64,000 nucleotides of DNA. Origin: Octopus vulgaris (Eukaryota). This document shows positions 1-64,000 of the stretch, piece by piece. The stretch covers positions 121,024,001 to 121,088,000 of the forward strand of contig OX597814.1 of the NCBI GenBank assembly GCA_951406725.2. The letters run 5' to 3'. The notes below the pieces were generated by a model. That model ran no database searches, was not told the DNA's origin, and worked only from the letters and a program-made list of their open reading frames with translations. Made by a program: the position numbers and the translations under genes. How positions within the stretch are numbered: position 1 is the stretch's first letter; each line of letters starts with the position of its first letter.

Positions 1-1301
1 TCCAGGCCATGTCTAGCTTAATAGCACAACCTGATAGGATTATTTGAATCCTGTTTAAGTCAAGTTTTGTTTATGGTCCATTCAATTAGTGAGTTTTTGT
101 TGGGTGAGTTTTATCCAATTATGGGTGGCTTATCTGGTATTCCTTGAAGGAATCTAACCACACTCCGTTTAAAGTTGATGGGATCCTTTTCCTCTTTGAT
201 CCCTTTCGGGACAATGTTAAATAGGGCAGGGCCTGTTGAGGAAAAGAAATTATGTTGCAGTGTACATATATACTGTGATCTGGAATTGGGCAGGGGACGT
301 ATGGCCCGTGGTCCCAGTCTTGGATGAACCTTGAAGCTAATGTTCAGGTCGTTTGGGCAAAGTTGGCGGTATATTCTCCACATCGTACAAATGATGTACC
401 GCTCACGGCGACGCTGGAGAGAGTAGAGTTTCAAGGCCTTAAGGCGATCCTAATAATCGAGAGCAGCCATGCCCTCAATTATTTTAGTGAGTGCCCTCTG
501 GGGTGATTCAATCCTCGAGATGTTTTGTCTTGTATGGGGAGACCACAGTGGGCAGCAGTATTCGAGTTGTGGCCTTACAAAGGAGGAGAAAAGTGGTATG
601 ATGACACCTTGTTCTCTGGACCGGAAAGTTCTTAAGATACAGGAACTCATCCTACGAGCTATATCTGCACTCCAACTGAGATCGTCATCAACAATTACAC
701 CCAGGTTTCTGATATTGTTAGAGGCTGCGAGCGGTTCCCCTGAAGGAAGTGAGTATGGCTGTTCTAGTGAGGAATTTCTTCTAAAATGCATCAGCTCAAT
801 TTTTCCCTCGTTCAGTTGCATTTTGTTTCTGTCTGCCCATTGACTCACAGCATATAGATCAGACTGGAGTTGAGTTCGGTCTGCTTCTTCATTGACGATT
901 TGCTGGAGCTTAGTGTCATCAGCAAATATTTTCACTTTGCAGTAATGTACGACACTGGAAAGGTCGTTTATGTAAATTATGAAGAGTAGCGGACCCAAGA
1001 CAGTCCCCTGGGGGACACCGATGGTGACTTTTGCCGGGCTTGAGTGGACTGCGTCAACTACAACATGTTGTGTTCTATTCGCCAGGAAATACTTGATCCA
1101 GTGTAGAACTTTTCCACGGATTCCAACATTTGCCAATTTTGAGAGTAGGATATTATGGTCTACCCTGTAGAACGCTTTACTGAAGTCAAGATATATGACA
1201 TCAGAGTTCGAACCTGTTCCCAAGGCTTTGAGTACATCATCAATATGGTGTAAGAGCTGTGTTATACAGGCCCTACCACAGCGAAAGCCAATGATTTGCA
1301 T
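1..1301 (-). mobile_element. 5'-truncated CR1/L2-group LINE, RT C-terminal half plus 3' end (frameshifted)
   Basis: ORF 450-1301 has RT motifs YLDFSKAF, GVPQGTVLGPLLF, FADD and VRPQLEYCCPLWSP. ORF 111-434 continues with LYSLQRRRERY. The 3' UTR motif at 1-33 recurs at ~16000 and ~19330. Confidence 0.9.
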
Positions 1302-1347
1302 TTAGGAGTGTGTGGGTCTCCAGGAATTCAGCTATATATATATTTAT

Positions 1348-1380
<33 letters not shown>

Positions 1381-1467
1381 ATATAAATTAGAGATAAAAC
1401 CACTAATATGCATCTCAAAAAGTGGTAGACATATATATATCTATATATATATGCATATGTATGTATG

Positions 1468-1514
<47 letters not shown>

Positions 1515-2326
1515 ATGCACATACAAAAGCCTATAGCAATCTGTAGGCGTATATACTATATATGTGCATCTTATCCTCAATAATGTTCATAATATTCCCA
1601 CCTGAATTGAATATGTCGGAGTACATCCGCTATGGAAACAAAACAGCGTATTACTGTTGTTGTGCAAAATTTGTAACTCTGCCAATAAAAATGCATCACT
1701 CCTTTCAGATCAGTGTAGAATTACAGCGATATTGATTATCGAACATTTATGAAGCCCCTATAAGAATTCTTGTCATAACTCAACCAGATTTAAAGATGGT
1801 CAAATTGTATTGTTGCTAGTTTTTTTGTATTCTTAAATTGAGGTCACGATCTATCAAAGTTCTGAATATTCATGCGTGTTTAGATCTTTCTTATTTACGG
1901 CAGCTGTATGTCTCTACAAGCAAAATTACGATTTTATTGAAAGACATTAAACAACTATTTCCTATGAAAAAAATATTCAATAAATACTTCCCTACGGACG
2001 ACAAAAGTTGCTGAAGTAGGATTTAGTATAATTTATGATAATTTTTGAGATGTACAAGAGTGCACGGCATAATAAATTTTAGAGCTCTATATTAAGGACA
2101 CAATTTTATGGAAGACAAACTTCAATTTGCCATAATAAATCGAAAATGACAAGTCTTCAAATCAATGCAGCTTTAGTGCTAAATGTCATAATATAGAAAT
2201 ATGGCGTCATATTTGAACATATCTGAATGTTACATAAGAAAAATATATGCAAGATGATACTATATATATTTTTCGGATCTCTCGTGGTTTTAGTGAATAG
2301 ACACTTATATACATACAAAATCATCA

Positions 2327-2537
2327 GGCCTCTTGGAGCTAATCAGCGACAGTTTTAGTCTTATATTTATAGATTACCATATTAGTATGGCGATAACTAT
2401 TATTATCCAGTAACGCTGCCGTAATCTCCTTTAGAGAGACTTAGTAATTTTAATATTTCTATTATTGAAAACAAGTGGATGTATTCCACTGTAACTAGGT
2501 AAATAAAATCTTCGAACAGACGGTCAGTAGCGACACC
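2327..2537 (+). repeat. Retrozyme-like ~360-bp tandem unit, partial copy A
   Basis: GGCCTCTTGGAGCTAATCAGCGACAG...GTAACGCTGCCGTAATCTCC recurs at 4424-4528 and 6278-6417. The copy ends in TCAGTAGCGACACC. Confidence 0.8.
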
Positions 2538-4259
2538 CGCTTTTTGTTTTTGGTGACAGATATTTCTGATTGCGTTATTGTTGTGTAGCTGTATTTTTTG
2601 GCGTCGGAAAAATTTTGACTACGTTATTGTGGTGTAGCGGTTCGTGAGATCGAATCCGGTGGTGGAAGTTGTTACGGCGTGGTGAAGTTTTTGAGATTTT
2701 TTCACGAAAATGGAGACCCAGACGTATGCGGGTGCAGCAGGCAAGGGCCTGGTTGCGAAGGAGTTGCAGTTAGAAGAAGTCATCGTCGAGAAGGAGACTT
2801 TGAACAAGTATTTCGACAGCTTGAAGAGGGAGGTTGACTGTGTGAAGGTCACACCACCCGAAGAAGAAGCGGAAGAAGCGGAGAAACGGATTATAACGTA
2901 CAAAACATGGACCGTGACTTCGAAGAAAATAGAAGTGGCACCGATAGAGGAAGTTGAATGCTGTCTTAAAGGAATAGAAGCAGAGTCTACCTACTATAAC
3001 AGAGGTAGAAAGTTCGCAACGGTGGTCGTCCACTTTAAAAGTGAAGACGAGGCGAAGAAGAACGCAACGAAAATTTTAAAAACTGATAGATGGATGTGTT
3101 TACCAAGCTACTGCGGGAAAAGGGCAGTCAGAATAAGAATAAGCAAGATTTCGCCCGAACTAAATATGGAAAGGATTTTAGCAGCAGTGGTGTTTAATTG
3201 CAAAGAAAACGTGGAAATGTTGAAAGTCGAAAAATCAAAAGATGTAAATTGGTGGGGTTATGCAGTGCAGGCGTTAGTCCACATTACAATGCCTGACCTG
3301 TATAACATCCCGGAGGAGTTGGTGTTCCCCGACGAGACACGTCTCAGAGACGTGGTGGAGGGGAGACCCTCAGTGTGTCACAAATGCAAAATAAGAGGCC
3401 ACATGAAGGATGTGTGTCCGCTGAGAGAAGAACAGGAGAAAACGATAGTACTGGAGACTTTAACGAATGAGTTGCAAGATGCGTGTGTGGAGGAGGGAGA
3501 AATCGTTACTATAGATAATGCGGAAAGTGGTGAAGAGTTGGAGAGAGAAAATAGAAAAAGAACGCGGGTGGAATCACCACCCAAAGAACAAAAAAAGAAG
3601 AAGAAAAAAGCGAAAAACAAGATTACTGACGAGAAGGAAAACCGAACGGGAGAAGAGGATACAAAAGCAGAAGTGAGTGAACCGCTAAAAGCAGTTGAAG
3701 AATGGGACAGAAAATTGAAACAGCAGTTGAAAGCTTGTAAGAGAGGAGGAGGACTCAAGGGAAAGAAACACAGAGTGGCAATGTTATACGACAAGGACTT
3801 AAATTTGGAAAAGATGTTGCCAGGTAGGAAAGACTTAATTAGAGTAAAGTTGACCCCAGGAATATTTGATAAATATTGGAAGGCGGTAATAGTGGAGAAA
3901 GAGACGGTACGCAAATTGAAGGAATATAGCGCATTTGAATGGTTATATTTACGTTATGACACCTTACCAGCTGATGTGGATCAAGAAGGCTTACTAGAGT
4001 ATATAACAGACGAAAGACCAGTCTATGCTGACGAGTACCCGACGTAGCAGAGTAATATATGTAATTGTAAAATTGTAAATTGTGAAATTGTAATTTAAAT
4101 GAAACTGCGAGCTTTGGGGGGCTCGTAAGCCGTTCCATCTCATCCATTATAAATATCCATTTCAATTCATAATTTTCGATTTTTTTACTTTATGTACCCC
4201 ACGTCCTGTCTTGTAATGTCCCCTCTTAATTCGGGCCTTAGTGCCTATAATAAAGATTT
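2538..4259 (+). mobile_element. ORF1-only (non-autonomous) Tx1/L1-like retroelement, copy 1
   Basis: Flanked by direct repeat (T)CAGTAGCGACACC at 2524-2537 and 4259-4272. Contains a single ORF, a 3' UTR ending ...CCTATAATAAAGATT, and no RT or endonuclease. Confidence 0.7.
2710..4047 (+). CDS. Tx1/L1-type ORF1p (Gag-like nucleic-acid-binding protein, RRM-like region plus CCHC zinc knuckle), 445 aa
   Basis: Uninterrupted ORF. IPEELVFPDETRLRDVVEGRPSV-CHKCKIRGHMKDVC is Cx2Cx4Hx4C in a Tx1/ZCCHC3-like context. Basic NLS-like stretch RKRTR...KKKKKK. Confidence 0.8.
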   Translation: METQTYAGAAGKGLVAKELQLEEVIVEKETLNKYFDSLKREVDCVKVTPPEEEAEEAEKRIITYKTWTVTSKKIEVAPIEEVECCLKGIEAESTYYNRGRKFATVVVHFKSEDEAKKNATKILKTDRWMCLPSYCGKRAVRIRISKISPELNMERILAAVVFNCKENVEMLKVEKSKDVNWWGYAVQALVHITMPDLYNIPEELVFPDETRLRDVVEGRPSVCHKCKIRGHMKDVCPLREEQEKTIVLETLTNELQDACVEEGEIVTIDNAESGEELERENRKRTRVESPPKEQKKKKKKAKNKITDEKENRTGEEDTKAEVSEPLKAVEEWDRKLKQQLKACKRGGGLKGKKHRVAMLYDKDLNLEKMLPGRKDLIRVKLTPGIFDKYWKAVIVEKETVRKLKEYSAFEWLYLRYDTLPADVDQEGLLEYITDERPVYADEYPT

Positions 4260-4539
4260 CAGTAGCGACACCTGCGGGTCTGACTACGCTGCATTGATAA
4301 AGGGCAACAAACATGAAACATGTCTGCAGATGTCTGACTAGCAAGATGAAGCGGCTGACCTCCCCTGTTCGAAGGTTTGTAATGGACGCAGGTTCGTGTG
4401 TCATATAGCTAGCTAGAGGCGGTGGCCTCTTGGAGCTAATCAGCGACAGCTTTAGTCTTATATTTATAAGACTGCCATATTAGTATGGCGATAACTATTA
4501 ATATCCAGTAACGCTGCCGTAATCTCCTAGGTAAATAAA
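4260..4539 (+). repeat. Retrozyme-like unit, copy B (deleted at its 3' end)
   Basis: Highly similar to 6117-6417 and 2327-2505. Contains a hammerhead. Confidence 0.8.
4289..4329 (+). ncRNA. Type I hammerhead ribozyme, U3-A8 core variant, stem II damaged
   Basis: CTGCA-TTGATAA-AGGGC AACA AACAT-GAAAC AT GTC^TGCAG. Stem I is CTGCA/TGCAG. Stem II has three mismatches relative to the 6144 copy. Confidence 0.7.
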
Positions 4540-6116
4540 GCGTTATTGTTGAGTCGAAGTTGTGAGATCGAATTCGTTGGTGGAAGCGTTTGCGGCGCTG
4601 GGAATTTTTTTCTCAAAAATGCAAACCCAAACGTATGCGGGAGCGGCAGGCAAGGGCCTGGCTGCGAGCGAACTACAGTTGGAAGAAGTTACAGTCAAGA
4701 AGGAGATTTTGAAGAATTATTTCGACAGCTTGAAGAGAGAAGGTGACTGTGTGAGGATCACACCACCTGAAGAAGAAGAAGCGAAAGATTCAGAGAAACG
4801 TATTATAACATACAGAACGTGGAACGTGACTTCAAAGAAAGTAGAAGTGGCACCGATAGAGGAAATTGAGCGCTGTCTGAATGGAGTTGAAGGAGAACCT
4901 ACTTTCTATAATAGAGGTAGAAAATACGCAACAGTGGTCGTTCATTTTAAAAACGAAGACGAAGCGAAGAAGAACGCCACGCAAATACTGAACACAGAAA
5001 AATGGATGTTATTACCAAGTTATCGTGGAAAAAGGGCAGTAAGAATACGAATCAGTAAGATTTCGCCGGAGCTGAACATGGAAAGAATCTTAGCGGCAGT
5101 GGTATTCAACTGCAAAGAAAGCGTTGAAATATTGAAAGTAGAAAAATCGAAAGATGTACAGTGGTGGGGTTATGCGGTGCAGGCTTTGGTTCATATAACC
5201 ATACCAGACCTGTATAACATCCCAGAGGAGTTGGTGTTCCCCGACGAGACTCGACTCAGAGTCGTGGTGGAGAGGAGACCACCAGTGTGCTACAAGTGTA
5301 AAATTAGAGGCAACATGAAAGATGTGTGTCCGACGAGAATATTGGAAGCTCTGACAGAGATATTGCAAATGGCAGATGAAAAATGTGTAAACACAGAAAA
5401 TGAGGAAAGTGGTGACGAGTTGGAGAAAGGAATGGAAAACACAGAAGGAAAAGTAGATAGAAAGAGAGCGAGGGTGCAATCACCACCTAAAGTTCAAAAA
5501 AAGAAAAAAGCTAAAAATAAGACAATAGACGAGATGGAAGATCGAACGTGCGAAGATAAGAATACAAAAGCGAAAGCGAGAGAACCGGCAAATTTAACGG
5601 CAGACCAAGAATGGGGAAGAAGAGTGAAAGAGAAGTTAAAAGTATGTAAGGAAGGAAGAAGACCCGAAGGAAAAAAATCTTAAGGTAGTAATATTGTATA
5701 TGAAAGACAAAGAAATCGAAAAAAGACTGGCAGCTAAGAAAGGTTTAATCAGGGTTAGGCTGAATCCAAAAATATTTGATGACCAAGTGAAGTCGGCGGT
5801 TGTAGAGAAAGAGACATTTATAAAATTGAAAAGTGTGTTTTCGACTGTTTGTGAAATGCAATATATCCGTTATGACAGTTTGCCAGCGATTGTAGACCAG
5901 GAGAAGTTAATAGAATACATTACAGATGAACGCTCAGTATAGCAGAACTGTATTTTAAATGAAACTACGAGTTTTGGGGGGCTCGTAAGCCATTCCATTT
6001 AATTCATTACAAATAATTCATTTTCATATTTTTCGATTTCTTAAATTTATGTACCCCATGTCCTATTTTGTAATATCACCTCTTAATTCGGGCCATCGTA
6101 CCTATAATAAAGATAA
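4540..6116 (+). mobile_element. ORF1-only Tx1/L1-like retroelement, copy 2 (5'-shortened)
   Basis: Paralogous to 2538-4259. Same 3' end (CCTATAATAAAGAT) abutting TAGCGACACC of the next repeat unit. Confidence 0.7.
4619..5942 (+). pseudogene. Second ORF1p paralogue. One +1 frameshift in an A7 run (~5671-5677), and knuckle His replaced by Asn.
   Basis: MQTQTYAGAAGKGLA... aligns with copy 1. Knuckle reads CYKCKIRGNMKDVC. ORF 5694-5942 matches the copy 1 C-terminus (RYDSLPAIVDQEKLIEYITDER). Confidence 0.8.
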
Positions 6117-6412
6117 TAGCGACACCTGCGGGTCTGACTATGGTGCATTGATAAAGGGCAACAGCCCTGAAACATGTCTGCAGATGTCTGACTAGCAAGG
6201 TGAAGAGGCTGACCTCCCCTGTTCGAAGGTTTGTAATGGACGCAGGTTCGTGTGTCAAATAGCTAGCTAGAGGCGATGGCCTCTTGAAGCTAATCAGCGA
6301 CAGCTTTAGTCTTATATTTATAGACTACCACATTAGTATGACGGTAACTATTAATATCCAGTAACGCTGCCGTAATCTTCTTTAGAGAGACTTAGTAATT
6401 TTAATATTTCTA

Positions 6413-6417
<5 letters not shown>
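6117..6417 (+). repeat. Retrozyme-like unit, copy C, ending in (TA)n
   Basis: Direct repeat of 4263-4528 and 2327-2465. Confidence 0.8.
6144..6182 (+). ncRNA. Type I minimal hammerhead ribozyme, U3-A8 variant, apparently intact
   Basis: TGCA-TTGATAA-AGGGC AACA GCCCT-GAAAC AT GTC^TGCA. Perfect 5-bp stem II, palindromic ACATGT stem III, GUC cleavage triplet (cut after 6178). Confidence 0.85.
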
Positions 6418-6464
<47 letters not shown>

Positions 6465-7671
6465 GTATATATACATACACACACGCACATATATATATTA
6501 GTACACACAGTGTGTATATGGGTGAAGTTACGTTTAAGCAATCCACCACAAAAAATATTTTGAATAGAAAGTGTATGTATTATTCACAAGGCAGCGCTTC
6601 CGTTGAAATCATTTTGGAACCTAGCCACAATCTCCATGGACTGAAAGCAAAATATTATCAATTTGTTTCAATTCTCTTTGATGACCTTGCCGATATATGA
6701 ATAGGAACGATGCGAGCCATTAAAAGAATGAATCTAGTCTATTTCTGGATGAATGCCCTAATAAACTTCAGTAGAAAACTGCAGCATTCCTGGAACAACA
6801 TATTATGGCGTTTTGGTATTGATAAATAATTTTGATGGATTGTGCTTGACAAACATACTCACATACATATATAATGTTATATTTGCTTCTTTAGGCTTAG
6901 AAAAGAATAATTTACTGAGAAAAAAGAATATGCGTATTTATTCTGTATTTTTAGAGTCTTTCAACTATCAATGTCTTGGAATTTATTTTCATGTCCGCAT
7001 CTATAACCTATTTTAGAGAGCCTGCATATTTTGGCTTATATATAATTTGTTAACAATCACACGAACGTGCGCGCACACGCACACCCACCCACACACAACG
7101 ATGCACACGCGTGTACATACACATATACACGGACGAAAATACACAAAATGATAACCACTGATTTATATTATAAAGAGCATTTCAATGGCAGAGTTTTCCA
7201 GTGATCTTTTCCTTGGAAATAATTTAGTCATACATATACATACACATATATAAAAAATATGTGTGCATATGCATGTGTATGCTTGCGTGTGTGTGTATGT
7301 TTGTGTTTGTGTGTGTGTATGTGTGTGTGAGTACAACATTTAGATATGTTTCTATCAAAATCATCCCAAACCGTGTCTAATTTAATAATAGTACCAATCA
7401 TTTTAAGACACGTTTTTGATATCTTGGTATAATATAGGAGAACAAAATGTGTAGTACTTAACTAATAGCAGGGGTTTTCAGTAAGTATTCAATAATAATT
7501 GCATTACAAAATTACGTAGTTTTCATTTTAGCCCAAGCTAGCTGTATTCAGAAATATGAAAATCAAAGAAGAATTTATAAATAATCATTGAGACTTATAC
7601 TTGTACAGCTGTTGTAAACAGATACACAGTTGATAACAAAGTATCGCCGTGAAGAGTGACTTCACATTATT

Positions 7672-7918
7672 TTTTATTTATTTATTTATGCGCCCTTTTC
7701 AAGCCTAGCCAGGGTCATGGGCCCTGTTTTCCAGTTTGTATTTCAGGCGTATGTGTTCTCCCCAGCTGGACGGGAGGCCAGTCCATCGCAGCGTTATCCA
7801 AGAAACAAGAAGAAAGAGTGAGAGAAATAAACACGCACAACGCCCGGTCTGCGAATCGAAACCGTGATCCTCTGACCGCGAATCCGCTGCCCTAACCACT
7901 GGGGCATTGCGCCTCCAC
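7672..7918 (-). mobile_element. tRNA-derived SINE
   Basis: Minus strand begins GTGGAGGCGCAATGCCCCAGTGGTTAGGGCAGCGG...GGTTTCGATTC (A and B boxes) and has an (AAAT)n tail. Confidence 0.8.
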
Positions 7919-8547
7919 GATATCACGTTATACGTGTCATTTAGTATGCAAGTGTAAATCGCTGTTATTAACTTAACTTATCTCTTTATTATATGGAGAT
8001 GTATATTTAGCGTGGTAGAGAGGAACTCAGCAAAAGAACGAGAGAATGTGATTATTGACGTTAACAGTTCGTAACGAATTCTATAAAACGTAACAGCTAC
8101 AAATTTAAAATTACTTTCATATATTATTCTAGATTAGCTTTACCTGATGTATCGATTTTACTTGCATTAATTTTTGACCAAAATATTCCTGTAAATCGTT
8201 CAACAAATAGTATGCAAGTTCTTTATATAAATATTGCCTGAAAGAATGTCCCATTCTGTATTATCTTATACGAATAACAAACCAGATATATATAGTAACA
8301 TTTGAAAGAAATGATTTTTGAAATTATTTCTGTCATAAAAGAGCACAGTTTAACCTTTAATCGTCTCTGTCAGTTAATGTTGACGTTATTCAAATGATTC
8401 TGAAATAAGCGATTTTATCTCTACACGTCTTTGACAAATGCTTGAAGTGGGGAAATGAAATTGATTTGATCTACATAATGTGAACATATATAATACACAA
8501 AGAACTATGATATACATATGTATGTGTGTGTACGTGTGTGTGGGTGG

Positions 8548-8592
<45 letters not shown>

Positions 8593-8596
8593 TACA

Positions 8597-10025
8597 CAGG
8601 CGGTGTCCTCCACTATCCATGATCGCATCTCCTCCTCCCGTCCCCCCACCGCCTCCAACCTCATTGTCCGCACCACTCGCACCCCCACAATAACCTAACA
8701 ACCCTGATCGCCCCAGCATCTCCTACAACTGCCCCACCGAACTCATCTCCAGATATCTTGACCGTGTCCTTGACCCCTAGCGGCTTCCCTCCTCTCTCAC
8801 ATCTATGACACCAACCATGCTCGTCGTCTATTCAGCCCTTTCTCCGTCCCTCCAGGCCCCTCTAAACTTCTCTTCACTCTTGACATCAAGAGACTATACA
8901 CAGTGATCCCTCACCACGAGGTGCTTCGGGCACTCCATCACTACCTTGATCTTCGACCCAATCCTCAACCTGACACATCCACACTTCTTCGTCTGGCCGA
9001 ACTTGTTCTCTCGCTTGACTGCTCGTTCACGGGTGATTTTTACCAGCAGGTTTCGGGTGTGTCCATGAGATCGAGAATGGGCCCCAACTATGCGAACATG
9101 CTCGTTGGCTACGTTGAGGCCCAAATATTCTTAAGTTTCACTGGCCCCACTCCCGAATAATACGGTCGTCATATTGACGACGGTATTGGTGCGACCTCAC
9201 TCTTCTGCGAAGAACTAGCCTTCTTCCTCTCTTTTGTCAAATATTTCCATCCTGCCCTCCACTTCTCCTGCACTATTTCCAACACTTCCGTCGCCTTTCT
9301 CGATATTTCGGACAGCATTCATCACTGCACTCTCACTACCTCTATGTACTACAAACACGCAAATACCTCAACTTCTCCTCCTCCCACCCTAAATACACTA
9401 ATCTCTCTATCTACTATTCCCAATTATTCCATCTGCGCAGGCTCTGCAGTGACAACCATGACTTTGAGACTCAATCTCAACTCCTGGCTCGCTACTTCAT
9501 CCTACGTGGGTATCCCCTCACCACTATCCACACCGCCCTTGCAAGAGCGTTTTGCGTAGACCGTGCATCTGCTCTCTACCCTCGCACCCCCCGTCACTCG
9601 TCTCCCGTTTCCCATTACCTACCACCCCTCTACCCTGCCTCTCTAATGCACATTTTCTGAGCCTTCCAGTGATTCCAGTTCGACCCCCCCACTTTGCACA
9701 TCTTCTCTAACCGACTCAGCCCCTCCTTCAAACGAACCCACAACATACGTGATCTCCTGGTCCACAGTTTCTACCCAAACCCAACCTCCCCAACCGGCTC
9801 GTTCTCCTGCTCTCGCCCACGCTGGAGCACTTGCCCTTACCTCTCCAACACCACCATCCTCAAAGGCACCCATCATCGACCCTATAATATCACTGACTCC
9901 TTCACCAGCACTTCTAACAAGGTCATCTACTGCATCACCTGCTCTCTCTGTCCTTCTCTGAACATCGGCCAAATGGGACGCCGCTTGGCTGACCGGCTCG
10001 CGAAAGACCTCCGAGACATTTCCGC
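8597..10025 (+). mobile_element. Degenerate Penelope-like element (Neptune-like): RT plus GIY-YIG
   Basis: LLRLAELVL...YQQVSGVSMRSRMGPNYAN (PLE RT). CSRPRWSTC, then VIYCITCSLC...IGQMGRRLADRL (GIY-YIG). Multiple stops and frameshifts. Confidence 0.85.
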
Positions 10026-10069
10026 ATGTATGTATACGTATACATGTATATACGTATACATACCAGTTT

Positions 10070-12150
10070 CTCAAAATTTCCATCAGGGATTCAATAAATT
10101 TGTTGTCTGCTTGTTCTTCGGGTATATTAAGGAAAATTTGTATAAATAAATTCTCGTTTGAAGCCCCTTTCTATATCTCCAGGTTGAGTTATGTATGTTG
10201 TACTATGAACCTGTGCCTTGGCCTTTTAGATGGTACAACCAGGGTCTGTGCAATTATATTTCGGGCTGTCATCTCTCATCATAACCATTAGGCTTGCTTG
10301 AGTCACTGCACCAGCATTGTGCAGTTTAACCCCATGGTGACGTTATTTTTTTTATCAGGCCATTCGGTTGCACTGATGTCACTCAGCAATTAATGCAAGA
10401 AAATGGTTCGGCGTATATGTACGTGGACCGCTGTAAATCATGCACAGTTTTTTTAATATAAACTGTCATCACTGGGAGGACCATAAATTTAACGAAACTG
10501 GCCTAGCTGGATGCGACTGTAAATCCCATGAAGGACCACAAGATTTTGCTGAACCTTTACAAATTTGGTAGCAAACCTTAGTGGAAATGGTGGTGTAACA
10601 GCCAAATCTATTGCTTTTATATTATTATGGCGATGAAGTTTCGATCTGTGGTTATGAGGAAGCGCTGGGAGGTACGTGGTGGATAATAGGTTGCGGTCTA
10701 AAAATGCATTGGCGCCTCTGATGTAAATCTTCTATACCCAGTTAAACGGGCATATAATAGAGAAAGACATTCTCAGAGGTAATATGTTACAGTGAGGTAA
10801 TAGTGAGAAATATTTACATGAAGATTCTAACAAACCTATCGAATTCCTTGAAATTTGCACGGTGGCCTCTGTTATCGATTGCATGAGTGATGGCGGATAT
10901 TTATATCAATGGTACACAAATAAGTAGAAAACCGCAGCAGATAGGGCTGCGTATATTATCATCATCGGATTCAAAGCGACTAAACAACTCGCGTAAATTT
11001 ACGTCAACCGATGTTAAGGGGTTAATGGACGCGGCAAAATTTTCTGCTAAAATAGCTAACATTCAGAGATCTTCCTTTGAATATTCTATAATACTTGCAG
11101 TGCCTGGGGAAAATGTCATGATAATAAATTCTAAACATCATCTAGCTAGATTAGTCTTAACGCCTTTTAATTTTGACGAGTTGAACTCCAAAGCAAATCT
11201 AGTTCCAGTTTTCTTTTTTTTTTGAGAACTTTTGCTGTTATCTACACTACCAACATATGGAAGATATGCTCTGGAAATCCTCTGTTACAGAGTATGCCAT
11301 TATATTAAGAAGAGATATTGTTAAAAGCCATATCATTACTAACCATGTATTTTAGTATGAAGGATGGATATGTGAAAGCATCATTAGCATATAATAGCTT
11401 TCCGTTATGTTTACTATAAAGCCTGACGGTTACAGAAAGCAGATCAAATTTCATATCTAATATTCATGCCAAAGGTTGCTTTGAAATTCATACGCTGGAT
11501 GAATAAAATATGATACTTTTTAAGGCTCTTGAGATAATGCACATTGATTTTTCCATTGATGATAAGGTTGTCATCCTTGTATAGACCGGCTTCTGCAAAA
11601 AGGGGATTCTGTATGCGAACAATATAGGTAGGTATCGGCCTTGGCAAAAAATATGTGACTATTGGTGACTCAGACATTGGATTTTGTTACTGAAGTGTAA
11701 ATGTCCACGCTCTAAAATTGAGTATACTTTCAGTTTTATTTAGAATTCCTTTTTCTTTAACCAGTCTATAACAGACTTGTTATTAGTCTATCATGGGAGA
11801 TTTACTACGTTTTTATTCCTAAGGAAAATGGAATCTAAGTTATTTCTATACTAATTTCTAATTAACTTTTAGATTGGTTAATAAGCAACTAAAGTCAGCT
11901 TTGTTCTCCTTAAGACTAATAAAAGTTTTTTGCGGTGGAATTTACCCTCCTGTATCGCGAGAAATTCGGTTAGTAAGGATTATTTTTCCTTCTAGATTCC
12001 CCTCGTTATATAAAACACTTATCCGTATCCTTAATATTGTTAGAGAGGAACCAGATATAAAGGCATCACTATACACGATTTTTATCTTGCCCGAAGGTAC
12101 AGCTATTTTGTTAGTGTTTAGCATGAAATTAGGCTTTCCTTGAGTGTTCT
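10070..12150 (-). mobile_element. Highly degenerate Penelope-like element, probably Naiad-type
   Basis: Minus-strand remnants: FISLKENKADF...INQSKS (cf. FITLKDHK..F...LINPAKS), GLYKDDNL (cf. GLYRDDGL), YSKHNGKLLY, and GIY-YIG-like remnants near 10100-10250. Confidence 0.55.
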
Positions 12151-13484
12151 TCGCTTACTGGAGGCAAAAAGCAATTCGGTTGTTGAGTTAAGTTGAAGTG
12201 TACGAGTACGTTGTGGCGACGATGTCACGATAAAAATATTTATTGTTTTCCAGGACACACACATTACGATATCAGAAGCCACGATATCACTGTTCCCGCT
12301 TGGTCAGCAAGGATCATGATATATAATTCTAAACTCTTGGCTTTTACACATTAATCAATAACGATCTATATGTGTAATATAGTTTATAAAGCAAAAGTAG
12401 AGAAAATGAAAATTATTTCCTTTATTCAGTATCCAAACTTGTTTTCAATTAAAACGAGTTAGATTCAATTTTGTTTCCACTCTGTGTAAGAGCTATATAA
12501 AATCTTGCAATAACTGTGGAAGCACGTTAATTTGGTTGCTATCAAAGTAAATCATTATTAATATTTGAACTGGAAGCAATAGATAAGGCAACTGAGTCAC
12601 TTGATTATATATATATATATATATATATATATGAAGACGAAGGGGAAGGAGACAAAGCGAGAGAAGACATCTATGAAGTATTCGATGATGAGATGACTAT
12701 AGTATGACAGAGAAATGGAAGGTATTTAGAGAAAGATATAGGAGGTTATTTATAGAGAAGTAGAACGGTGTCTGGAGAGGTGAATATGAATAGAAAATTC
12801 ATGTCTGAAGATATGAAAATGTTATCTATAAACTTGAATCCCACTCAATAGAACATTAGTCATTTTAAAAGAGTATGTATACAAGGAATCGACATTTATG
12901 TGTTACATGTGATGTTTGATGCGAGTCTATATCTTTAACTTTGGAATTGTTGATTCTCAGAACAGATTCTCAATCGATTTTTACAAAAGCATTATCTTTG
13001 AAAGCTTATATTCTATGCTTGACAGACGGTTGCAAAGATTATCCATTCTCTGATATTGACCGACTGAAGTGAGTGCTGTGTGAATATGGAATAAACAATA
13101 TAGTGATATTACAATATAATAAGTAGATCGTAGCACTGGCTCCTTTCTAAATTTCTTATAGATGTGATTATCAATTTTAAGAAAGAATCATATTATTAGC
13201 CTCTCTATTCGAGAGCGATGATTATAGTGAGAATGGGAAGGGAACCTACAAATTTATATTGTCGGAATATATCGAATATTTGAAGCGTTTAGGCGACTGA
13301 TAGTATGAGACTGAATGCGATGCCAATCCGTCGCCGCTTAAATTATCACCTTTCCCTGGTGAACATTTTCATGTGAGTGATTTGGAGCAATTTGAAATGA
13401 AGTCCATTGCTTAAGAACAGATTGCGTCACTTGGTCCGAGAAGGGAATTCTATACGCACATATCTACCTACATGCATACATAGA

Positions 13485-13553
<69 letters not shown>

Positions 13554-13556
<3 letters not shown>

Positions 13557-13752
13557 AGAGTAAGTACATTAATGCGAAACAAGGGGGAAGAAAATAGTCC
13601 TCGAATACCGGAGGTAGAGGAATATGCTTTATTAATAAAGCGGCAAAGGCATCACAAAAAATATTATCAGAGTTTCACGTTCGTTGGACAATTTTGGTTT
13701 TTCTTAACCAAAACTGTCCGACGACCGGGAATGTGAAACTCTGAGTAACAGT
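13554..13752. mobile_element. PLE terminal fragment with short inverted duplication of its hammerhead
   Basis: CAGAGTTTCACGTTC...GGACAATTTTGGTT is inverted against AACCAAAACTGTCC...GAATGTGAAACTCTG. Sits between (TA)n and (GATA)n. Confidence 0.6.
13713..13752 (+). ncRNA. Minimal type I hammerhead, U4C core variant, weak stem II
   Basis: ACTGT-CCGACGA-CCG GGAA TGT-GAAAC TCTGA GTA^ACAGT. Confidence 0.55.
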
Positions 13753-13757
13753 CTTTG

Positions 13758-13923
<166 letters not shown>

Positions 13924-15668
13924 TAATGTCATTCTAATACTTGCATTTATAATTTATTTAATAGTCCTTAAATTAGAACCATAAGCTATAAGGTGCTTTG
14001 CGCAAATCATTATTTATTGTGGCTGTTTAATAGTAAATGTTTTTGCTCACCTATGGAAGAAGGCCGTTACTAGTATTGCGTATCTGATGCGATCCAAAAC
14101 TAACAATACCGTTTTGGGATAATAAACTATTATGTATGGAAGTATTTCGATGGATGACTGAAACCCTTAACGCCTCGTAGTTGTACGAGGAAAGTATATT
14201 ACATTGAACATAATATTCGTTTACGCTGAATATTTTTCAGTTAATGCTTTCGACTTTCAATAGAAAGATCACGAATTCCAATTTTTAATGTCTCATTCTG
14301 ATGATAACACCATTCACCATAAAAAAAATTATGTAACACATAGAAATATTCTATATAAGTTTCCATTGTATCTCATTAAATAACAGAAAATTTTAAAATT
14401 CAAAACGTGGAAATTAACTTAAATCATATCAGATAATTTGTGTATTTTAGAGAAAACTTTGCAGTGAAATGACAACAATGGATGTGAAAATAATCACTAT
14501 TTTTCTTCATGGTTAGATAAGCATTTAACGGCTCTGCGTTAACCATTTGACCATAAAACAAGCCAATATCTTTTCGTGATTAATAATCGCCGTAGTTAAT
14601 GATGATAGGCCGGGTTGCATACAATGGCTTCTATATTTTAACTGTATTGTTTATTGAGAGATTTCTGAGATTTCTGGTCTCTAACAGTGGCTCGATGTAA
14701 TTCTAAAGAATAATAATTTACATTTAACAGCATTCTAAAAACTGTCTGTGTGTGCAGAGACACACAGACACACACGAACACACGCAACTTGAGATTAATT
14801 ATTTGCTTTTTAATAACCTCCCAGGTTAGTAATATAATATTGTCTGCTCAGGTGAGATCGGCTATAATTCAGATGGTGTGGAATATATTTTAGTTAATGT
14901 GCCGATATATGTCACTTAGAGTTAATGTATTTACTTCTCTTTTCACTTCATTCTCTAGCAATTACACGAATAAAATTTCAACCACAAAATATACCGATTT
15001 CAAGTTATTATGTTCCTCGTTTTACAATAGAAATATGAAATTTTTCTGACTAGTTACACATGAACCAACCTTTATTACTGACCTTAATTAATTTGTAATT
15101 TCGACAAAAAACGAAATGAAACAATTTAAAAGAATCACGTGTAAAATAGAACTGACACAGGTCATCTAATTATAAATTTATCGACCGTTTCGCAACTTAA
15201 TTAATCCCTATATTTTGCTTTCTATCCAGAAACGGAAGTTCTAAGTGAATCTTTTAATTTAGTTTTACTCGAAGCTTTAATTACAAAAATAATAGTTTTG
15301 TGTAATTACATGTCAGTTCATTCTTACCTTTGTGCAATGATATGAAATAATTTTCTGAGAGAAATTCCGCATAGTTTTCAGTGTTTAGTTAGACGTCGCT
15401 CTGACGTTACTGGTACAGGGTGTGGCAGCTCTTACAGTAAATATCGCTCGTAAAATAGTATTTTCAAAATACCGCACAATTTCTTTTTGTTCTTATTAAT
15501 GAAATGTAATCAGCGTGAAGCGACATAGCATGATTAACTCTCTTTGATGTGTAACTACGTTTAATGTCGGCATATCGATTAATTAAATAACACTACGTAT
15601 ACGTTTAAACACACACACACACATACACACATATATATATACATACATACATACATACATATATAAAC

Positions 15669-15700
<32 letters not shown>

Positions 15701-15875
15701 GTATGTACATATATATATGTATATATATATACATACATATATACATATATATAACGAGAGAGAAAGAGAGTGACTTTACGTAAAACGAATTCGTGTAATG
15801 AACACTATGAGTAAAAATATAAACGTCCTCCGTAAATGATGAATTGCCCATATGCCTGTTGTATATATATATATA

Positions 15876-15954
<79 letters not shown>

Positions 15955-15957
<3 letters not shown>

Positions 15958-16031
15958 TTGATACTTTGATACTTTGATAGGTTTCGGCCAGTATTGGCCC
16001 AGGCCATGTCTAACTTAATAGCACCACCTGG
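15955..16031 (-). mobile_element. Extreme 3' end of the CR1-like LINE family with (ATCAAAGT)n tail
   Basis: Matches positions 1-33, followed on the minus strand by three copies of ATCAAAGT. Embedded in (TA)n. Confidence 0.7.
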
Positions 16032-16119
<88 letters not shown>

Positions 16120-18909
16120 AATATGTGTGTGTTTGTCTGTGTGTATCTCTGTGTGTTTGTCTGTGCGTGCCTGTGGGTGTATGTCTGTAGCTATATATAT
16201 TATGCGGAAATAAATTATATATGAGTATAATCCTTGTTAAGATGTATTTAATTTCATGTTGCATCTATTAATACAGTAAATTTGTAGATTTCTCATATTT
16301 ATATACTTCTAACTACTAACAACTGCTATTTAATTTGATGCAGTATATAACTGTCTGAAAAGGAACAACCGATGCTCATTCGTAGTATGATGGACGGTCT
16401 CATGTAAATGCGTATGTGTATTTAAATGCTTATGTATCTGAAGCGTAAATGAATATATGTATATGTTTGAATGCATTTGATTTTTCTATATGTTGTGATT
16501 TTCATTTCTGTTTTCGTGAGCAACACGTCAGGAGTCATTTTCTTACTCAGAAACACGACACGCTTTTATTCATTTAATTGGCCACAAGAAAGGGATAAAC
16601 ACAGAAAGGGAGCTGCGGGCTGGACATACACATAATGATATGAATGATAAATGAAATGGAGAAAAATAAGGGCAACAAGTAACGCCCGCCGATTGCTGCA
16701 TACCACAGCACATTGTTCTTTTATAAAACATTTTGAGACAACAAACCTTTTGCAAAAACACACTAAGGAGGCAATAGACTTCTTACATCGACTACATACG
16801 AAGCCATTTTGAGGCAATGAACCTCTTACTCAAGTCCCTTTAGGTATCAAAAATACAATCTTTTTGCCCGAACATAACACTCTCATCGGAATTTCGGTTT
16901 CATTTAAGCGTACCCATATATAGATAGGGGTGTGATTGAACTCGCATTCATGAACTATGTGCATATCTGATTACTATGTATGTATGTATATAGGTTTTAT
17001 TTATATTTACCTGAATGCATGTATATGTACTTATGACTTTGAAGTCCAACATATTCAAACGGAATCACTTAGAAAATTTTCACAACGCTTCTAATTAATT
17101 GATACTGAAGTTACTTTTCATTTTGTCTTAAAATTTCTTGAAGAGCCCTATCATTTCTAGATTTGTATGAAAATATTTAGTTACATGAGCCAGTGCTCCG
17201 TTTAAAATAAATACGAATGAAAATATATAGCACAGTTAAATTTTTAATTAAGTTTCCCAAAGATTTACTTTCCCTCAATTTTTGACTTTCATATCTACTG
17301 ACCACTAAATGATTTCAAGAATTTTGTTCTTTCTCACATAAATCAATATCTGGGCTTTTGAATTTATTGCTAGAATTTTCTATCTGCATTCTTAAATTCC
17401 GGAGATAATTGTAGTGCGCCTTTTCTATAGTTATCCAGTCTTCTTTAAAAATCTGGCATTTTCTGATACAACGTCGAGGATAAGGGACATCTTTATTTGT
17501 ATTGTTGATTAGGTCACCGTAACTAACTTCATTATCTGGAGGGCAAAGACGTAGCTTTGTAGATATGATGTTATATAAATGTCACAGTTCCAGAAGAGAT
17601 ATAACTTGCAGAAAATCTTTTTTTCTAGCTTCAGAGATCTCAAAACATTCATAAATTTCTTCTGCTATGATGAGAGTTTCTTAACTAAATTTGCATTTAT
17701 ATAGTTAGCCTTACTACCATTCGTTCATATGGAACAGCAGTGCATATATTGTATATATTCAGGAGTACTACATATAGTCTCACTTTTTATTGTCCCTATA
17801 GAGCACACTCGCGTTGTACCCTTTTCCCTCTTTACTGTACGAATGTATTTTATAACCCTCCATATTTCGGGTTTTATCTTCTGCTGCAGATTTCATGCCT
17901 ATGATAAAAAAAAAAGAACTGTGACAAATCTCCTTATTAAAATGCTTATGTTTACATGTAAAAGTGTTTGTGTAGACAAATCATTGTATATGTGAATTTG
18001 TATATTGAGAAATAATTGTGTATAATACACATCTGTCTGTTTGTTTATGCGTTTATGCTCACAGAAATGGTTGAATACCTTGAATGTTTCACGGATAGTT
18101 CGACAAACAGTAATGAATTTTAATTCTCTAACTACTCGTTACCTTCCTATTTAATAAAACACAGCGTCGAATGCTTAAGACAGCGAAATAAATAATGACC
18201 AAAATAATCGCGTTTTAAAATTTAATGTTATACACCAAATGTGTTTTGATTTTCCAAAGTTGATTATACATATTTTCTTTCCCTTAATCTCTATACTTCA
18301 TTTAGCGACAGATATAAACTTTATATTGCATTCTCAGGCACATATTTTTTCCACGCTTCTATATGTATGTGTCTGCGGTATTTCCTGTTTTTATTTTACA
18401 TAAACATTATTAGAACATTTCAACCAATTATGTCATATGGATTAGCATATATTCTAATCAGTGGAACTAATTATAACTTCATGAATATTCATATTCCGTA
18501 TAAAAATATGTAATGTGATGATTAATATATAATGTCTCGTGATATATCATGTCGTGATGACATTTTCAAGCAGCTGCTTATGACATAAGTTACATCTTCG
18601 TTCTTAAGTTTACAAACATCTAATTATTCTGGTAATTTAGCAATAGCCACTCTTAGATAATTTACATGATACACACAATTTACGACAAAATTAATAAGGT
18701 AAATCGAACATTTAGCTGTCAGCTCCTTTTCGAGCTTTGCAAAATCCTAGAATTTAAATTGAGAACTAATTGTGTGTTTATTTAGCCAAGATAAACTAAT
18801 ATTTTTAGTTATATTACAATCAATGTAATATTTGTGTCATAAAATAATGATGATAAGCTGAAGGCAATTTATCAAATGGTATGATATATGCATGCCAATG
18901 TGTGCTTTG

Positions 18910-18944
<35 letters not shown>

Positions 18945-19245
18945 TTATACCTTTTTGATAGGGCGTTCTGTATATATCTGTAATTTTAAATTCGCATATA
19001 TATTTTTACCTTCTGAGCTTTTTTATATATGTATACTTTATATGTTTAAGAACTATGGTGATATTTGTACATGATCAAATGTTTGGAAGTATGGTGTTAT
19101 ATATAAAGTCGTTGACTCGAATATGATGTTAGTTCTATGATCAATGTTTCTTTATCTCTGTCTCAATTACATTTGGGCACTACTTTTTTTGCAGTCCTAT
19201 AAACACTTTTCTTTCCATAAAAAGAGACAAAACTGATTCCTTGCC

Positions 19246-19283
<38 letters not shown>

Positions 19284-19288
<5 letters not shown>

Positions 19289-19358
19289 TTAGATAAAACT
19301 TAGATATGTTTCGACCAGAGATTGGTCCAGGCCATGTCTAACTTAATAGCACCACCTG
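19284..19358 (-). mobile_element. Extreme 3' end of the CR1-like LINE family with (ATCTAAGTTTT)n tail
   Basis: Same TCCAGGCCATGTCTAACTTAATAGCACCACCTG motif, embedded in (TA)n. Confidence 0.7.
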
Positions 19359-19392
<34 letters not shown>

Positions 19393-19397
<5 letters not shown>

Positions 19398-19550
19398 GGA
19401 TAACAACAATGACCAGAAAGAAACGACGATGCGAGGACGTGGTACATGCAGAGTATTAGCAGACGGTCAGGGAATGAGAGAAAGGTAGCTTTACGTTTTG
19501 ATCAAATCACATCGTCAGAGAAAAGAAACGTAGGAAAGCAATCACCAACC
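19393..19550 (-). mobile_element. PLE 3'-end remnant with decayed hammerhead
   Basis: Minus strand reads CTGACGA...TC AAAACGTA (GAAAC mutated). Abuts (TA)n. Confidence 0.4.
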
Positions 19551-20169
19551 ATATATATATATATCCTTTGATAAACTAGGACTTAAATTAACTCTCACCA
19601 CTAATACAACGTTTACTTATTTTCTAAACGTCGCAAGTAGAACCCAAAGAGAGCTATAGGCTGCTCATTTTCACCATTATGCGTTTGCATAAACAACATT
19701 TACTAACATTGGTAGCTGTATCGCTACCATGGAAGATTAATATATTAGCAAACCACGGAAATGTAACGCAGCAAAATAATGGGTGTAGAGTTAAAAATTT
19801 ATTAAACCAACACCTAAACTACTGTTACCAAATGAAACCAAATCTATGACAGAAACACTATCTGATAAACTAATTTCCCTTGCTTCACAACGAAATCTAA
19901 TATTCCTCAAAATTTCCTAAATCTTATCCACAACATTTTTCACTCAGTGCGCAAATATAAAATATTCGCAGTCAGAGCATAACTAATATGCCGATGATCT
20001 CCGCTGTTATTAGTCGACTCGATTCACTCAGTAAGAGTACCAAACAATTTAGTAACCCAAAGCGTCCACAGATCCATGTATTAACCAGTCATTCTAAATT
20101 CATGCGAAGTAAACCGACAAAAATATATATAAAAAAAGAAATGGTTGTGCTCCTCGGTAAATTTGAGCA

Positions 20170-20490
20170 AATCTGATCACGCTAGATTATTTGAGGGGAT
20201 CCAAAAACAGGTTCAGGGACCATCTTAAGTTTTTTCACAAATCTTACAACATTCAACCGGCACTTTTCTCGGAACCGGCCAAACTGGCCACCACTACGCG
20301 AAGTACCTGCACACTTGGAACTAGTCCGATGCACCACCAGCATAATGAGTAACTTGCCTTGTCACCTGTGTTCAAGGGCATGGTATGCCAGGATCGAACT
20401 GTTTACACATCTATCATCTCACAAAATGTAGGCTAAGACTCCTAGTGGACAACATCATCACCGACCTAGATGGACAGCTATAAATAAGCA
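20170..20490 (+). mobile_element. RTE-clade LINE 3' fragment
   Basis: GDPKNRFRDHLK and CHLCSRAWYARIELFTHLSSH match the RTE C-terminal GRPxKRFKD and CxxCxR...GLxSH motifs. Confidence 0.65.
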
Positions 20491-21366
20491 AACAACTCTC
20501 ATCCGTTGTACATCTCACTCCTTATTTTCATACTCAAATTACTTCCTCCTTTATCAATATTACTCGGAATAACACCGTTTCATAATATCTGAATAGAAAA
20601 GTAATCGTATTTATATCGAATTCTAAGATACATATGAAATTTCTCATTAGCGAAAATAAACCTGAATGTTTTGGTAAAAGTATATCACAGCTTAAAGGAA
20701 AGTATATCCTCATAAAACTGATCATTGAAATATTTTCGTGCTAGCTAGTTGAATGTATTTTTGGAAACCATTTGCATAAATCAGATTTCATTATATAGCA
20801 ATAAATTGACGGGATTTTAGGAGAACGCTAATAGCTTGTCTCTCTTGATAACTTCTCTAACATTAAGATACGTTCACTGATTTCGTGGGTTTTGATATTA
20901 TGTTTCTAAATTGAAGTTTTGCTGTCAAACCTAATTATTACAGATATCAATAGTCGTGTGGATACTGCCTTGTTTGATATCATAAAACCACTTTCTTTTT
21001 TGTTAGTTTCTGGCATGTTATATTCGATAGATTATACTGAGGAATGGTAAATGTTTAGATAGGTCATTTCTATTCATATTCAGACATCAGGAGACGTACT
21101 ATGCAAATCACTACGTCATTAAAATTTATAATGATTACTTTTAGGAACCTAACCTGTTTTTATCTCCGAGAACTACATAGTAATTAGTACGTTCATCACA
21201 ACTGTTTCATTCTATAAATAACGTGAACAGTACAGTTATTTGGTATATTGCTATATTTTTTACGAAGAATGGCGTTTAAAGGATTATGAACACAGAAAAT
21301 ATGAGAAAATGATGAACGGTAGAACATGTTGATGATAAGAGGAAGAGGACGGGTAGCGAAGGAATG

Positions 21367-21408
21367 TAATAATAATAATAATAATAAGGAAGAAGAGGAA
21401 GAAGAAGA

Positions 21409-21455
<47 letters not shown>

Positions 21456-21486
21456 CAGCAGCAGCAGCAGCAGCAACAGCAGTAGC

Positions 21487-21532
<46 letters not shown>

Positions 21533-21625
21533 AAAGAAGAAGAAGAAGAAGAAGAAGAAGAAGAAGAAGAAGAAGAAGAAGAAGAAGAAGAAGAAGAAGA
21601 AGAAGAAGAAGAAGAAGAAGAAGAA
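21367..21625. repeat. Compound (TAA)/(GAA)/(GTA)/(GCA) trinucleotide microsatellite
   Basis: Seen directly. Confidence 0.97.
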
Positions 21626-21854
21626 AAAAAGAAAGAAGCATTTCCACATTAGGCAAATGATCTGAAATTTAGTCGAGAGCGCTAAACGATTCCATCGACT
21701 TCAGTGCTCGACAACTACTTATTAATCCTTTCATGGATCCAGAGAGAAAGGTAAGGCTAAGTCGAACTCAGTGGAATTCGAAACCAGACCTTAATCATGA
21801 GCGAAATGCAACTGACAAATTTATCCGGCCCGCTAATCAATTTGCCATCTTGGA

Positions 21855-21927
21855 ACAATAACAATAACAAAAATATATTAATAATAATATTATTAATAAT
21901 AACAACAACAAGAACAACAAAAATAAC

Positions 21928-21995
<68 letters not shown>

Positions 21996-21999
21996 CAAC

Positions 22000-22097
<98 letters not shown>

Positions 22098-22107
22098 TAA
22101 TAATAAT
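21855..22107. repeat. (TAA)n microsatellite
   Basis: Seen directly. Confidence 0.97.
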
Positions 22108-22640
22108 ACTTAAGTCGAAATTAAACGGACGGAATAAGATTGAAGCTATCAACACCTATCAACGCATGGACAGTAAACGAACTAAACAGCTTAGACAGAA
22201 AGACAAGGAAGTTGCTAACTAGATATGGGTTACTTCATCCAAAAAGTGACAAAGAGAGACAGTATGTACGAAGAAAAAGAGGGGGAAGAGGACTTACTGG
22301 ATGCGAACACATCATTAGAGCAGAAGAAAACAAAATAGCACTGTATGTAAAAGATGCTACAGAATCGCTATTATTAGAAGTAAGAATGTCAGGCTTGTAT
22401 AGGTTGAATGATTGCGAAGATAACGCTCTATACAGTCAATTGAAAAAGAATGAAACTGAAAATAGGTGGGTAAAGAAAAGAATGCAAGGACAATTTCATA
22501 GGGATTTTGAAGATAACACAGACAGATGAAAAACATGTCTGTGGATAACTAAAAATGATTTAAAACCGGAAACGGAGGCTCTAATCTGTGCTGCCCAAGA
22601 GCAAGTGTTAAGAACAAACTACATAAGATATAGAATTTTA
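22108..22640 (+). mobile_element. Dong/R4-clade LINE fragment
   Basis: LKSKLNGRNKIEAINT and LDRKTRKLLT...HPKSD..R.YV.RK.GGRGL. Begins at (TAA)n. Confidence 0.85.
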
Positions 22641-25600
22641 AAGAAAGATAGTTGTCAGACTGATAGGCAATGACAAATTTCAATATATAGGAGAAATTTC
22701 TCGAGAGAAATATGTATGGTGCGCTTTGAAGCTGATGTATAAAATATTTTGTCGAGGTTCACTTTATTGTGTCCCTTTTAGCATAAGAAATAATGCAAAC
22801 AAGCATTGCGAGTAAGTAATACTGATGGGAGTGAAGGGGAAAATAATATGTTGGAAATTATTTTGTGTTAGTTTGAGCGACAAACGTGCAGCACAATCGT
22901 TAGGTTTATTTTGGCAAACAAATCACTTTATATAAGAGGACTGTAAATTTAGTGGACTCACTTTGCATGAGATATGGAGATGCATTGCAGGTTGAGAGTT
23001 TAACAGCGGATAGGCCAGACTAATACATCGTATATTTATTGTTGTTGATGCATAAATGTGTATGAGATGGATTGCAGGATAACGTTCTGATATATTTCTA
23101 GCAGTATATCTTACTTAAATATTTCCGACGTGGCTGCACATGAACTATATGAGTATCTGAGTGTTGTAGGCATAGTGTGATAGGAATATTGTCGACCACA
23201 TAATTATCTGACTCGGATTGAGAATGAAATACGTTAGTTACTAAAGTCAGTAACCATTGATCACGCGTTATTAACTTAAAATACAGATAATAATAAGTTG
23301 ATATTTTGTGATAGGGAATAATGTCTGGAAAGAAAACGCTTTAACGAGAATGGAGATAGGTGAGGATACTAACTATTGGAGAGAGTTAATAATAACTAGC
23401 GAATAGGATTCCCATACTGCTGTCATGGGGAGGGAGAAGAATGAGACCTAAGGATAGTAATGTGCTTTGAAATTGTCGAGAGTGACGACTTTTGATAATA
23501 AAAGAAAAGGTTGCTTACAGGATATTCAATCCTTTTCTGCTGTAATATTAAACCAATTGTGGTAACATCAAAGAATCAATTTACGAACCAAGCGGAAACA
23601 AAAATCTCAATAGCCGTTCACACATCAATGGCGTATTATTGTGAAAGGTATGAGGCGTTTCTTTAAATCAAACAACAACCGAATAAAGTAAGGAGAATAA
23701 AAGCGAAGAACACAAGTACTAAACGATATAAAAAAAAAACATCACATTCCACGTTAAAATACAACACGGTAAAAAAAACAACACCAACCATAACGTAATA
23801 GACTAGAGTCGCAACAATAAAAGCACGAAATAGCTGTTTTAAAAGAAAAATGAGGAACCAGATATATCAAACCTAAAAGTGTCAAGTGCGCTTAAGAAAC
23901 ACATCTAATGTTGTCAGTAACAAATTAATGTAGTCGCTAACAAATAGGATCAATAATATTGAATTAAGTTTTAATATATTCATTCAGACAAACGGCAAAC
24001 ACTACGAAATGTGAGGATATCGTAAAGCAGAATCTAAATCTCATGTGAAAATTTCAGATCATATGGCGAATAAATTATGCAGATTTACCGATTGTAATCC
24101 GGCTAACGCAAACCACAGGATGTGTTCTTAATAAACCCGAGGATATTTTAGCGATAAGTCAACGAGGAGCGAAATGATGCAATATATGAGGTAATAATAG
24201 AAAATAAATTAATAATATCAATCAAATAAAAATTCAACTCCAAAAAAAAAGTAACACTTAACATTGGCGATGAACTAAGACACACTACTTATGCAGAATC
24301 GTAGATTAATTCAGAAGTTTACAGCTATTAAATGACGGCTAAAAGAAAAGTAATATACTGATGAGATTTCATACTTATTTTTCTAAAGTATCCTGTCACT
24401 AGTGAGACCAATGGCATATCACTTCTGAATTGCAAACAAATTTCTATTTGATGTTGAGAGGAGAGTTATATAACTGTAGAATAAATACTCGTTAAAACAA
24501 GGTTGTTCGGAGATGGTCCACATGAAAGAATTAGAAAATTGTGCAGTACTAGTGGGTTCATAAGTAAGTAGTTAGATTCCCTATAATCTAAATTTTACTG
24601 AATATGGCTAGTAATTTATTACAAATATGTGATATTCTCACTGTAAGTCTGAAAGCACTGATATGGCCATGGACGCCGTTGGAAAATATTTTATGCAAAA
24701 CATGCAAACACCAGCAATTAGTACCATGAAGTACTTAATAGTAGAAGTGCATGGATATCTCAGAATCGTACTTCATTTAATGCATATCTAATAGACTCTG
24801 ATAATCATAGGAAATATATTTGAATCACAATAGCTAAGAAGGAAGCATTAAAATCCCCCAAAAGTGCAAGGGGTAATTTACAATATCAAGTTGATAAACA
24901 TGTATTTGAATAATCCTCAAAACCATGAAAGAACTTAATACCAGATGTATACATAATAAAACGAAAAAAGGAAATTAACAAAAATAATATTTTTTTTTTG
25001 TGCAACAAAAAGAAATCGCAGTATACCTGGAGTTGAAACAAATGAGTACTCATTCGTTAACACAAAAGTATCCTGAAGCAAGGTTCGTAAACATAGCACA
25101 TAGTAGAGTGCACATGAATAAGCTCGCGTATTGTTAATTTTGAAGAGGCAAACCACATATGCAGAAACTAGATAAATATGAATGGATCGTGAGATATATC
25201 TGTACGAAAGATTCTGTTGCTATTTAAGGATAGAGAGCTTATGGATATGAAATCAGAAAACTAGATAGAAAATGTTTCTTTTACTAGCGTTAATATGTTT
25301 TATTCGTAGTATAATCGTGATAAGGATAACTCTCACAAAGAGAGGAAATACTACCCATATATATATATATATATATATATTTAGTATATACAGATATAGA
25401 TGCATACGCGCGTGTGTGTAAAAGCATATATATATATGCTTTTACACACGCGCACGTATGTATCTATATCTGTATGTACTATTGCCCCAACTGCCACTGC
25501 GAAGCTCCTGGAGTAAATCTACGGGTAACAACAGGCAACATAAACTGGACTGGTGCTTTACTCATCATCTATTTATACATTCTCTATCATTATTTTCATT

Positions 25601-25696
25601 ATGTATATATATATTATATTATATTATATTATATCATGATATATTATATTATATTCATTCGGAATGGCTCGAGGAATTGAGTACATTTTGAGCACT

Positions 25697-26745
25697 GGCA
25701 ATGATGTAAACAATTGACCGTAGCCCTCAAATTTCAGTACTTTACGCAATATACGTGCTGTTCCAAGTAATGCTGATTTTTGCAATACACCTAGATTATA
25801 GGGCATTTCTAAAGTTTCCATATGTTTCTTCAAGTTGGGCGGTATTGAATCCAATGCTCCGATGACGAAAGGGACAAAATTCGTTGCACTGTTGTAATTG
25901 CCACACCTTATCGATCTCAATTCTCAGGTCTCTATATTTATTAACCTTTCCTCTTTTTTACATGATAAAATGTTGATCTCCTGCCACTGCCACGTTGGTT
26001 ATTAAGCACTGTTGTTTCTCCCTCCAAAATGTTACTATGTCCGCCCTTCGGTACTCTAACACCTTGTCTGTCTAGAAGTCAAAATCCCAGAGAAATTTTG
26101 CCTTCCCCTTGTCGTCCATTACCTTTTCCGGTGTATGTTGGTACCAATCACCTGTAACGCTATAACCATTCTTTCGGCATAGTAGCCAGTGCAGGTTTTA
26201 CGCTACCTTGTCGTGTCTCCGCTTGTATTCATTCTGCGCAAGACTTTCATAGGAACTAACAATATGAATCAAGCTTTCGACCCTCTTCTCACACATTCTG
26301 TAAAGGTTCGTTGCACTTTTGTGGTATATATCCCTTTTCACTGAGTTAGTATTCAATGCCTGAAACGGGGCAGCAACGATTAGACTTTCAGTCCTCTTTT
26401 TTAGGTCACACTTGCTGAACCACCTTAATGTTGCTTCCTCGTCTTTTAAGTTGTTAGTTTCTTGGTGGGACTGGTCATGCAATTCTATGCGGAGTAGAGT
26501 TTCTACTCTCTCGTTGGCTATTAGTGGTCGGGATTGATTAGCACTCCCAAGTCTATTTGTGGTAAATCCTTCTGCATTAGAAGGATACTGCAGCAGGTTT
26601 TGTTTGCTGTTTACCGAATATACTGTCATGATTCTACTTTCACTGTTGATGCACTCCGTATGCTAATCAGCACACAACCGCCCTTCTACCTCTTCATGTA
26701 GAGCCTGTGTACGTTCGCCTTACGATGGAGAGTATTATGATTCAG
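25697..26745 (-). mobile_element. Dong/R4-clade LINE 3' fragment (zinc finger plus restriction-like endonuclease)
   Basis: TESLIVAA..QAL.TN, HIVSS...LAQNEYKRRHDKVA, and VPFVIGAL...LQKSALLGTARILRKVL. Confidence 0.85.
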
Positions 26746-26757
26746 TGCGACCATGTG

Positions 26758-27162
26758 ATAGAGTATAGGAAGCCAGATATAGTCTTAATTGAGAAAGAAA
26801 ACAAGCTCTGCTGGATCGTAGATATATCATGTCCCAGCTGACAAGATATGCGATAATGAAGAAAGAAAAGTCGAGAGATATGAGAGGTTAGCTTGGGAGG
26901 TTAAGCAGGTGTGGTCGCGGTAAAAGGTGGTAGTAGTACCAAATAACTGTCGGTGCCCTGAGAACAGTGAGTAAAAAATATTGAGAAATATATGGAACAA
27001 ATAGGGGATGCAATAAGGGTGGAGCTCTTGCAGAAAACAGGACTGCTTGAAACCGCTCAAATACTCCGGAAGGTGCTTGAAAAATAAGAGGTGATACCTT
27101 AGTTCATTGGTAGTAAACAGCTTTCACCGTAATACATCTCCAGCGTTAGAAGCTGTACAAAG
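26758..27162 (+). mobile_element. Dong/R4-clade LINE 3' end
   Basis: RKPDIVLIEK..CWIVDISCP and LQKTGLLETAQILRKVL, followed by (TAA)n. Confidence 0.8.
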
Positions 27163-27378
27163 GTAATAATAATGATAATAATAATAATAATAATTATTAT
27201 TATTATTAGTGTTGTTGTTGTTGTTGTTGTTGTTGCTGCTGCTTTTGCTGTTGTTGTTGTTGTAATTGTTATATGAAAACTCATTGCTTATTTTGCTGGG
27301 CACGATGGAAATTGTCGGCTATCCACAGCCAGCAAACAAAGGTGACAGTGATTATTATTATTGATTGAGAGAGCAGTG

Positions 27379-27451
<73 letters not shown>

Positions 27452-27979
27452 ATATCTCACACAGTTCGCTTGTATCTTGAGCTAAGATGGAATTTTCTCC
27501 TCAGGTCTCGAAGGTCTTTGTGGAGACTCCTTTCGATGCCATGTGATATTCTGTTTCCTTTCATTCCTTCAGAATTGAGCTGTTGTTCTGACAATTTTGG
27601 TTACTAGATATGAATATGATACGCGCATATTTTGTCGTGTTGCACTTTTCTTATATTCATAGCCATGTCAAACAGACAATTTTTCTCGCCCCACAATCTA
27701 GAACCCTTTGTCAGCAATTCAAATTGATTGCAACTGTTTCTAAACATCTTACAGTGGAGATAATAACTTTACATTTCTACATTTTATGAAAATTACATTT
27801 TAGATCATGATATTCTCCTATATTTCTGAGTTATTTTCCCAACATTTTTGTGTGAAACAAACCAAGTAACAGCCATTAAGCACACACTCTGTTTCTTTAT
27901 CAAAAACTACAAAATTTGGGCGTGAATTATCATTACTATTATAATTACCATGATCTTTATTGTTTTATTATTATTATAA

Positions 27980-28190
27980 CGTCGTCTCCATCGTCGTCCT
28001 CATCAGCAGCAGCAGTGGCGTCATCATTACCACCGCCAGCACCACCATTATCATCACCGTCGTCATCAGCATCATCGTTATCATCATGGTCATCATTATC
28101 ATCATCATCATCATCATCACCATCAATCATCATATCATTATGGTAATCATTATCGTCGTTATCATCGTCATCATCATCATCAACATCATT
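27980..28190. repeat. Degenerate (CAT)n-type microsatellite
   Basis: Seen directly. Confidence 0.9.
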
Positions 28191-29527
28191 GTATGAATGC
28201 AGGAAAGGAATGAATAATAAAATAGGAAAATTATTCATGAAAACATAATTCATTGAATGAGCGGATCCTACCGAAAAGTATTCTGAAGAAATTTAAATAC
28301 AATTATTTTCCATGGAGAATTGCGTTACATTAGAACTAATAAAATTAAAGACGCTAATGAATTAACAAATTCGCTAAAAATTATATTGCCAAGAAACTAA
28401 TAATAAAAGGAGAATTAACAAATATAAGCTGCATTGAAAATCAGCTATAGATTAAGATGAATAATTCAACACTACCAAACAAACATAACAAGAGAGTTAC
28501 CTGGTGTTAGTGAGCCGACAATTATAAAATGCCCAGGTAGCCATATAACGATTGAATGTAGATTAATTGTCAGAAATGTTCAGCTAACTTTTTAACAGAA
28601 ATGGGAAAGAAATTTACTGTCTTATCAAGATTTGAACAATGGCCACACAAATCAGCAAATAAAACTGTCTAAACTGTGTGAAATTATTCTAATGATTGCA
28701 CAAAACAGTTCCGTTCTAACTTCGAAGACTCCGAGGTATGTCATTGAAAGAGTTATATCAAGTAACTGAAATGTGCTAAGGTAATTCTTTACCAGTGTTT
28801 TTAAGTATTCTATGTTCTCCAGTTAAACTGAATCATATGATATATATGATATGGTTAGACAAATAAATTATTAAAAACACGCAGTTTCTTAGAAATGTTT
28901 CGCCTAAATCATAGTGAGGGAAACACTACAGGGAAAATAGAAATTCAAATTATCTAGAAAAATTCTTAAGAAATAATGGGCGTATACGCAATTAAATCAT
29001 CGATTGTCGTCATAAGTGTGAGATAAAGGTGTTCCTTCAATATATCTGACGCTGGATGGAGGCTACCTTAGACTGAGGTTCAACAATGTCTGACGAGAGA
29101 AGTTTAGTTTCGTAAATGATTGTTCGTGTAGCTATGGTCGCAGATGGAAGATCTAAATGTCTTACTATAGAGGCTAGGAATTATTTAACAAATTTCATTC
29201 TATTCTCGCTCCTAGATTTATTTATGGATATATTCCTCTTTCATACCTTCAATCTCTCTCTAGCAATGAGACCACAAAAGTGAATGTCCCGTTAGCGGTC
29301 TGTCACAAATGATGTGAGTTGATATGACTTTTCTACCCTGAGATATTCTGGTTTTTCCTTTCTACATTGATTCATAGGCACAACGAAGGCGATTTTATAA
29401 CAATTAATAGAGGAATACCTGACAGAGTGGTGTGTCAGGTATGCAGACTGCACATGGAAACTATTTCAGTTGGCAATGGTGTTGCGCGAATTTTTAATGC
29501 AACTGGAGTCTTTTCACCATAGGATTG

Positions 29528-30243
29528 TACGAGGGAAAGTCAAAAATTATACGCACGCTTGTTTTTTTCAATGTATTTACCCAACAGCAGACGATAAACA
29601 AGTACTTCGTTTTTCTATATGGTCTCCTTCCTTTTCGATGCACTTGCTCCAGCGTTCCACAAGCTTGTGCATACCCTCCAAGAAGAAGGTTTTCGGTTGG
29701 TCATGCAACCATTTGTGTACTGCTTTCTTCATATTTTCATCCTTAGGAATTCAACGACCGCGTAAACCATCTTTAAACGGTCACAGGTATACTAATCGGA
29801 AGGCACAAGCTCTGGGCTGTAGATAGGGTGTGTGTTCCAGCATCTCAAAACTTAATTGGTTAATAGTTTCTATGATCTGGGATGTCGGGTGTAGGCGCGC
29901 ATTGTCATGCAACAACAAAATATCCTTCAACAATAGGCGTCGCCATTTTGTACAATTGCTGGCTTCTGTTTGTTGGCCAGAAAAGCACTGTATCTTGCAC
30001 TGTTAATCGTACACCCCTTTTCCAGAGAAATGGGATCACTACTCTTGTTTCTTCTTTGACGCACATTCCTAGTGAAGCAGCCTTTCGTACACTGTAAAGC
30101 CAGAAAGAAAACAGGCGCGATCAGGCTCAAACTTCGATCACGTGACAACAATTGTACCAACTATAATCACGCATGCGCAGAAGGCAGTGGGGTAATAATA
30201 AAGCTATGTGATAACGAAAATCCGGATAATTTTTGAGTTCGTA
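29528..30243 (-). mobile_element. Internally deleted mariner transposon
   Basis: TIR TACGAGGGAAAGTCAAAAATTAT with a decayed partner ATAATTTTTGAGTTCGTA. Minus-strand LLHDNARLH and a decayed HPPYSPDLAP-like segment. Confidence 0.7.
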
Positions 30244-30901
30244 TATGCATCGAGATATTTCAGCCACAAATTGAGAGTATCTTCAGGGCAAACTAGATTT
30301 TAGACTCGAGCTGCTTAATGGGTCATCTATGTCTGGTTCAAGTTTCACACGAATTGCAGGAATGTGAAAACTGGGGCTGTTTGGTGAACGAGAAAATTAA
30401 CGAGGATGAAGTAGTTATTTAGAAACACCGATTACTTGAGCTTTCAAAACTGCCAAGACGGCAGTTGCAGATTTTCCCGAACATGAGCATCCGGAACACA
30501 GACATATATATATAGTAAACTATGGTTGCAGAACAAACAAATATAAGGTCATCCACGTAACATATAACATCTCGAATATTTAATCACATAATACATTTTC
30601 TTACACATAGAATATAGATGCATAAAATCACAGAAGATGAAAGATAATTCATTAATACAGGCATATAAGAGAAATGTGTGAGTACAGTCTATCGCGATTA
30701 AAAATTAATACTTTAGCGACTAAAAAAATATATTTTAACGTTATAACATCTAGAATAATAAATATATAAAAACATAAAGAAATATATAAATATATAAGAA
30801 AATATAAAAATACATATATATAGGAAACATATAAATATATATCATATAATGTAAGATAAAAGTTCATCGTTTAGAATATTTTTCGTTTAAAAGTTACTTT
30901 T

Positions 30902-30958
<57 letters not shown>

Positions 30959-31819
30959 AATGTAGGATAAAATTTTTCGAAGAAAAAAATGTTATCAATG
31001 GCCAGCATATTAAAAAAACCTTTAAAGGTTAAATTTATAAACAACTTATAAGTAAGGGCAAACGAAAAGATTTCTAATGCCAAATATGCCGAAAATTGGA
31101 CATATTGTCCATAACCATATAATTTATCACAATAAGCACGTTACTCGAAAAAGGTCGACAGAAATATCTAAAAAATTTCGTTATTACCATATCGGACCGA
31201 TTTCAGGGTTAGTTCATAGGAACCTTCCCTTCGTCAGTGATAAATGCGGCAAAGAGATAAATGAAATACTTACTCATACCCATGGAAGAAGCAAACACTA
31301 AGTCATGAGCACAATTAAGTACTCCAAATATATCCAAAATAGAAATTCTCCAGCCCATTCGAGGCACGTGCGATTCGAACTGAAACTCTCACAGAGTGAG
31401 AGAGTCCGGAAGTGAACACTATTAAATTTACATCAACTTATACGTTGTTTATATATATATATTTAGAATTACTACAATATAGTTTCATGTAGCAGTGCCT
31501 TAGGGGTGAGATACTGTAGAAAAAATTGTCGTGCATCATAGATGCAAATTCTTCTCTTCGGGTGACGTTTCAAACTGTACCTCGTTTATATTTGTAGTTT
31601 CACTTATTTTGATAACGATACATTTTAGTCAGTGCAACATGCTCTCCCTCTCTATAAAAAGAATGCGATATAATGAAAGAATCTTTCTCATATAAGCATT
31701 ACATAAAGTATTCAACTATAAAAGTATAAGACATCAAAAACAGAATAAAAGGATATGAGAACTCAGAAGGCGCAATCTTTAACGAAGGAAGCAGCAACGT
31801 CCTCTCAACGACTAGCTGG

Positions 31820-32118
31820 AGAAAAGTTTTAAAATGAGAATATTTTAAATAAAATGAACTGCTCTCACAAGCGAGAATACAAAAAATAAACCCGTTCGCT
31901 CTCAAAAATTAAGTAAAAACAGTGAAAATAATCCAGAAACCTTGTCTGGTACCGGATTTATCCCAAAATCTAATCAGTTCGTGCCAATACGAGGTCAAAC
32001 ATCCTTGAAAGTTTCATCCGAATCTAGCCAGCGTTTCTTGAGATATATTGTCTACGGAAAAGCAAACAGACAAACAAACAAACACGACTGAAACAATACA
32101 TCTAAGGCGGTGGTAATA
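31820..32118 (-). mobile_element. Non-autonomous DNA element (Crypton-like), same family as 40296-40630
   Basis: Shares AAAATCTAATCAGTTCGTGCCA...GAAAGTTTCATCCGAATC with 40296-40630 in the opposite orientation. TTATTACC..CGCC terminus. Class assignment is from memory. Confidence 0.5.
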
Positions 32119-32384
32119 AAATTTAATACTCCGACAATAGGAGAGTTAAAATTATTAAAAAAAATATCTCTGCGATCATTACAGTACAAATAAAAACAAT
32201 CGGACATTTATATTGACGTTTACATTTCATCATAACAAATATGTTAGGGAGATGTACTCGCATAGCAAGTGATTTGATCTGAGATCGTGTGCTGAAACGA
32301 AAACAATTGCAGCGTGGAAGGTGTTTGTAAGCCATTTAAGAAACACACAAAAGCCGTTCGATTCACTTCAACATTTAAGTTTAA

Positions 32385-32434
32385 TTTGTCAAAATATTTT
32401 CGTTGCTAAAATCCGCGACCTGTTCACTGACAAA
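32385..32434 (-). ncRNA. Type I hammerhead, G3-C8 core variant, in a PLE end (~32245-32445)
   Basis: Minus strand: TTTGTCA-GTGAACA-G GTCGC GGATTTTA GCAAC-GAAAA TA TTT^TGACAAA. Perfect 7-bp stem I, palindromic stem III. Confidence 0.65.
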
Positions 32435-32538
32435 AATCCGTGCTGCATCTGTTATCTGATATGTTAGCATATCCACCTATATGCACACACATACACACGC
32501 ATAAATTCATACTTACTGTTAACTATATACACCCACAC

Positions 32539-32581
<43 letters not shown>

Positions 32582-32680
32582 CAAATTAGAGACAAAACCA
32601 CTATTATGCAAATCAAACAAAGAAAGACTTAAGCCAATACAGAAAATAATTTATATAAATTAAAATTTAACAGATGAATA

Positions 32681-32730
32681 ACCACTACGATCGTTTCGTG
32701 TCAGCACATCTTAGACATTCTTCAGGTGGT
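32681..32730 (-). ncRNA. Canonical minimal type I hammerhead in a PLE end (~32575-32850)
   Basis: Minus strand: ACCAC-CTGAAGA-ATGTC..GACAC-GAAAC GATC GTA^GTGGT. Palindromic ACGATCGT stem III. Confidence 0.85.
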
Positions 32731-32864
32731 TTCAAAACCTTCTTAGCGAGTTTTAAATTATGAACTCTGTAAAATTTTACTATAAAATTGGATTCAATCT
32801 TAAATATGATTTTCCTTGTAAATTTGGATTTATTCCCTAATATTTATTATTATATATATATATA

Positions 32865-32920
<56 letters not shown>

Positions 32921-33101
32921 AAACGTACTTTGTGGATGTTTCATGCGCTCATACACACGCATCTCTCTCTCACTTATTCACTCTTTCTCTCCCCCCTCTC
33001 TCTCTCTGTATATATATATATATATATATAATTAAAATCAGGATCGGATCTATTTTTAGCGCAAGAGCGTCCACATACTGGATTATCTCTTATATTTGTG
33101 T

Positions 33102-33132
<31 letters not shown>

Positions 33133-33139
33133 ATATATA

Positions 33140-34158
33140 AAGAAAGTGCGTAAGATATTTGAGGATTCATGTTTATAAAAAGGAAACAAATATATAATAA
33201 CAGATAATAACTTTATTATCAGAAATTCTATGAAGGTAAAAGTATACCTTCTTTTCTATAATGTTATTCGATAAATTCACCTTCAGCTTTAATAACTGCT
33301 TCTATGCTAGGTCGAAATCATCTACATGTTCGAATCAATTTGTTCCGATTCACTTTGGACATTACTCTGAATATGGTGGCTTTCAAAGTATCTTTGGTGT
33401 TATGGGCATATTCACTGACCTCTCTCTTAACAATGCACTGCAATTAATAGTCCAGTGGACAGAGATCTGGAGAATCAGGAAGACAAATTTTAGGGGCTGT
33501 ATTCATGAAAATTTTCAACCATCCATTCCTGCATTACTTGAGACTTGTGTGATGGTGCAGAGTCTTATTGAAACAAATAGGGCCTTCTATTGTGTATACT
33601 GTCTATCCAGGGCTTAACAACTGTTTTCCCTACCTCAATGTATGTAGCAGAATTAACTCTAAGGCCTTGTGGAAAGAGGTAACGCGTTATCACATATCCT
33701 TCATTGCTGACAACGCCTAAAACCATAACAGTTGCAGAAAATTTTCTATGCATAACTCTTCGAACTTCAGAAGGGCCTGCACATAACCATCTATCATTTC
33801 TTCTGTTAAAGTTTTGATCTTAGTTGAAGTTTTTCTTGTCTGAGAAAAAACAAAACATATCTTATACTGGATTTTACTATCTCATATAACTATTTAAAAG
33901 AGCTTTTTCAATCTGATATAGAGATTTTCTTTTACTTTTTCTAACATAAATTGGTCTTTCCTCATCTCATAAGTCTTCTATCTTATGTTTTCGTGGAAAG
34001 CATTTCTGATTGTTCCTTCTGAGACATATTGACTTTTTTCAATTGACCTCATTAGTTTTCTGGCATTGTAATCAAGGGTCTGTTGAACCTGCTGGATAAA
34101 TACAGGTGCTCTGATGATTTCAAAAGATTTACGTCCACAAATATCCTACGCACCCTGT
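33140..34158 (-). mobile_element. Decayed Tc1/mariner superfamily transposon (maT/DD37D-like)
   Basis: TIRs GTGCGTAAGATATTTGAGGA and TCCACAAATATCCTACGCACCCTG. Motifs VMVLGVVSNEG, VNSATYIEV..VVKPWI and PDSPDLCPLDY. Confidence 0.8.
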
Positions 34159-34179
34159 GAATATACATATATAGGTACA

Positions 34180-34221
<42 letters not shown>

Positions 34222-34223
34222 TT

Positions 34224-34307
34224 AACTGTTGCTTTTGGAGACATTACGAAAATTTATATATATAGAGAGAGTCTCTCGAATTTTCGTAATGTCTCCAAAA
34301 GCAACTG

Positions 34308-34309
<2 letters not shown>
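34224..34309. repeat. Short inverted repeat (27-bp perfect arms)
   Basis: GTTGCTTTTGGAGACATTACGAAAATT / AATTTTCGTAATGTCTCCAAAAGCAAC. Confidence 0.9.
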
Positions 34310-34346
<37 letters not shown>

Positions 34347-34493
34347 GAAATAGAAAGATGAATAATCTTGTTGCAGATTAATCAAAAGTTTAACCGATAC
34401 CTTGGTAGCAAAAATCACAGCAGAAGACAGCACGGTTAGAGGTACAACCATATGGTGTTGCAACCGTGCGTTGGTGCGGATAATTGAATTTTA

Positions 34494-35175
34494 ATATTAT
34501 TAGTGAATTGAAGAAATGGAGTTGAACGAAGATTGAACAGAAATCGTTTTATTGCATTCTGCGTTCGCGAACCGACTGGCCCGGACGCGACGGCGTGCCG
34601 CCGCCGGGCTCGCGCGGGCCGAGCCGACCGGGTCACCGCCGCCGCTCCGCAACCGACGCCGCAACCACGCCGCGACCGCCCCCGCGAGGTGGACGGCAGC
34701 CGGACGCGGCCGCAGCACCGGACGCGAAGGAGAGCGGTGGCAACGGCAAGCCCGGGCCGCGCGCGGAGCTACCGACGACGGCTTCGGCGCCGCTGCGCTA
34801 CCGGAAAAGCACTAATCGACGATTAGCGCGTCGATTAGTGCTTTTCCGGTAGCGCGGCGGCGCCGAAGCCGTCGTCGGTAGCTCCGCGCGCGGCCCGGGC
34901 TTGCCGTTGCCGCCGCTCTCCTTCGCGTCCGGCGCTGCGGCCGCGTCCGGCGCTGCGGCCGCGTCCGGCTGCCGTCCGCCCTCGCGGGGGCGGTCGCGGC
35001 GTGGTTGCGGCGTCGGTTGCGGAGCGGTGGCGGTGACCCGGTCGGCTCGGCCCGCGCGAGCCCGGCGGCGGCACGCCGTCGCGTCCGGGCCAGTCGGTTG
35101 GCGAACGCAGAATGCAATAAAACGATTTCTGTTCAATCTTCGTTCAACTCCATTTCTTCAATTCACTAATAATAT
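34494..35175. repeat. GC-rich fold-back element, arms ~330-350 bp, 7-nt loop (34822-34828)
   Basis: The arms are near-perfect reverse complements from TATTATTAGTGAATTGAAG to GCACTAATCGACG. Confidence 0.95.
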
Positions 35176-35184
35176 ATATTCACT

Positions 35185-35276
<92 letters not shown>

Positions 35277-35277
35277 G

Positions 35278-35357
<80 letters not shown>

Positions 35358-36059
35358 CATATATGAACCGGATCCTTGAAACACATACCATCATTAAAAG
35401 TAAACGGCAACCAAAATCCTTGAAAAGGATTTTAACCCAAGCTACACTGCACTCAACATCAACCACAAAACCAGCAGTTAGAAAATGTGGAAGGCCCACC
35501 CTCGGAATCTGTGTCATCTTGAAAGAAGGATCAGAATTTATACTGGAACAAGGCCACCAGTTCACCATTAGAACAAACTTCACCTGCGCATCAGAAAACT
35601 TAATTTACGTCATAACATGCGCAGGCTGCAATAGGCAGTATATAGGCCATACAAAAAATAGCTTACGTAACAGGATGGCGGTGCATAAATCACAAATTAG
35701 AAACCCTGATTACCGCAAAATACCGGTCAGCGGACACATAGATAGATGTGCTGGAAATGTAAATCCGAACTTTACAACTAACCCGCTCTATAAATTCAGT
35801 GACAACGCAACCTTCACACAACGCCAAAATAAAGAACTATATTTCATAAAAAAATTTAGACCAAGTTTAAACACCCTGGGCCAGGAATACTAAAACAAAA
35901 GATAAGTCCTCCGAAAAGGAGAAGCAAAATTCCACCACGACCGCTACTTTAAACAGACACTCGCTCTGACGGAAATATGCCTTAGTAAAAAAAGGAAAAA
36001 AATTCTTTCGTGCAAATCTGACCCTGATACATACGATACAGCTAAGGGTCAGACCCGAT

Positions 36060-36490
36060 TCTGATTGGTCAACAAGTTGATGACGTCTAGCTCTGCTAGA
36101 ATGGACAGGATACAAACAGAGGACAGTCATTAGTCAGAATATTGATGACGTCCTTTTCTGCTTGACTAGTCACCTAACAAGTACAGACAGGGGGCAGATC
36201 TAATGTAGCTATAAGTCGTGATTGGGCAGAATCTTGACTAACGAAGCGACTGGTCAAAACAGGAAACAAACAAGAGGCAGTTATAATGCAGCGATTGGTC
36301 AACATGATGATGACGTCCCGTTCTGCTTGACTAAAGCCACCTAACGAAACGATTGGTCAAAACGTTGATGACGTCACGCTACGCTGGATTGACCACCTAA
36401 CAGGCATTATAAAACCGAGCACTTTACAAAACTCACTAGAACCACCCAGCGAACATCCACCATGGGTCATCACAATTGCTTAAGGTAAAA
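36060..36490 (+). promoter_or_regulatory. Candidate Pol II promoter in the PLE pLTR
   Basis: Repeated ATTGG (CCAAT) plus TGACGTC modules, perfect CRE at 36369-36376, TATAAAA at 36408, TCACT initiator at ~36433, CCACCATGG at 36457-36465, AAG|GTAAAA at 36484/5. Confidence 0.6.
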
Positions 36491-36748
36491 ATGAATTCCT
36501 CGCTCTTTCGGAAACATCAATCTTCTGTATTGACCGCTTTCCACCACTTTGATCTGTTTTTTGTATTGAATACGTATCGCCACCGTGGGCCACTGCATCG
36601 AACACTTTGAACATATAGTATGAATGAACTTACTTCAAACTATATATCAACTATACATGAACTCTAAGATGTCTGACTCCGTTGTGTATTATAAATGAAT
36701 TTCTTGTGTTTGACGGCATGAGCTGTCTTTTTTTATATATAACTTTTT

Positions 36749-36783
36749 TTGATAAGGTTCATTTCAGGAACTGAAACATGTTA
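36749..36783 (+). ncRNA. Hammerhead-like motif with U3-A8 core in the PLE 3' end (stem I weak)
   Basis: TTGATAA-GGTTC ATTTCAG GAACT-GAAAC AT GTT. Confidence 0.5.
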
Positions 36784-36844
36784 TAATGTATATATAAAAA
36801 TTAAAAATTGTATAATACAGCAGCATTTTCGAACTTCATTTTTT

Positions 36845-36893
<49 letters not shown>

Positions 36894-36898
36894 TATAT

Positions 36899-36937
<39 letters not shown>

Positions 36938-36940
36938 TAC

Positions 36941-36993
<53 letters not shown>

Positions 36994-37049
36994 TATATGT
37001 ATATATATATATATACACATACATATATATTTAGATAGATATTTTATTT

Positions 37050-37560
37050 AGAGCGTTTATAATAAAGTTTTCTTTTTTTTCGTATTACATATTTATCTTG
37101 GACATTGAGTAAAATTCTTTTAAGGATTAACATTTCCTCGAGTGTAGCTATTAGATACGGAATAGTTATAATGGTAATGCATTCATAGCAGAATTAGCAG
37201 TTGAGGCGTTTGTAAAAATACGGTTTCATTAGGAAGCTGTAAGTAAGTGCTTTAACTGTTGCTTTGGGAAACATTACGAAAATTCGAGAAATATTGCTGG
37301 AATTTCAAATTCGTAACAAATCTTTAGTGTTACATGGTGTTAACATTGATGATTATTGTTTTTCTTTTTTTTTTAACTTTGTGTCAGATCAGGGTGTGAG
37401 TATGTTATGTATTGTTATGGGAGATATTTCCTGTAAGGAGTACTGTCCGGACTGCTGTTGAGTGGCAGTGAGGTCGGGAGATTAGGCTCAGGTTTGCTTG
37501 TCGCAGGGCTTGCTATGTTTTCATGCGGAGTATGTTTTCCGTACACTGTCCTGCTTTATA
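37050..37560 (-). mobile_element. Degenerate PLE (Naiad-like) fragment
   Basis: Minus-strand remnants RIF..FPKATVK..YS and CP..IC.TK...I..A resemble the region preceding the GIY-YIG domain. Confidence 0.35.
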
Positions 37561-37565
37561 TATTT

Positions 37566-37629
<64 letters not shown>

Positions 37630-39039
37630 ATATATATGTTCATGCCCGTTTCCCTTTCTGTTCTTTATTTAATATGTACGTTTAGCGTTCCTCACATGCT
37701 GTTCGTTATTTTTTCTTTAAGTGTCTTATGTTCTGAAAAAATTAGAGACTATTCCTTTGGATACATCTATCTTTTTCCTATTTCATTCATTTATATGTTT
37801 GTGAATTATTAATGTTCAATTTATATGTTTCATAAGTTCTGTTTTCTACGTTTAGTTGTTTTTTCAATGTTTTATATCTTTCAGTTTTACAATCTTCATA
37901 TTCCCTGTTATTTAGCTACGAATAACAGTCTTAATGTATTTCCTCTATCCTTTTGTATATTATATTTTATTTGTATGCTTGATAGCTGCAGTAATGTGAC
38001 GTTTTATGTTGAGGGTTTCGTGATTATATTTTTACTTTGTTGCCATAAGCAGGTGTTGACTTAATGGATAAGTTTGGCCACGTTTTCTTCTCTACTATTC
38101 CGAAGCAGCTGGATACATTATAATGCAACAATGATGAATCATCCAGGTGATTTTTTTTTTCATACATAGAAATATGAGCAGTATATTTCTTACCATTCAG
38201 TTGAACTTTATTTAATGCCTCCATAAATGTTAACTGTGCACATTTAACAATACTACACTCCAATACTTGGAGCTCCTCTCTTATCTTCCCATATTCTTTC
38301 ACGCATTCCTTCCATCTCCACAGTTTCTCATTTTCATTTTCATTTTCTCTCTCTTACCACATATTGTTATTCTTTTTCTTTTGGTCTTTCTTCCTCGCCA
38401 AACTCACGTACTGTCATTATGATCCATATTATATCACTATATCCCTCCCTAATAATACAACCTCCAAATCCATTTGTACATTAATCCTGCAATGTAAATA
38501 GACTTCTTAAATTTAGTGTCAATTCTTATTGTCTAACTTTACTTGTCATTCAACTTCATCTAAAAAAATTATAAGATTCTTTAAAATATCTTTGGACGTC
38601 TCTAGGGAGTTACTTAACATAAGAGCAACCCCCCCCCCCCCAAAAAAAAAACCCCAAGGACTAAAGGGCGAGATGGATTTGTTGATGAATTAAACTAAAA
38701 AGAATACAAACATAACTGCAATCACTCACTTCAACACTTGTAATCCAACACGAGTTGTGGATGAAATCAAAGCAACCAGCAACTAGAAGTCATACTTTCA
38801 TCTTCCGAAAATATAGTAATCCTCTTGCTTCCTACTCCACATTTCATATTCAATTCTTTTTATTGCTATATTCATTTTTATTTTAAACATTCTTGGTTGT
38901 TTCGATTCATATTAAAAAGGATTTTTTCCACCTCTTTAACATCCCTTAACTTCAAATATTACTTATTTACTTGACTCCTCTTTTCATCAAATTTTCCTAT
39001 GGTTACGTAATGTATTTTAATCTACTTGTCCATCTCTTT

Positions 39040-39075
<36 letters not shown>

Positions 39076-39125
39076 ACTATCTCTCTACCTACTTATCTAT
39101 TTCTCTCTCTCGTTCCTATTATATG

Positions 39126-39224
<99 letters not shown>

Positions 39225-39719
39225 CGTATATGTATGTATGCATATATATGTATATACATGTATATACATGTATAACTTTTGAATTTTCCCCAGTTATAAA
39301 ACTTTAAGCAGCACGTTAGCGAAGAAGCATATTTTATCGCAAAATATAAACCTCCTTTGAATACTATCACAACAGATGGAACTACAACAAGAATTTAGAA
39401 CAATTCCACCCACTACTGCTACGGCCACAACAGCTCACTTTTAGATCATATTTGACCATTAAAGAAGTTTCCACAAACAATCTAATGTGTTGTCTTTACT
39501 TGTGTTGTCTTTACTTGCATAATGCTTCTTCATGTCCGTTTTGTACTTCTTCCTTTCATTTTTCTCTTTCCCTGCCTTCCTCATTCCTAACTGACACTAG
39601 GAAGGTTACCTTACTTTGGTCTAGGTATCTCATTGGGCTCTCGAGTTCGATACGCACGCAATCTTCCATACTTCTCAGTTCTCTTACACCATTTGCTATT
39701 TTCGCGTGTAGGTGAACAG

Positions 39720-40102
<383 letters not shown>

Positions 40103-40295
40103 TCTCTTTATCACAGGTTTTGTTAGAGCTCCTGCAAGCTTACTTGTGTAGTGAACTTGCTATCTGTAGCCTACAGTACCATGCTATCCATTTTTTCATC
40201 TATCTAATACTTTGCATCGATTCTTTCCAGCTATCATCATCATCCTCATCATCATCATCATCATCATCATCATCACCATCATCATCGTCGTCATC

Positions 40296-40630
40296 ATTAT
40301 TACTTCCGCCTTAGCGACGGCAGAGGTATCATTTTCAGTCGTATTTGTCCGTGTACAAGATATCTGAAGAACAGCTGGATAGATTCGGATGAAACTTTCA
40401 TGGGTGTTTGGCCTCGTGACTGGCACGAACTGATTAGATTTTGTGATCGATACGGCATCGGACGAGGATCTAGATAGTTTTTCCGGTTTTTTTATTAAAT
40501 TTTGAGATTTGTCGGGTTCATTTTTAGTATTCCCGTTTGTGCGAGCAATCGAGTTTATTTCCTATATTCTCGTTTTAACAATCATATCTGGCTAATAGTT
40601 CAAATGACGTTGGTGTTGCCTTGGCAGATG
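40296..40630 (+). mobile_element. Non-autonomous DNA element (Crypton-like)
   Basis: TTATTACTTCCGCCTTAGCGACGGCAGAGGTAT...CCTTGGCAGATGTTT. Second copy at 31820-32118. Confidence 0.5.
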
Positions 40631-40674
40631 TTTTGTGATCTTGTTATTACTACTATTATTATTCAGTAGTTTTA

Positions 40675-41240
40675 TTTTTATAGCGTGCTTTCACTTCACT
40701 ACCGAGCGCAGCTCTGTGTGACTTGGATATGTGCTGTGATTTGTTGTGATGCTCTGATGGTTACTGTATTGAAAGTGTTTTGCATAGGATATGTGCAGTG
40801 CCCAGTAGTGCAATTTTCTGTATGTTGTATATATTTGTAAATCCTGGTGTTTTTGCTATGTATTTGTCTGAATATTAGGTCCCAACTCTGTCGTGTCTGT
40901 GAATATATTCTTTCTTAGCCAGGACTGGGCAGCCAGAGATATGATTTATTGTTTCTTTTCCATCTCCACATATTTTGAAGTTACTTGTTATGTTTCTTTT
41001 CATTATGTTTTTGGTAATTACCAGTGGTGAGACTTTGGCCTCGTGCTGCAATTAAAAACCCCCCTCTGTCTCTGCTTTGAGTCTTGAACTTCTCTAATAT
41101 TGCTGGGATTTTTTTCTGTCTATTTGTGTTGCATTTAGTTTAGCCCAGTTTTTGACATGAAGGGGCTTTTCTTGCCATCGTTTTATCATGGACCGTTGCT
41201 GTTGAAGTTTTAGTTTCGGATTTCATTTGTTTTATAGCTT
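40675..41240 (-). mobile_element. Dong/R4 LINE 3' fragment (internally deleted)
   Basis: LKAETEGVLIAARGQ, HIISGCPVLAKKEYIHRHDRVG and IQKIALLGTAHILCK. Confidence 0.8.
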
Positions 41241-41255
41241 GTGTTGTTGTTGTTG

Positions 41256-41326
<71 letters not shown>

Positions 41327-41831
41327 ACCACATGATCCAAAATCACATAAAATTTCATATTTGAAATACGTATCTAGCTTTAGTAGAGCTTTTTTTTTTA
41401 CAGTTATTGGTAATTTATATCATTGCAATTTATTGATTTCATGCGATTAATCCTGGACGTTAGTAAATAGAATCAATACATTTCTTGAAAATTACCTTTA
41501 CACAGACGTATAATTACATAATTTTGTACGAACTATATTGACTATATTCACAATTATGAAAGGTAATAAAGAAATAAATACAAAGAATCGATTCTCCGTA
41601 GACAGATTTACAACTACGATAGGAACGTTTTTTTCACGATAAAAAAGCTTTCCATATGAAAAATTAATTATATTTGAAATGTCTAAAATATAAATTATAA
41701 GCTAAATTAATTACCATATAATACGATTAAGTGATTTATAGAAAAATTCGATATTATTTCGAAATTTAAGCGAAGAGGATGTTGTAATATATATATATAT
41801 ATACATATACAGACACCCATATATATAAATA

Positions 41832-41900
<69 letters not shown>

Positions 41901-42334
41901 TTCTATATATAATTGTTTTATAAATCTGGAATAATTAAATCACTGAAAATTGTAGCAAAATAATCCTTTCTGCTTTACGCACAGGGCCTGAACAATTCAG
42001 ATGGAATGGGCCTAGTTGATTTATCGCCCACTGTGCTTGACGGTATTTGAACTTTCAATACAAAGCTTTGTCGGGCGTACTATATCATGTTCTAAGCCTG
42101 CTATCTTAAAAATAATAACTACACATAGACACAAAACAGCATCAAAACAAAAATACTGCTTTTTGTTTTTAAGTAAGCCGACAAATGCAAACAAGACGGC
42201 ACCGTAGCTAACAACTATGAAAATAAAGAAGTAACAAAAGCTGTAAAAGAACTGAAAGGTAAACGAAAACTGGAACAGCAGCACATGATGAAACGGTAGC
42301 AAGAAAAGCCGCCACATGGGAAATTGTGTGCAAG

Positions 42335-43245
42335 CTAAACAGAAAAGCAATTCAAAAAGCAAAACCTCAACAATGGCTGAGAAGGTCAGGACTCAAAGCA
42401 GATACTGAAGGATTTTTATGTGCAGCACAGGATCAAAGTCTTCCCACCAGAAATCACCAAAATAATGTAATGAAAATAGATACAATTGCAGAATATGTGG
42501 TGATGGAAAAGACACAATAAATTTGTCTCTAGCTACCCATTTCTGACTGCGAAGGAATATATTCACAAACACGACAGAGTTGGGATGTATATACACTGGA
42601 AAATATGCCAACATTATGGAATAACAAAAGACAAATGATGGTATAGGTCACAGAAAATGAGAAAGCAACCATAATCTGTGATTGCTAGTACATACAGATA
42701 GAGAGATTAAGACCAATTGGCCGGATATAGATGTCAGAGCTCACCAGAAAAAATTGCTTTCTAATAATAATCGATGTATCAATAACAATAGATGACAACG
42801 TTTCTCTAAAAGAAACGGAGAAACATTGAAAATACAAACTTCTGAAAATAGAGATAGCTCCAATGTGGAGACTAAGTACAGAAACAATTCTTATTATAGT
42901 AAGTGCATTATGTATGATAAAAATACTTTCAAATAAATACATCGCAGAAACAGCAGTGTATATAATATACAGAAAATAGGACTACTAGGTACCGCATACA
43001 TCCTACGTAAAACACATTGAATAGTGAAAATAAGAGCACCACAACAAACCAGAGGACACACCCAAGGCACACAAAGCTACGCTTCATAGTGCAGTAATAA
43101 CACTACTAGGCACTACACACATCTTACGCAAAACACTTTGAATATAGTAAAAATGAGCGCACCGCAACAACAGACCACAGAATATTCTCAAAGCTGCGCT
43201 CGGTAGTGCAGTTAAAGCACGTGGTAAAAATAAGATATCTGTATC
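42335..43245 (+). mobile_element. Dong/R4 LINE 3' fragment with duplicated 3' end
   Basis: WLRRSGLKADTEGFLCAAQDQSLPTRN and KEYIHKHDRVG.YIHWKIC. Followed by (TAA)n at 43260-43470. Confidence 0.85.
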
Positions 43246-43292
43246 ATGATAATTTTAATAAAATAATAATGATAATAATAATAATAATGTTG

Positions 43293-43384
<92 letters not shown>

Positions 43385-43403
43385 GATAATAATAATGTTA
43401 ATG

Positions 43404-43471
<68 letters not shown>

Positions 43472-43477
43472 CTTAAC

Positions 43478-43735
43478 TGATTGGAAGTGTTATCACGTAC
43501 ATTGTTTTGTCTTGGTATCAAAGATGGGCTACAGCAAATATTCTGCTCAATACCACAGATTTGCTTGTCAGTTGTTTGACCTTAACCAGTTGAGCATGTC
43601 CGAAAGTGGCATATTCCTTCTGATCGCGAGCAGAAGTAGTGGGGGAGCATCATAGTCATGTGTTGAGAGGGATTCTTTCAGGTTTGAACAATTCATATCT
43701 GGAAACATGGGTGTTTCGTTCAACATCTTTAAACA
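43478..43735. mobile_element. Probable SINE fragment
   Basis: Resembles a common octopus interspersed repeat (recognised from memory). No head boxes identified. Confidence 0.35.
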
Positions 43736-43741
43736 AACCGA

Positions 43742-44325
43742 ATGCCCGAAACTGGCAGAGCGCGAACACCCAAGGTGCCATGATAATGTGGCAAGAGTGA
43801 TCCATTGGAAGCTCTATCGATATCACGGTCTACAAAGAGCAAAGATGTGGTATGGGTAAACTCCTGAAAGAGTCACCGAAAATGAGAATTGTAAAATCCT
43901 GTGGGATGCATTGATCCAGGGCGATCACCTGAACAAACAACGGAAACCTGACATTGTTGTGGTGAATAAAAAAAAGCAAGAACATGTATCGTAATCTACA
44001 TAGCATGCCCCGGTGACAACAAGATCAATGAGAACGAAGAAAAAATAAACAACTATGACGATTTAAAGTGGTAAATACAAATGTTGGGGAAAATGAAGAG
44101 AGTAGATGTAATTGGTTCACTCGGAGGCACTCAACTACCAACATGGCTGAAAAAGAACGGTGCAAATGTAAAGGTAGAACACCTAGAAAAATCACCATTG
44201 CATGGCACTGCAAGGATTATTCGCAGGGTTCTTGGAGCATGACCAGTAAATATGTATCACCTTAGACCGCTGGCTGTGGACAGCTGACACTTTCCATCAT
44301 ACCCAGCAAAATATGCTGTGAGTTT
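43742..44325 (+). mobile_element. Dong/R4 LINE 3' fragment
   Basis: ECPKLA...HDNVARVIHWKL, ENENCKILWD and RKPDIVVV. Confidence 0.8.
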
Positions 44326-44359
44326 TCATAAACTACCGCTGCTACTACAGTTACTACTT

Positions 44360-44462
<103 letters not shown>

Positions 44463-44554
44463 TAATGATGATGACGATGATGATAATGATGATGACGACG
44501 ACGACGATGATGATGATGATTATGATGATGATAAAGATCAGCTACTCATCAATA

Positions 44555-45850
44555 ATATGATTTTGGAAGATTGTCACAAACGACAGAAAAACTTATCGAT
44601 AGCCTGGATAGACTATAAAAAAGCTTTTGAAAATTACTACATAGATGGATTAAGAAATGTCTGGAACTGTATGAAATAGCACCTATTCTGCGAAACCCCT
44701 TGTCTATAAGTATGGGATCATTGAGAACCACACTAACTTTGAACAGTGACAATGAATCTCTTAATGCTGGAAATGTAAGAATTTCATGTGGCATTTTCCT
44801 GGGTGACTCTCTATCACCACTCCTCTTTTGTCTAGCCTTAATACCTAGGTCAAAATTGCTCGATATTGTACAATACGACTATAAAATGTTTGATAAAAAT
44901 ATAAATCACCACATTTACATGGATGATTTAAAGATCTTTGCAAAAAATTACCAACAATTGTTAAGTAGTTCAGTAATGACAACAGGATGAAATTTGACCT
45001 CTATAAGTGTTCAGGAGCTACCTTTATCAAAGGGAAAATGGCAGAAACATCCTATTTTAATCTTGAACGGCAGAATGTCATAAAGGAGTTAGAACCAGCG
45101 GAGAACTACAAATACCTAGGGGTATTTGAAGGGGACGGAATCAAATATTCAATTATGAGGGAAAGGATTAGACGAGAATTTTATCACAGGGTAAGGGCAA
45201 TAGTCAAGACAGAGTTGAATGCAAAAAACAGGATGAAGGCGATCAATATTTTAGCCATACCAGTCGTGACTTATAGTTTCAATATCATTAACTGGTTAAT
45301 TTCTGAAATATATAATCTTGACAGAAGAAATACGAAACTTTTTGACAATGCACAGAATGCACCACACTAAGGCAGATATAGAACGACTTTATCTGCAAAG
45401 AAAAGAGGGAAACCGTGGATTTACAACTGGAATTAACAATGAAGATTGCCACAATTGGCCTTGACACATACTTGAAAACATTCTGATGACTGGAAGTTAA
45501 AACTTGTCTCAAAACGTGAAAACAAGAAAGCATCATACTCAGTAAAAGAACAAGCAAAGGAATATCTAACTGAATTCCAAATACAAATTCTGGAATTAGA
45601 CGTACTAGAAACAAGCACAGAAAAAGCTAAGCGTATGAAAACCCGTGCTAAAACTGCTGCCTTAGCTATTCTTACATATAAATAGCAAGAAGAACCCTTC
45701 AATAGCAAATACCCAAAACTAGCTAATGGTGCCGATATTGACAAAGCCCTTACTCATCAATGGTTAGTGTCTTCTGGCTTAAAATCAGAAATAGAAGAGC
45801 TTATCATAGCAGCCCAAGATCAATTCCTACCTACAAGAAACTACCAGTAA
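44555..45850 (+). mobile_element. Dong/R4 LINE RT fragment
   Basis: AWIDYKKAF, GIFLGDSLSPLLFCLAL, YMDDLK, YKYLGV and ELNAKNRMKAIN. Confidence 0.9.
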
Positions 45851-46055
45851 CTGGGAGTAACTGGGAGTGGTGGACCGAGCTATTCTTTGTATCATTCTGT
45901 AAAGCACATCGTTACAGTTACTCCAGTACACTTACCCCATATTTAGTATCAGACGAGCCTTCATGCAGCCAACACTCTCAACAGAGTATACGTCACCATA
46001 TATATAAACAGACGGAGAGAGAGAGAGAGAGATAAGTAGATAGATAGACAAATAA

Positions 46056-46123
<68 letters not shown>

Positions 46124-46740
46124 TATTTGTTTTCATATTAGCATAAAAAAAACTTTGCATTTAAATTATACAATACTTTATAATTTTTGATATATAAATT
46201 TAAAAATTTATAATTTTTTAACGACAACAGTATTTCCAGTGACATAACTTTTTCGTCCAACTGTGGCAGATTTTCGTTTATTTTGGATTTATATAGTCTC
46301 TTCTTAGTTGAAATTTTCTAAGTTATGCTGAGTCCTGCCGAACGATAATTGGATTGCGTAGTAGGCTGTGATGACAAGTTCTTGTGGGAATTTTTATTCA
46401 TTAAGTTTGAGGTTGTGTTACTATTTAAAATTTATACACGCATGTGAAACTTTGTAATTAGATGTGTGTAATTAGGGGTGTCATCTTCAGGTGAAAGTGG
46501 TTCACGAAAAATGTAGTTAGGTTACATGTAAACATAAAATAGCTCAACGAATACCTTCCCCCATTTGCGCCTTCACTATAAACTACTTTGATATTGTACA
46601 TAACCATTGATAATACAGATTTACACTAAACACATCCTGCAGAATTGATTTCCCGAATTCCTCAATAAAATTTTCCCACGTTACAAACACGCGCATATGT
46701 ATACAAGAATGATAGAGGAATAACAACTTGACAATGAATT

Positions 46741-46966
46741 ACTCTCTTTACTCTTTTTACTCATTTACTTGTTTCAGTCATTTGACTGCGGCCATGCTGG
46801 AGCACCGCCTTTAGTCGAGCAAATCGACCCCGGGACTTATTCTTTGTAAGCCCAGTACTTATTCTATCGGTTTCTTTTGCCGAACCGCTAAGTGACGGGG
46901 ACGTAAACACACCAGCATCGGTTGTCAAGCAATGCTAAGGGGACAAACACAGACACACAAACATAT

Positions 46967-47021
<55 letters not shown>

Positions 47022-47181
47022 TACGACAGGCTTCTTTCAGTTTCCGTCTACGAAATCCACTCACAAGGCATTGGTCGGCCCGGGGCTATAGCAGAAGACA
47101 CTTGCCCAAGATGCCACGCAGTGGGACTGAACCCGGAACCATGTGGTTGGTTAGCAAGCTACTTACCACACAGCCACTCCT
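46741..47181 (-). mobile_element. Full-length tRNA-derived SINE with internal microsatellite
   Basis: Head AGGAGTGGCTGTGTGGTAAG...GGGTTCAGTCCC and tail ...GACTGAAACAAGTAAA(GAGTAAA)n. Confidence 0.9.
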
Positions 47182-47303
47182 TTCTTTTTATTTTTCCTTT
47201 TTGCATATTTTATAAGTCCAAATAATATATTAGAAAATAACCGAGTTTGAATCCCATTGAAAAGACTTATATAATATAATCTACAGTTTTCACCTACATA
47301 CAC

Positions 47304-47500
47304 TTTTACTCTTTTACTTGTTTCAGTCATTTGATTGTAGCCATGCTGTAACATCACCTTTAGTCTTGCAAATAGACCCCAGGACTTATTCTTTGTAAGC
47401 CTTGTACTTATTCTATCGGTCTCTTTTTCCTAACCGTTAAGTTACGAGGAAGTAAACATACCAGCATCGGTTGTCAAGCGATGTTGGTAGGACAAACACA

Positions 47501-47582
<82 letters not shown>

Positions 47583-47727
47583 CACGACGGGCTTCTTTCA
47601 GTTTCCGTCTACCAAATCCACAAAGCTATATAGTAGAAGAAACTTGCCCAAAGTGCCACTCAGTGGGACTGAACTCGGAACGATGTGGTTGGTAAGCAAG
47701 CTACTTACCTCACAGCCACTCCTACGC
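47304..47727 (-). mobile_element. Second, more diverged copy of the same SINE
   Basis: Aligns end to end with 46741-47181. Confidence 0.9.
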
Positions 47728-48558
47728 CATCGAAAAGTAGTATATAATATATAATCTACAGTTTTCACCTACACAAACACAAAATTTTAAATTTCTATAT
47801 AGTAAGCAAATAATATCCAGAACGAGGCTCCCCTGGAGACAGATATGGTGACTAAAAGCATTTCCACCTTACTACATTCTATTGTGATCATTAAGCAATT
47901 TTCCACATTAATAATACTTTTTCATACGTAAGTAATAACCAGGAGCATCCCAATACAAATCGTTGCTAGATCCTAATTAATGATAGCCTACCGATAAACT
48001 AAAACTCAACACCTATTTACCCTTAAAATCTCCATTACTTAAAAGCTGACATACCACCAACAACTAATTATATAGCTTCAAATACTAAACTGAGCTCTGA
48101 AATTTAACCTTCACAATCTCAACAATAAAGGTTAAATGCCCCATTAATACTCACATAAAATCAACAACGAAACCGAGTAACATACATCTAACTGCATTTT
48201 TTTGTGATCACCTCTGTCCTGAAGATGACACACGTAAATATACACGCCTGCTTACAAATTTCTGCATGCATGAATAAATTCTAAACATTCACACTATCCC
48301 AAATTTAGTCAATAAATATTCTCCATAACACCTTGGCAACACTATCTACCATGTAACCTACTTATAATTAAAAAATATTTCAGCTTACTGTAGATACACA
48401 CAGACTATATAAATCCAAAATGAACTCAAATGAAACAGGACTAATGAAACAGGCTATATAAGTCTAAAATGAACACAATCGAAACTTCGAAGTCGCTGTC
48501 AATATTATTTGCTAAAGAATAATAAATGTATATCAACATACACACAACCGTGTGTGTA

Positions 48559-48611
<53 letters not shown>

Positions 48612-48799
48612 AAGAGGTAGCAAGCACTTACGTATATAGACAAATGTGTAGAACTATAGTTAAGTATGTAGGTCGGTCGGTCGGTAGGGAGGTAGGGAGG
48701 TAGGTAGGGAGGTTGGTAGGTAGGTAGGTAGATAAGTTAGTAGGAGGGTAGGCAGACAAAAGAGAGACAAGAATAATATAGAGATGTGACGGAGTAATA

Positions 48800-50047
48800 T
48801 ATCAGATTGACTAAAAGTAAGCAACATTCTGAACCATGAAGAATTTGTACCGGATATTTGCAAAGTTTTGAACTTTTATACATTTTTTGGCAATTTTCTG
48901 ATAATGCAGACAAAGACTTACCTAAATGCAATAATAAATTAACATTTATGACTTTTCATTGATGTTATAATCAACTGAGATGGAACTGTCAAAAAGCGAT
49001 ATTCGAGCAATTTTGCTATTCCACTGCAGAAAATGACGTAAAGGAGCTGAAACTAACGCGATATCAACGAGACGTTTGGTGACGAAATGCCCAATGAATG
49101 GTTAGCTCGAAAATGGTTTAAATGCTTTTGCAGTGGAGACCTGAGCCTTGAAGATCGTGAGCGAAGTGGACTGCCTCCTGTCATCGATGACGGTCAATTG
49201 AAGACCGTCATTGAGAAAGATCAACGTAAAATCGAGAGCTGGCAAAAGATCTTCAGGTTAGCCAGAAAACTCCTTGAAAACATTTGCATACGATTGGAAA
49301 AAGGGATAAGGAAAAGCAGAACATGTGCAGATATGAAATTTGCTCGTCGCTTCTTCTCCGTAAACAGACCGATCCATTTCTTGACCGTATTGTGACTTGC
49401 GATGAACAGTGGATTCTATACAATAATTTAAAAAAGCGTTATTCACAGAGGTTGGAACAAAATGAAGCACCAAAAACCTTCCATAAACACGAACGCTTCA
49501 AAAGGAAGATTAATTAATGTGGTAGTGTACTGTTGGACTCATCCACTATAACTTCTTCAAACCCAGAAAAATCATTACTGCAGAAACATTGCCACGAAAT
49601 TGCTAAAATGAACGGAAAACTGCTACTCCTCCGTCCCATAATGGTTAACAGAAGAGAGTCAATCAATTGTAATGGCAATGCTCGACCACACGTCTCACTA
49701 ATGACGCTCCAGAAATTAAGGAAACTTGGCATCGAAGTTCTTCCCTACCCCACTTATTCGCCAGACCTTTCACCTACCGACTACAACTTTTTTTAATCAC
49801 CTTGATGGTTTCCTGCAAGATAAGAGCTTAAAAATCGAACCGATGCTGAAAGTGCGTTTAAAGAGTTCCTGTGCTCCAGAACTCCAGATTTTTATGCTAC
49901 CGGAATAAACAAATGTGTAACTAGTTGGCAAAAAATATGTTGATTGTAATGATACCTCCTTTGATGAATAAAATGTCCGCATTGTTGAAATATATTGTGT
50001 TGAATTTCATGTTTCAAAACGTTGCTTACTTTTTACTCAGCCTGATA
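48800..50047 (+). mobile_element. Near full-length decayed mariner transposon (~1.25 kb)
   Basis: TIRs TATCAGATTGACTAAAAGTAAGCAAC and GTTGCTTACTTTTTACTCAGCCTGATA. Motifs RIVTCDEQWILYNN, GNARPH and YSPDLSPTDY. Confidence 0.92.
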
Positions 50048-50209
50048 ATACCAAGTTTAATAACGTCTAGCATGATCTGTTGCAACATGCTGGGTTTATA
50101 TTTTATAGCAGTCTGATCAATGTAACTTGTAACGGAATGGGTGCATAAGCCAGTTAACACTGGCTTATATACCCCTTCCTTTCTGTAATTCCCTACCGAG
50201 CGTGTAACA

Positions 50210-51050
50210 TAGATAACTTAGATAAGTCATATTGGATTGGCCATCATCGGCCTAGGCTATGGAGAGGTCTTTTAAGTCCTGCTTCGGGATACCAGTGATC
50301 ATTTGAGCAAAGAGTTGTTGTAGGCTGAGACATATCCAGGTGTTGGTGATTTGTTTGATACTTCTTGGAGGAATCTGCCGTATTATTGTTTGAAAGTTTT
50401 GAGCTTCTATTTGATTTATTTCAGGTTAGCCTTTTGATAAATCGGGCCCACTTGAGGTTAAAATGCTGTGTCATAACGCTTTTATATGCTGTGAACTTGA
50501 TTTTTGTAGTTTCGATACCAGCATTGTTTGGATAATATTAGTGGAATATTTTCCACATCACACATATATTACAGCGCTCACAGTGGTGTAGGAGAGACTA
50601 GATTTTCAACGTTTTGAGGTGAGCCCAATATTCAAGGCCTGTCATGCAAATCATTCTTTATGACATTGGTGTAGACTTCAATCCTCATTACATTTTTAAT
50701 TATGTGATGGGGGACACAATATGCAGTAGTATTCGAAGTGAGACCTTGCAAACTTGGAGAGGAAAAGGATGATGCTTTTTATTATCTCTTGACCGAATAG
50801 TTATGACGATTCTTGAGCACATTTTGCGTGTCATATCGACAGTTTTGTTGATGTGTGCGCCCCAGCTAAGGTTGTTGTCGACACCTACGTCTCAGTATCT
50901 TATATTATTCGACGATACAACTAAGATGTCCGATGATACTTAATATGGTGGTTGCTTGTGTATGTCATCTTTTCCAAAGCAGATGTGTTCAAATTTTATC
51001 TCGTTCAGCTGCATACATTTTTGCGCCAACTTGATCACTGCATATAGATT
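50210..51050 (-). mobile_element. Older copy of the CR1-like LINE family (3' part)
   Basis: VDNNLSWGAHI...IRSRD..IILF..FARSHFEYYC parallels ORF 450-1301. ATCTAAGTT-type tail near 50212-50225. Confidence 0.7.
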
Positions 51051-52990
51051 TGATTGAATTTTCATTCGATCATGTACGCCCTTGATGACTTTTGGAAGCT
51101 TAGCGTCAACAACAAAGACTTTTATGACGCTACGTATGGTGAAATCTGCAATATCATTCTAATCTTTTACATAAAAACACCAACAACGATAAAAATATAC
51201 ATACTCCATATTACATACAAGGATAATATCACTAAACATTTGTAGATAACACTGTAGCAAGATTCAATTTGAACGATCACTACACGACATAGTAGACTAG
51301 TGATTTATATCTTCTGATATTCGGATTAAACCCACAGAAAAATGTTTAATAGTTAGTTCTTTTGATGTAAGAAAAGCATTTTAAAGCATTTTTATGTATT
51401 TAAAATATCTATTTACTTTTTCAAATGGAGAACATTTAAGAGAATTACTCAGTAGCGTAAATAGATTTGAAATCCCATATACATCCAACTCCTGTTTGAA
51501 ATATACGTTTCTATGTATATTTTATTCTTTCTAAGGTTAACCACATCCAAAACAGTTCATTTAACATTGTACGTATTCCCGTGATCAAGATAAGAGAAAT
51601 TTACCTGTTTACCTTAGACCTACTTTTATATCGTAATGTCAAAGAAACACTCCGAAGCTGTATTACAAGATCTAAGCAAAATTGATCCATTCAATTAAGA
51701 AAGTGGGTTTAGTAATACGTGCGAATTTCATTCTAAAGAAAACTCAAATTGAGTTTGTGCTTCTTTTGCAAAAATACTTTGTGTAGTGAATCATTTTGGA
51801 TACAAGACAGATAAGTTGATATATTTATGCCATAATATTGATAGTAGGGAATTTGGATATTCAGTAGGGGAAAACAAGCTTAAGGTCCATCTATGTGATT
51901 TGATTTTATTACTGTCAGAAAACCTAAATTTTCAATTTCATCGCCTAAACCTCATATTCTAACACTACATTGTAGTCGTACTCTCAACATGTCTACTGTT
52001 GTGTAACATTTCATATACACATCTAAGTTATATTTATCTCATGGATGTAAATATTCCCTTCGTGTTAAGAGGTCTAGCAATGTATATTTGAGCCACCGGA
52101 TGAAAAATGCTATAAATTCGCAACATATTTAAAACGTGACGTGTCCTTTTGTGAGTTGGAAAGGATATAACTGAATTAAAAGGAGGAAATGTCATAATAA
52201 TGCTACACATGTTTCCTTAAGTAGGGATTTTGTTCGCAGTTTTGTAGTTTATATTTATATTCTGACATTTCCCGGAAATAATTTACCGAAGTTTAATTAA
52301 AAAAGACCACATATGTTGTTCGCGGTTAATATCAAAGACGAAAATTGACACCATGAAGTAGAATTAAAACCATTTCTTTCTCTTTTATAGGAATATATCA
52401 TGCTGTAAAACAATTACCATTACTACTACGAAGATGATGATGAAAACGTATATATTTCAAGTTCATGTCATTTGAATTTGTTACAGTCACTTCTCAATAA
52501 TTTACAGCTAGACTTCAAAACTTTTTTTAGATTAGAATAGGAACAATGAAAGGATTATTTTGCTGTAATCACTATTAGATTGCTATAGATGTGTCCATGC
52601 ATAACAACTTAGAATATATAGATCACATTCTGTTATAGGATGAAAATAACTAAAGGCATGAAGCACAAAGTGGGCAATAGAAACAGTCAATAGCGATTAT
52701 TTAAGACTTCGATCGAAATGAAAATCCTATCTGGTGTTGATAATTTTGAAAAGTGAATCGCGTGCCCCAGCTGTTCAACAAATAAAGACGATTATTCAGG
52801 CACTGTGATGTTACCAACATAAGACAAAAAAAAAAAAATTGAAAGGGTGGCTATTGTCTTCTTAATGACCACAACCACTGAAAAGAAACCCAAATGTTTA
52901 TTCAATGCGTCTTATTTCTTTCTGGACGCTCTACAAATATAACGTTAACGATATGAGATGACGCGGCATTAATATTAATGATGATGCTAC

Positions 52991-53048
<58 letters not shown>

Positions 53049-53139
53049 TAATTATACATATATGTACACATAAATATATGTGTACATGTTATTTCGTATA
53101 GCAAAACTAGTTCATCACGAGTGTGCGCATTTGGAAAAA

Positions 53140-53282
53140 ATGACGATCTTGTGTCTACCAAATCTACTCACCAGGCTTTTTTCGGTCCGAGAATTTAGTA
53201 GAAAAAATCCACGTTGTTACGCAGTGGGACTAAAACCGGAATTGTACGATTCGGGTTCAAACTTCTTACTACACACCCGCGC
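53140..53282 (-). mobile_element. Decayed SINE head
   Basis: GTCTACCAAATCTACTCAC...GCAGTGGGACTAAACC matches the 46741 family. Confidence 0.6.
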
Positions 53283-53747
53283 ATCTGTGTATAGATTTTG
53301 ATTTATTTCTCTTTAATAACAGACTAATATCTGAAATATTAGATTTTCCTTCCTTACCACGTATCATCACATAGCTACTTAACATTTATCTCCGACGTTT
53401 ACGAGAGCATTCTACTGACGGTAAACACAAATTTCTTTGAGTTACGGAAATTATACATCAATAGCGACTTAAGCAACATTCGTTGCTTATACGCTGACTT
53501 TAATCAAATAATAGCAAAGAGGTATCAGAGATTTTCAGAAGTTCACGCCTATATTATACGAGTGTGAGTGAAGGCATATAATTACAAATAGGTATCTACA
53601 TATACACACATCATATATATCTGCTCTTGTATATATTCATACACGTTTGCGAGTATATGTGAGTGTGTGTGTCTTTCTAGTTCAAATTCACAGAAAACGA
53701 AAGACAAAGACAGGTGATGGAACAAGCATATGTATTATTTTATGTGC

Positions 53748-53779
<32 letters not shown>

Positions 53780-54086
53780 TGTATTTTTGTATTTTTATAC
53801 GTGCTACATCACCTGTTTTTCCGTTCTTGTTTTCGTATACATTCGATGCTTTTTTCCAAGGAATCTAATGCTCTTAGTTTAGTTTTTTTTCTTGGGGCTG
53901 GCTAGATTGGAGCAATCTGAAGGTTAATCAGCCGAAATTGCGAGGATGATCCGGTTCTTGACTGAGGATAAACAGCTTCGAATGACCCGTCCTTGTTTTT
54001 CTTTTATATCGTCTATCTGGATGTTTTGTTGTCCCCTTTTTGTATCACCTAGTTGTACGGATGTTTTGCGTTCTTGTCCCAATTTG

Positions 54087-54125
<39 letters not shown>

Positions 54126-54128
<3 letters not shown>

Positions 54129-54290
54129 GCAGGAGTAGCTGTGTGGTAAGTAGCTTGTTTACCAACCGCATGCTTTCGGGTTCAGTCCCACTGCGTGGCA
54201 CCTTGGGCAAGTGTCTTCTACTATAGCCTCGGGCCGACCAAAGCCTTGTGAGTGGATTTGGTAGACGGAAACTGGAAGAAGCCAGTCGTG
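54126..54290 (+). mobile_element. SINE head (duplicated at 57895-58056)
   Basis: GGCAGGAGTAGCTGTGTGGTAAG...GGGTTCAGTCCC. Confidence 0.88.
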
Positions 54291-54329
<39 letters not shown>

Positions 54330-54849
54330 GTGTGAGTGTGTGTGTGTGTGTGCGTGTGTGCGCGCGTGTGTGTGTGTATGCATATATGTATATACATAAA
54401 TACACGCATACATATACGCATATATACACACACACATACATACATACATACATACATACATACATACATACATACAATACAATACAAAGATATTCTTGAG
54501 TGACAGTTGGAAATAGACGTTTGAGAGTAAAGAATTTCAGATGATATGTTTTTAGGCAATAGCTATTACTAAATGCAAAAAAAAAAATCTAAGTGGAAAA
54601 GAATAATCGTATCGATCGGGGAAAGCTTAAAAAGTATGCAAAAATGTACATGTAGTTATAGAGAGAATAAGGATTGCATTGGCCTCTTAAATTGTCATGG
54701 GATAATGAATATTTTAATGGAATGTGTAAGATCAGCAAACAGTACAAGAAATACATGCTGTTTGTTCCATACTAAGGGATAAATAAATCATATTTAATTA
54801 TACTATGCAGCACACATAGACGCACACCAGCATGTACAAACACAGATAC

Positions 54850-57452
<2,603 letters not shown>

Positions 57453-57795
57453 ACATAAGGGGGATCAGCCATCTGAATGTGGCTAGGGTCAGGGCGGGGT
57501 GGTGGGGGTGTTACTGATGCATTTAGCGCCAGGCGAACATCAACGTATACGTTGATGCTTTTTTCCAAGGAATCTAATGCTCTTAGTTTAGTTTTTTTTC
57601 TTGGGGCTGGCAAGATTGGAGCAATCTGAAGGTTAATCAGCCGAAATTGCGAGGATGATCCGGTTCTTGACTGAGGATAAACAGCTTCGAATGACCCGTC
57701 CTTGTTTTTCTTTTATATCGTCTATCTGGATGTTTTGTTGTCCCCTTTTTGTATCACCTAGTTGTACGGATGTTTTGCGTTCTTGTCCCAATTTG

Positions 57796-57836
<41 letters not shown>

Positions 57837-57847
57837 TGAATTGAAGA

Positions 57848-57897
<50 letters not shown>

Positions 57898-58056
57898 GCA
57901 GGAGTAGCTGTGTAAGTAGCTTGTTTACCAACCGCATGCTTTCGGGTTCAGTCCCACTGCGTGGCACCTTGGGCAAGTGTCTTCTACTATAGCCTCGGGC
58001 CGACCAAAGCCTTGTGAGTGGATTTGGTAGACGGAAACTGGAAGAAGCCAGTCGTG

Positions 58057-58095
<39 letters not shown>

Positions 58096-58101
58096 GTGTG
58101 A

Positions 58102-58140
<39 letters not shown>

Positions 58141-58614
58141 TATGCATATATGTATATACATAAATACACGCATACATATACGCATATATACACACACACA
58201 TACATACATACATACATACATACATACATACATACATACAATACAATACAAAGATATTCTTGAGTGACAGTTGGAAATAGACGTTTGAGAGTAAAGAATT
58301 TCAGATGATATGTTTTTAGGCAATAGCTATTACTAAATGCAAAAAAAAAATCTAAGTGGAAAAGAATAATCGTATCGATCGGGGAAAGCTTAAAAAGTAT
58401 GCAAAAATGTACATGTAGTTATAGAGAGAATAAGGATTGCATTGGCCTCTTAAATTGTCATGGGATAATGAATATTTTAATGGAATGTGTAAGATCAGCA
58501 AACAGTACAAGAAATACATGCTGTTTGTTCCATACTAAGGGATAAATAAATCATATTTAATTATACTATGCAGCACACATAGACGCACACCAGCATGTAC
58601 AAACACAGATACAT

Positions 58615-60221
<1,607 letters not shown>

Positions 60222-60302
60222 TCCCGGGTTGATTCGGGGTTAACCACAGTAAGTAAGGTACTCAATACATAGCAGAGTAAAATTAATTTATTATATAGAA
60301 GG

Positions 60303-60353
60303 AGCTTCTACAGGACTAGTACTGTTTCATTCAAGAGAAATCTTCAGGAAGCT
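60303..60353 (-). ncRNA. Type I hammerhead ribozyme with full stem III
   Basis: Reverse complement of 63268-63318. Confidence 0.85.
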
Positions 60354-60737
60354 ATTTAACAAGAATTGTATTAGCATTTATACATTTAGAGGAGTGGTGG
60401 TGGGGGACTTTTTGGGGGTAGGCATAGCGCAAAATATCATACTTGGGGGGAGTGGTCAAGGTAATAAAAAAAATAAAAAAATAAAAAATAAAAAAAAAAA
60501 TAAAAGAATAAAAATAAAAAATATAAAAAATATAAAAAATATAAAAAATATAAAAAATATAAAAAATATATATAAAAAAATATATAAAAAAATATATATA
60601 TATAAAATATATATATAAAATATATATATATAAAAAAAAGGGGGGAAAGAGTTATAGGTAAATAAGGAGATTCTCACTTATACCTATACACACATGAATA
60701 CGTATCTACACACACATACGCACATACACATATATCT

Positions 60738-60794
<57 letters not shown>

Positions 60795-61172
60795 CCTACA
60801 CATACACACATACATACATACAAATATACATATACATACATATATATACAATCCAATACAGGCCCATTCCCTAATTTTAATTTTATTATCTTCATTTATT
60901 ACTTTTGTTATCTTTGATCGCTAAGGCTAAGAATCCTGGCAATAGCTGCTTGTCCGTTTGTCTGTCTACTAGAAGGCAAGTACTCATTCCCGCACGCACA
61001 CTCATTAGCACGTACATTCACCCATTCGTACACTCATACACATACACGTACGCACGCGTTATATTCATACATACAAACATCTACATACGTTCACGTATAT
61101 ACACATACGTACTCGTACCTACAGATTCGTGTCTACACTTTAGGAGGCTAGTCTATACATATACACCAATAA

Positions 61173-61204
<32 letters not shown>

Positions 61205-61254
61205 CGCACATACATACACACACACACATATATACTCCTACATACAGATACATA

Positions 61255-61304
<50 letters not shown>

Positions 61305-61730
61305 TATATACATACATACACATACATACACATACACACATACACACATACACACACATACATACACATATATATACATACCCAAACATATATACACACG
61401 CATATATATACATACACACATACACACATGTATATATATGTATATATGCATGCGTATGTGTATGTACATGTAGGTATGTATGTGTGTATATGTATATATG
61501 TCTATAAATGTGAGTATGTAGTAATATAAGTATATGCATGTGTATGTATGGGTATGTGTATCAGTGTATATGTATATATGTATATGTGTGTGTGTATGTA
61601 TATGTATGTATATGTGTATATATGTATGCGTATATGTGTATATATATATATATGTATATATATATATGTGTATATGTGTGTGTACGTATGTGTATGTGTA
61701 TGTATGTGTATATGTGTCTATGTATGTATA

Positions 61731-61796
<66 letters not shown>

Positions 61797-62075
61797 TGCG
61801 TGTGTGTATGTATGCATATATGTATGTATGCATGTATATGTGTATGTATATATATGTGTGTAAGTGTGTGCATATATGTATTTGTAAGTATGTGTGCGCG
61901 TATGAGTATGTATGTATGCTTGCACACGTGTATATATATATGTGTGTGTGTGTATTTATATGGATGCGCGTGCGTGTGTGCACGTGTATGGGTACGCATG
62001 TATATGTGTATGTGCGTGTATGCGTATACGTGTATGTATGTATGTGTGTGCGTAGATTTGTATATGTATGTGTGA

Positions 62076-62114
<39 letters not shown>

Positions 62115-62324
62115 TATAGATGGGTGTGTGTATGCGTATAAATGCATGTAAGTATGGATGTATAGATGTATGTATGTATGTATACGTATGTATGTGTGTA
62201 TGTGTGTATGTATATATATGCGTGTGTATATATGTTTGGGTATGTATATATATGTGTATGTATGTGTGTGTATGTGTGTATGTGTGTATGTGTATGTATG
62301 TGTATGTATGTATATATATATGTA

Positions 62325-62368
<44 letters not shown>

Positions 62369-62827
62369 TATGTATCTGTATGTAGGAGTATATATGTGTG
62401 TGTGTGTATGTATGTGCGGGTATATATATATATATATATATATGTATATTTATTGGTGTATATGTATAGACTAGCCTCCTAAAGTGTAGACACGAATCTG
62501 TAGGTACGAGTACGTATGTGTATATACGTGAACGTATGTAGATGTTTGTATGTATGAATATAACGCGTGCGTACGTGTATGTGTATGAGTGTACGAATGG
62601 GTGAATGTACGTGCTAATGAGTGTGCGTGCGGGAATGAGTACTTGCCTTCTAGTAGACAGACAAACGGACAAGCAGCTATTGCCAGGATTCTTAGCCTTA
62701 GCGATCAAAGATAACAAAAGTAATAAATGAAGATAATAAAATTAAAATTAGGGAATGGGCCTGTATTGGATTGTATATATATGTATGTATATGTATATTT
62801 GTATGTATGTATGTGTGTATGTGTAGG

Positions 62828-62884
<57 letters not shown>

Positions 62885-63267
62885 AGATATATGTGTATGT
62901 GCGTATGTGTGTGTAGATACGTATACATGTGTGTATAGGTATAAGTGAGAATCTCCTTATTTACCTATAACTCTTTCCCCCTTTTTTTTATATATATATA
63001 TTTTATATATATATTTTATATATATATATTTTTTTATATATTTTTTTATATATATTTTTTATATTTTTTATATTTTTTATATTTTTTATATTTTTTATAT
63101 TTTTTATTTTTATTCTTTTATTTTATTTTTTTATTTTTTATTTTTTTATTTTTTTATTACCTTGACCACTCCCCCAAGTATGATATTTTGCGCTATGCCT
63201 ACCCCCAAAAAAGTCCCCCACCACCACTCCTCTAAATGTATAAATGCTAATACAATTCTTGTTAAAT

Positions 63268-63318
63268 AGCTTCCTGAAGATTTCTCTTGAATGAAACAGT
63301 ACTAGTCCTGTAGAAGCT
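63268..63318 (+). ncRNA. Type I hammerhead ribozyme with full stem III
   Basis: AGCTTC-CTGAAGA-TTTC TCTT GAAT-GAAACAG TACTAGTC CTGTA^GAAGCT, with AATAAA ~10 nt downstream. Confidence 0.85.
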
Positions 63319-63329
63319 CCTTCTATATA

Positions 63330-64000
<671 letters not shown>

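Follow-up and report, generated by a model that had tools for sequence, protein, structure and literature searches.

ORF1-only LINE-type elements inserted upstream of the hammerhead in retrozyme repeats of Octopus vulgaris

We analyzed a 64,000-nt stretch of Octopus vulgaris DNA, here called the window (contig OX597814.1, positions 121,024,001 to 121,088,000). A 362-bp unit is present in three partial copies (2327-2524/2540, 4260-4539, and 6117-6417), which alternate with two inserts, so that the arrangement of repeat, ORF1a, repeat, ORF1b, and repeat described in the original prediction is real. The ~360-bp unit that had been rebuilt from fragments occurs intact elsewhere (locus L012, 1498-1859, 362 bp). 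The features of the locus are as follows:

2327..2540, plus strand: 5′-truncated retrozyme unit (positions 165-362) that opens the array, with the upstream copy of the target-site duplication (TSD) after it
2524..2540, plus strand: left copy of the 17-bp TSD (right copy at 4259-4275, one mismatch)
2541..4258, plus strand: ORF1-only element copy 1, full length, ~1.72 kb
2710..4047, plus strand: ORF1a, 445 aa, open
4260..4539, plus strand: retrozyme unit positions 1-268, then a ~66-bp deletion and 11 more unit bases
4289..4329, plus strand: type I hammerhead copy 1, a U3-A8 core variant with disrupted stem II, predicted cut after 4324
4540..6116, plus strand: ORF1-only element copy 2, of another subfamily, 5′-truncated, without upstream TSD
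4619..5942, plus strand: ORF1b, decayed (354 aa at 4619-5683, a frameshift, and an 80-aa C-terminal piece at 5700-5942)
6117..6417, plus strand: retrozyme unit positions 4-303, with the usual AT-rich 3′ end abutting a (TA)n run
6143..6183, plus strand: second copy of the type I hammerhead, intact in structure (stem II of 5 bp, stem III short and palindromic), with cleavage predicted after 6178

The 362-bp unit is a type I hammerhead retrozyme present in many copies, most of which are empty. A genome-wide search gave 2293 candidate copies (40 scored), in arrays of one to three units. The units of the superfamily, whose families are mutually homologous, measure 360-380 bp and are found as partial tandem, often 5′-inverted arrays inserted into (TA)n. 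The unit is non-coding: at 28 of the best 30 unit loci no insert lies within 1.5 kb and no match to the ORF element is found around the unit, and the one open frame overlapping it in the window has 80 codons on the minus strand. Exact matches to the empty junction number 273, some of them double-counted. Contigs of four runs, possibly of RNA, contain the unit together with portions of both ORFs and extend across the empty junction.

Hammerheads had been predicted at 4289 and 6144. Cores are present at 4294 and 6148, and the predicted cuts, 1854 nt apart, were confirmed in position, but stem II of the upstream hammerhead is broken and in a structural scan of both strands of the window only the one at 6148 passed. 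Judged by its sequence, hammerhead copy 1 is probably inactive. Covariation across 12 hand-picked sequences from five families, on which the fold rests, supports the core and the three helices, including the 3-8 pair: 94.9% of cells are paired, double changes occur in 11 of 13 pairs, and none of 500 shuffles scored as high. Folding of isolated hammerheads did not surpass that of shuffles (z –0.04 to –1.4), and neither the window nor any of 19 loci gave a hammerhead match in Rfam.

Element copy 1 has a T-rich 5′ end, followed by ORF1 and a 3′ UTR that ends in a short hairpin, AATAAA (4249-4254), and GAT, without poly(A). The ORF1a product contains two RRM-like domains (approximately residues 50-137 and 137-220), a CCHC knuckle (223-236), an acidic/basic linker, and a C-terminal domain; the insert ORF is a LINE ORF1p. 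The expectation that each insert encodes only such a protein with a zinc knuckle was borne out as far as the CCHC knuckle and the absence of reverse transcriptase (RT) and endonuclease are concerned, but ORF1b is frameshifted and its knuckle His is changed to Asn. Matches to ORF2 in the fetched loci belong either to adjacent elements or to L136, a separate relic. Codon comparison, with a median dN/dS of 0.12 over 106 non-independent pairs, shows ORF1p to have been kept under purifying selection. The protein shares 34% identity over 208 aa with the ORF1 of one autonomous LINE. Pfam returned nothing significant for single ORFs, a word-indexed homologue search with the ORF gave no match, and a PDB sequence search found knuckles only and no L1 ORF1p. 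Among eight named ORF1 relatives, all octopod, seven are from Octopus and one is from Argonauta. HAL1, a derivative of mammalian L1, is not known to be site-specific, unlike the octopus family, which is site-specific and lacks poly(A); the octopod relatives and the missing L1 ORF1p match among PDB sequences rule against HAL1 proper.

The two inserts arose independently, each by insertion of one ORF1-only (“half-LINE”) family at the same site of the unit. They are far more diverged (ORF dS 0.78; 83.5% alike over the 5′ ORF) than the flanking units (94.3%), and the locus is therefore not a simple local duplication, the counter-case named in the original prediction; the placement of the two ORFs in different ORF1 clades refutes it as well. 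In the same counter-case, a known autonomous Penelope-like element (PLE) would have the unit as its pseudo-LTR. Partial tandems, 5′ inversions, and insertion at (TA)n do recall PLEs (PMC8557442), which are abundant in this genome (148 GIY-YIG matches). However, the units were unmatched in the 20 of these 148 whose 3′ flanks were examined (900 bp each) and in the PLE fragment of the window, and empty arrays occur without the ORF. With the clades and dS of the two ORFs also against it, we regard the counter-case as a whole as scarcely credible.

ORF1 copies elsewhere do associate with the hammerhead repeat, as judged by tabulating empty and filled units, by genome-wide counts, and by checking off-target copies. 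Exact element ends occur 277 times in the genome (control, 3), and 105 of these directly precede an exact hammerhead core, 15-40 nt away (control, 0), in several related retrozyme families; the exact core pattern captures only 38% of the ends, which counts against the explanation we favor below. The 3′ tail is associated with the target: in the fetched loci, a core follows 54 of 87 ends with a class H tail (31 strict, 23 core only) and 1 of 36 with a class G tail, while a scan of random positions gave 0 strict and 135 loose matches in 5000. Copies of the ORF1-only type whose 3′ tail differs sit at other targets, and the G-tail clade is nested within the retrozyme-targeting ORF1 clade. About 14 of the 87 class H ends, judged by eye, lie outside retrozymes, which also counts against that explanation. 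An upstream duplicate of the target is present at 63 of 88 ends, with a mode of 17 bp, although in about five of these it is the previous unit and not a TSD. Eight off-target copies in non-retrozyme DNA each carry a TSD of 14-20 bp.

Autonomous LINEs occupy the same sites. One of them (L213) combines ORF1 with an open ORF2 frame of 1134 codons and ends on the hammerhead site. The core follows 28-36 nt after the end in 14 of 20 copies of its family and in 11 of 20 relatives, showing that the insertion of autonomous LINEs is specific to a site ~28-36 nt ahead of the hammerhead core. A 1140-aa family occupies the very site used in the window, with a TSD and tandem units upstream. These partners are ~5.3 kb long and encode an ORF1 with zinc knuckle and an ORF2 with APE endonuclease, RT, and a C-terminal zinc motif. 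The best solved relative of the partner ORF2 is human L1 ORF2p (E 1.6e-58, versus 4e-22 for R2). By their ORF2 domains, L1-group RT, and target specificity, we assign the partners from sequence to the L1/Tx1-type LINEs, with an RT tree that holds only families of this genome and two outgroups and no named Tx1 reference. One hammerhead-targeting autonomous family also inserts at U2 snRNA genes, ~7 nt before the first base of the gene, unlike Keno, which inserts inside U2.

A search for an autonomous element sharing the 3′ end of the ORF1-only family had been suggested. LINEs with ORF1 and ORF2 were indeed found at its sites, but the likeness of the tails is architectural and not one of strong sequence identity. 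ORF1 is closer to that of the non-retrozyme LINE relic L136 (47% identity) than to those of the hammerhead-targeting LINEs (27%), so it is the common site and tail architecture, and not descent, that link the family to these presumed partners. For the subfamily that inserts 18-25 nt ahead of the core, our search yielded no partner. L151, the autonomous LINE that came up first, was rejected as a partner; it belongs to a sister family with 0 of 27 ends at a hammerhead. A pattern for site-A partner ends that excluded AATAAAG was uninformative (12 matches versus 10 in controls), since AATAAAG stands at the ends of the partners too.

How the site is chosen can be read in two ways. Insertion sites lie 18-37 nt before the core in families that differ in local sequence, the 3′ junction bases are fixed within subfamilies, the predicted fold of the 362-nt monomer places the site inside a long stem (z = –7.2), and one junction (L224) falls exactly at the cleavage site. 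All this is compatible with targeting mainly by RNA or structure, in which the hammerhead would cut a read-through transcript 50-70 nt past the element and the target-derived tail, or a long stem extending helix I, would steer insertion. Since the retrozyme families are homologous, however, a shared position is expected anyway, and when junctions of family A were sought at the cut site, four places came up, all of them point changes. Moreover, the autonomous family found at both retrozymes and U2 5′ ends meets a short ATCG motif at the two sites but no hammerhead at U2, and close relatives of the retrozyme-targeting LINEs hit unrelated repeats, their endonuclease families differing in targets while ~80-97% alike in the C-terminal part of ORF2. 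We consider guidance mainly by RNA or structure unlikely.

As one of two options, the original prediction had proposed a protein-coding retrozyme releasing a 1854-nt monomer. As the main mode, this would mean hammerhead-to-hammerhead circles of 1.85-2.1 kb that code for an RNA-binding protein of their own and depend for their spread on the RT of the retrozyme, which we judge very improbable. In the window, the upstream hammerhead is broken, ORF1b is frameshifted, and the inserts are unrelated copies, against the two intact hammerheads, intact ORF, and identical monomers expected of such an element. Most elements have TSDs, some of them off-target, many are stacked element to element without an intervening hammerhead, and adjacent filled units are 72-92% alike, unlike rolling-circle copies. 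Several loci nevertheless show the ORF element and the retrozyme unit copied together, so that a weaker form of the option survives, though not as the main route. In L157 and L168 (similarly L158 and L165), a 5′-truncated ORF element without upstream unit or TSD runs into a retrozyme whose 3′ end, at (TA)n, is normal; inverted arms holding both parts occur in L142 (98% over 635 nt) and L123; and a filled monomer could still close stem I in the predicted circular fold. Insert 2, whose 5′ end is truncated and whose upstream TSD is gone along with ~66 bp of the unit, has a rearranged leader-element junction that is found at four loci on four contigs, all four filled. This shared leader is equally explicable by read-through RNA and homologous 5′ joining, a possible origin given that the 5′ part of the leader fits the local array in each case. 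In the fourth copy of the junction (L289), the leader runs across the hammerhead uncut, and the locus breaks off 10 nt into the target, where unrelated DNA begins, through either off-target insertion or later deletion.

Taken together, we propose a three-layer explanation, consisting of a retrozyme, a site-specific LINE, and an ORF1-only follower, and hold it with considerable confidence. It corresponds to the other option of the original prediction, a non-autonomous Tx1-like family targeting retrozymes, which is supported by the autonomous partners at the same sites and the tail-dependent targets, and by TSDs, empty and filled sites, off-target copies with TSDs, and the genome-wide counts. 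In the first layer, the hammerhead retrozyme superfamily spreads as partial tandem arrays into (TA)n, and a Penelope-like RT may move it. In the second, the endonuclease of each LINE family would read a short DNA motif. In the third, ORF1-only elements would be mobilized in trans, borrowing ORF2p from the LINEs through the 3′ tail of hairpin, AATAAA, and GA(T/G); they insert by target-primed reverse transcription with duplications of 14-21 bp, so that the hammerhead downstream stays intact. Their transcription probably occurs by read-through out of the retrozyme, and RNA continuing into target sequence would yield 3′ junctions that are exact, lack poly(A), and are specific to the subfamily. 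At least five locus structures suggest that composite RNA may occasionally be copied by the retrozyme route, carrying the ORF element along. A bolder extension, which we put forward tentatively and think more likely wrong than right, is that the retrozyme serves LINEs and followers as more than a secure place to insert: its promoter would transcribe them and its hammerheads, as a borrowed ribozyme, would cut this RNA free, leaving a target-matching tail or a circle of 1.8-2.1 kb; the ORF1-only element would then move by two unrelated routes, target-primed insertion by LINEs and retrozyme-type copying. If so, the latter would make it in effect a protein-coding circular RNA element.

Many parts of this system have known counterparts. 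Target-specific Tx1-clade LINEs include Tx1L in Tx1D, Keno in U2, Kibi/Koshi, and Tx1-Mar (PMC4494074; PMC4640811). Like them, the octopus LINEs combine an APE-type endonuclease and RT with a fixed multicopy target, other transposons included, and stack in tandem around the TSD, and one family shares U2 genes as a target; unlike in theirs, the target is a ribozyme-bearing retrozyme (PMC4494074, whose tree legend names “satellite” among LINE targets). SINEU likewise follows the LINE Tx1-Mar to its target but is non-coding with an snRNA head, whereas the octopus follower encodes a selected ORF1p and has swapped tails and targets (PMC4494074). With HAL1 (half-L1) it shares being a non-autonomous LINE derivative with ORF1p only (PMC5753468). 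The units resemble metazoan non-LTR retrozymes in being non-coding tandem repeats of a few hundred bp with one type I hammerhead each and a short palindromic helix III, but are targeted by LINEs and sometimes carry them, whereas the available text on those retrozymes describes no insertion family or ORF (PMC7229834; bioRxiv 10.64898/2026.07.22.740005). PLEs and Terminons also have hammerheads in repeats, partial tandem or inverted insertions, a microsatellite bias, and extra ORFs carried along; in the octopus, however, the ORF is a LINE ORF1p arriving by its own TSD-making insertion, and the element lacks a PLE RT (PMC8557442, PMC6431247, PMC4209133). Targeted Tx1-type LINEs, followers, and half-LINEs are thus already known, and a retrozyme as LINE target is apparently undescribed. 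We found none in the literature searched, including titles pairing “hammerhead” with “Tx1”, and Repbase, subscription papers, figures, or supplements could record one; hammerhead, retrozyme, and ORF1 are absent from the main text of an octopus repeat-annotation paper (PMC13282606).

With these results, ribozyme-bearing retrozymes join the targets of site-specific LINEs, in a three-level chain in which a parasite lives on a parasite of a parasite. Close endonucleases with different targets (retrozyme families, U2 genes, and other repeats) form a natural series, and ORF1-only elements change target with their 3′ tail, so that two old questions become testable: how LINEs choose their targets and why half-LINEs retain ORF1p. 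Since a carried ORF element marks the copied template, it may also help to reveal the way in which retrozyme RNA is copied.

Within the window, fragments of a 362-bp hammerhead repeat (the unit) and two ORF1-only elements form a single array, which runs from unit positions 165-362 through a 17-bp duplication, insert 1, unit positions 1-268 with a deletion, insert 2 and unit positions 4-303 into (TA)n. Unit positions were numbered after L012, a natural empty copy, and the genome searched comprised 2.8 Gb in 227 contigs. The inserts and further features of the window are:

2541-4258, insert 1, the element carrying ORF1a
4540-6116, insert 2, the element carrying ORF1b
450-1301, minus strand, RT fragment from another LINE (RVT_1, E 4e-23)
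34370-35180 and 35363-35890, plus strand, large GC-rich palindrome, then (TA)n and the 3' portion of a Penelope-like element (GIY-YIG, E 3e-7) that does not match the retrozyme units
55000-64000, extended TA/TG microsatellite blocks, which cause spurious microRNA matches in Rfam

The window hammerheads belong to type I and have the U3-A8 variant of the core, a stem II of 4-5 bp and a short palindromic stem III, an architecture reported for metazoan hammerheads acting as dimers (PMC4209133). Of the two hammerheads and two zinc-knuckle ORF1 proteins in the original prediction, one each held up: the hammerhead at 6148 passes a structural scan, whereas in that at 4294 stem II is broken; ORF1a is open over 445 amino acids, whereas ORF1b carries a frameshift and no longer has the His of its knuckle. 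Since ORF1a and ORF1b differ by a dS of 0.78 and fall into separate clades despite flanking units that are 94% alike, the inserts are two independent insertions.

The unit is present in high copy number (2293 candidates in the genome, 40 scored), and 28 of the 30 best loci contain no insert. In these 30, empty loci consist of partial tandem copies, frequently with their 5' portion inverted, and have two AT-rich end positions abutting (TA)n. Many inversion or start points in the empty arrays L002-L030 fall within unit positions 101-116, where the long self-complementary stem ends, and this suggests template switching on folded RNA. The predicted fold of the cut-to-cut monomer is far more stable than its shuffles (z = -7.2; 0/100 as good) and places the insertion site within a long stem extending helix I. 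Related 360-380-bp families, B-E, occur in the genome; a set of 12 sequences hand-chosen among them shows covariation of the hammerhead helices, the 3-8 core pair included, with a favourable control as the structure was drawn on the same 12 sequences. Rfam does not detect these hammerheads. We call the 362-bp unit a retrozyme, with putative self-cleavage, circular RNA and PLE partner.

The ORF1 model contains two RRM-like domains and a CCHC knuckle (best Z about 9, for a common fold); Pfam zf-CCHC matches 18 of 22 family members with E values up to 1. Over 208 amino acids, ORF1 is 34% identical to the ORF1 of an autonomous endonuclease-RT LINE of the same genome. Of ten relatives looked up, eight are named, and all eight belong to Octopus species or Argonauta, which points to an octopus genome. 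The element family has many copies (150 matches scored) and is under purifying selection, with a median dN/dS of 0.12 for residues 1-240 in 106 non-independent pairs. At their 3' end, elements carry a hairpin followed by AATAAA and three further bases, and they lack poly(A). L136 is a relic LINE, its ORF1 47% identical to that of the window and its ORF2 present only in fragments; it may be an intermediate step by which the family arose.

That ORF1 copies elsewhere are also tied to the hammerhead was borne out genome-wide: an exact core follows 105 of 277 exact ends of tail class H, one of two 3'-tail types, at 15-40 nt (controls: 0 for ends with core, 3 for exact ends). The fetched loci gave 126 ends, of which 3 were excluded for short flanks. 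The 87 class-H ends comprise 31 with strict hammerheads, 23 with the core only (one call dubious) and 33 others, which by eye are stacked on an element at a retrozyme site (16), lie at mutated units (4) or lie at unrelated sites (13). Random positions gave 0/5000 strict and 135/5000 loose matches. Class G, with a near-identical ORF1, shows one core at 36 ends. The target follows the 3' tail and not ORF1. An upstream target duplicate, mostly of 14-21 bp, is found at 63 of 88 ends (about five represent the previous unit), and eight off-target copies carry target-site duplications (TSDs) of their own. Hammerhead-linked ends, duplicates and off-target TSDs together are the hallmark of a LINE derivative with site specificity. 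Class-G elements at L091, L093 and L095 form head-to-tail arrays of 1.8-kb copies that are 98-99% identical, with the 5' ends of other elements as insertion sites; some copies have short poly(A).

The search for an autonomous element was likewise successful, as LINEs with ORF1 and ORF2 are stacked with ORF1-only copies at the same sites. Of the L213 family, 20 of the best copies were inspected. A hammerhead core lies 29-32 nt beyond the end of 14 of them, and a U2 snRNA gene (Rfam 179-185 bits) comes after 3; of the rest, 2 run into a duplicate of the target and then another element, and 1 into other DNA. Twenty more distant relatives lie at family B (6), a family-A-like site (4), family D (1) or elsewhere (8), and one yielded no end. 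The family-A partner has ORF1 and an ORF2 frame of 1140 codons, with tandem units and a TSD lying upstream. In a sister family the target is the ORF1 of another transposon, and 0/27 ends lie at a core. Partner ORF2 is L1-like, and domains and site specificity point to Tx1 membership. In a tree of ORF2 C-termini, the A, B and C families group with a U2 copy (support 0.95), and the D copy with other targets. The autonomous family targeting family C also inserts ~7 nt upstream of where U2 genes begin:

L218, G000 C3:20817412
L220, G000 C3:20833034
L223, G000 C23:43315454

At L219, a U2-derived duplicate and then a retrozyme-target remnant lie at the 5' end of the next element. Other targets of LINEs were noted as well. 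A young L1/Tx1-type autonomous family (L171-L200; many 1132-codon ORF2 frames, 98% alike) is site-specific in ORF1-like sequence of another transposon family, with two copies at a tRNA-like SINE head. A family with a 1148-codon ORF2 (L249-L251) inserts before a short, small-RNA-gene-like repeat whose ends are complementary and which contains a T run; Rfam gave no match for it. Two more families (L252, L256) share another multicopy target.

Some loci look as if element and retrozyme had been copied together. At L157 and L168 the ORF element is truncated at its 5' end, lacks both a unit and a TSD upstream, and is bounded by the usual retrozyme ends at (TA)n. At L142 and L123 inverted arms contain an element plus unit, and L158 and L165 have similar structures. 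The rearranged leader-insert junction of the window recurs at four loci on four contigs, all filled, with inserts 95.5-96.9% alike; the 5' part of the leader matches each local array where visible. Truncated loci, inverted arms and the shared junction thus argue that composite RNAs exist, which would sometimes be copied via the retrozyme route or else be joined by homology, although some of these structures could also result from later deletions. That the elements borrow the ribozyme and move by two routes is a tentative and rather improbable reading. Arrays of identical filled monomers with whole units between them were not seen among the loci examined, and a search for family-A junctions at the hammerhead cut site found none; in family C, a single truncated ORF1-only 5' end lies exactly at the predicted cut site (L224, G000 C16:20779803-20780303).

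Tx1-clade LINEs with non-coding followers are known, their targets being transposons, snRNA genes, microsatellites and satellites (PMC4494074), and both the ORF1-only element HAL1 (PMC5753468) and retrozymes (PMC7229834; bioRxiv 10.64898/2026.07.22.740005) have been described. In literature searches that did not extend to Repbase, figures, supplements or subscription papers, we found no description of hammerhead retrozymes as targets of LINEs or half-LINEs.

With sites, TSDs, partners and selection as observed, the following is very probably how these elements move. Read-through transcription would start from the retrozyme, and ORF1p would be produced in cis. ORF2p would be taken from a site-specific LINE by way of the 3' tail, a putative trans-mobilisation. 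The target would be nicked 18-37 nt ahead of the hammerhead core, RNA extending into the target sequence may aid priming, and a second nick would follow about 17 bp further. Hammerhead cleavage may have some role, and the downstream hammerhead would be left intact.

Follow-up and report, generated by a model that had tools for sequence, protein, structure and literature searches.

The choice of target by LINEs, and its change, is usually ascribed to the sequence preference of their endonuclease. Among LINEs of the Tx1 clade, Tx1L inserts in Tx1D, Keno in U2 and Tx1-Mar in Mariner-N4, and transcription from the flanking target has been discussed for such elements (PMC4494074). The octopus lineage analysed here shares with them an APE-RT enzyme, multi-copy genes or transposons as targets, tandem arrays and the mobilisation of passengers; the Tx1-clade families, in the parts of that source that we drew on, each keep to one target class (PMC4494074), whereas the targets of the octopus lineage are many and unrelated and have the position of the insertion relative to the promoter in common. 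Its passengers resemble HAL1, HeT-A and Ag-Sponge, which are ORF1-only non-autonomous LINEs, in encoding one ORF1-type protein, in ending like a LINE, in their target-site duplication and in purifying selection on ORF1 (PMC5786205). They differ from HAL1-type elements, as far as the passages on these go, in that their ORF1 is only 24–27% identical to that of the autonomous partner, which argues for an old split, and in that the partner's position-specific targets are common to both.

A position set by transcription initiation and not by sequence is described for Ty3 (PMC6673722) and DGLT-A (PMC6101501). The likeness is one of position only: the passages on both describe LTR elements with an integrase and Pol III factors, whereas the octopus lineage is a LINE at putative Pol II promoters. 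The repeat into which it inserts resembles non-LTR retrozymes and the pLTRs of Penelope elements in its 362-nt tandem unit, a type I minimal hammerhead of the U3-A8 variant, two preferred 3' end sites, AT-rich landing sites and 5' inversions (PMC7229834, bioRxiv 10.64898/2026.07.22.740005, PMC4209133, PMC11167929). Retrozymes are non-coding as described in the passages on them in these four sources, whereas one octopus array variant includes a protein-coding passenger of 1.6 kb, and the two have been copied together to four loci.

We find that the two elements studied here are ORF1-only derivatives, likely moved in trans by a partner LINE, and that their lineage quite probably inserts at the very beginning of the U1 and U2 genes and at the likely Pol II starts of other promoters, the hammerhead repeat being the commonest.

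Two elements at one site of a hammerhead repeat

The window, i.e. the whole stretch of 64,000 nt of Octopus vulgaris DNA that was analysed, contains the following features.

2327..2537, + strand: 5'-truncated hammerhead-repeat (retrozyme) unit of family A, holding a predicted promoter; 93–95% identical to the other two units
2468..2479, + strand: predicted snRNA proximal element (PSE)-like motif at about -55, from its matrix score
2500..2508, + strand: TATA-like box TAAATAAAA, 26 nt upstream of the predicted +1 (2526)
2524..2537, + strand: 5' copy of the 14-bp target-site duplication, read from the sequence; its first bases, TCAGT, we take to be initiator-like going by the general initiator consensus
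2538..4258, + strand: copy 1, a full-length ORF1-only LINE derivative with T-rich leader, ORF and 3' UTR ending AATAAAGA-TT
2710..4047, + strand: ORF1 of copy 1, intact, 445 aa, with two RRM-like domains, a CCHC knuckle, a charged linker and a conserved C-terminal part
4259..4272, + strand: 3' copy of the target-site duplication
4259..4547, + strand: repeat unit that has suffered deletions and joins the leader of copy 2 at 4524–4547, a junction that recurs on 4 chromosomes
4289..4329, + strand: type I minimal hammerhead, U3-A8 core variant, with palindromic helix III and damaged stem II (2/4 pairs); predicted cut after 4324
4540..6116, + strand: copy 2, an ORF1-only element of another subfamily with shortened leader, no 5' duplication and an ORF frameshifted near 5670
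6117..6417, + strand: last repeat unit, ending at TTTCTATTA, one of two common 3' end sites of the repeat, followed by a (TA)n tract
6143..6183, + strand: type I minimal hammerhead, putatively active, its stem II intact; predicted cut after 6178

The first-pass annotation had proposed a target-site duplication around copy 1. Its 14-bp TCAGTAGCGACACC indeed occurs exactly twice in the 64-kb window, at 2524 and 4259; by chance, any one site would carry such a 14-mer with a probability of about 2e-9. Window searches placed AATAAAGAT at 4249 and 6106 and TAGCGACACC at 6117. Copy 2 was said to end within about 3 nt of the same position: the site is the same, but the offset amounts to 4 nt into the target. 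At its 5' side copy 2 has no duplication and is fused to the deleted repeat unit at 4524–4547. Counted from where the duplication begins, it is 35 nt to the hammerhead core and 65 nt to the predicted cut.

From its sequence, the landing repeat is a hammerhead retrozyme of 362 nt, arranged in tandem with this period and represented by about 2,600 first-look candidates genome-wide. Empty units were found as well: none of the 29 best unit loci outside the window contained ORF or 3' UTR sequence, and the exact empty string proposed earlier was present in 5 of these 29 loci, the element end in 0. Parsing by hand yielded 31 hammerhead motifs in the 29 empty loci, 23 of them with stem II AGGG/CCCT; the hammerhead between the two copies has AGGG/ACAT and is damaged. 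Rfam gave no hammerhead match, neither at the gathering score nor at E up to 10, and, as monomers, neither the two hammerheads nor the two 3' ends folded more stably than shuffled sequences (z -0.03 to 1.55). The ribozyme belongs to the landing repeat.

ORF1-only elements and their probable autonomous partner

Judged by their reading frames and ends, copies 1 and 2 are ORF1-only derivatives of an L1/Tx1-type LINE. Such elements measure 1.6–1.7 kb between their duplications and hold a single ORF; no ORF2 match was found inside 2538–6116. They carry their own AATAAA and seem to lack a promoter of their own. Pfam returned no named domain for the two window ORFs and a word-indexed protein search with the window ORF no match, while HMMER found 320 relatives, all unnamed. 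The predicted structure of copy 1 ORF1 (pLDDT 81) matches RRM folds, and an atlas search with ORF1 gave CCHC/ZCCHC3-like leads only. As stated at first reading, the ORFs of the two copies are more diverged (78.5% identity, 998/1272 aligned nt) than the repeat units (93–94%). The C-terminal half of copy 2 is, however, not rewritten as had been thought, since homology continues past a single-base frameshift within a run of A near 5670, in which a paralog on chromosome 10 has one A fewer. For the ORF1-only copies dN/dS, an earlier proposed check, is 0.11.

The candidate partner is a LINE with intact ORF2 frames of 1134–1148 residues, in which PF03372 (endonuclease), PF00078 (RT) and PF13966 (zf-RVT) all score above their cut-offs; the best PDB match is human L1 ORF2p (E 4e-66). 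Its ORF1 is 24–27% identical to that of the passengers (tblastn E 4e-21 and 8e-24) and reaches 20.2 bits for zf-CCHC, below the cut-off of 20.8. A CCHC knuckle in ORF1 is a feature of the Tx1 clade. No named Tx1 reference was among the partner's matches, and we assign it to Tx1 presumptively, from features generally associated with the clade. The 3' end of the partner resembles that of the ORF1-only copies and both are interleaved at one site; these shared ends and sites make it likely that the intact partner ORF2 moves the ORF1-only copies in trans.

Insertion sites at known and probable promoters

Targeted and repeated insertion at the repeat by different subfamilies, as first proposed, was confirmed: 18 of 59 exact element 3' ends lie at the family A repeat, within about 5 nt of the site. 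Element-duplication-element arrays combine different subfamilies, and the duplications of the lineage measure 11–20 bp. Specificity for a single sequence was not upheld, as the same lineage also uses three other hammerhead families, U2, U1 and TATA promoters. In all, 43/59 exact 3' ends fall at hammerhead-type units (families A–D) and 14/59 at unrelated sites, with classes assigned by eye. A hammerhead core within 100 nt is missing in 20 of 24 target families, and no base consensus was found across the 24. Endonucleases 98–99% identical are sited on different, unrelated targets. The lineage prefers multi-copy genes or transposons, mostly mobile repeats that spread their cargo (retrozymes, a Gypsy LTR, a Helitron-like repeat).

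At U2 +1 we found 6 junctions on 3 chromosomes, one of them from an ORF1-only copy, against 0 in a reversed-pattern control and 0 at an internal U2 site (one internal motif). Keno has a fixed insertion site inside U2, whereas in the junctions found here the octopus lineage enters this gene at +1. The native U2 promoter is present upstream of these insertions. An insertion at U1 +1 was predicted first and then found once among 3 pattern matches; it has the U1 promoter upstream, no duplication and a deletion of about 10 bp. Its subfamily (92% identical DNA) otherwise targets a relative of family A that is unlike U1 in sequence. Elements occupy 1/30 U1 and 2/30 U2 loci.

In a set consisting mostly of full-length copies, drawn from an AT-rich genome after 20 junctions had been filtered out and 2 nested sites dropped, a TATA box lay at -36..-24 in 15.0 of 24 target families (0.3–7.3 in 13 control windows), about 30 nt upstream in 8.6 of 15 groups once related targets were merged (p 1.5e-5; controls 0.1–4.8), and in 7.8 of 12 groups without hammerhead repeats and U2 (controls 0–3.6). 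A PSE-like motif, scored with a matrix built from the U1/U2 promoters of the O. vulgaris genome, occurs in families A–C at -55..-60, the same position as in U1/U2; that of family A (6.8, control window -0.8) is weaker than those of families B and C. A rule confined to snRNA promoters was rejected, as TATA targets score low for this motif. Template jumping onto capped RNA was discarded as well: at U1, U2 and TATA sites alike, the native promoter extends further upstream.

The +1 position is certain for U1 and U2 only, the other starts being predicted. Targeting of promoter starts is a preference and not a rule, because 14/59 exact 3' ends are found at other places. Of these 14, 13 are estimated from chained BLAST matches to be 5'-truncated, and a TATA box is absent from all 5 that show a clean duplication. 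Full-length partners also interrupt the pol frame of a Gypsy element (L225) and occupy the interval between a pair of U2 genes, off +1 (L366). At the hammerhead repeats the junctions likely mark the transcription start of animal retrozymes, a start that we did not find stated in the passages on retrozymes of PMC7229834.

Copy 2 as probable cargo of the retrozyme

The first-pass annotation had suggested that copy 2 inserted here independently of copy 1, which its junctions contradict. The fused 5' junction of unit and element is present at 4 loci, each on a different chromosome (control 0), and the 3' junction on three chromosomes; in addition, the chromosome-10 paralog lacks copy 1. Because the same junctions exist elsewhere and this paralog is without copy 1, copy 2 was not independently inserted here. 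The composite of unit and copy 2, with a hammerhead on either side and 1,854 nt between the two, was copied as a single piece. Copy 2 has likely been spread through the genome as cargo of the ribozyme repeat. At this locus, a retrozyme array already carrying copy 2 was likely copied into a TA tract by a Penelope-type enzyme, and copy 1 is an additional insertion at the start of the preceding repeat unit. Copy 1 was also considered as an integral part of a protein-coding retrozyme and rejected, given its own duplication and the paralog without it. As a possible trace of an autonomous Penelope element with this unit as its pLTR, the loci analysed showed only a GIY-YIG fragment beside a family A unit in L005/L101. 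Ribozyme trimming of the composite's RNA may occur and is compatible with the DNA junctions.

Possible mechanism and alternatives

As the lineage lands repeatedly where the U1 and U2 genes begin and at likely starts elsewhere, it likely borrows host promoters. The first nick, made by partner ORF2, would fall on the template strand within a few bases upstream of +1; what directs the enzyme there is probably not sequence but the initiation complex or the promoter in its opened state. Reverse transcription would begin at the AATAAAGA end, and a second nick about 15 nt downstream would generate the duplication. The element would then sit behind an intact promoter and be transcribed from it; each insertion would rebuild the target site for the next and hence give rise to tandem arrays. 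Pairing by host sequence carried at the RNA ends probably biases each subfamily back to its own target family. We lean cautiously towards the wider reading that a LINE lineage with ORF1-only passengers reads the Pol II initiation site and inserts at +1 of snRNA- and TATA-type promoters regardless of sequence, as a Pol II non-LTR counterpart of Ty3, with retrozymes as main landing pads that can carry a passenger as a protein-coding, hammerhead-bounded unit.

Each partner subfamily might instead have a loosely sequence-specific endonuclease, helped by pairing of host sequence that the RNA carries at its 3' end, the starts fitting an initiator-like pyrimidine-purine motif. Subfamilies do cluster by target (18 label changes on a 75-row tree, minimum 6, shuffled 49), many duplications start near TC, and ATCG-N5-YGG, common to U2 and family C, could be explained by sequence recognition. 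In Tx1 elements, according to the passages on them in PMC4494074, target choice lies mainly with the endonuclease and a co-transcribed target RNA strengthens targeting. The absent consensus, near-identical enzymes on unrelated targets and the U1 insertion from a subfamily with a dissimilar usual target speak against this, and such a motif leaves the TATA box at -30 unexplained; we regard the explanation as unlikely. Less probable still is near-random insertion, with the rare copies behind promoters being expressed and then multiplied by the host mobile repeat so that targeting is only apparent. The 14/59 ends at unrelated sites, the composite copied to 4 loci and the prevalence of mobile repeats among the targets would fit. 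The TATA and PSE boxes, however, lie outside the element RNA and yet turn up repeatedly across unrelated target groups; members of different subfamilies, and the partner too, are stacked at one base; and under random insertion we estimate the expectation for U1 +1 at about 0.002 (75 candidates x 6 nt, 20,000 insertions, 2.8 Gb).

We give hardly any credence to the remaining idea, namely that a single sequence ahead of the hammerhead is the element's target, so that the ribozyme cuts read-through RNA and thereby sets the element ends. The 43/59 ends at hammerhead-type units and the composite copied between two hammerheads agree with it, but 20/24 target families are without a core, the elements have their own AATAAA, and stem II of the first hammerhead is damaged. 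Element ends never coincide with the cut: they lie at AATAAAGA plus 2–4 nt and at the duplication, contrary to the role first assigned to the ribozyme. Array breakpoints avoid it too, with 2/98 (3') and 2/72 (5') in the bin of the cut; 72 of the 98 3' breakpoints fall in two 15-nt bins, mostly followed by (TA)n. Minimal hammerheads of this type, as the passages on them in PMC4209133 have it, cut poorly and as dimers.

Near-identical endonucleases on unrelated sequences at one promoter-relative position make a position-based route directly testable, and the existence of intact young partners makes assays feasible. Gene insertion would profit from a LINE that sets down its cargo exactly behind an endogenous promoter, and the composite presents a retrozyme copied together with protein-coding cargo. 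Full-text searches of openly available papers, main texts only, did not find comparable targeting. A few leaders (L111, L021, L146; by eye) open with the +1 sequence of another target family, and an automated search for such remnants of donor promoters gave one convincing case in 76 sites.

Two ORF1-only copies at one target

We located the window on contig 1 of the 2.8-Gb genome. TCAGTAGCGACACC is found twice, at 2524 and 4259, bracketing the 1,721-nt element (copy 1), so the 14-bp duplication described in the first-pass annotation stands. Copy 2 ends with AATAAAGA-TAA at 6116 and continues into TAGCGACACC, 4 nt inside the target of copy 1; reuse of the target was thus recognized correctly, the offset being 4 nt instead of about 3 nt. 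On its 5’ side copy 2 has no duplication and is fused to a deleted repeat unit (4524–4547). As had also been noticed, the ORFs are more diverged (78.5% identity) than the repeat units (93–94% identical to one another); the 3’ UTRs agree at 143 of 165 positions. The C-terminal half of the copy 2 ORF is however not rewritten: it is still homologous and only masked by a single-base frameshift near 5670, in an A run that is one A shorter in a paralog on chromosome 10. Overall the insertion of this ORF1-only LINE derivative is genuine and targeted, and the initial observation is mostly upheld; its reading in terms of one sequence and the ribozyme is not. The window contains the following features:

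2538–4258, copy 1, ORF1-only LINE derivative
4540–6116, copy 2, ORF1-only LINE derivative
450–1301, minus strand, RT fragment of an unrelated LINE (283 aa, 28% to the partner ORF2)
~8590–9700, decayed RT and GIY-YIG coding sequence, seen in translations
35363–35893, GIY-YIG-like ORF (176 aa) matching fragments in loci L171, L005/L101 and L149
54049–54465 and 57758–58237, duplicated short repeat of the TA-rich arrays
54800–64000, kilobase-long TA-rich arrays

From its motifs we take the decayed sequence at ~8590–9700 to be Penelope-like, and the ORF at 35363–35893 is probably the terminal part of such an element. The TA-rich arrays are possibly in part an assembly effect.

The landing repeat and the history of the locus

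The landing repeat is a tandem unit of 362 nt with about 2,600 first-look candidates genome-wide. Empty units, proposed earlier as a check, exist: the element is absent from 29/29 of the best unit loci outside the window, and the exact test string occurs in 5. Every unit contains a type I minimal hammerhead whose core is U3-A8 and whose helix III is palindromic, two features reported for Penelope elements (PMC4209133); Rfam did not detect this hammerhead. The 3’ ends of arrays are concentrated in two bins (44/98 and 28/98), mostly ahead of (TA)n, which agrees with the internal initiation at two sites and the AT-rich targets described for Penelope RT (PMC11167929). Judged by its sequence, the landing repeat belongs to the non-LTR retrozymes (PMC7229834; bioRxiv 10.64898/2026.07.22.740005), with putative self-cleavage and circles.

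The fused junction preceding copy 2 is shared by four loci, one each on chromosomes 1, 9, 10 and 15, and its 3’ junction recurs at three loci. The chromosome-10 locus is 94.5% identical to window positions 4259–6417 over 2,169 nt, with the same end site before (TA)n and an empty unit at the position of copy 1. Since these junctions are common to several chromosomes and copy 1 is missing on chromosome 10, copy 2 appears to have been carried along when the retrozyme array was copied, for which the ends make a Penelope enzyme likely. Copy 1 is a separate insertion. Independent insertion, as first suggested for both, therefore applies to copy 1 but not to copy 2 in the window.

The passenger and its partner

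Searching the genome for ORF1 yielded 12,772 candidates, of which 150 matches were scored. A structure model predicts two domains resembling RRMs, together with a CCHC knuckle. Copies 1 and 2 differ by dS 0.78 and dN 0.086 (239 codons), comparison with three other subfamilies gave dN/dS ratios of 0.04–0.12, and ORF1 is under purifying selection. Two ORF1-only copies are preceded by the terminal part of an ORF2 from a LINE whose 3’ end is similar. This partner LINE has intact ORF2 frames (1134–1148 residues; endonuclease, RT and zf-RVT domains; human L1 ORF2p as nearest PDB match), its ORF1 is 24–27% identical to that of the window, and partner and ORF1-only copies are stacked at one site. The similar 3’ end, related ORF1 and shared site assign the element to the HAL1-type ORF1-only passengers (PMC5786205). 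The partner is likely a Tx1 element.

Recombination or template-switch joints connect subfamilies inside the ORF1-only element in L003 (2776–2822) and L102 (3785). At L093, L107, L108, L147–L152, L159 and L170, up to five near-identical ORF1-only copies form young arrays, which have the TATA box of a Helitron-like repeat upstream and are stacked before another ORF1-like family.

Distribution of insertion sites

All 59 exact passenger 3’ ends of the genome were classified by eye: 18 lie in the landing-repeat family, 20 and 4 in two other hammerhead groups, one each in a fourth hammerhead-like repeat, U2 and a TATA promoter, and 14 elsewhere. Of the latter 13/14 are 5’-truncated and none of the five with a clean duplication has a TATA box, which points to some untargeted insertion in the background.

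The partner is found at the transcription start (+1, certain for U1 and U2 and inferred elsewhere) of full-length U2 genes. In a pattern search, 3 chromosomes yielded 6 junctions at U2 +1, whereas an internal U2 motif yielded none. For U1, predicted beforehand as a target, one insertion at +1 was present among 3 pattern matches, with the U1 promoter upstream and no duplication. Among the best 30 loci each, 1 U1 gene and 2 U2 genes carry insertions. Two full-length partners are counter-examples away from any evident start, within a Gypsy pol frame (L225, 6225) and between two inverted U2 genes (L366, 8577).

We rebuilt empty sites from 240 ends, 136 with duplication, and kept 76 unique non-tandem sites after dropping 20. 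A TATA motif at -36 to -24 occurs in 15.0 of 24 target families, compared to 0.3–7.3 across 13 control windows; merging related targets leaves 8.6 of 15 (p = 1.5e-5), excluding hammerhead repeats and U2 7.8 of 12. U1/U2 promoters (L244–L303) have ATCAGT at -56 to -61 in 56/56 loci, and the three hammerhead target families A–C show a motif resembling this proximal element at equal distance (-55 to -60); TATA-only targets lack it.

Mechanism and alternative explanations

Position-guided insertion behind promoter starts by the partner/passenger lineage is, as a whole explanation, probable. Ends, duplications, positions, partner and composite (copy 2 fused to retrozyme units) were observed directly, and from them we infer the remaining steps. 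The partner ORF2, guided by the initiation complex or the open promoter, would nick a few bases before +1. An element placed behind an intact promoter would need none of its own, and the insertion would regenerate its target. Subfamilies cluster by target, which hints at pairing between RNA and DNA as an additional bias. In a few cases (L111, L021, L146) the leader opens with the initial bases of a different target family, as expected if the RNA begins at the donor’s +1; these bases are likely left over from the promoter that drove its transcription. An automated search for such foreign bases recovered only one case.

Loose recognition of a sequence seems unlikely. In a tree built from 75 passenger copies, target labels change 18 times, between the minimum of 6 and the 49 changes seen after shuffling. 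The same lineage inserts at U1/U2 +1 and at TATA targets, identity between endonucleases found on different targets reaches 98.7% among the 19 domains compared, and we found no base consensus across the 24 families. Random insertion followed by hitch-hiking would fit the untargeted background and the carriage of copy 2 in its array, but is weighed down by the recurrent U1/U2 +1 and TATA positions and appears quite improbable. We give least credit to element ends defined by the ribozyme, as first proposed. The composite is flanked by two hammerheads 1,854 nt apart and may be processed by them; the bin with the predicted cut however holds only 2/98 of the 3’ and 2/72 of the 5’ array breakpoints, and the ribozyme does not set the element ends in DNA.

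Target-specific Tx1 families nesting in snRNA genes or other transposons, and their transcription from the flanking target, are known (PMC4494074), as is position-specific insertion of LTR elements at starts of polymerase III genes (PMC6673722; PMC6101501). An octopus repeat annotation describes active L1-Tx1 families, with targets unmentioned in the passages found (PMC13282606). Full-text search, covering the main text of largely open-access papers, retrieved no LINE described as targeting polymerase II starts.

At L108 one insertion has a duplication starting at the TATA box, and thus lies ~30 nt further upstream than usual. A promoter family with CCAAT and TATA serves as target at L022, L095, L100, L143, L179 and L230; as L143 runs on into a gag-like ORF, this family is probably a Gypsy LTR.

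Follow-up and report, generated by a model that had tools for sequence, protein, structure and literature searches.

A probably impaired U3-A8 hammerhead in an octopus retrozyme that hosts ORF1-only LINE derivatives

Two motifs with the hammerhead core UUGAUAA and its U3-A8 pair lie 1,854 nt apart on the forward strand of a 64,000-nt stretch of the Octopus vulgaris genome (the window; contig OX597814.1, positions 121,024,001–121,088,000), with protein-coding sequence between them. The locus raises the question of which element owns the ribozymes, and whether the intervening gene is part of that element or a guest in it. We consider it quite probable that the motif at 6144–6182 is a likely impaired hammerhead of a non-coding 362-nt retrozyme, likely pasted by Penelope-like elements (PLEs), and that two one-gene LINE derivatives sit at a likely transcription start within that repeat.

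Every letter of the core, GAAAC, the cleavage site and the palindromic loop III was located where an earlier sequence-only reading had placed it. The core occupies 6148–6154, followed by a helix at 6155–6159/6164–6168 and GAAAC at 6169–6173, and the ACAUGU palindrome at 6172–6177 encloses a 2-nt loop, with C17 at 6178 and a predicted 5′-OH at 6179. Stem I extends beyond the span first given, with 6 bp, an internal loop and a 3-bp helix, and the type I hammerhead spans 6136–6188 (+), with a predicted cut at 6178/6179. The conserved core with its 3-8 pair and an NUH site are present, as are three helices, of which stems I and II covary and stem III is invariant at two pairs but palindromic. The motif is a genuine hammerhead. 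A descriptor combining the U3-A8 core, a stem II of at least 4 bp and a palindromic stem III matched the window at 6148 and 36749 and had no match in 100 dinucleotide shuffles; no Rfam hammerhead model reached its gathering score in the window or matched any of six loci at E up to 1.

The 5-bp stem II originally assigned to this copy turned out to be private to it. The family has a 4-bp stem II with a 6-nt loop (5–6 nt across 18 aligned homologues), and position 6164, the last loop-II base, is A in 66 of 68 sampled copies and G in the 6144 copy alone, where it creates the fifth pair. Position 6143, in stem I, is likewise C in 66 of the 68 and G in this copy alone, costing one pair, and predicted stem I pairing drops from about 0.92 to 0.47. 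Because of the loop-II change and the lost stem I pair, the 6144 copy is likely impaired, and its fifth stem II pair is likely damage. Nor does the description 'minimal' fit, since the internal loop, the invariant loop-II A and a stem I of full length are all retained in the family. The copy with its core at 4294, previously listed at 4289 and thought probably dead, is indeed broken: two of its four stem II pairs are lost (4311, 4313), and predicted stem II pairing is ∼0, compared with ∼1.0 in an intact copy. The idea that the two copies make a working tandem pair finds no support, as 1,854 nt and a nested LINE derivative lie between them and one is broken, the other mutated.

The U3-A8 core had also been called rare. 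In a genome count that left positions 3, 7 and 8 free, however, 204 of 207 exact family cores carry it, a looser U3-A8 plus ACAUGU pattern has 2,317 genomic matches compared with 111 for a reversed control, and Cervera and de la Peña described about 1,300 U3-A8 motifs among PLE hammerheads of S. mansoni (PMC4209133). The core is an already described variant; the family that carries it here is new, its class known.

That reading had named a lack of stem covariation among genomic copies as one sign against it; such covariation was found in an alignment of 18 representatives hand-picked from 57 distinct descriptor matches. In the homologues, stem I has 6 bp and is joined by an internal loop to a helix of 3 bp, stem II has 4 bp, and stem III is palindromic; both sides have changed in 13 of 16 pairs, and 98.3% of cells are paired (28–52% in slid controls), figures inflated by a descriptor that demands pairing and by the mutual relatedness of the homologues. 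The 3-8 pair is C-G in seven, U-A in seven and U-G in four of the 18, in agreement with its proposed compensatory nature, and this series suggests evolution via wobble. A sister retrozyme family (L046, L050–L053, L083) has C at position 4 throughout (CCGAUGA, CCGACGA).

G5, A6, A9, G12, A13, A14, A15.1 and U16.1 are invariant in all 18 homologues, partly because the descriptor imposes them, and loop bases outside the descriptor, including the last loop-II A, are invariant as well. We take this A to participate in the type I loop-loop contact. Such contacts are made by type I hammerheads (PMC6155905), and the invariant loop bases are consistent with them. Both sets of invariant bases argue against a non-cleaving relic retained solely as a protein-binding fold, a reading that we hold to be highly unlikely even though the 3′ ends of retrozyme copies avoid the cut site, sister families tolerate C4 and U3-G8 cores, and PLE minimal hammerheads are described as cleaving weakly in vitro (PMC4209133).

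Ten different stem III sequences, of 4, 6 and 8 nt, are all perfect palindromes, which makes the suggested cleavage as dimers plausible, and such cleavage has been published for hammerheads with palindromic stem III (PMC6765202). The ACAUGU duplex with its flanks is predicted at about −6 kcal/mol, and in the predicted monomer the core mispairs and stem III does not form. The Cercyon PLE hammerheads of S. mansoni, as described in PMC4209133, are alike in core covariation, dimer architecture and the occurrence of opposite-strand pairs; they are minimal, with a long helix II and a short helix I, whereas the octopus hammerhead belongs to a non-coding repeat and combines a helix II of 4 bp with a helix I of 6 bp that has an internal loop.

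When the 2.8-Gb genome was searched with a query of 181 nt, 1,779 candidates emerged at first look, 40 of which were scored. Cores in tandem copies are spaced 358–362 nt apart at five loci (L006, L061, L067, L110, L111), with one hammerhead per unit, and empty monomers exist, giving the short non-coding tandem monomer of a non-LTR retrozyme; the circular monomer is predicted to self-pair (z = −6.6 vs 100 shuffles). The window holds a 5′-truncated upstream monomer (2327–2540), a copy bearing the broken hammerhead (4260–4528, core 4294–4300), and a copy that runs from the insertion point to the preferred 3′ end at monomer position ∼237 and then into (TA)n (6117–6417), all on the forward strand.

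Among 30 position-ordered copies (L112–L114 being a single array), 22 end at monomer position 177–179 or 234–237, mostly into (TA)n, 20 contain inverted pieces, and none ends at the hammerhead cut site. The repeat thus has copies that are truncated or inverted at the 5′ end, forms partial tandems, ends at fixed internal 3′ positions and targets (TA)n, as expected of a PLE-mobilised element; such insertion ends are described as PLE traits (PMC8557442), and internal priming is known for PLEs (PMC11167929). We conclude that the repeat is a non-coding retrozyme with PLE-type ends, likely pasted by Penelope-like enzymes. Contigs from four presumed-RNA runs cover the repeat and the junction between its head-to-tail units, as well as parts of the LINE-derived cassette described below, and show no start, cut or circle; three of the four lack a single-copy stretch that a larger run covers, and two of these three have deep coverage of an unrelated repeat too. 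A short repeat at 10807–10909 likewise has high contig depth in two presumed-RNA runs.

Metazoan non-LTR retrozymes, as described in PMC7229834 and bioRxiv 10.64898/2026.07.22.740005, are similar in their non-coding tandem monomer of ∼300–400 nt, their type I hammerhead with a short stem III, their self-paired circle, predicted for the octopus repeat, and the PLE proposed as helper. Compared with them, the octopus repeat differs in having U3-A8 throughout, mostly dispersed partial tandems, inverted 5′ ends and a role as LINE target. The main text of PMC7229834 does not mention octopus, and its supplements could list cephalopod motifs; a term search of the main text of a recent octopus repeat annotation (PMC13282606) found no ribozyme named.

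A candidate helper lies in the same window. A 5′-truncated copy of a young PLE occupies 35366–36850, with a GIY-YIG region at 35366–35890, and its family has at least 150 matches at 94–100%, many of which keep open a frame of 781 aa that encodes RT and GIY-YIG. About 70 nt from its 3′ end is a minimal hammerhead-like motif (36749–36782, +) with the same U3-A8 core and ACAUGU; its stem I is weak, and its stem II differs between sister families in sequence but remains paired. The one PLE family compared with the retrozyme monomer showed no significant similarity (best blastn E 2.7), and a 12-nt match between them, considered as homology, was rejected as chance level. As the two have no further significant sequence in common, the young PLE is no more than a candidate helper of the retrozyme. 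The locus itself is not an autonomous PLE, since the ORF between its hammerhead repeats is ORF1-like rather than RT plus GIY-YIG, and no ORF of the latter kind was found within the repeat arrays at L061–L084.

The window has several further features. Inverted repeats lie at 34494–35175, and the 36749 motif overlaps what looks like a 3′ splice site, a U-rich tract with a terminal AG. The region 8774–10030 contains decayed frames of Penelope-like RT and GIY-YIG-like type, and the descriptor found no hammerhead there, and a 283-aa fragment of a LINE reverse transcriptase frame lies at 1–1310 (−). The region 53834–63335 contains long (TA)n tracts together with direct and inverted duplications that are nearly identical (98–100%), possibly an assembly artefact or a recent rearrangement.

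Two copies of a cassette of 1.6–1.7 kb, with one ORF each, lie upstream of the 4294 hammerhead and between the two hammerheads, respectively. The first (2541–4259, +) has an intact 445-aa ORF at 2710–4047 with a CCHC knuckle at aa 223–236, and terminates 5 nt past its AATAAA (4249–4254) without a poly(A) tail; it is flanked by a 16-bp duplication whose left copy (2525–2540, +) has one mismatch to the right copy (4260–4275). The second (4540–6116, +) has an ORF at 4619–5942 with a frameshift near 5680 and a His-to-Asn change in the knuckle, and an AATAAA at 6106–6111. At the corresponding site, 23 of the 30 position-ordered retrozyme copies are empty, one holds a cassette and six are truncated or otherwise arranged. 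The cassette ORF has at least 97 genomic matches, and its dN/dS is 0.09 against a distant cassette and 0.42 and 0.51 against two close copies, which differ by few changes. It matched no Pfam family at cut-off, nothing in a word-indexed protein search and nothing in the Atlas, and a HMMER library search returned 335 unnamed relatives; a single-sequence AlphaFold model reached a pLDDT of 34.

A LINE in a sister retrozyme (L069), next to a cassette with which it forms a tandem, carries ORF1 and ORF2 and has a 15-bp duplication; the identity between its ORF1 and the cassette ORF of the window is 27% (E 4e-17). The ORF2 of this lineage combines APE, RT and a C-terminal zinc motif (zf-RVT), as identified by Pfam in the L076 family and by motif reading in L069, and we presume that it belongs to the Tx1 clade. 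From the ORF1 homology to a full LINE and the APE, RT and zf-RVT domains of a related family, we classify the cassette as a HAL1-like LINE derivative of the ORF1-only kind, with an ORF1 homologue, a LINE-type 3′ end, a target duplication and no ORF2. HAL1, HeT-A and Ag-Sponge, as described in PMC5786205, likewise combine one ORF1-like protein with a LINE-type 3′ end and lack RT; the octopus cassette differs from them in its origin from a site-specific APE LINE, its lack of poly(A), its nesting in a retrozyme and its occasional movement with that retrozyme. The L076 LINE family was considered as the partner of the cassette and rejected, as the majority of its 30 copies are followed by a repeat of another kind.

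Related arrangements were seen elsewhere in the genome. Head-to-tail arrays at L072–L075 (C4) contain at least five ORF1-only cassettes ∼1.8 kb apart; they lie behind TATA-like promoters and have no hammerheads. The APE-RT LINEs of L115–L144 form a very young family; their 1132-aa frames are intact, and they occupy one fixed point of a non-hammerhead repeat. At L037 (3030–3150) a cassette precedes a hammerhead-like motif whose stem II is very long and whose cleavage site would be AUA, and at L078 (3676–5569) a protease-RT-RNase H frame of an LTR retroelement lies ∼1.1 kb downstream of a cassette that may be located where the LTR of this retroelement starts.

The point at which the cassettes enter the repeat resembles a transcription start. 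A 10-nt motif at 2474–2483 (+) is identical to one 56–57 nt upstream of U2 snRNA genes: it stands at −56/−57 in one U2 gene class and at −55 or −51 from the junction in the repeat, and the second U2 class has a different upstream sequence. We infer that it is an snRNA-type promoter element; it also falls within a hairpin of the retrozyme RNA. There are 210 cassette-type 3′ ends; among the first 30, 19 are situated 20–38 nt before a hammerhead core, three at a target start only and eight elsewhere, and the downstream hammerheads belong to several families. Thirty autonomous relatives were placed as well, 19 before a hammerhead repeat, four at U2 position 1 (confirmed for two of the four as position 1 of the Rfam model), five before a target start plus another element and two at other sites; a cassette at L202 is also inserted at U2 +1. 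Since other cassette subfamilies lie behind TATA-like motifs without a hammerhead, and another LINE family targets an unrelated repeat, targeting is not hammerhead-specific. The LINEs probably insert at transcription starts, with the hammerhead as a likely bystander.

The match to start sites might instead be incidental, with the LINEs recognising short ATCG/AGCG-like DNA or annealing the ends of read-through RNA, a reading that we regard as possible but not probable. Several targets, U2 among them, do start alike, each subfamily stays on related targets, and the polyadenylation signal lies just 3–9 nt ahead of the duplication, so RNA 3′ ends would carry target sequence; co-transcription with the target is moreover said to strengthen specific integration (PMC4494074). 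However, the duplicated sequences differ widely between families, and their spacing from the upstream motif, or from TATA-like boxes, is constant, both of which favour insertion at transcription starts.

Known Tx1-clade targets include Tx1D for Tx1 and U2 for Keno, and Tx1-Mar is a further member (PMC4494074); as described there, these are likewise APE-RT LINEs that enter another mobile element or U2 genes. The octopus LINEs differ in targeting a hammerhead retrozyme and in having close relatives that use both the retrozyme and U2 position 1. Newt satellite 2 (PMC2220036, citing Coats et al. 1994) offers a parallel as a satellite that carries a hammerhead and, internally, a Pol II promoter of snRNA type, demonstrated there and only inferred in the octopus retrozyme. 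A search of the main texts of openly accessible papers found no literature on LINEs in retrozymes and none pairing 'retrozyme' with 'Tx1'.

The second cassette is joined to the repeat differently. At 4516–4541 (+) a double deletion has removed the promoter-like motif and the duplication, fusing repeat to cassette, and this junction recurs at exactly four genomic loci with different flanks. The copies in the window, C10 and C15 end at the preferred 3′ ends of the repeat. Immediately upstream of the C15 copy comes an inverted 5′ arm with (TA)n at its boundary, and nothing is left of a target there; C9 stops after the duplication without a downstream hammerhead. Given recurrence at four loci, three of them with PLE-type ends, the fusion has likely moved as one coding unit, with repeat and cassette copied together via the retrozyme route as a low-copy coding state. 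An R2-like, ribozyme-defined 5′ end of the fusion was rejected, as no copy starts at the cut site (three other loci viewed).

These copies bear on whether the 1.85-kb interval between hammerheads is itself the element, that is, a protein-coding retrozyme or PLE derivative with ribozymes in its terminal repeats. The recurrent junction, the repeat-type 3′ ends of three copies and the inverted arm of C15 would fit such a unit, as would two near-intact hammerheads 1,844 nt apart at L061. Against it stand the 23 of 30 empty repeat copies, cassettes that have duplications, form hammerhead-free head-to-tail stacks and occupy many repeat families plus U2, and a fusion with just four copies, no promoter-like motif of its own and, in C9, no downstream hammerhead. 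We therefore judge this reading quite unlikely as an account of the locus, and at most a secondary, low-copy state; the 1.86-kb hammerhead spacing is not the retrozyme unit. A coding retrozyme with LTR-like ends was also dropped as the main explanation, given the duplications and empty sites.

For the non-coding retrozyme with LINE guests, the following cycle can be envisaged. A monomer-internal snRNA-type promoter would initiate RNA ∼60 nt before the cut site; two hammerheads are predicted to pair via ACAUGU and cut after C17, and the unit-length RNA would be circularised as in other retrozymes. A PLE RT/GIY-YIG protein may then prime at two internal sites and write more-than-unit, 5′-truncated or inverted copies into (TA)n, where the scars are observed and the enzyme is putative. 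APE-type LINEs and their ORF1-only derivative enter the presumed start site with 12–18 bp duplications, presumably because this would give them the promoter. Finally, a cassette within the repeat could be copied along with it, as the four-locus fusion suggests.

A bolder extension, which we think unlikely as a whole, is a three-layer parasite, in which an APE LINE would target snRNA-type starts by position and not by sequence, and could thus move between U2 genes and hammerhead retrozymes, the fused ORF1-only derivative would be a PLE-moved, hammerhead-bounded coding unit, and retrozyme and PLE ribozymes would cut each other in trans as heterodimers, hence their common core and ACAUGU.

On present sequence evidence the nested LINEs are a new variation on known kinds of system, with a putative mechanism. 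For hammerhead surveys, the U3-A8 core means that CUGANGA descriptors overlook >2,000 motifs in the octopus genome, and at the 3-8 pair the homologous families provide a natural series of C-G, U-G and U-A that lends itself to assays. A LINE that lands at snRNA-type start sites would be of interest for targeted insertion, and the nesting is relevant to two further questions, how site-specific LINEs select and change their targets and which enzyme moves animal retrozymes.
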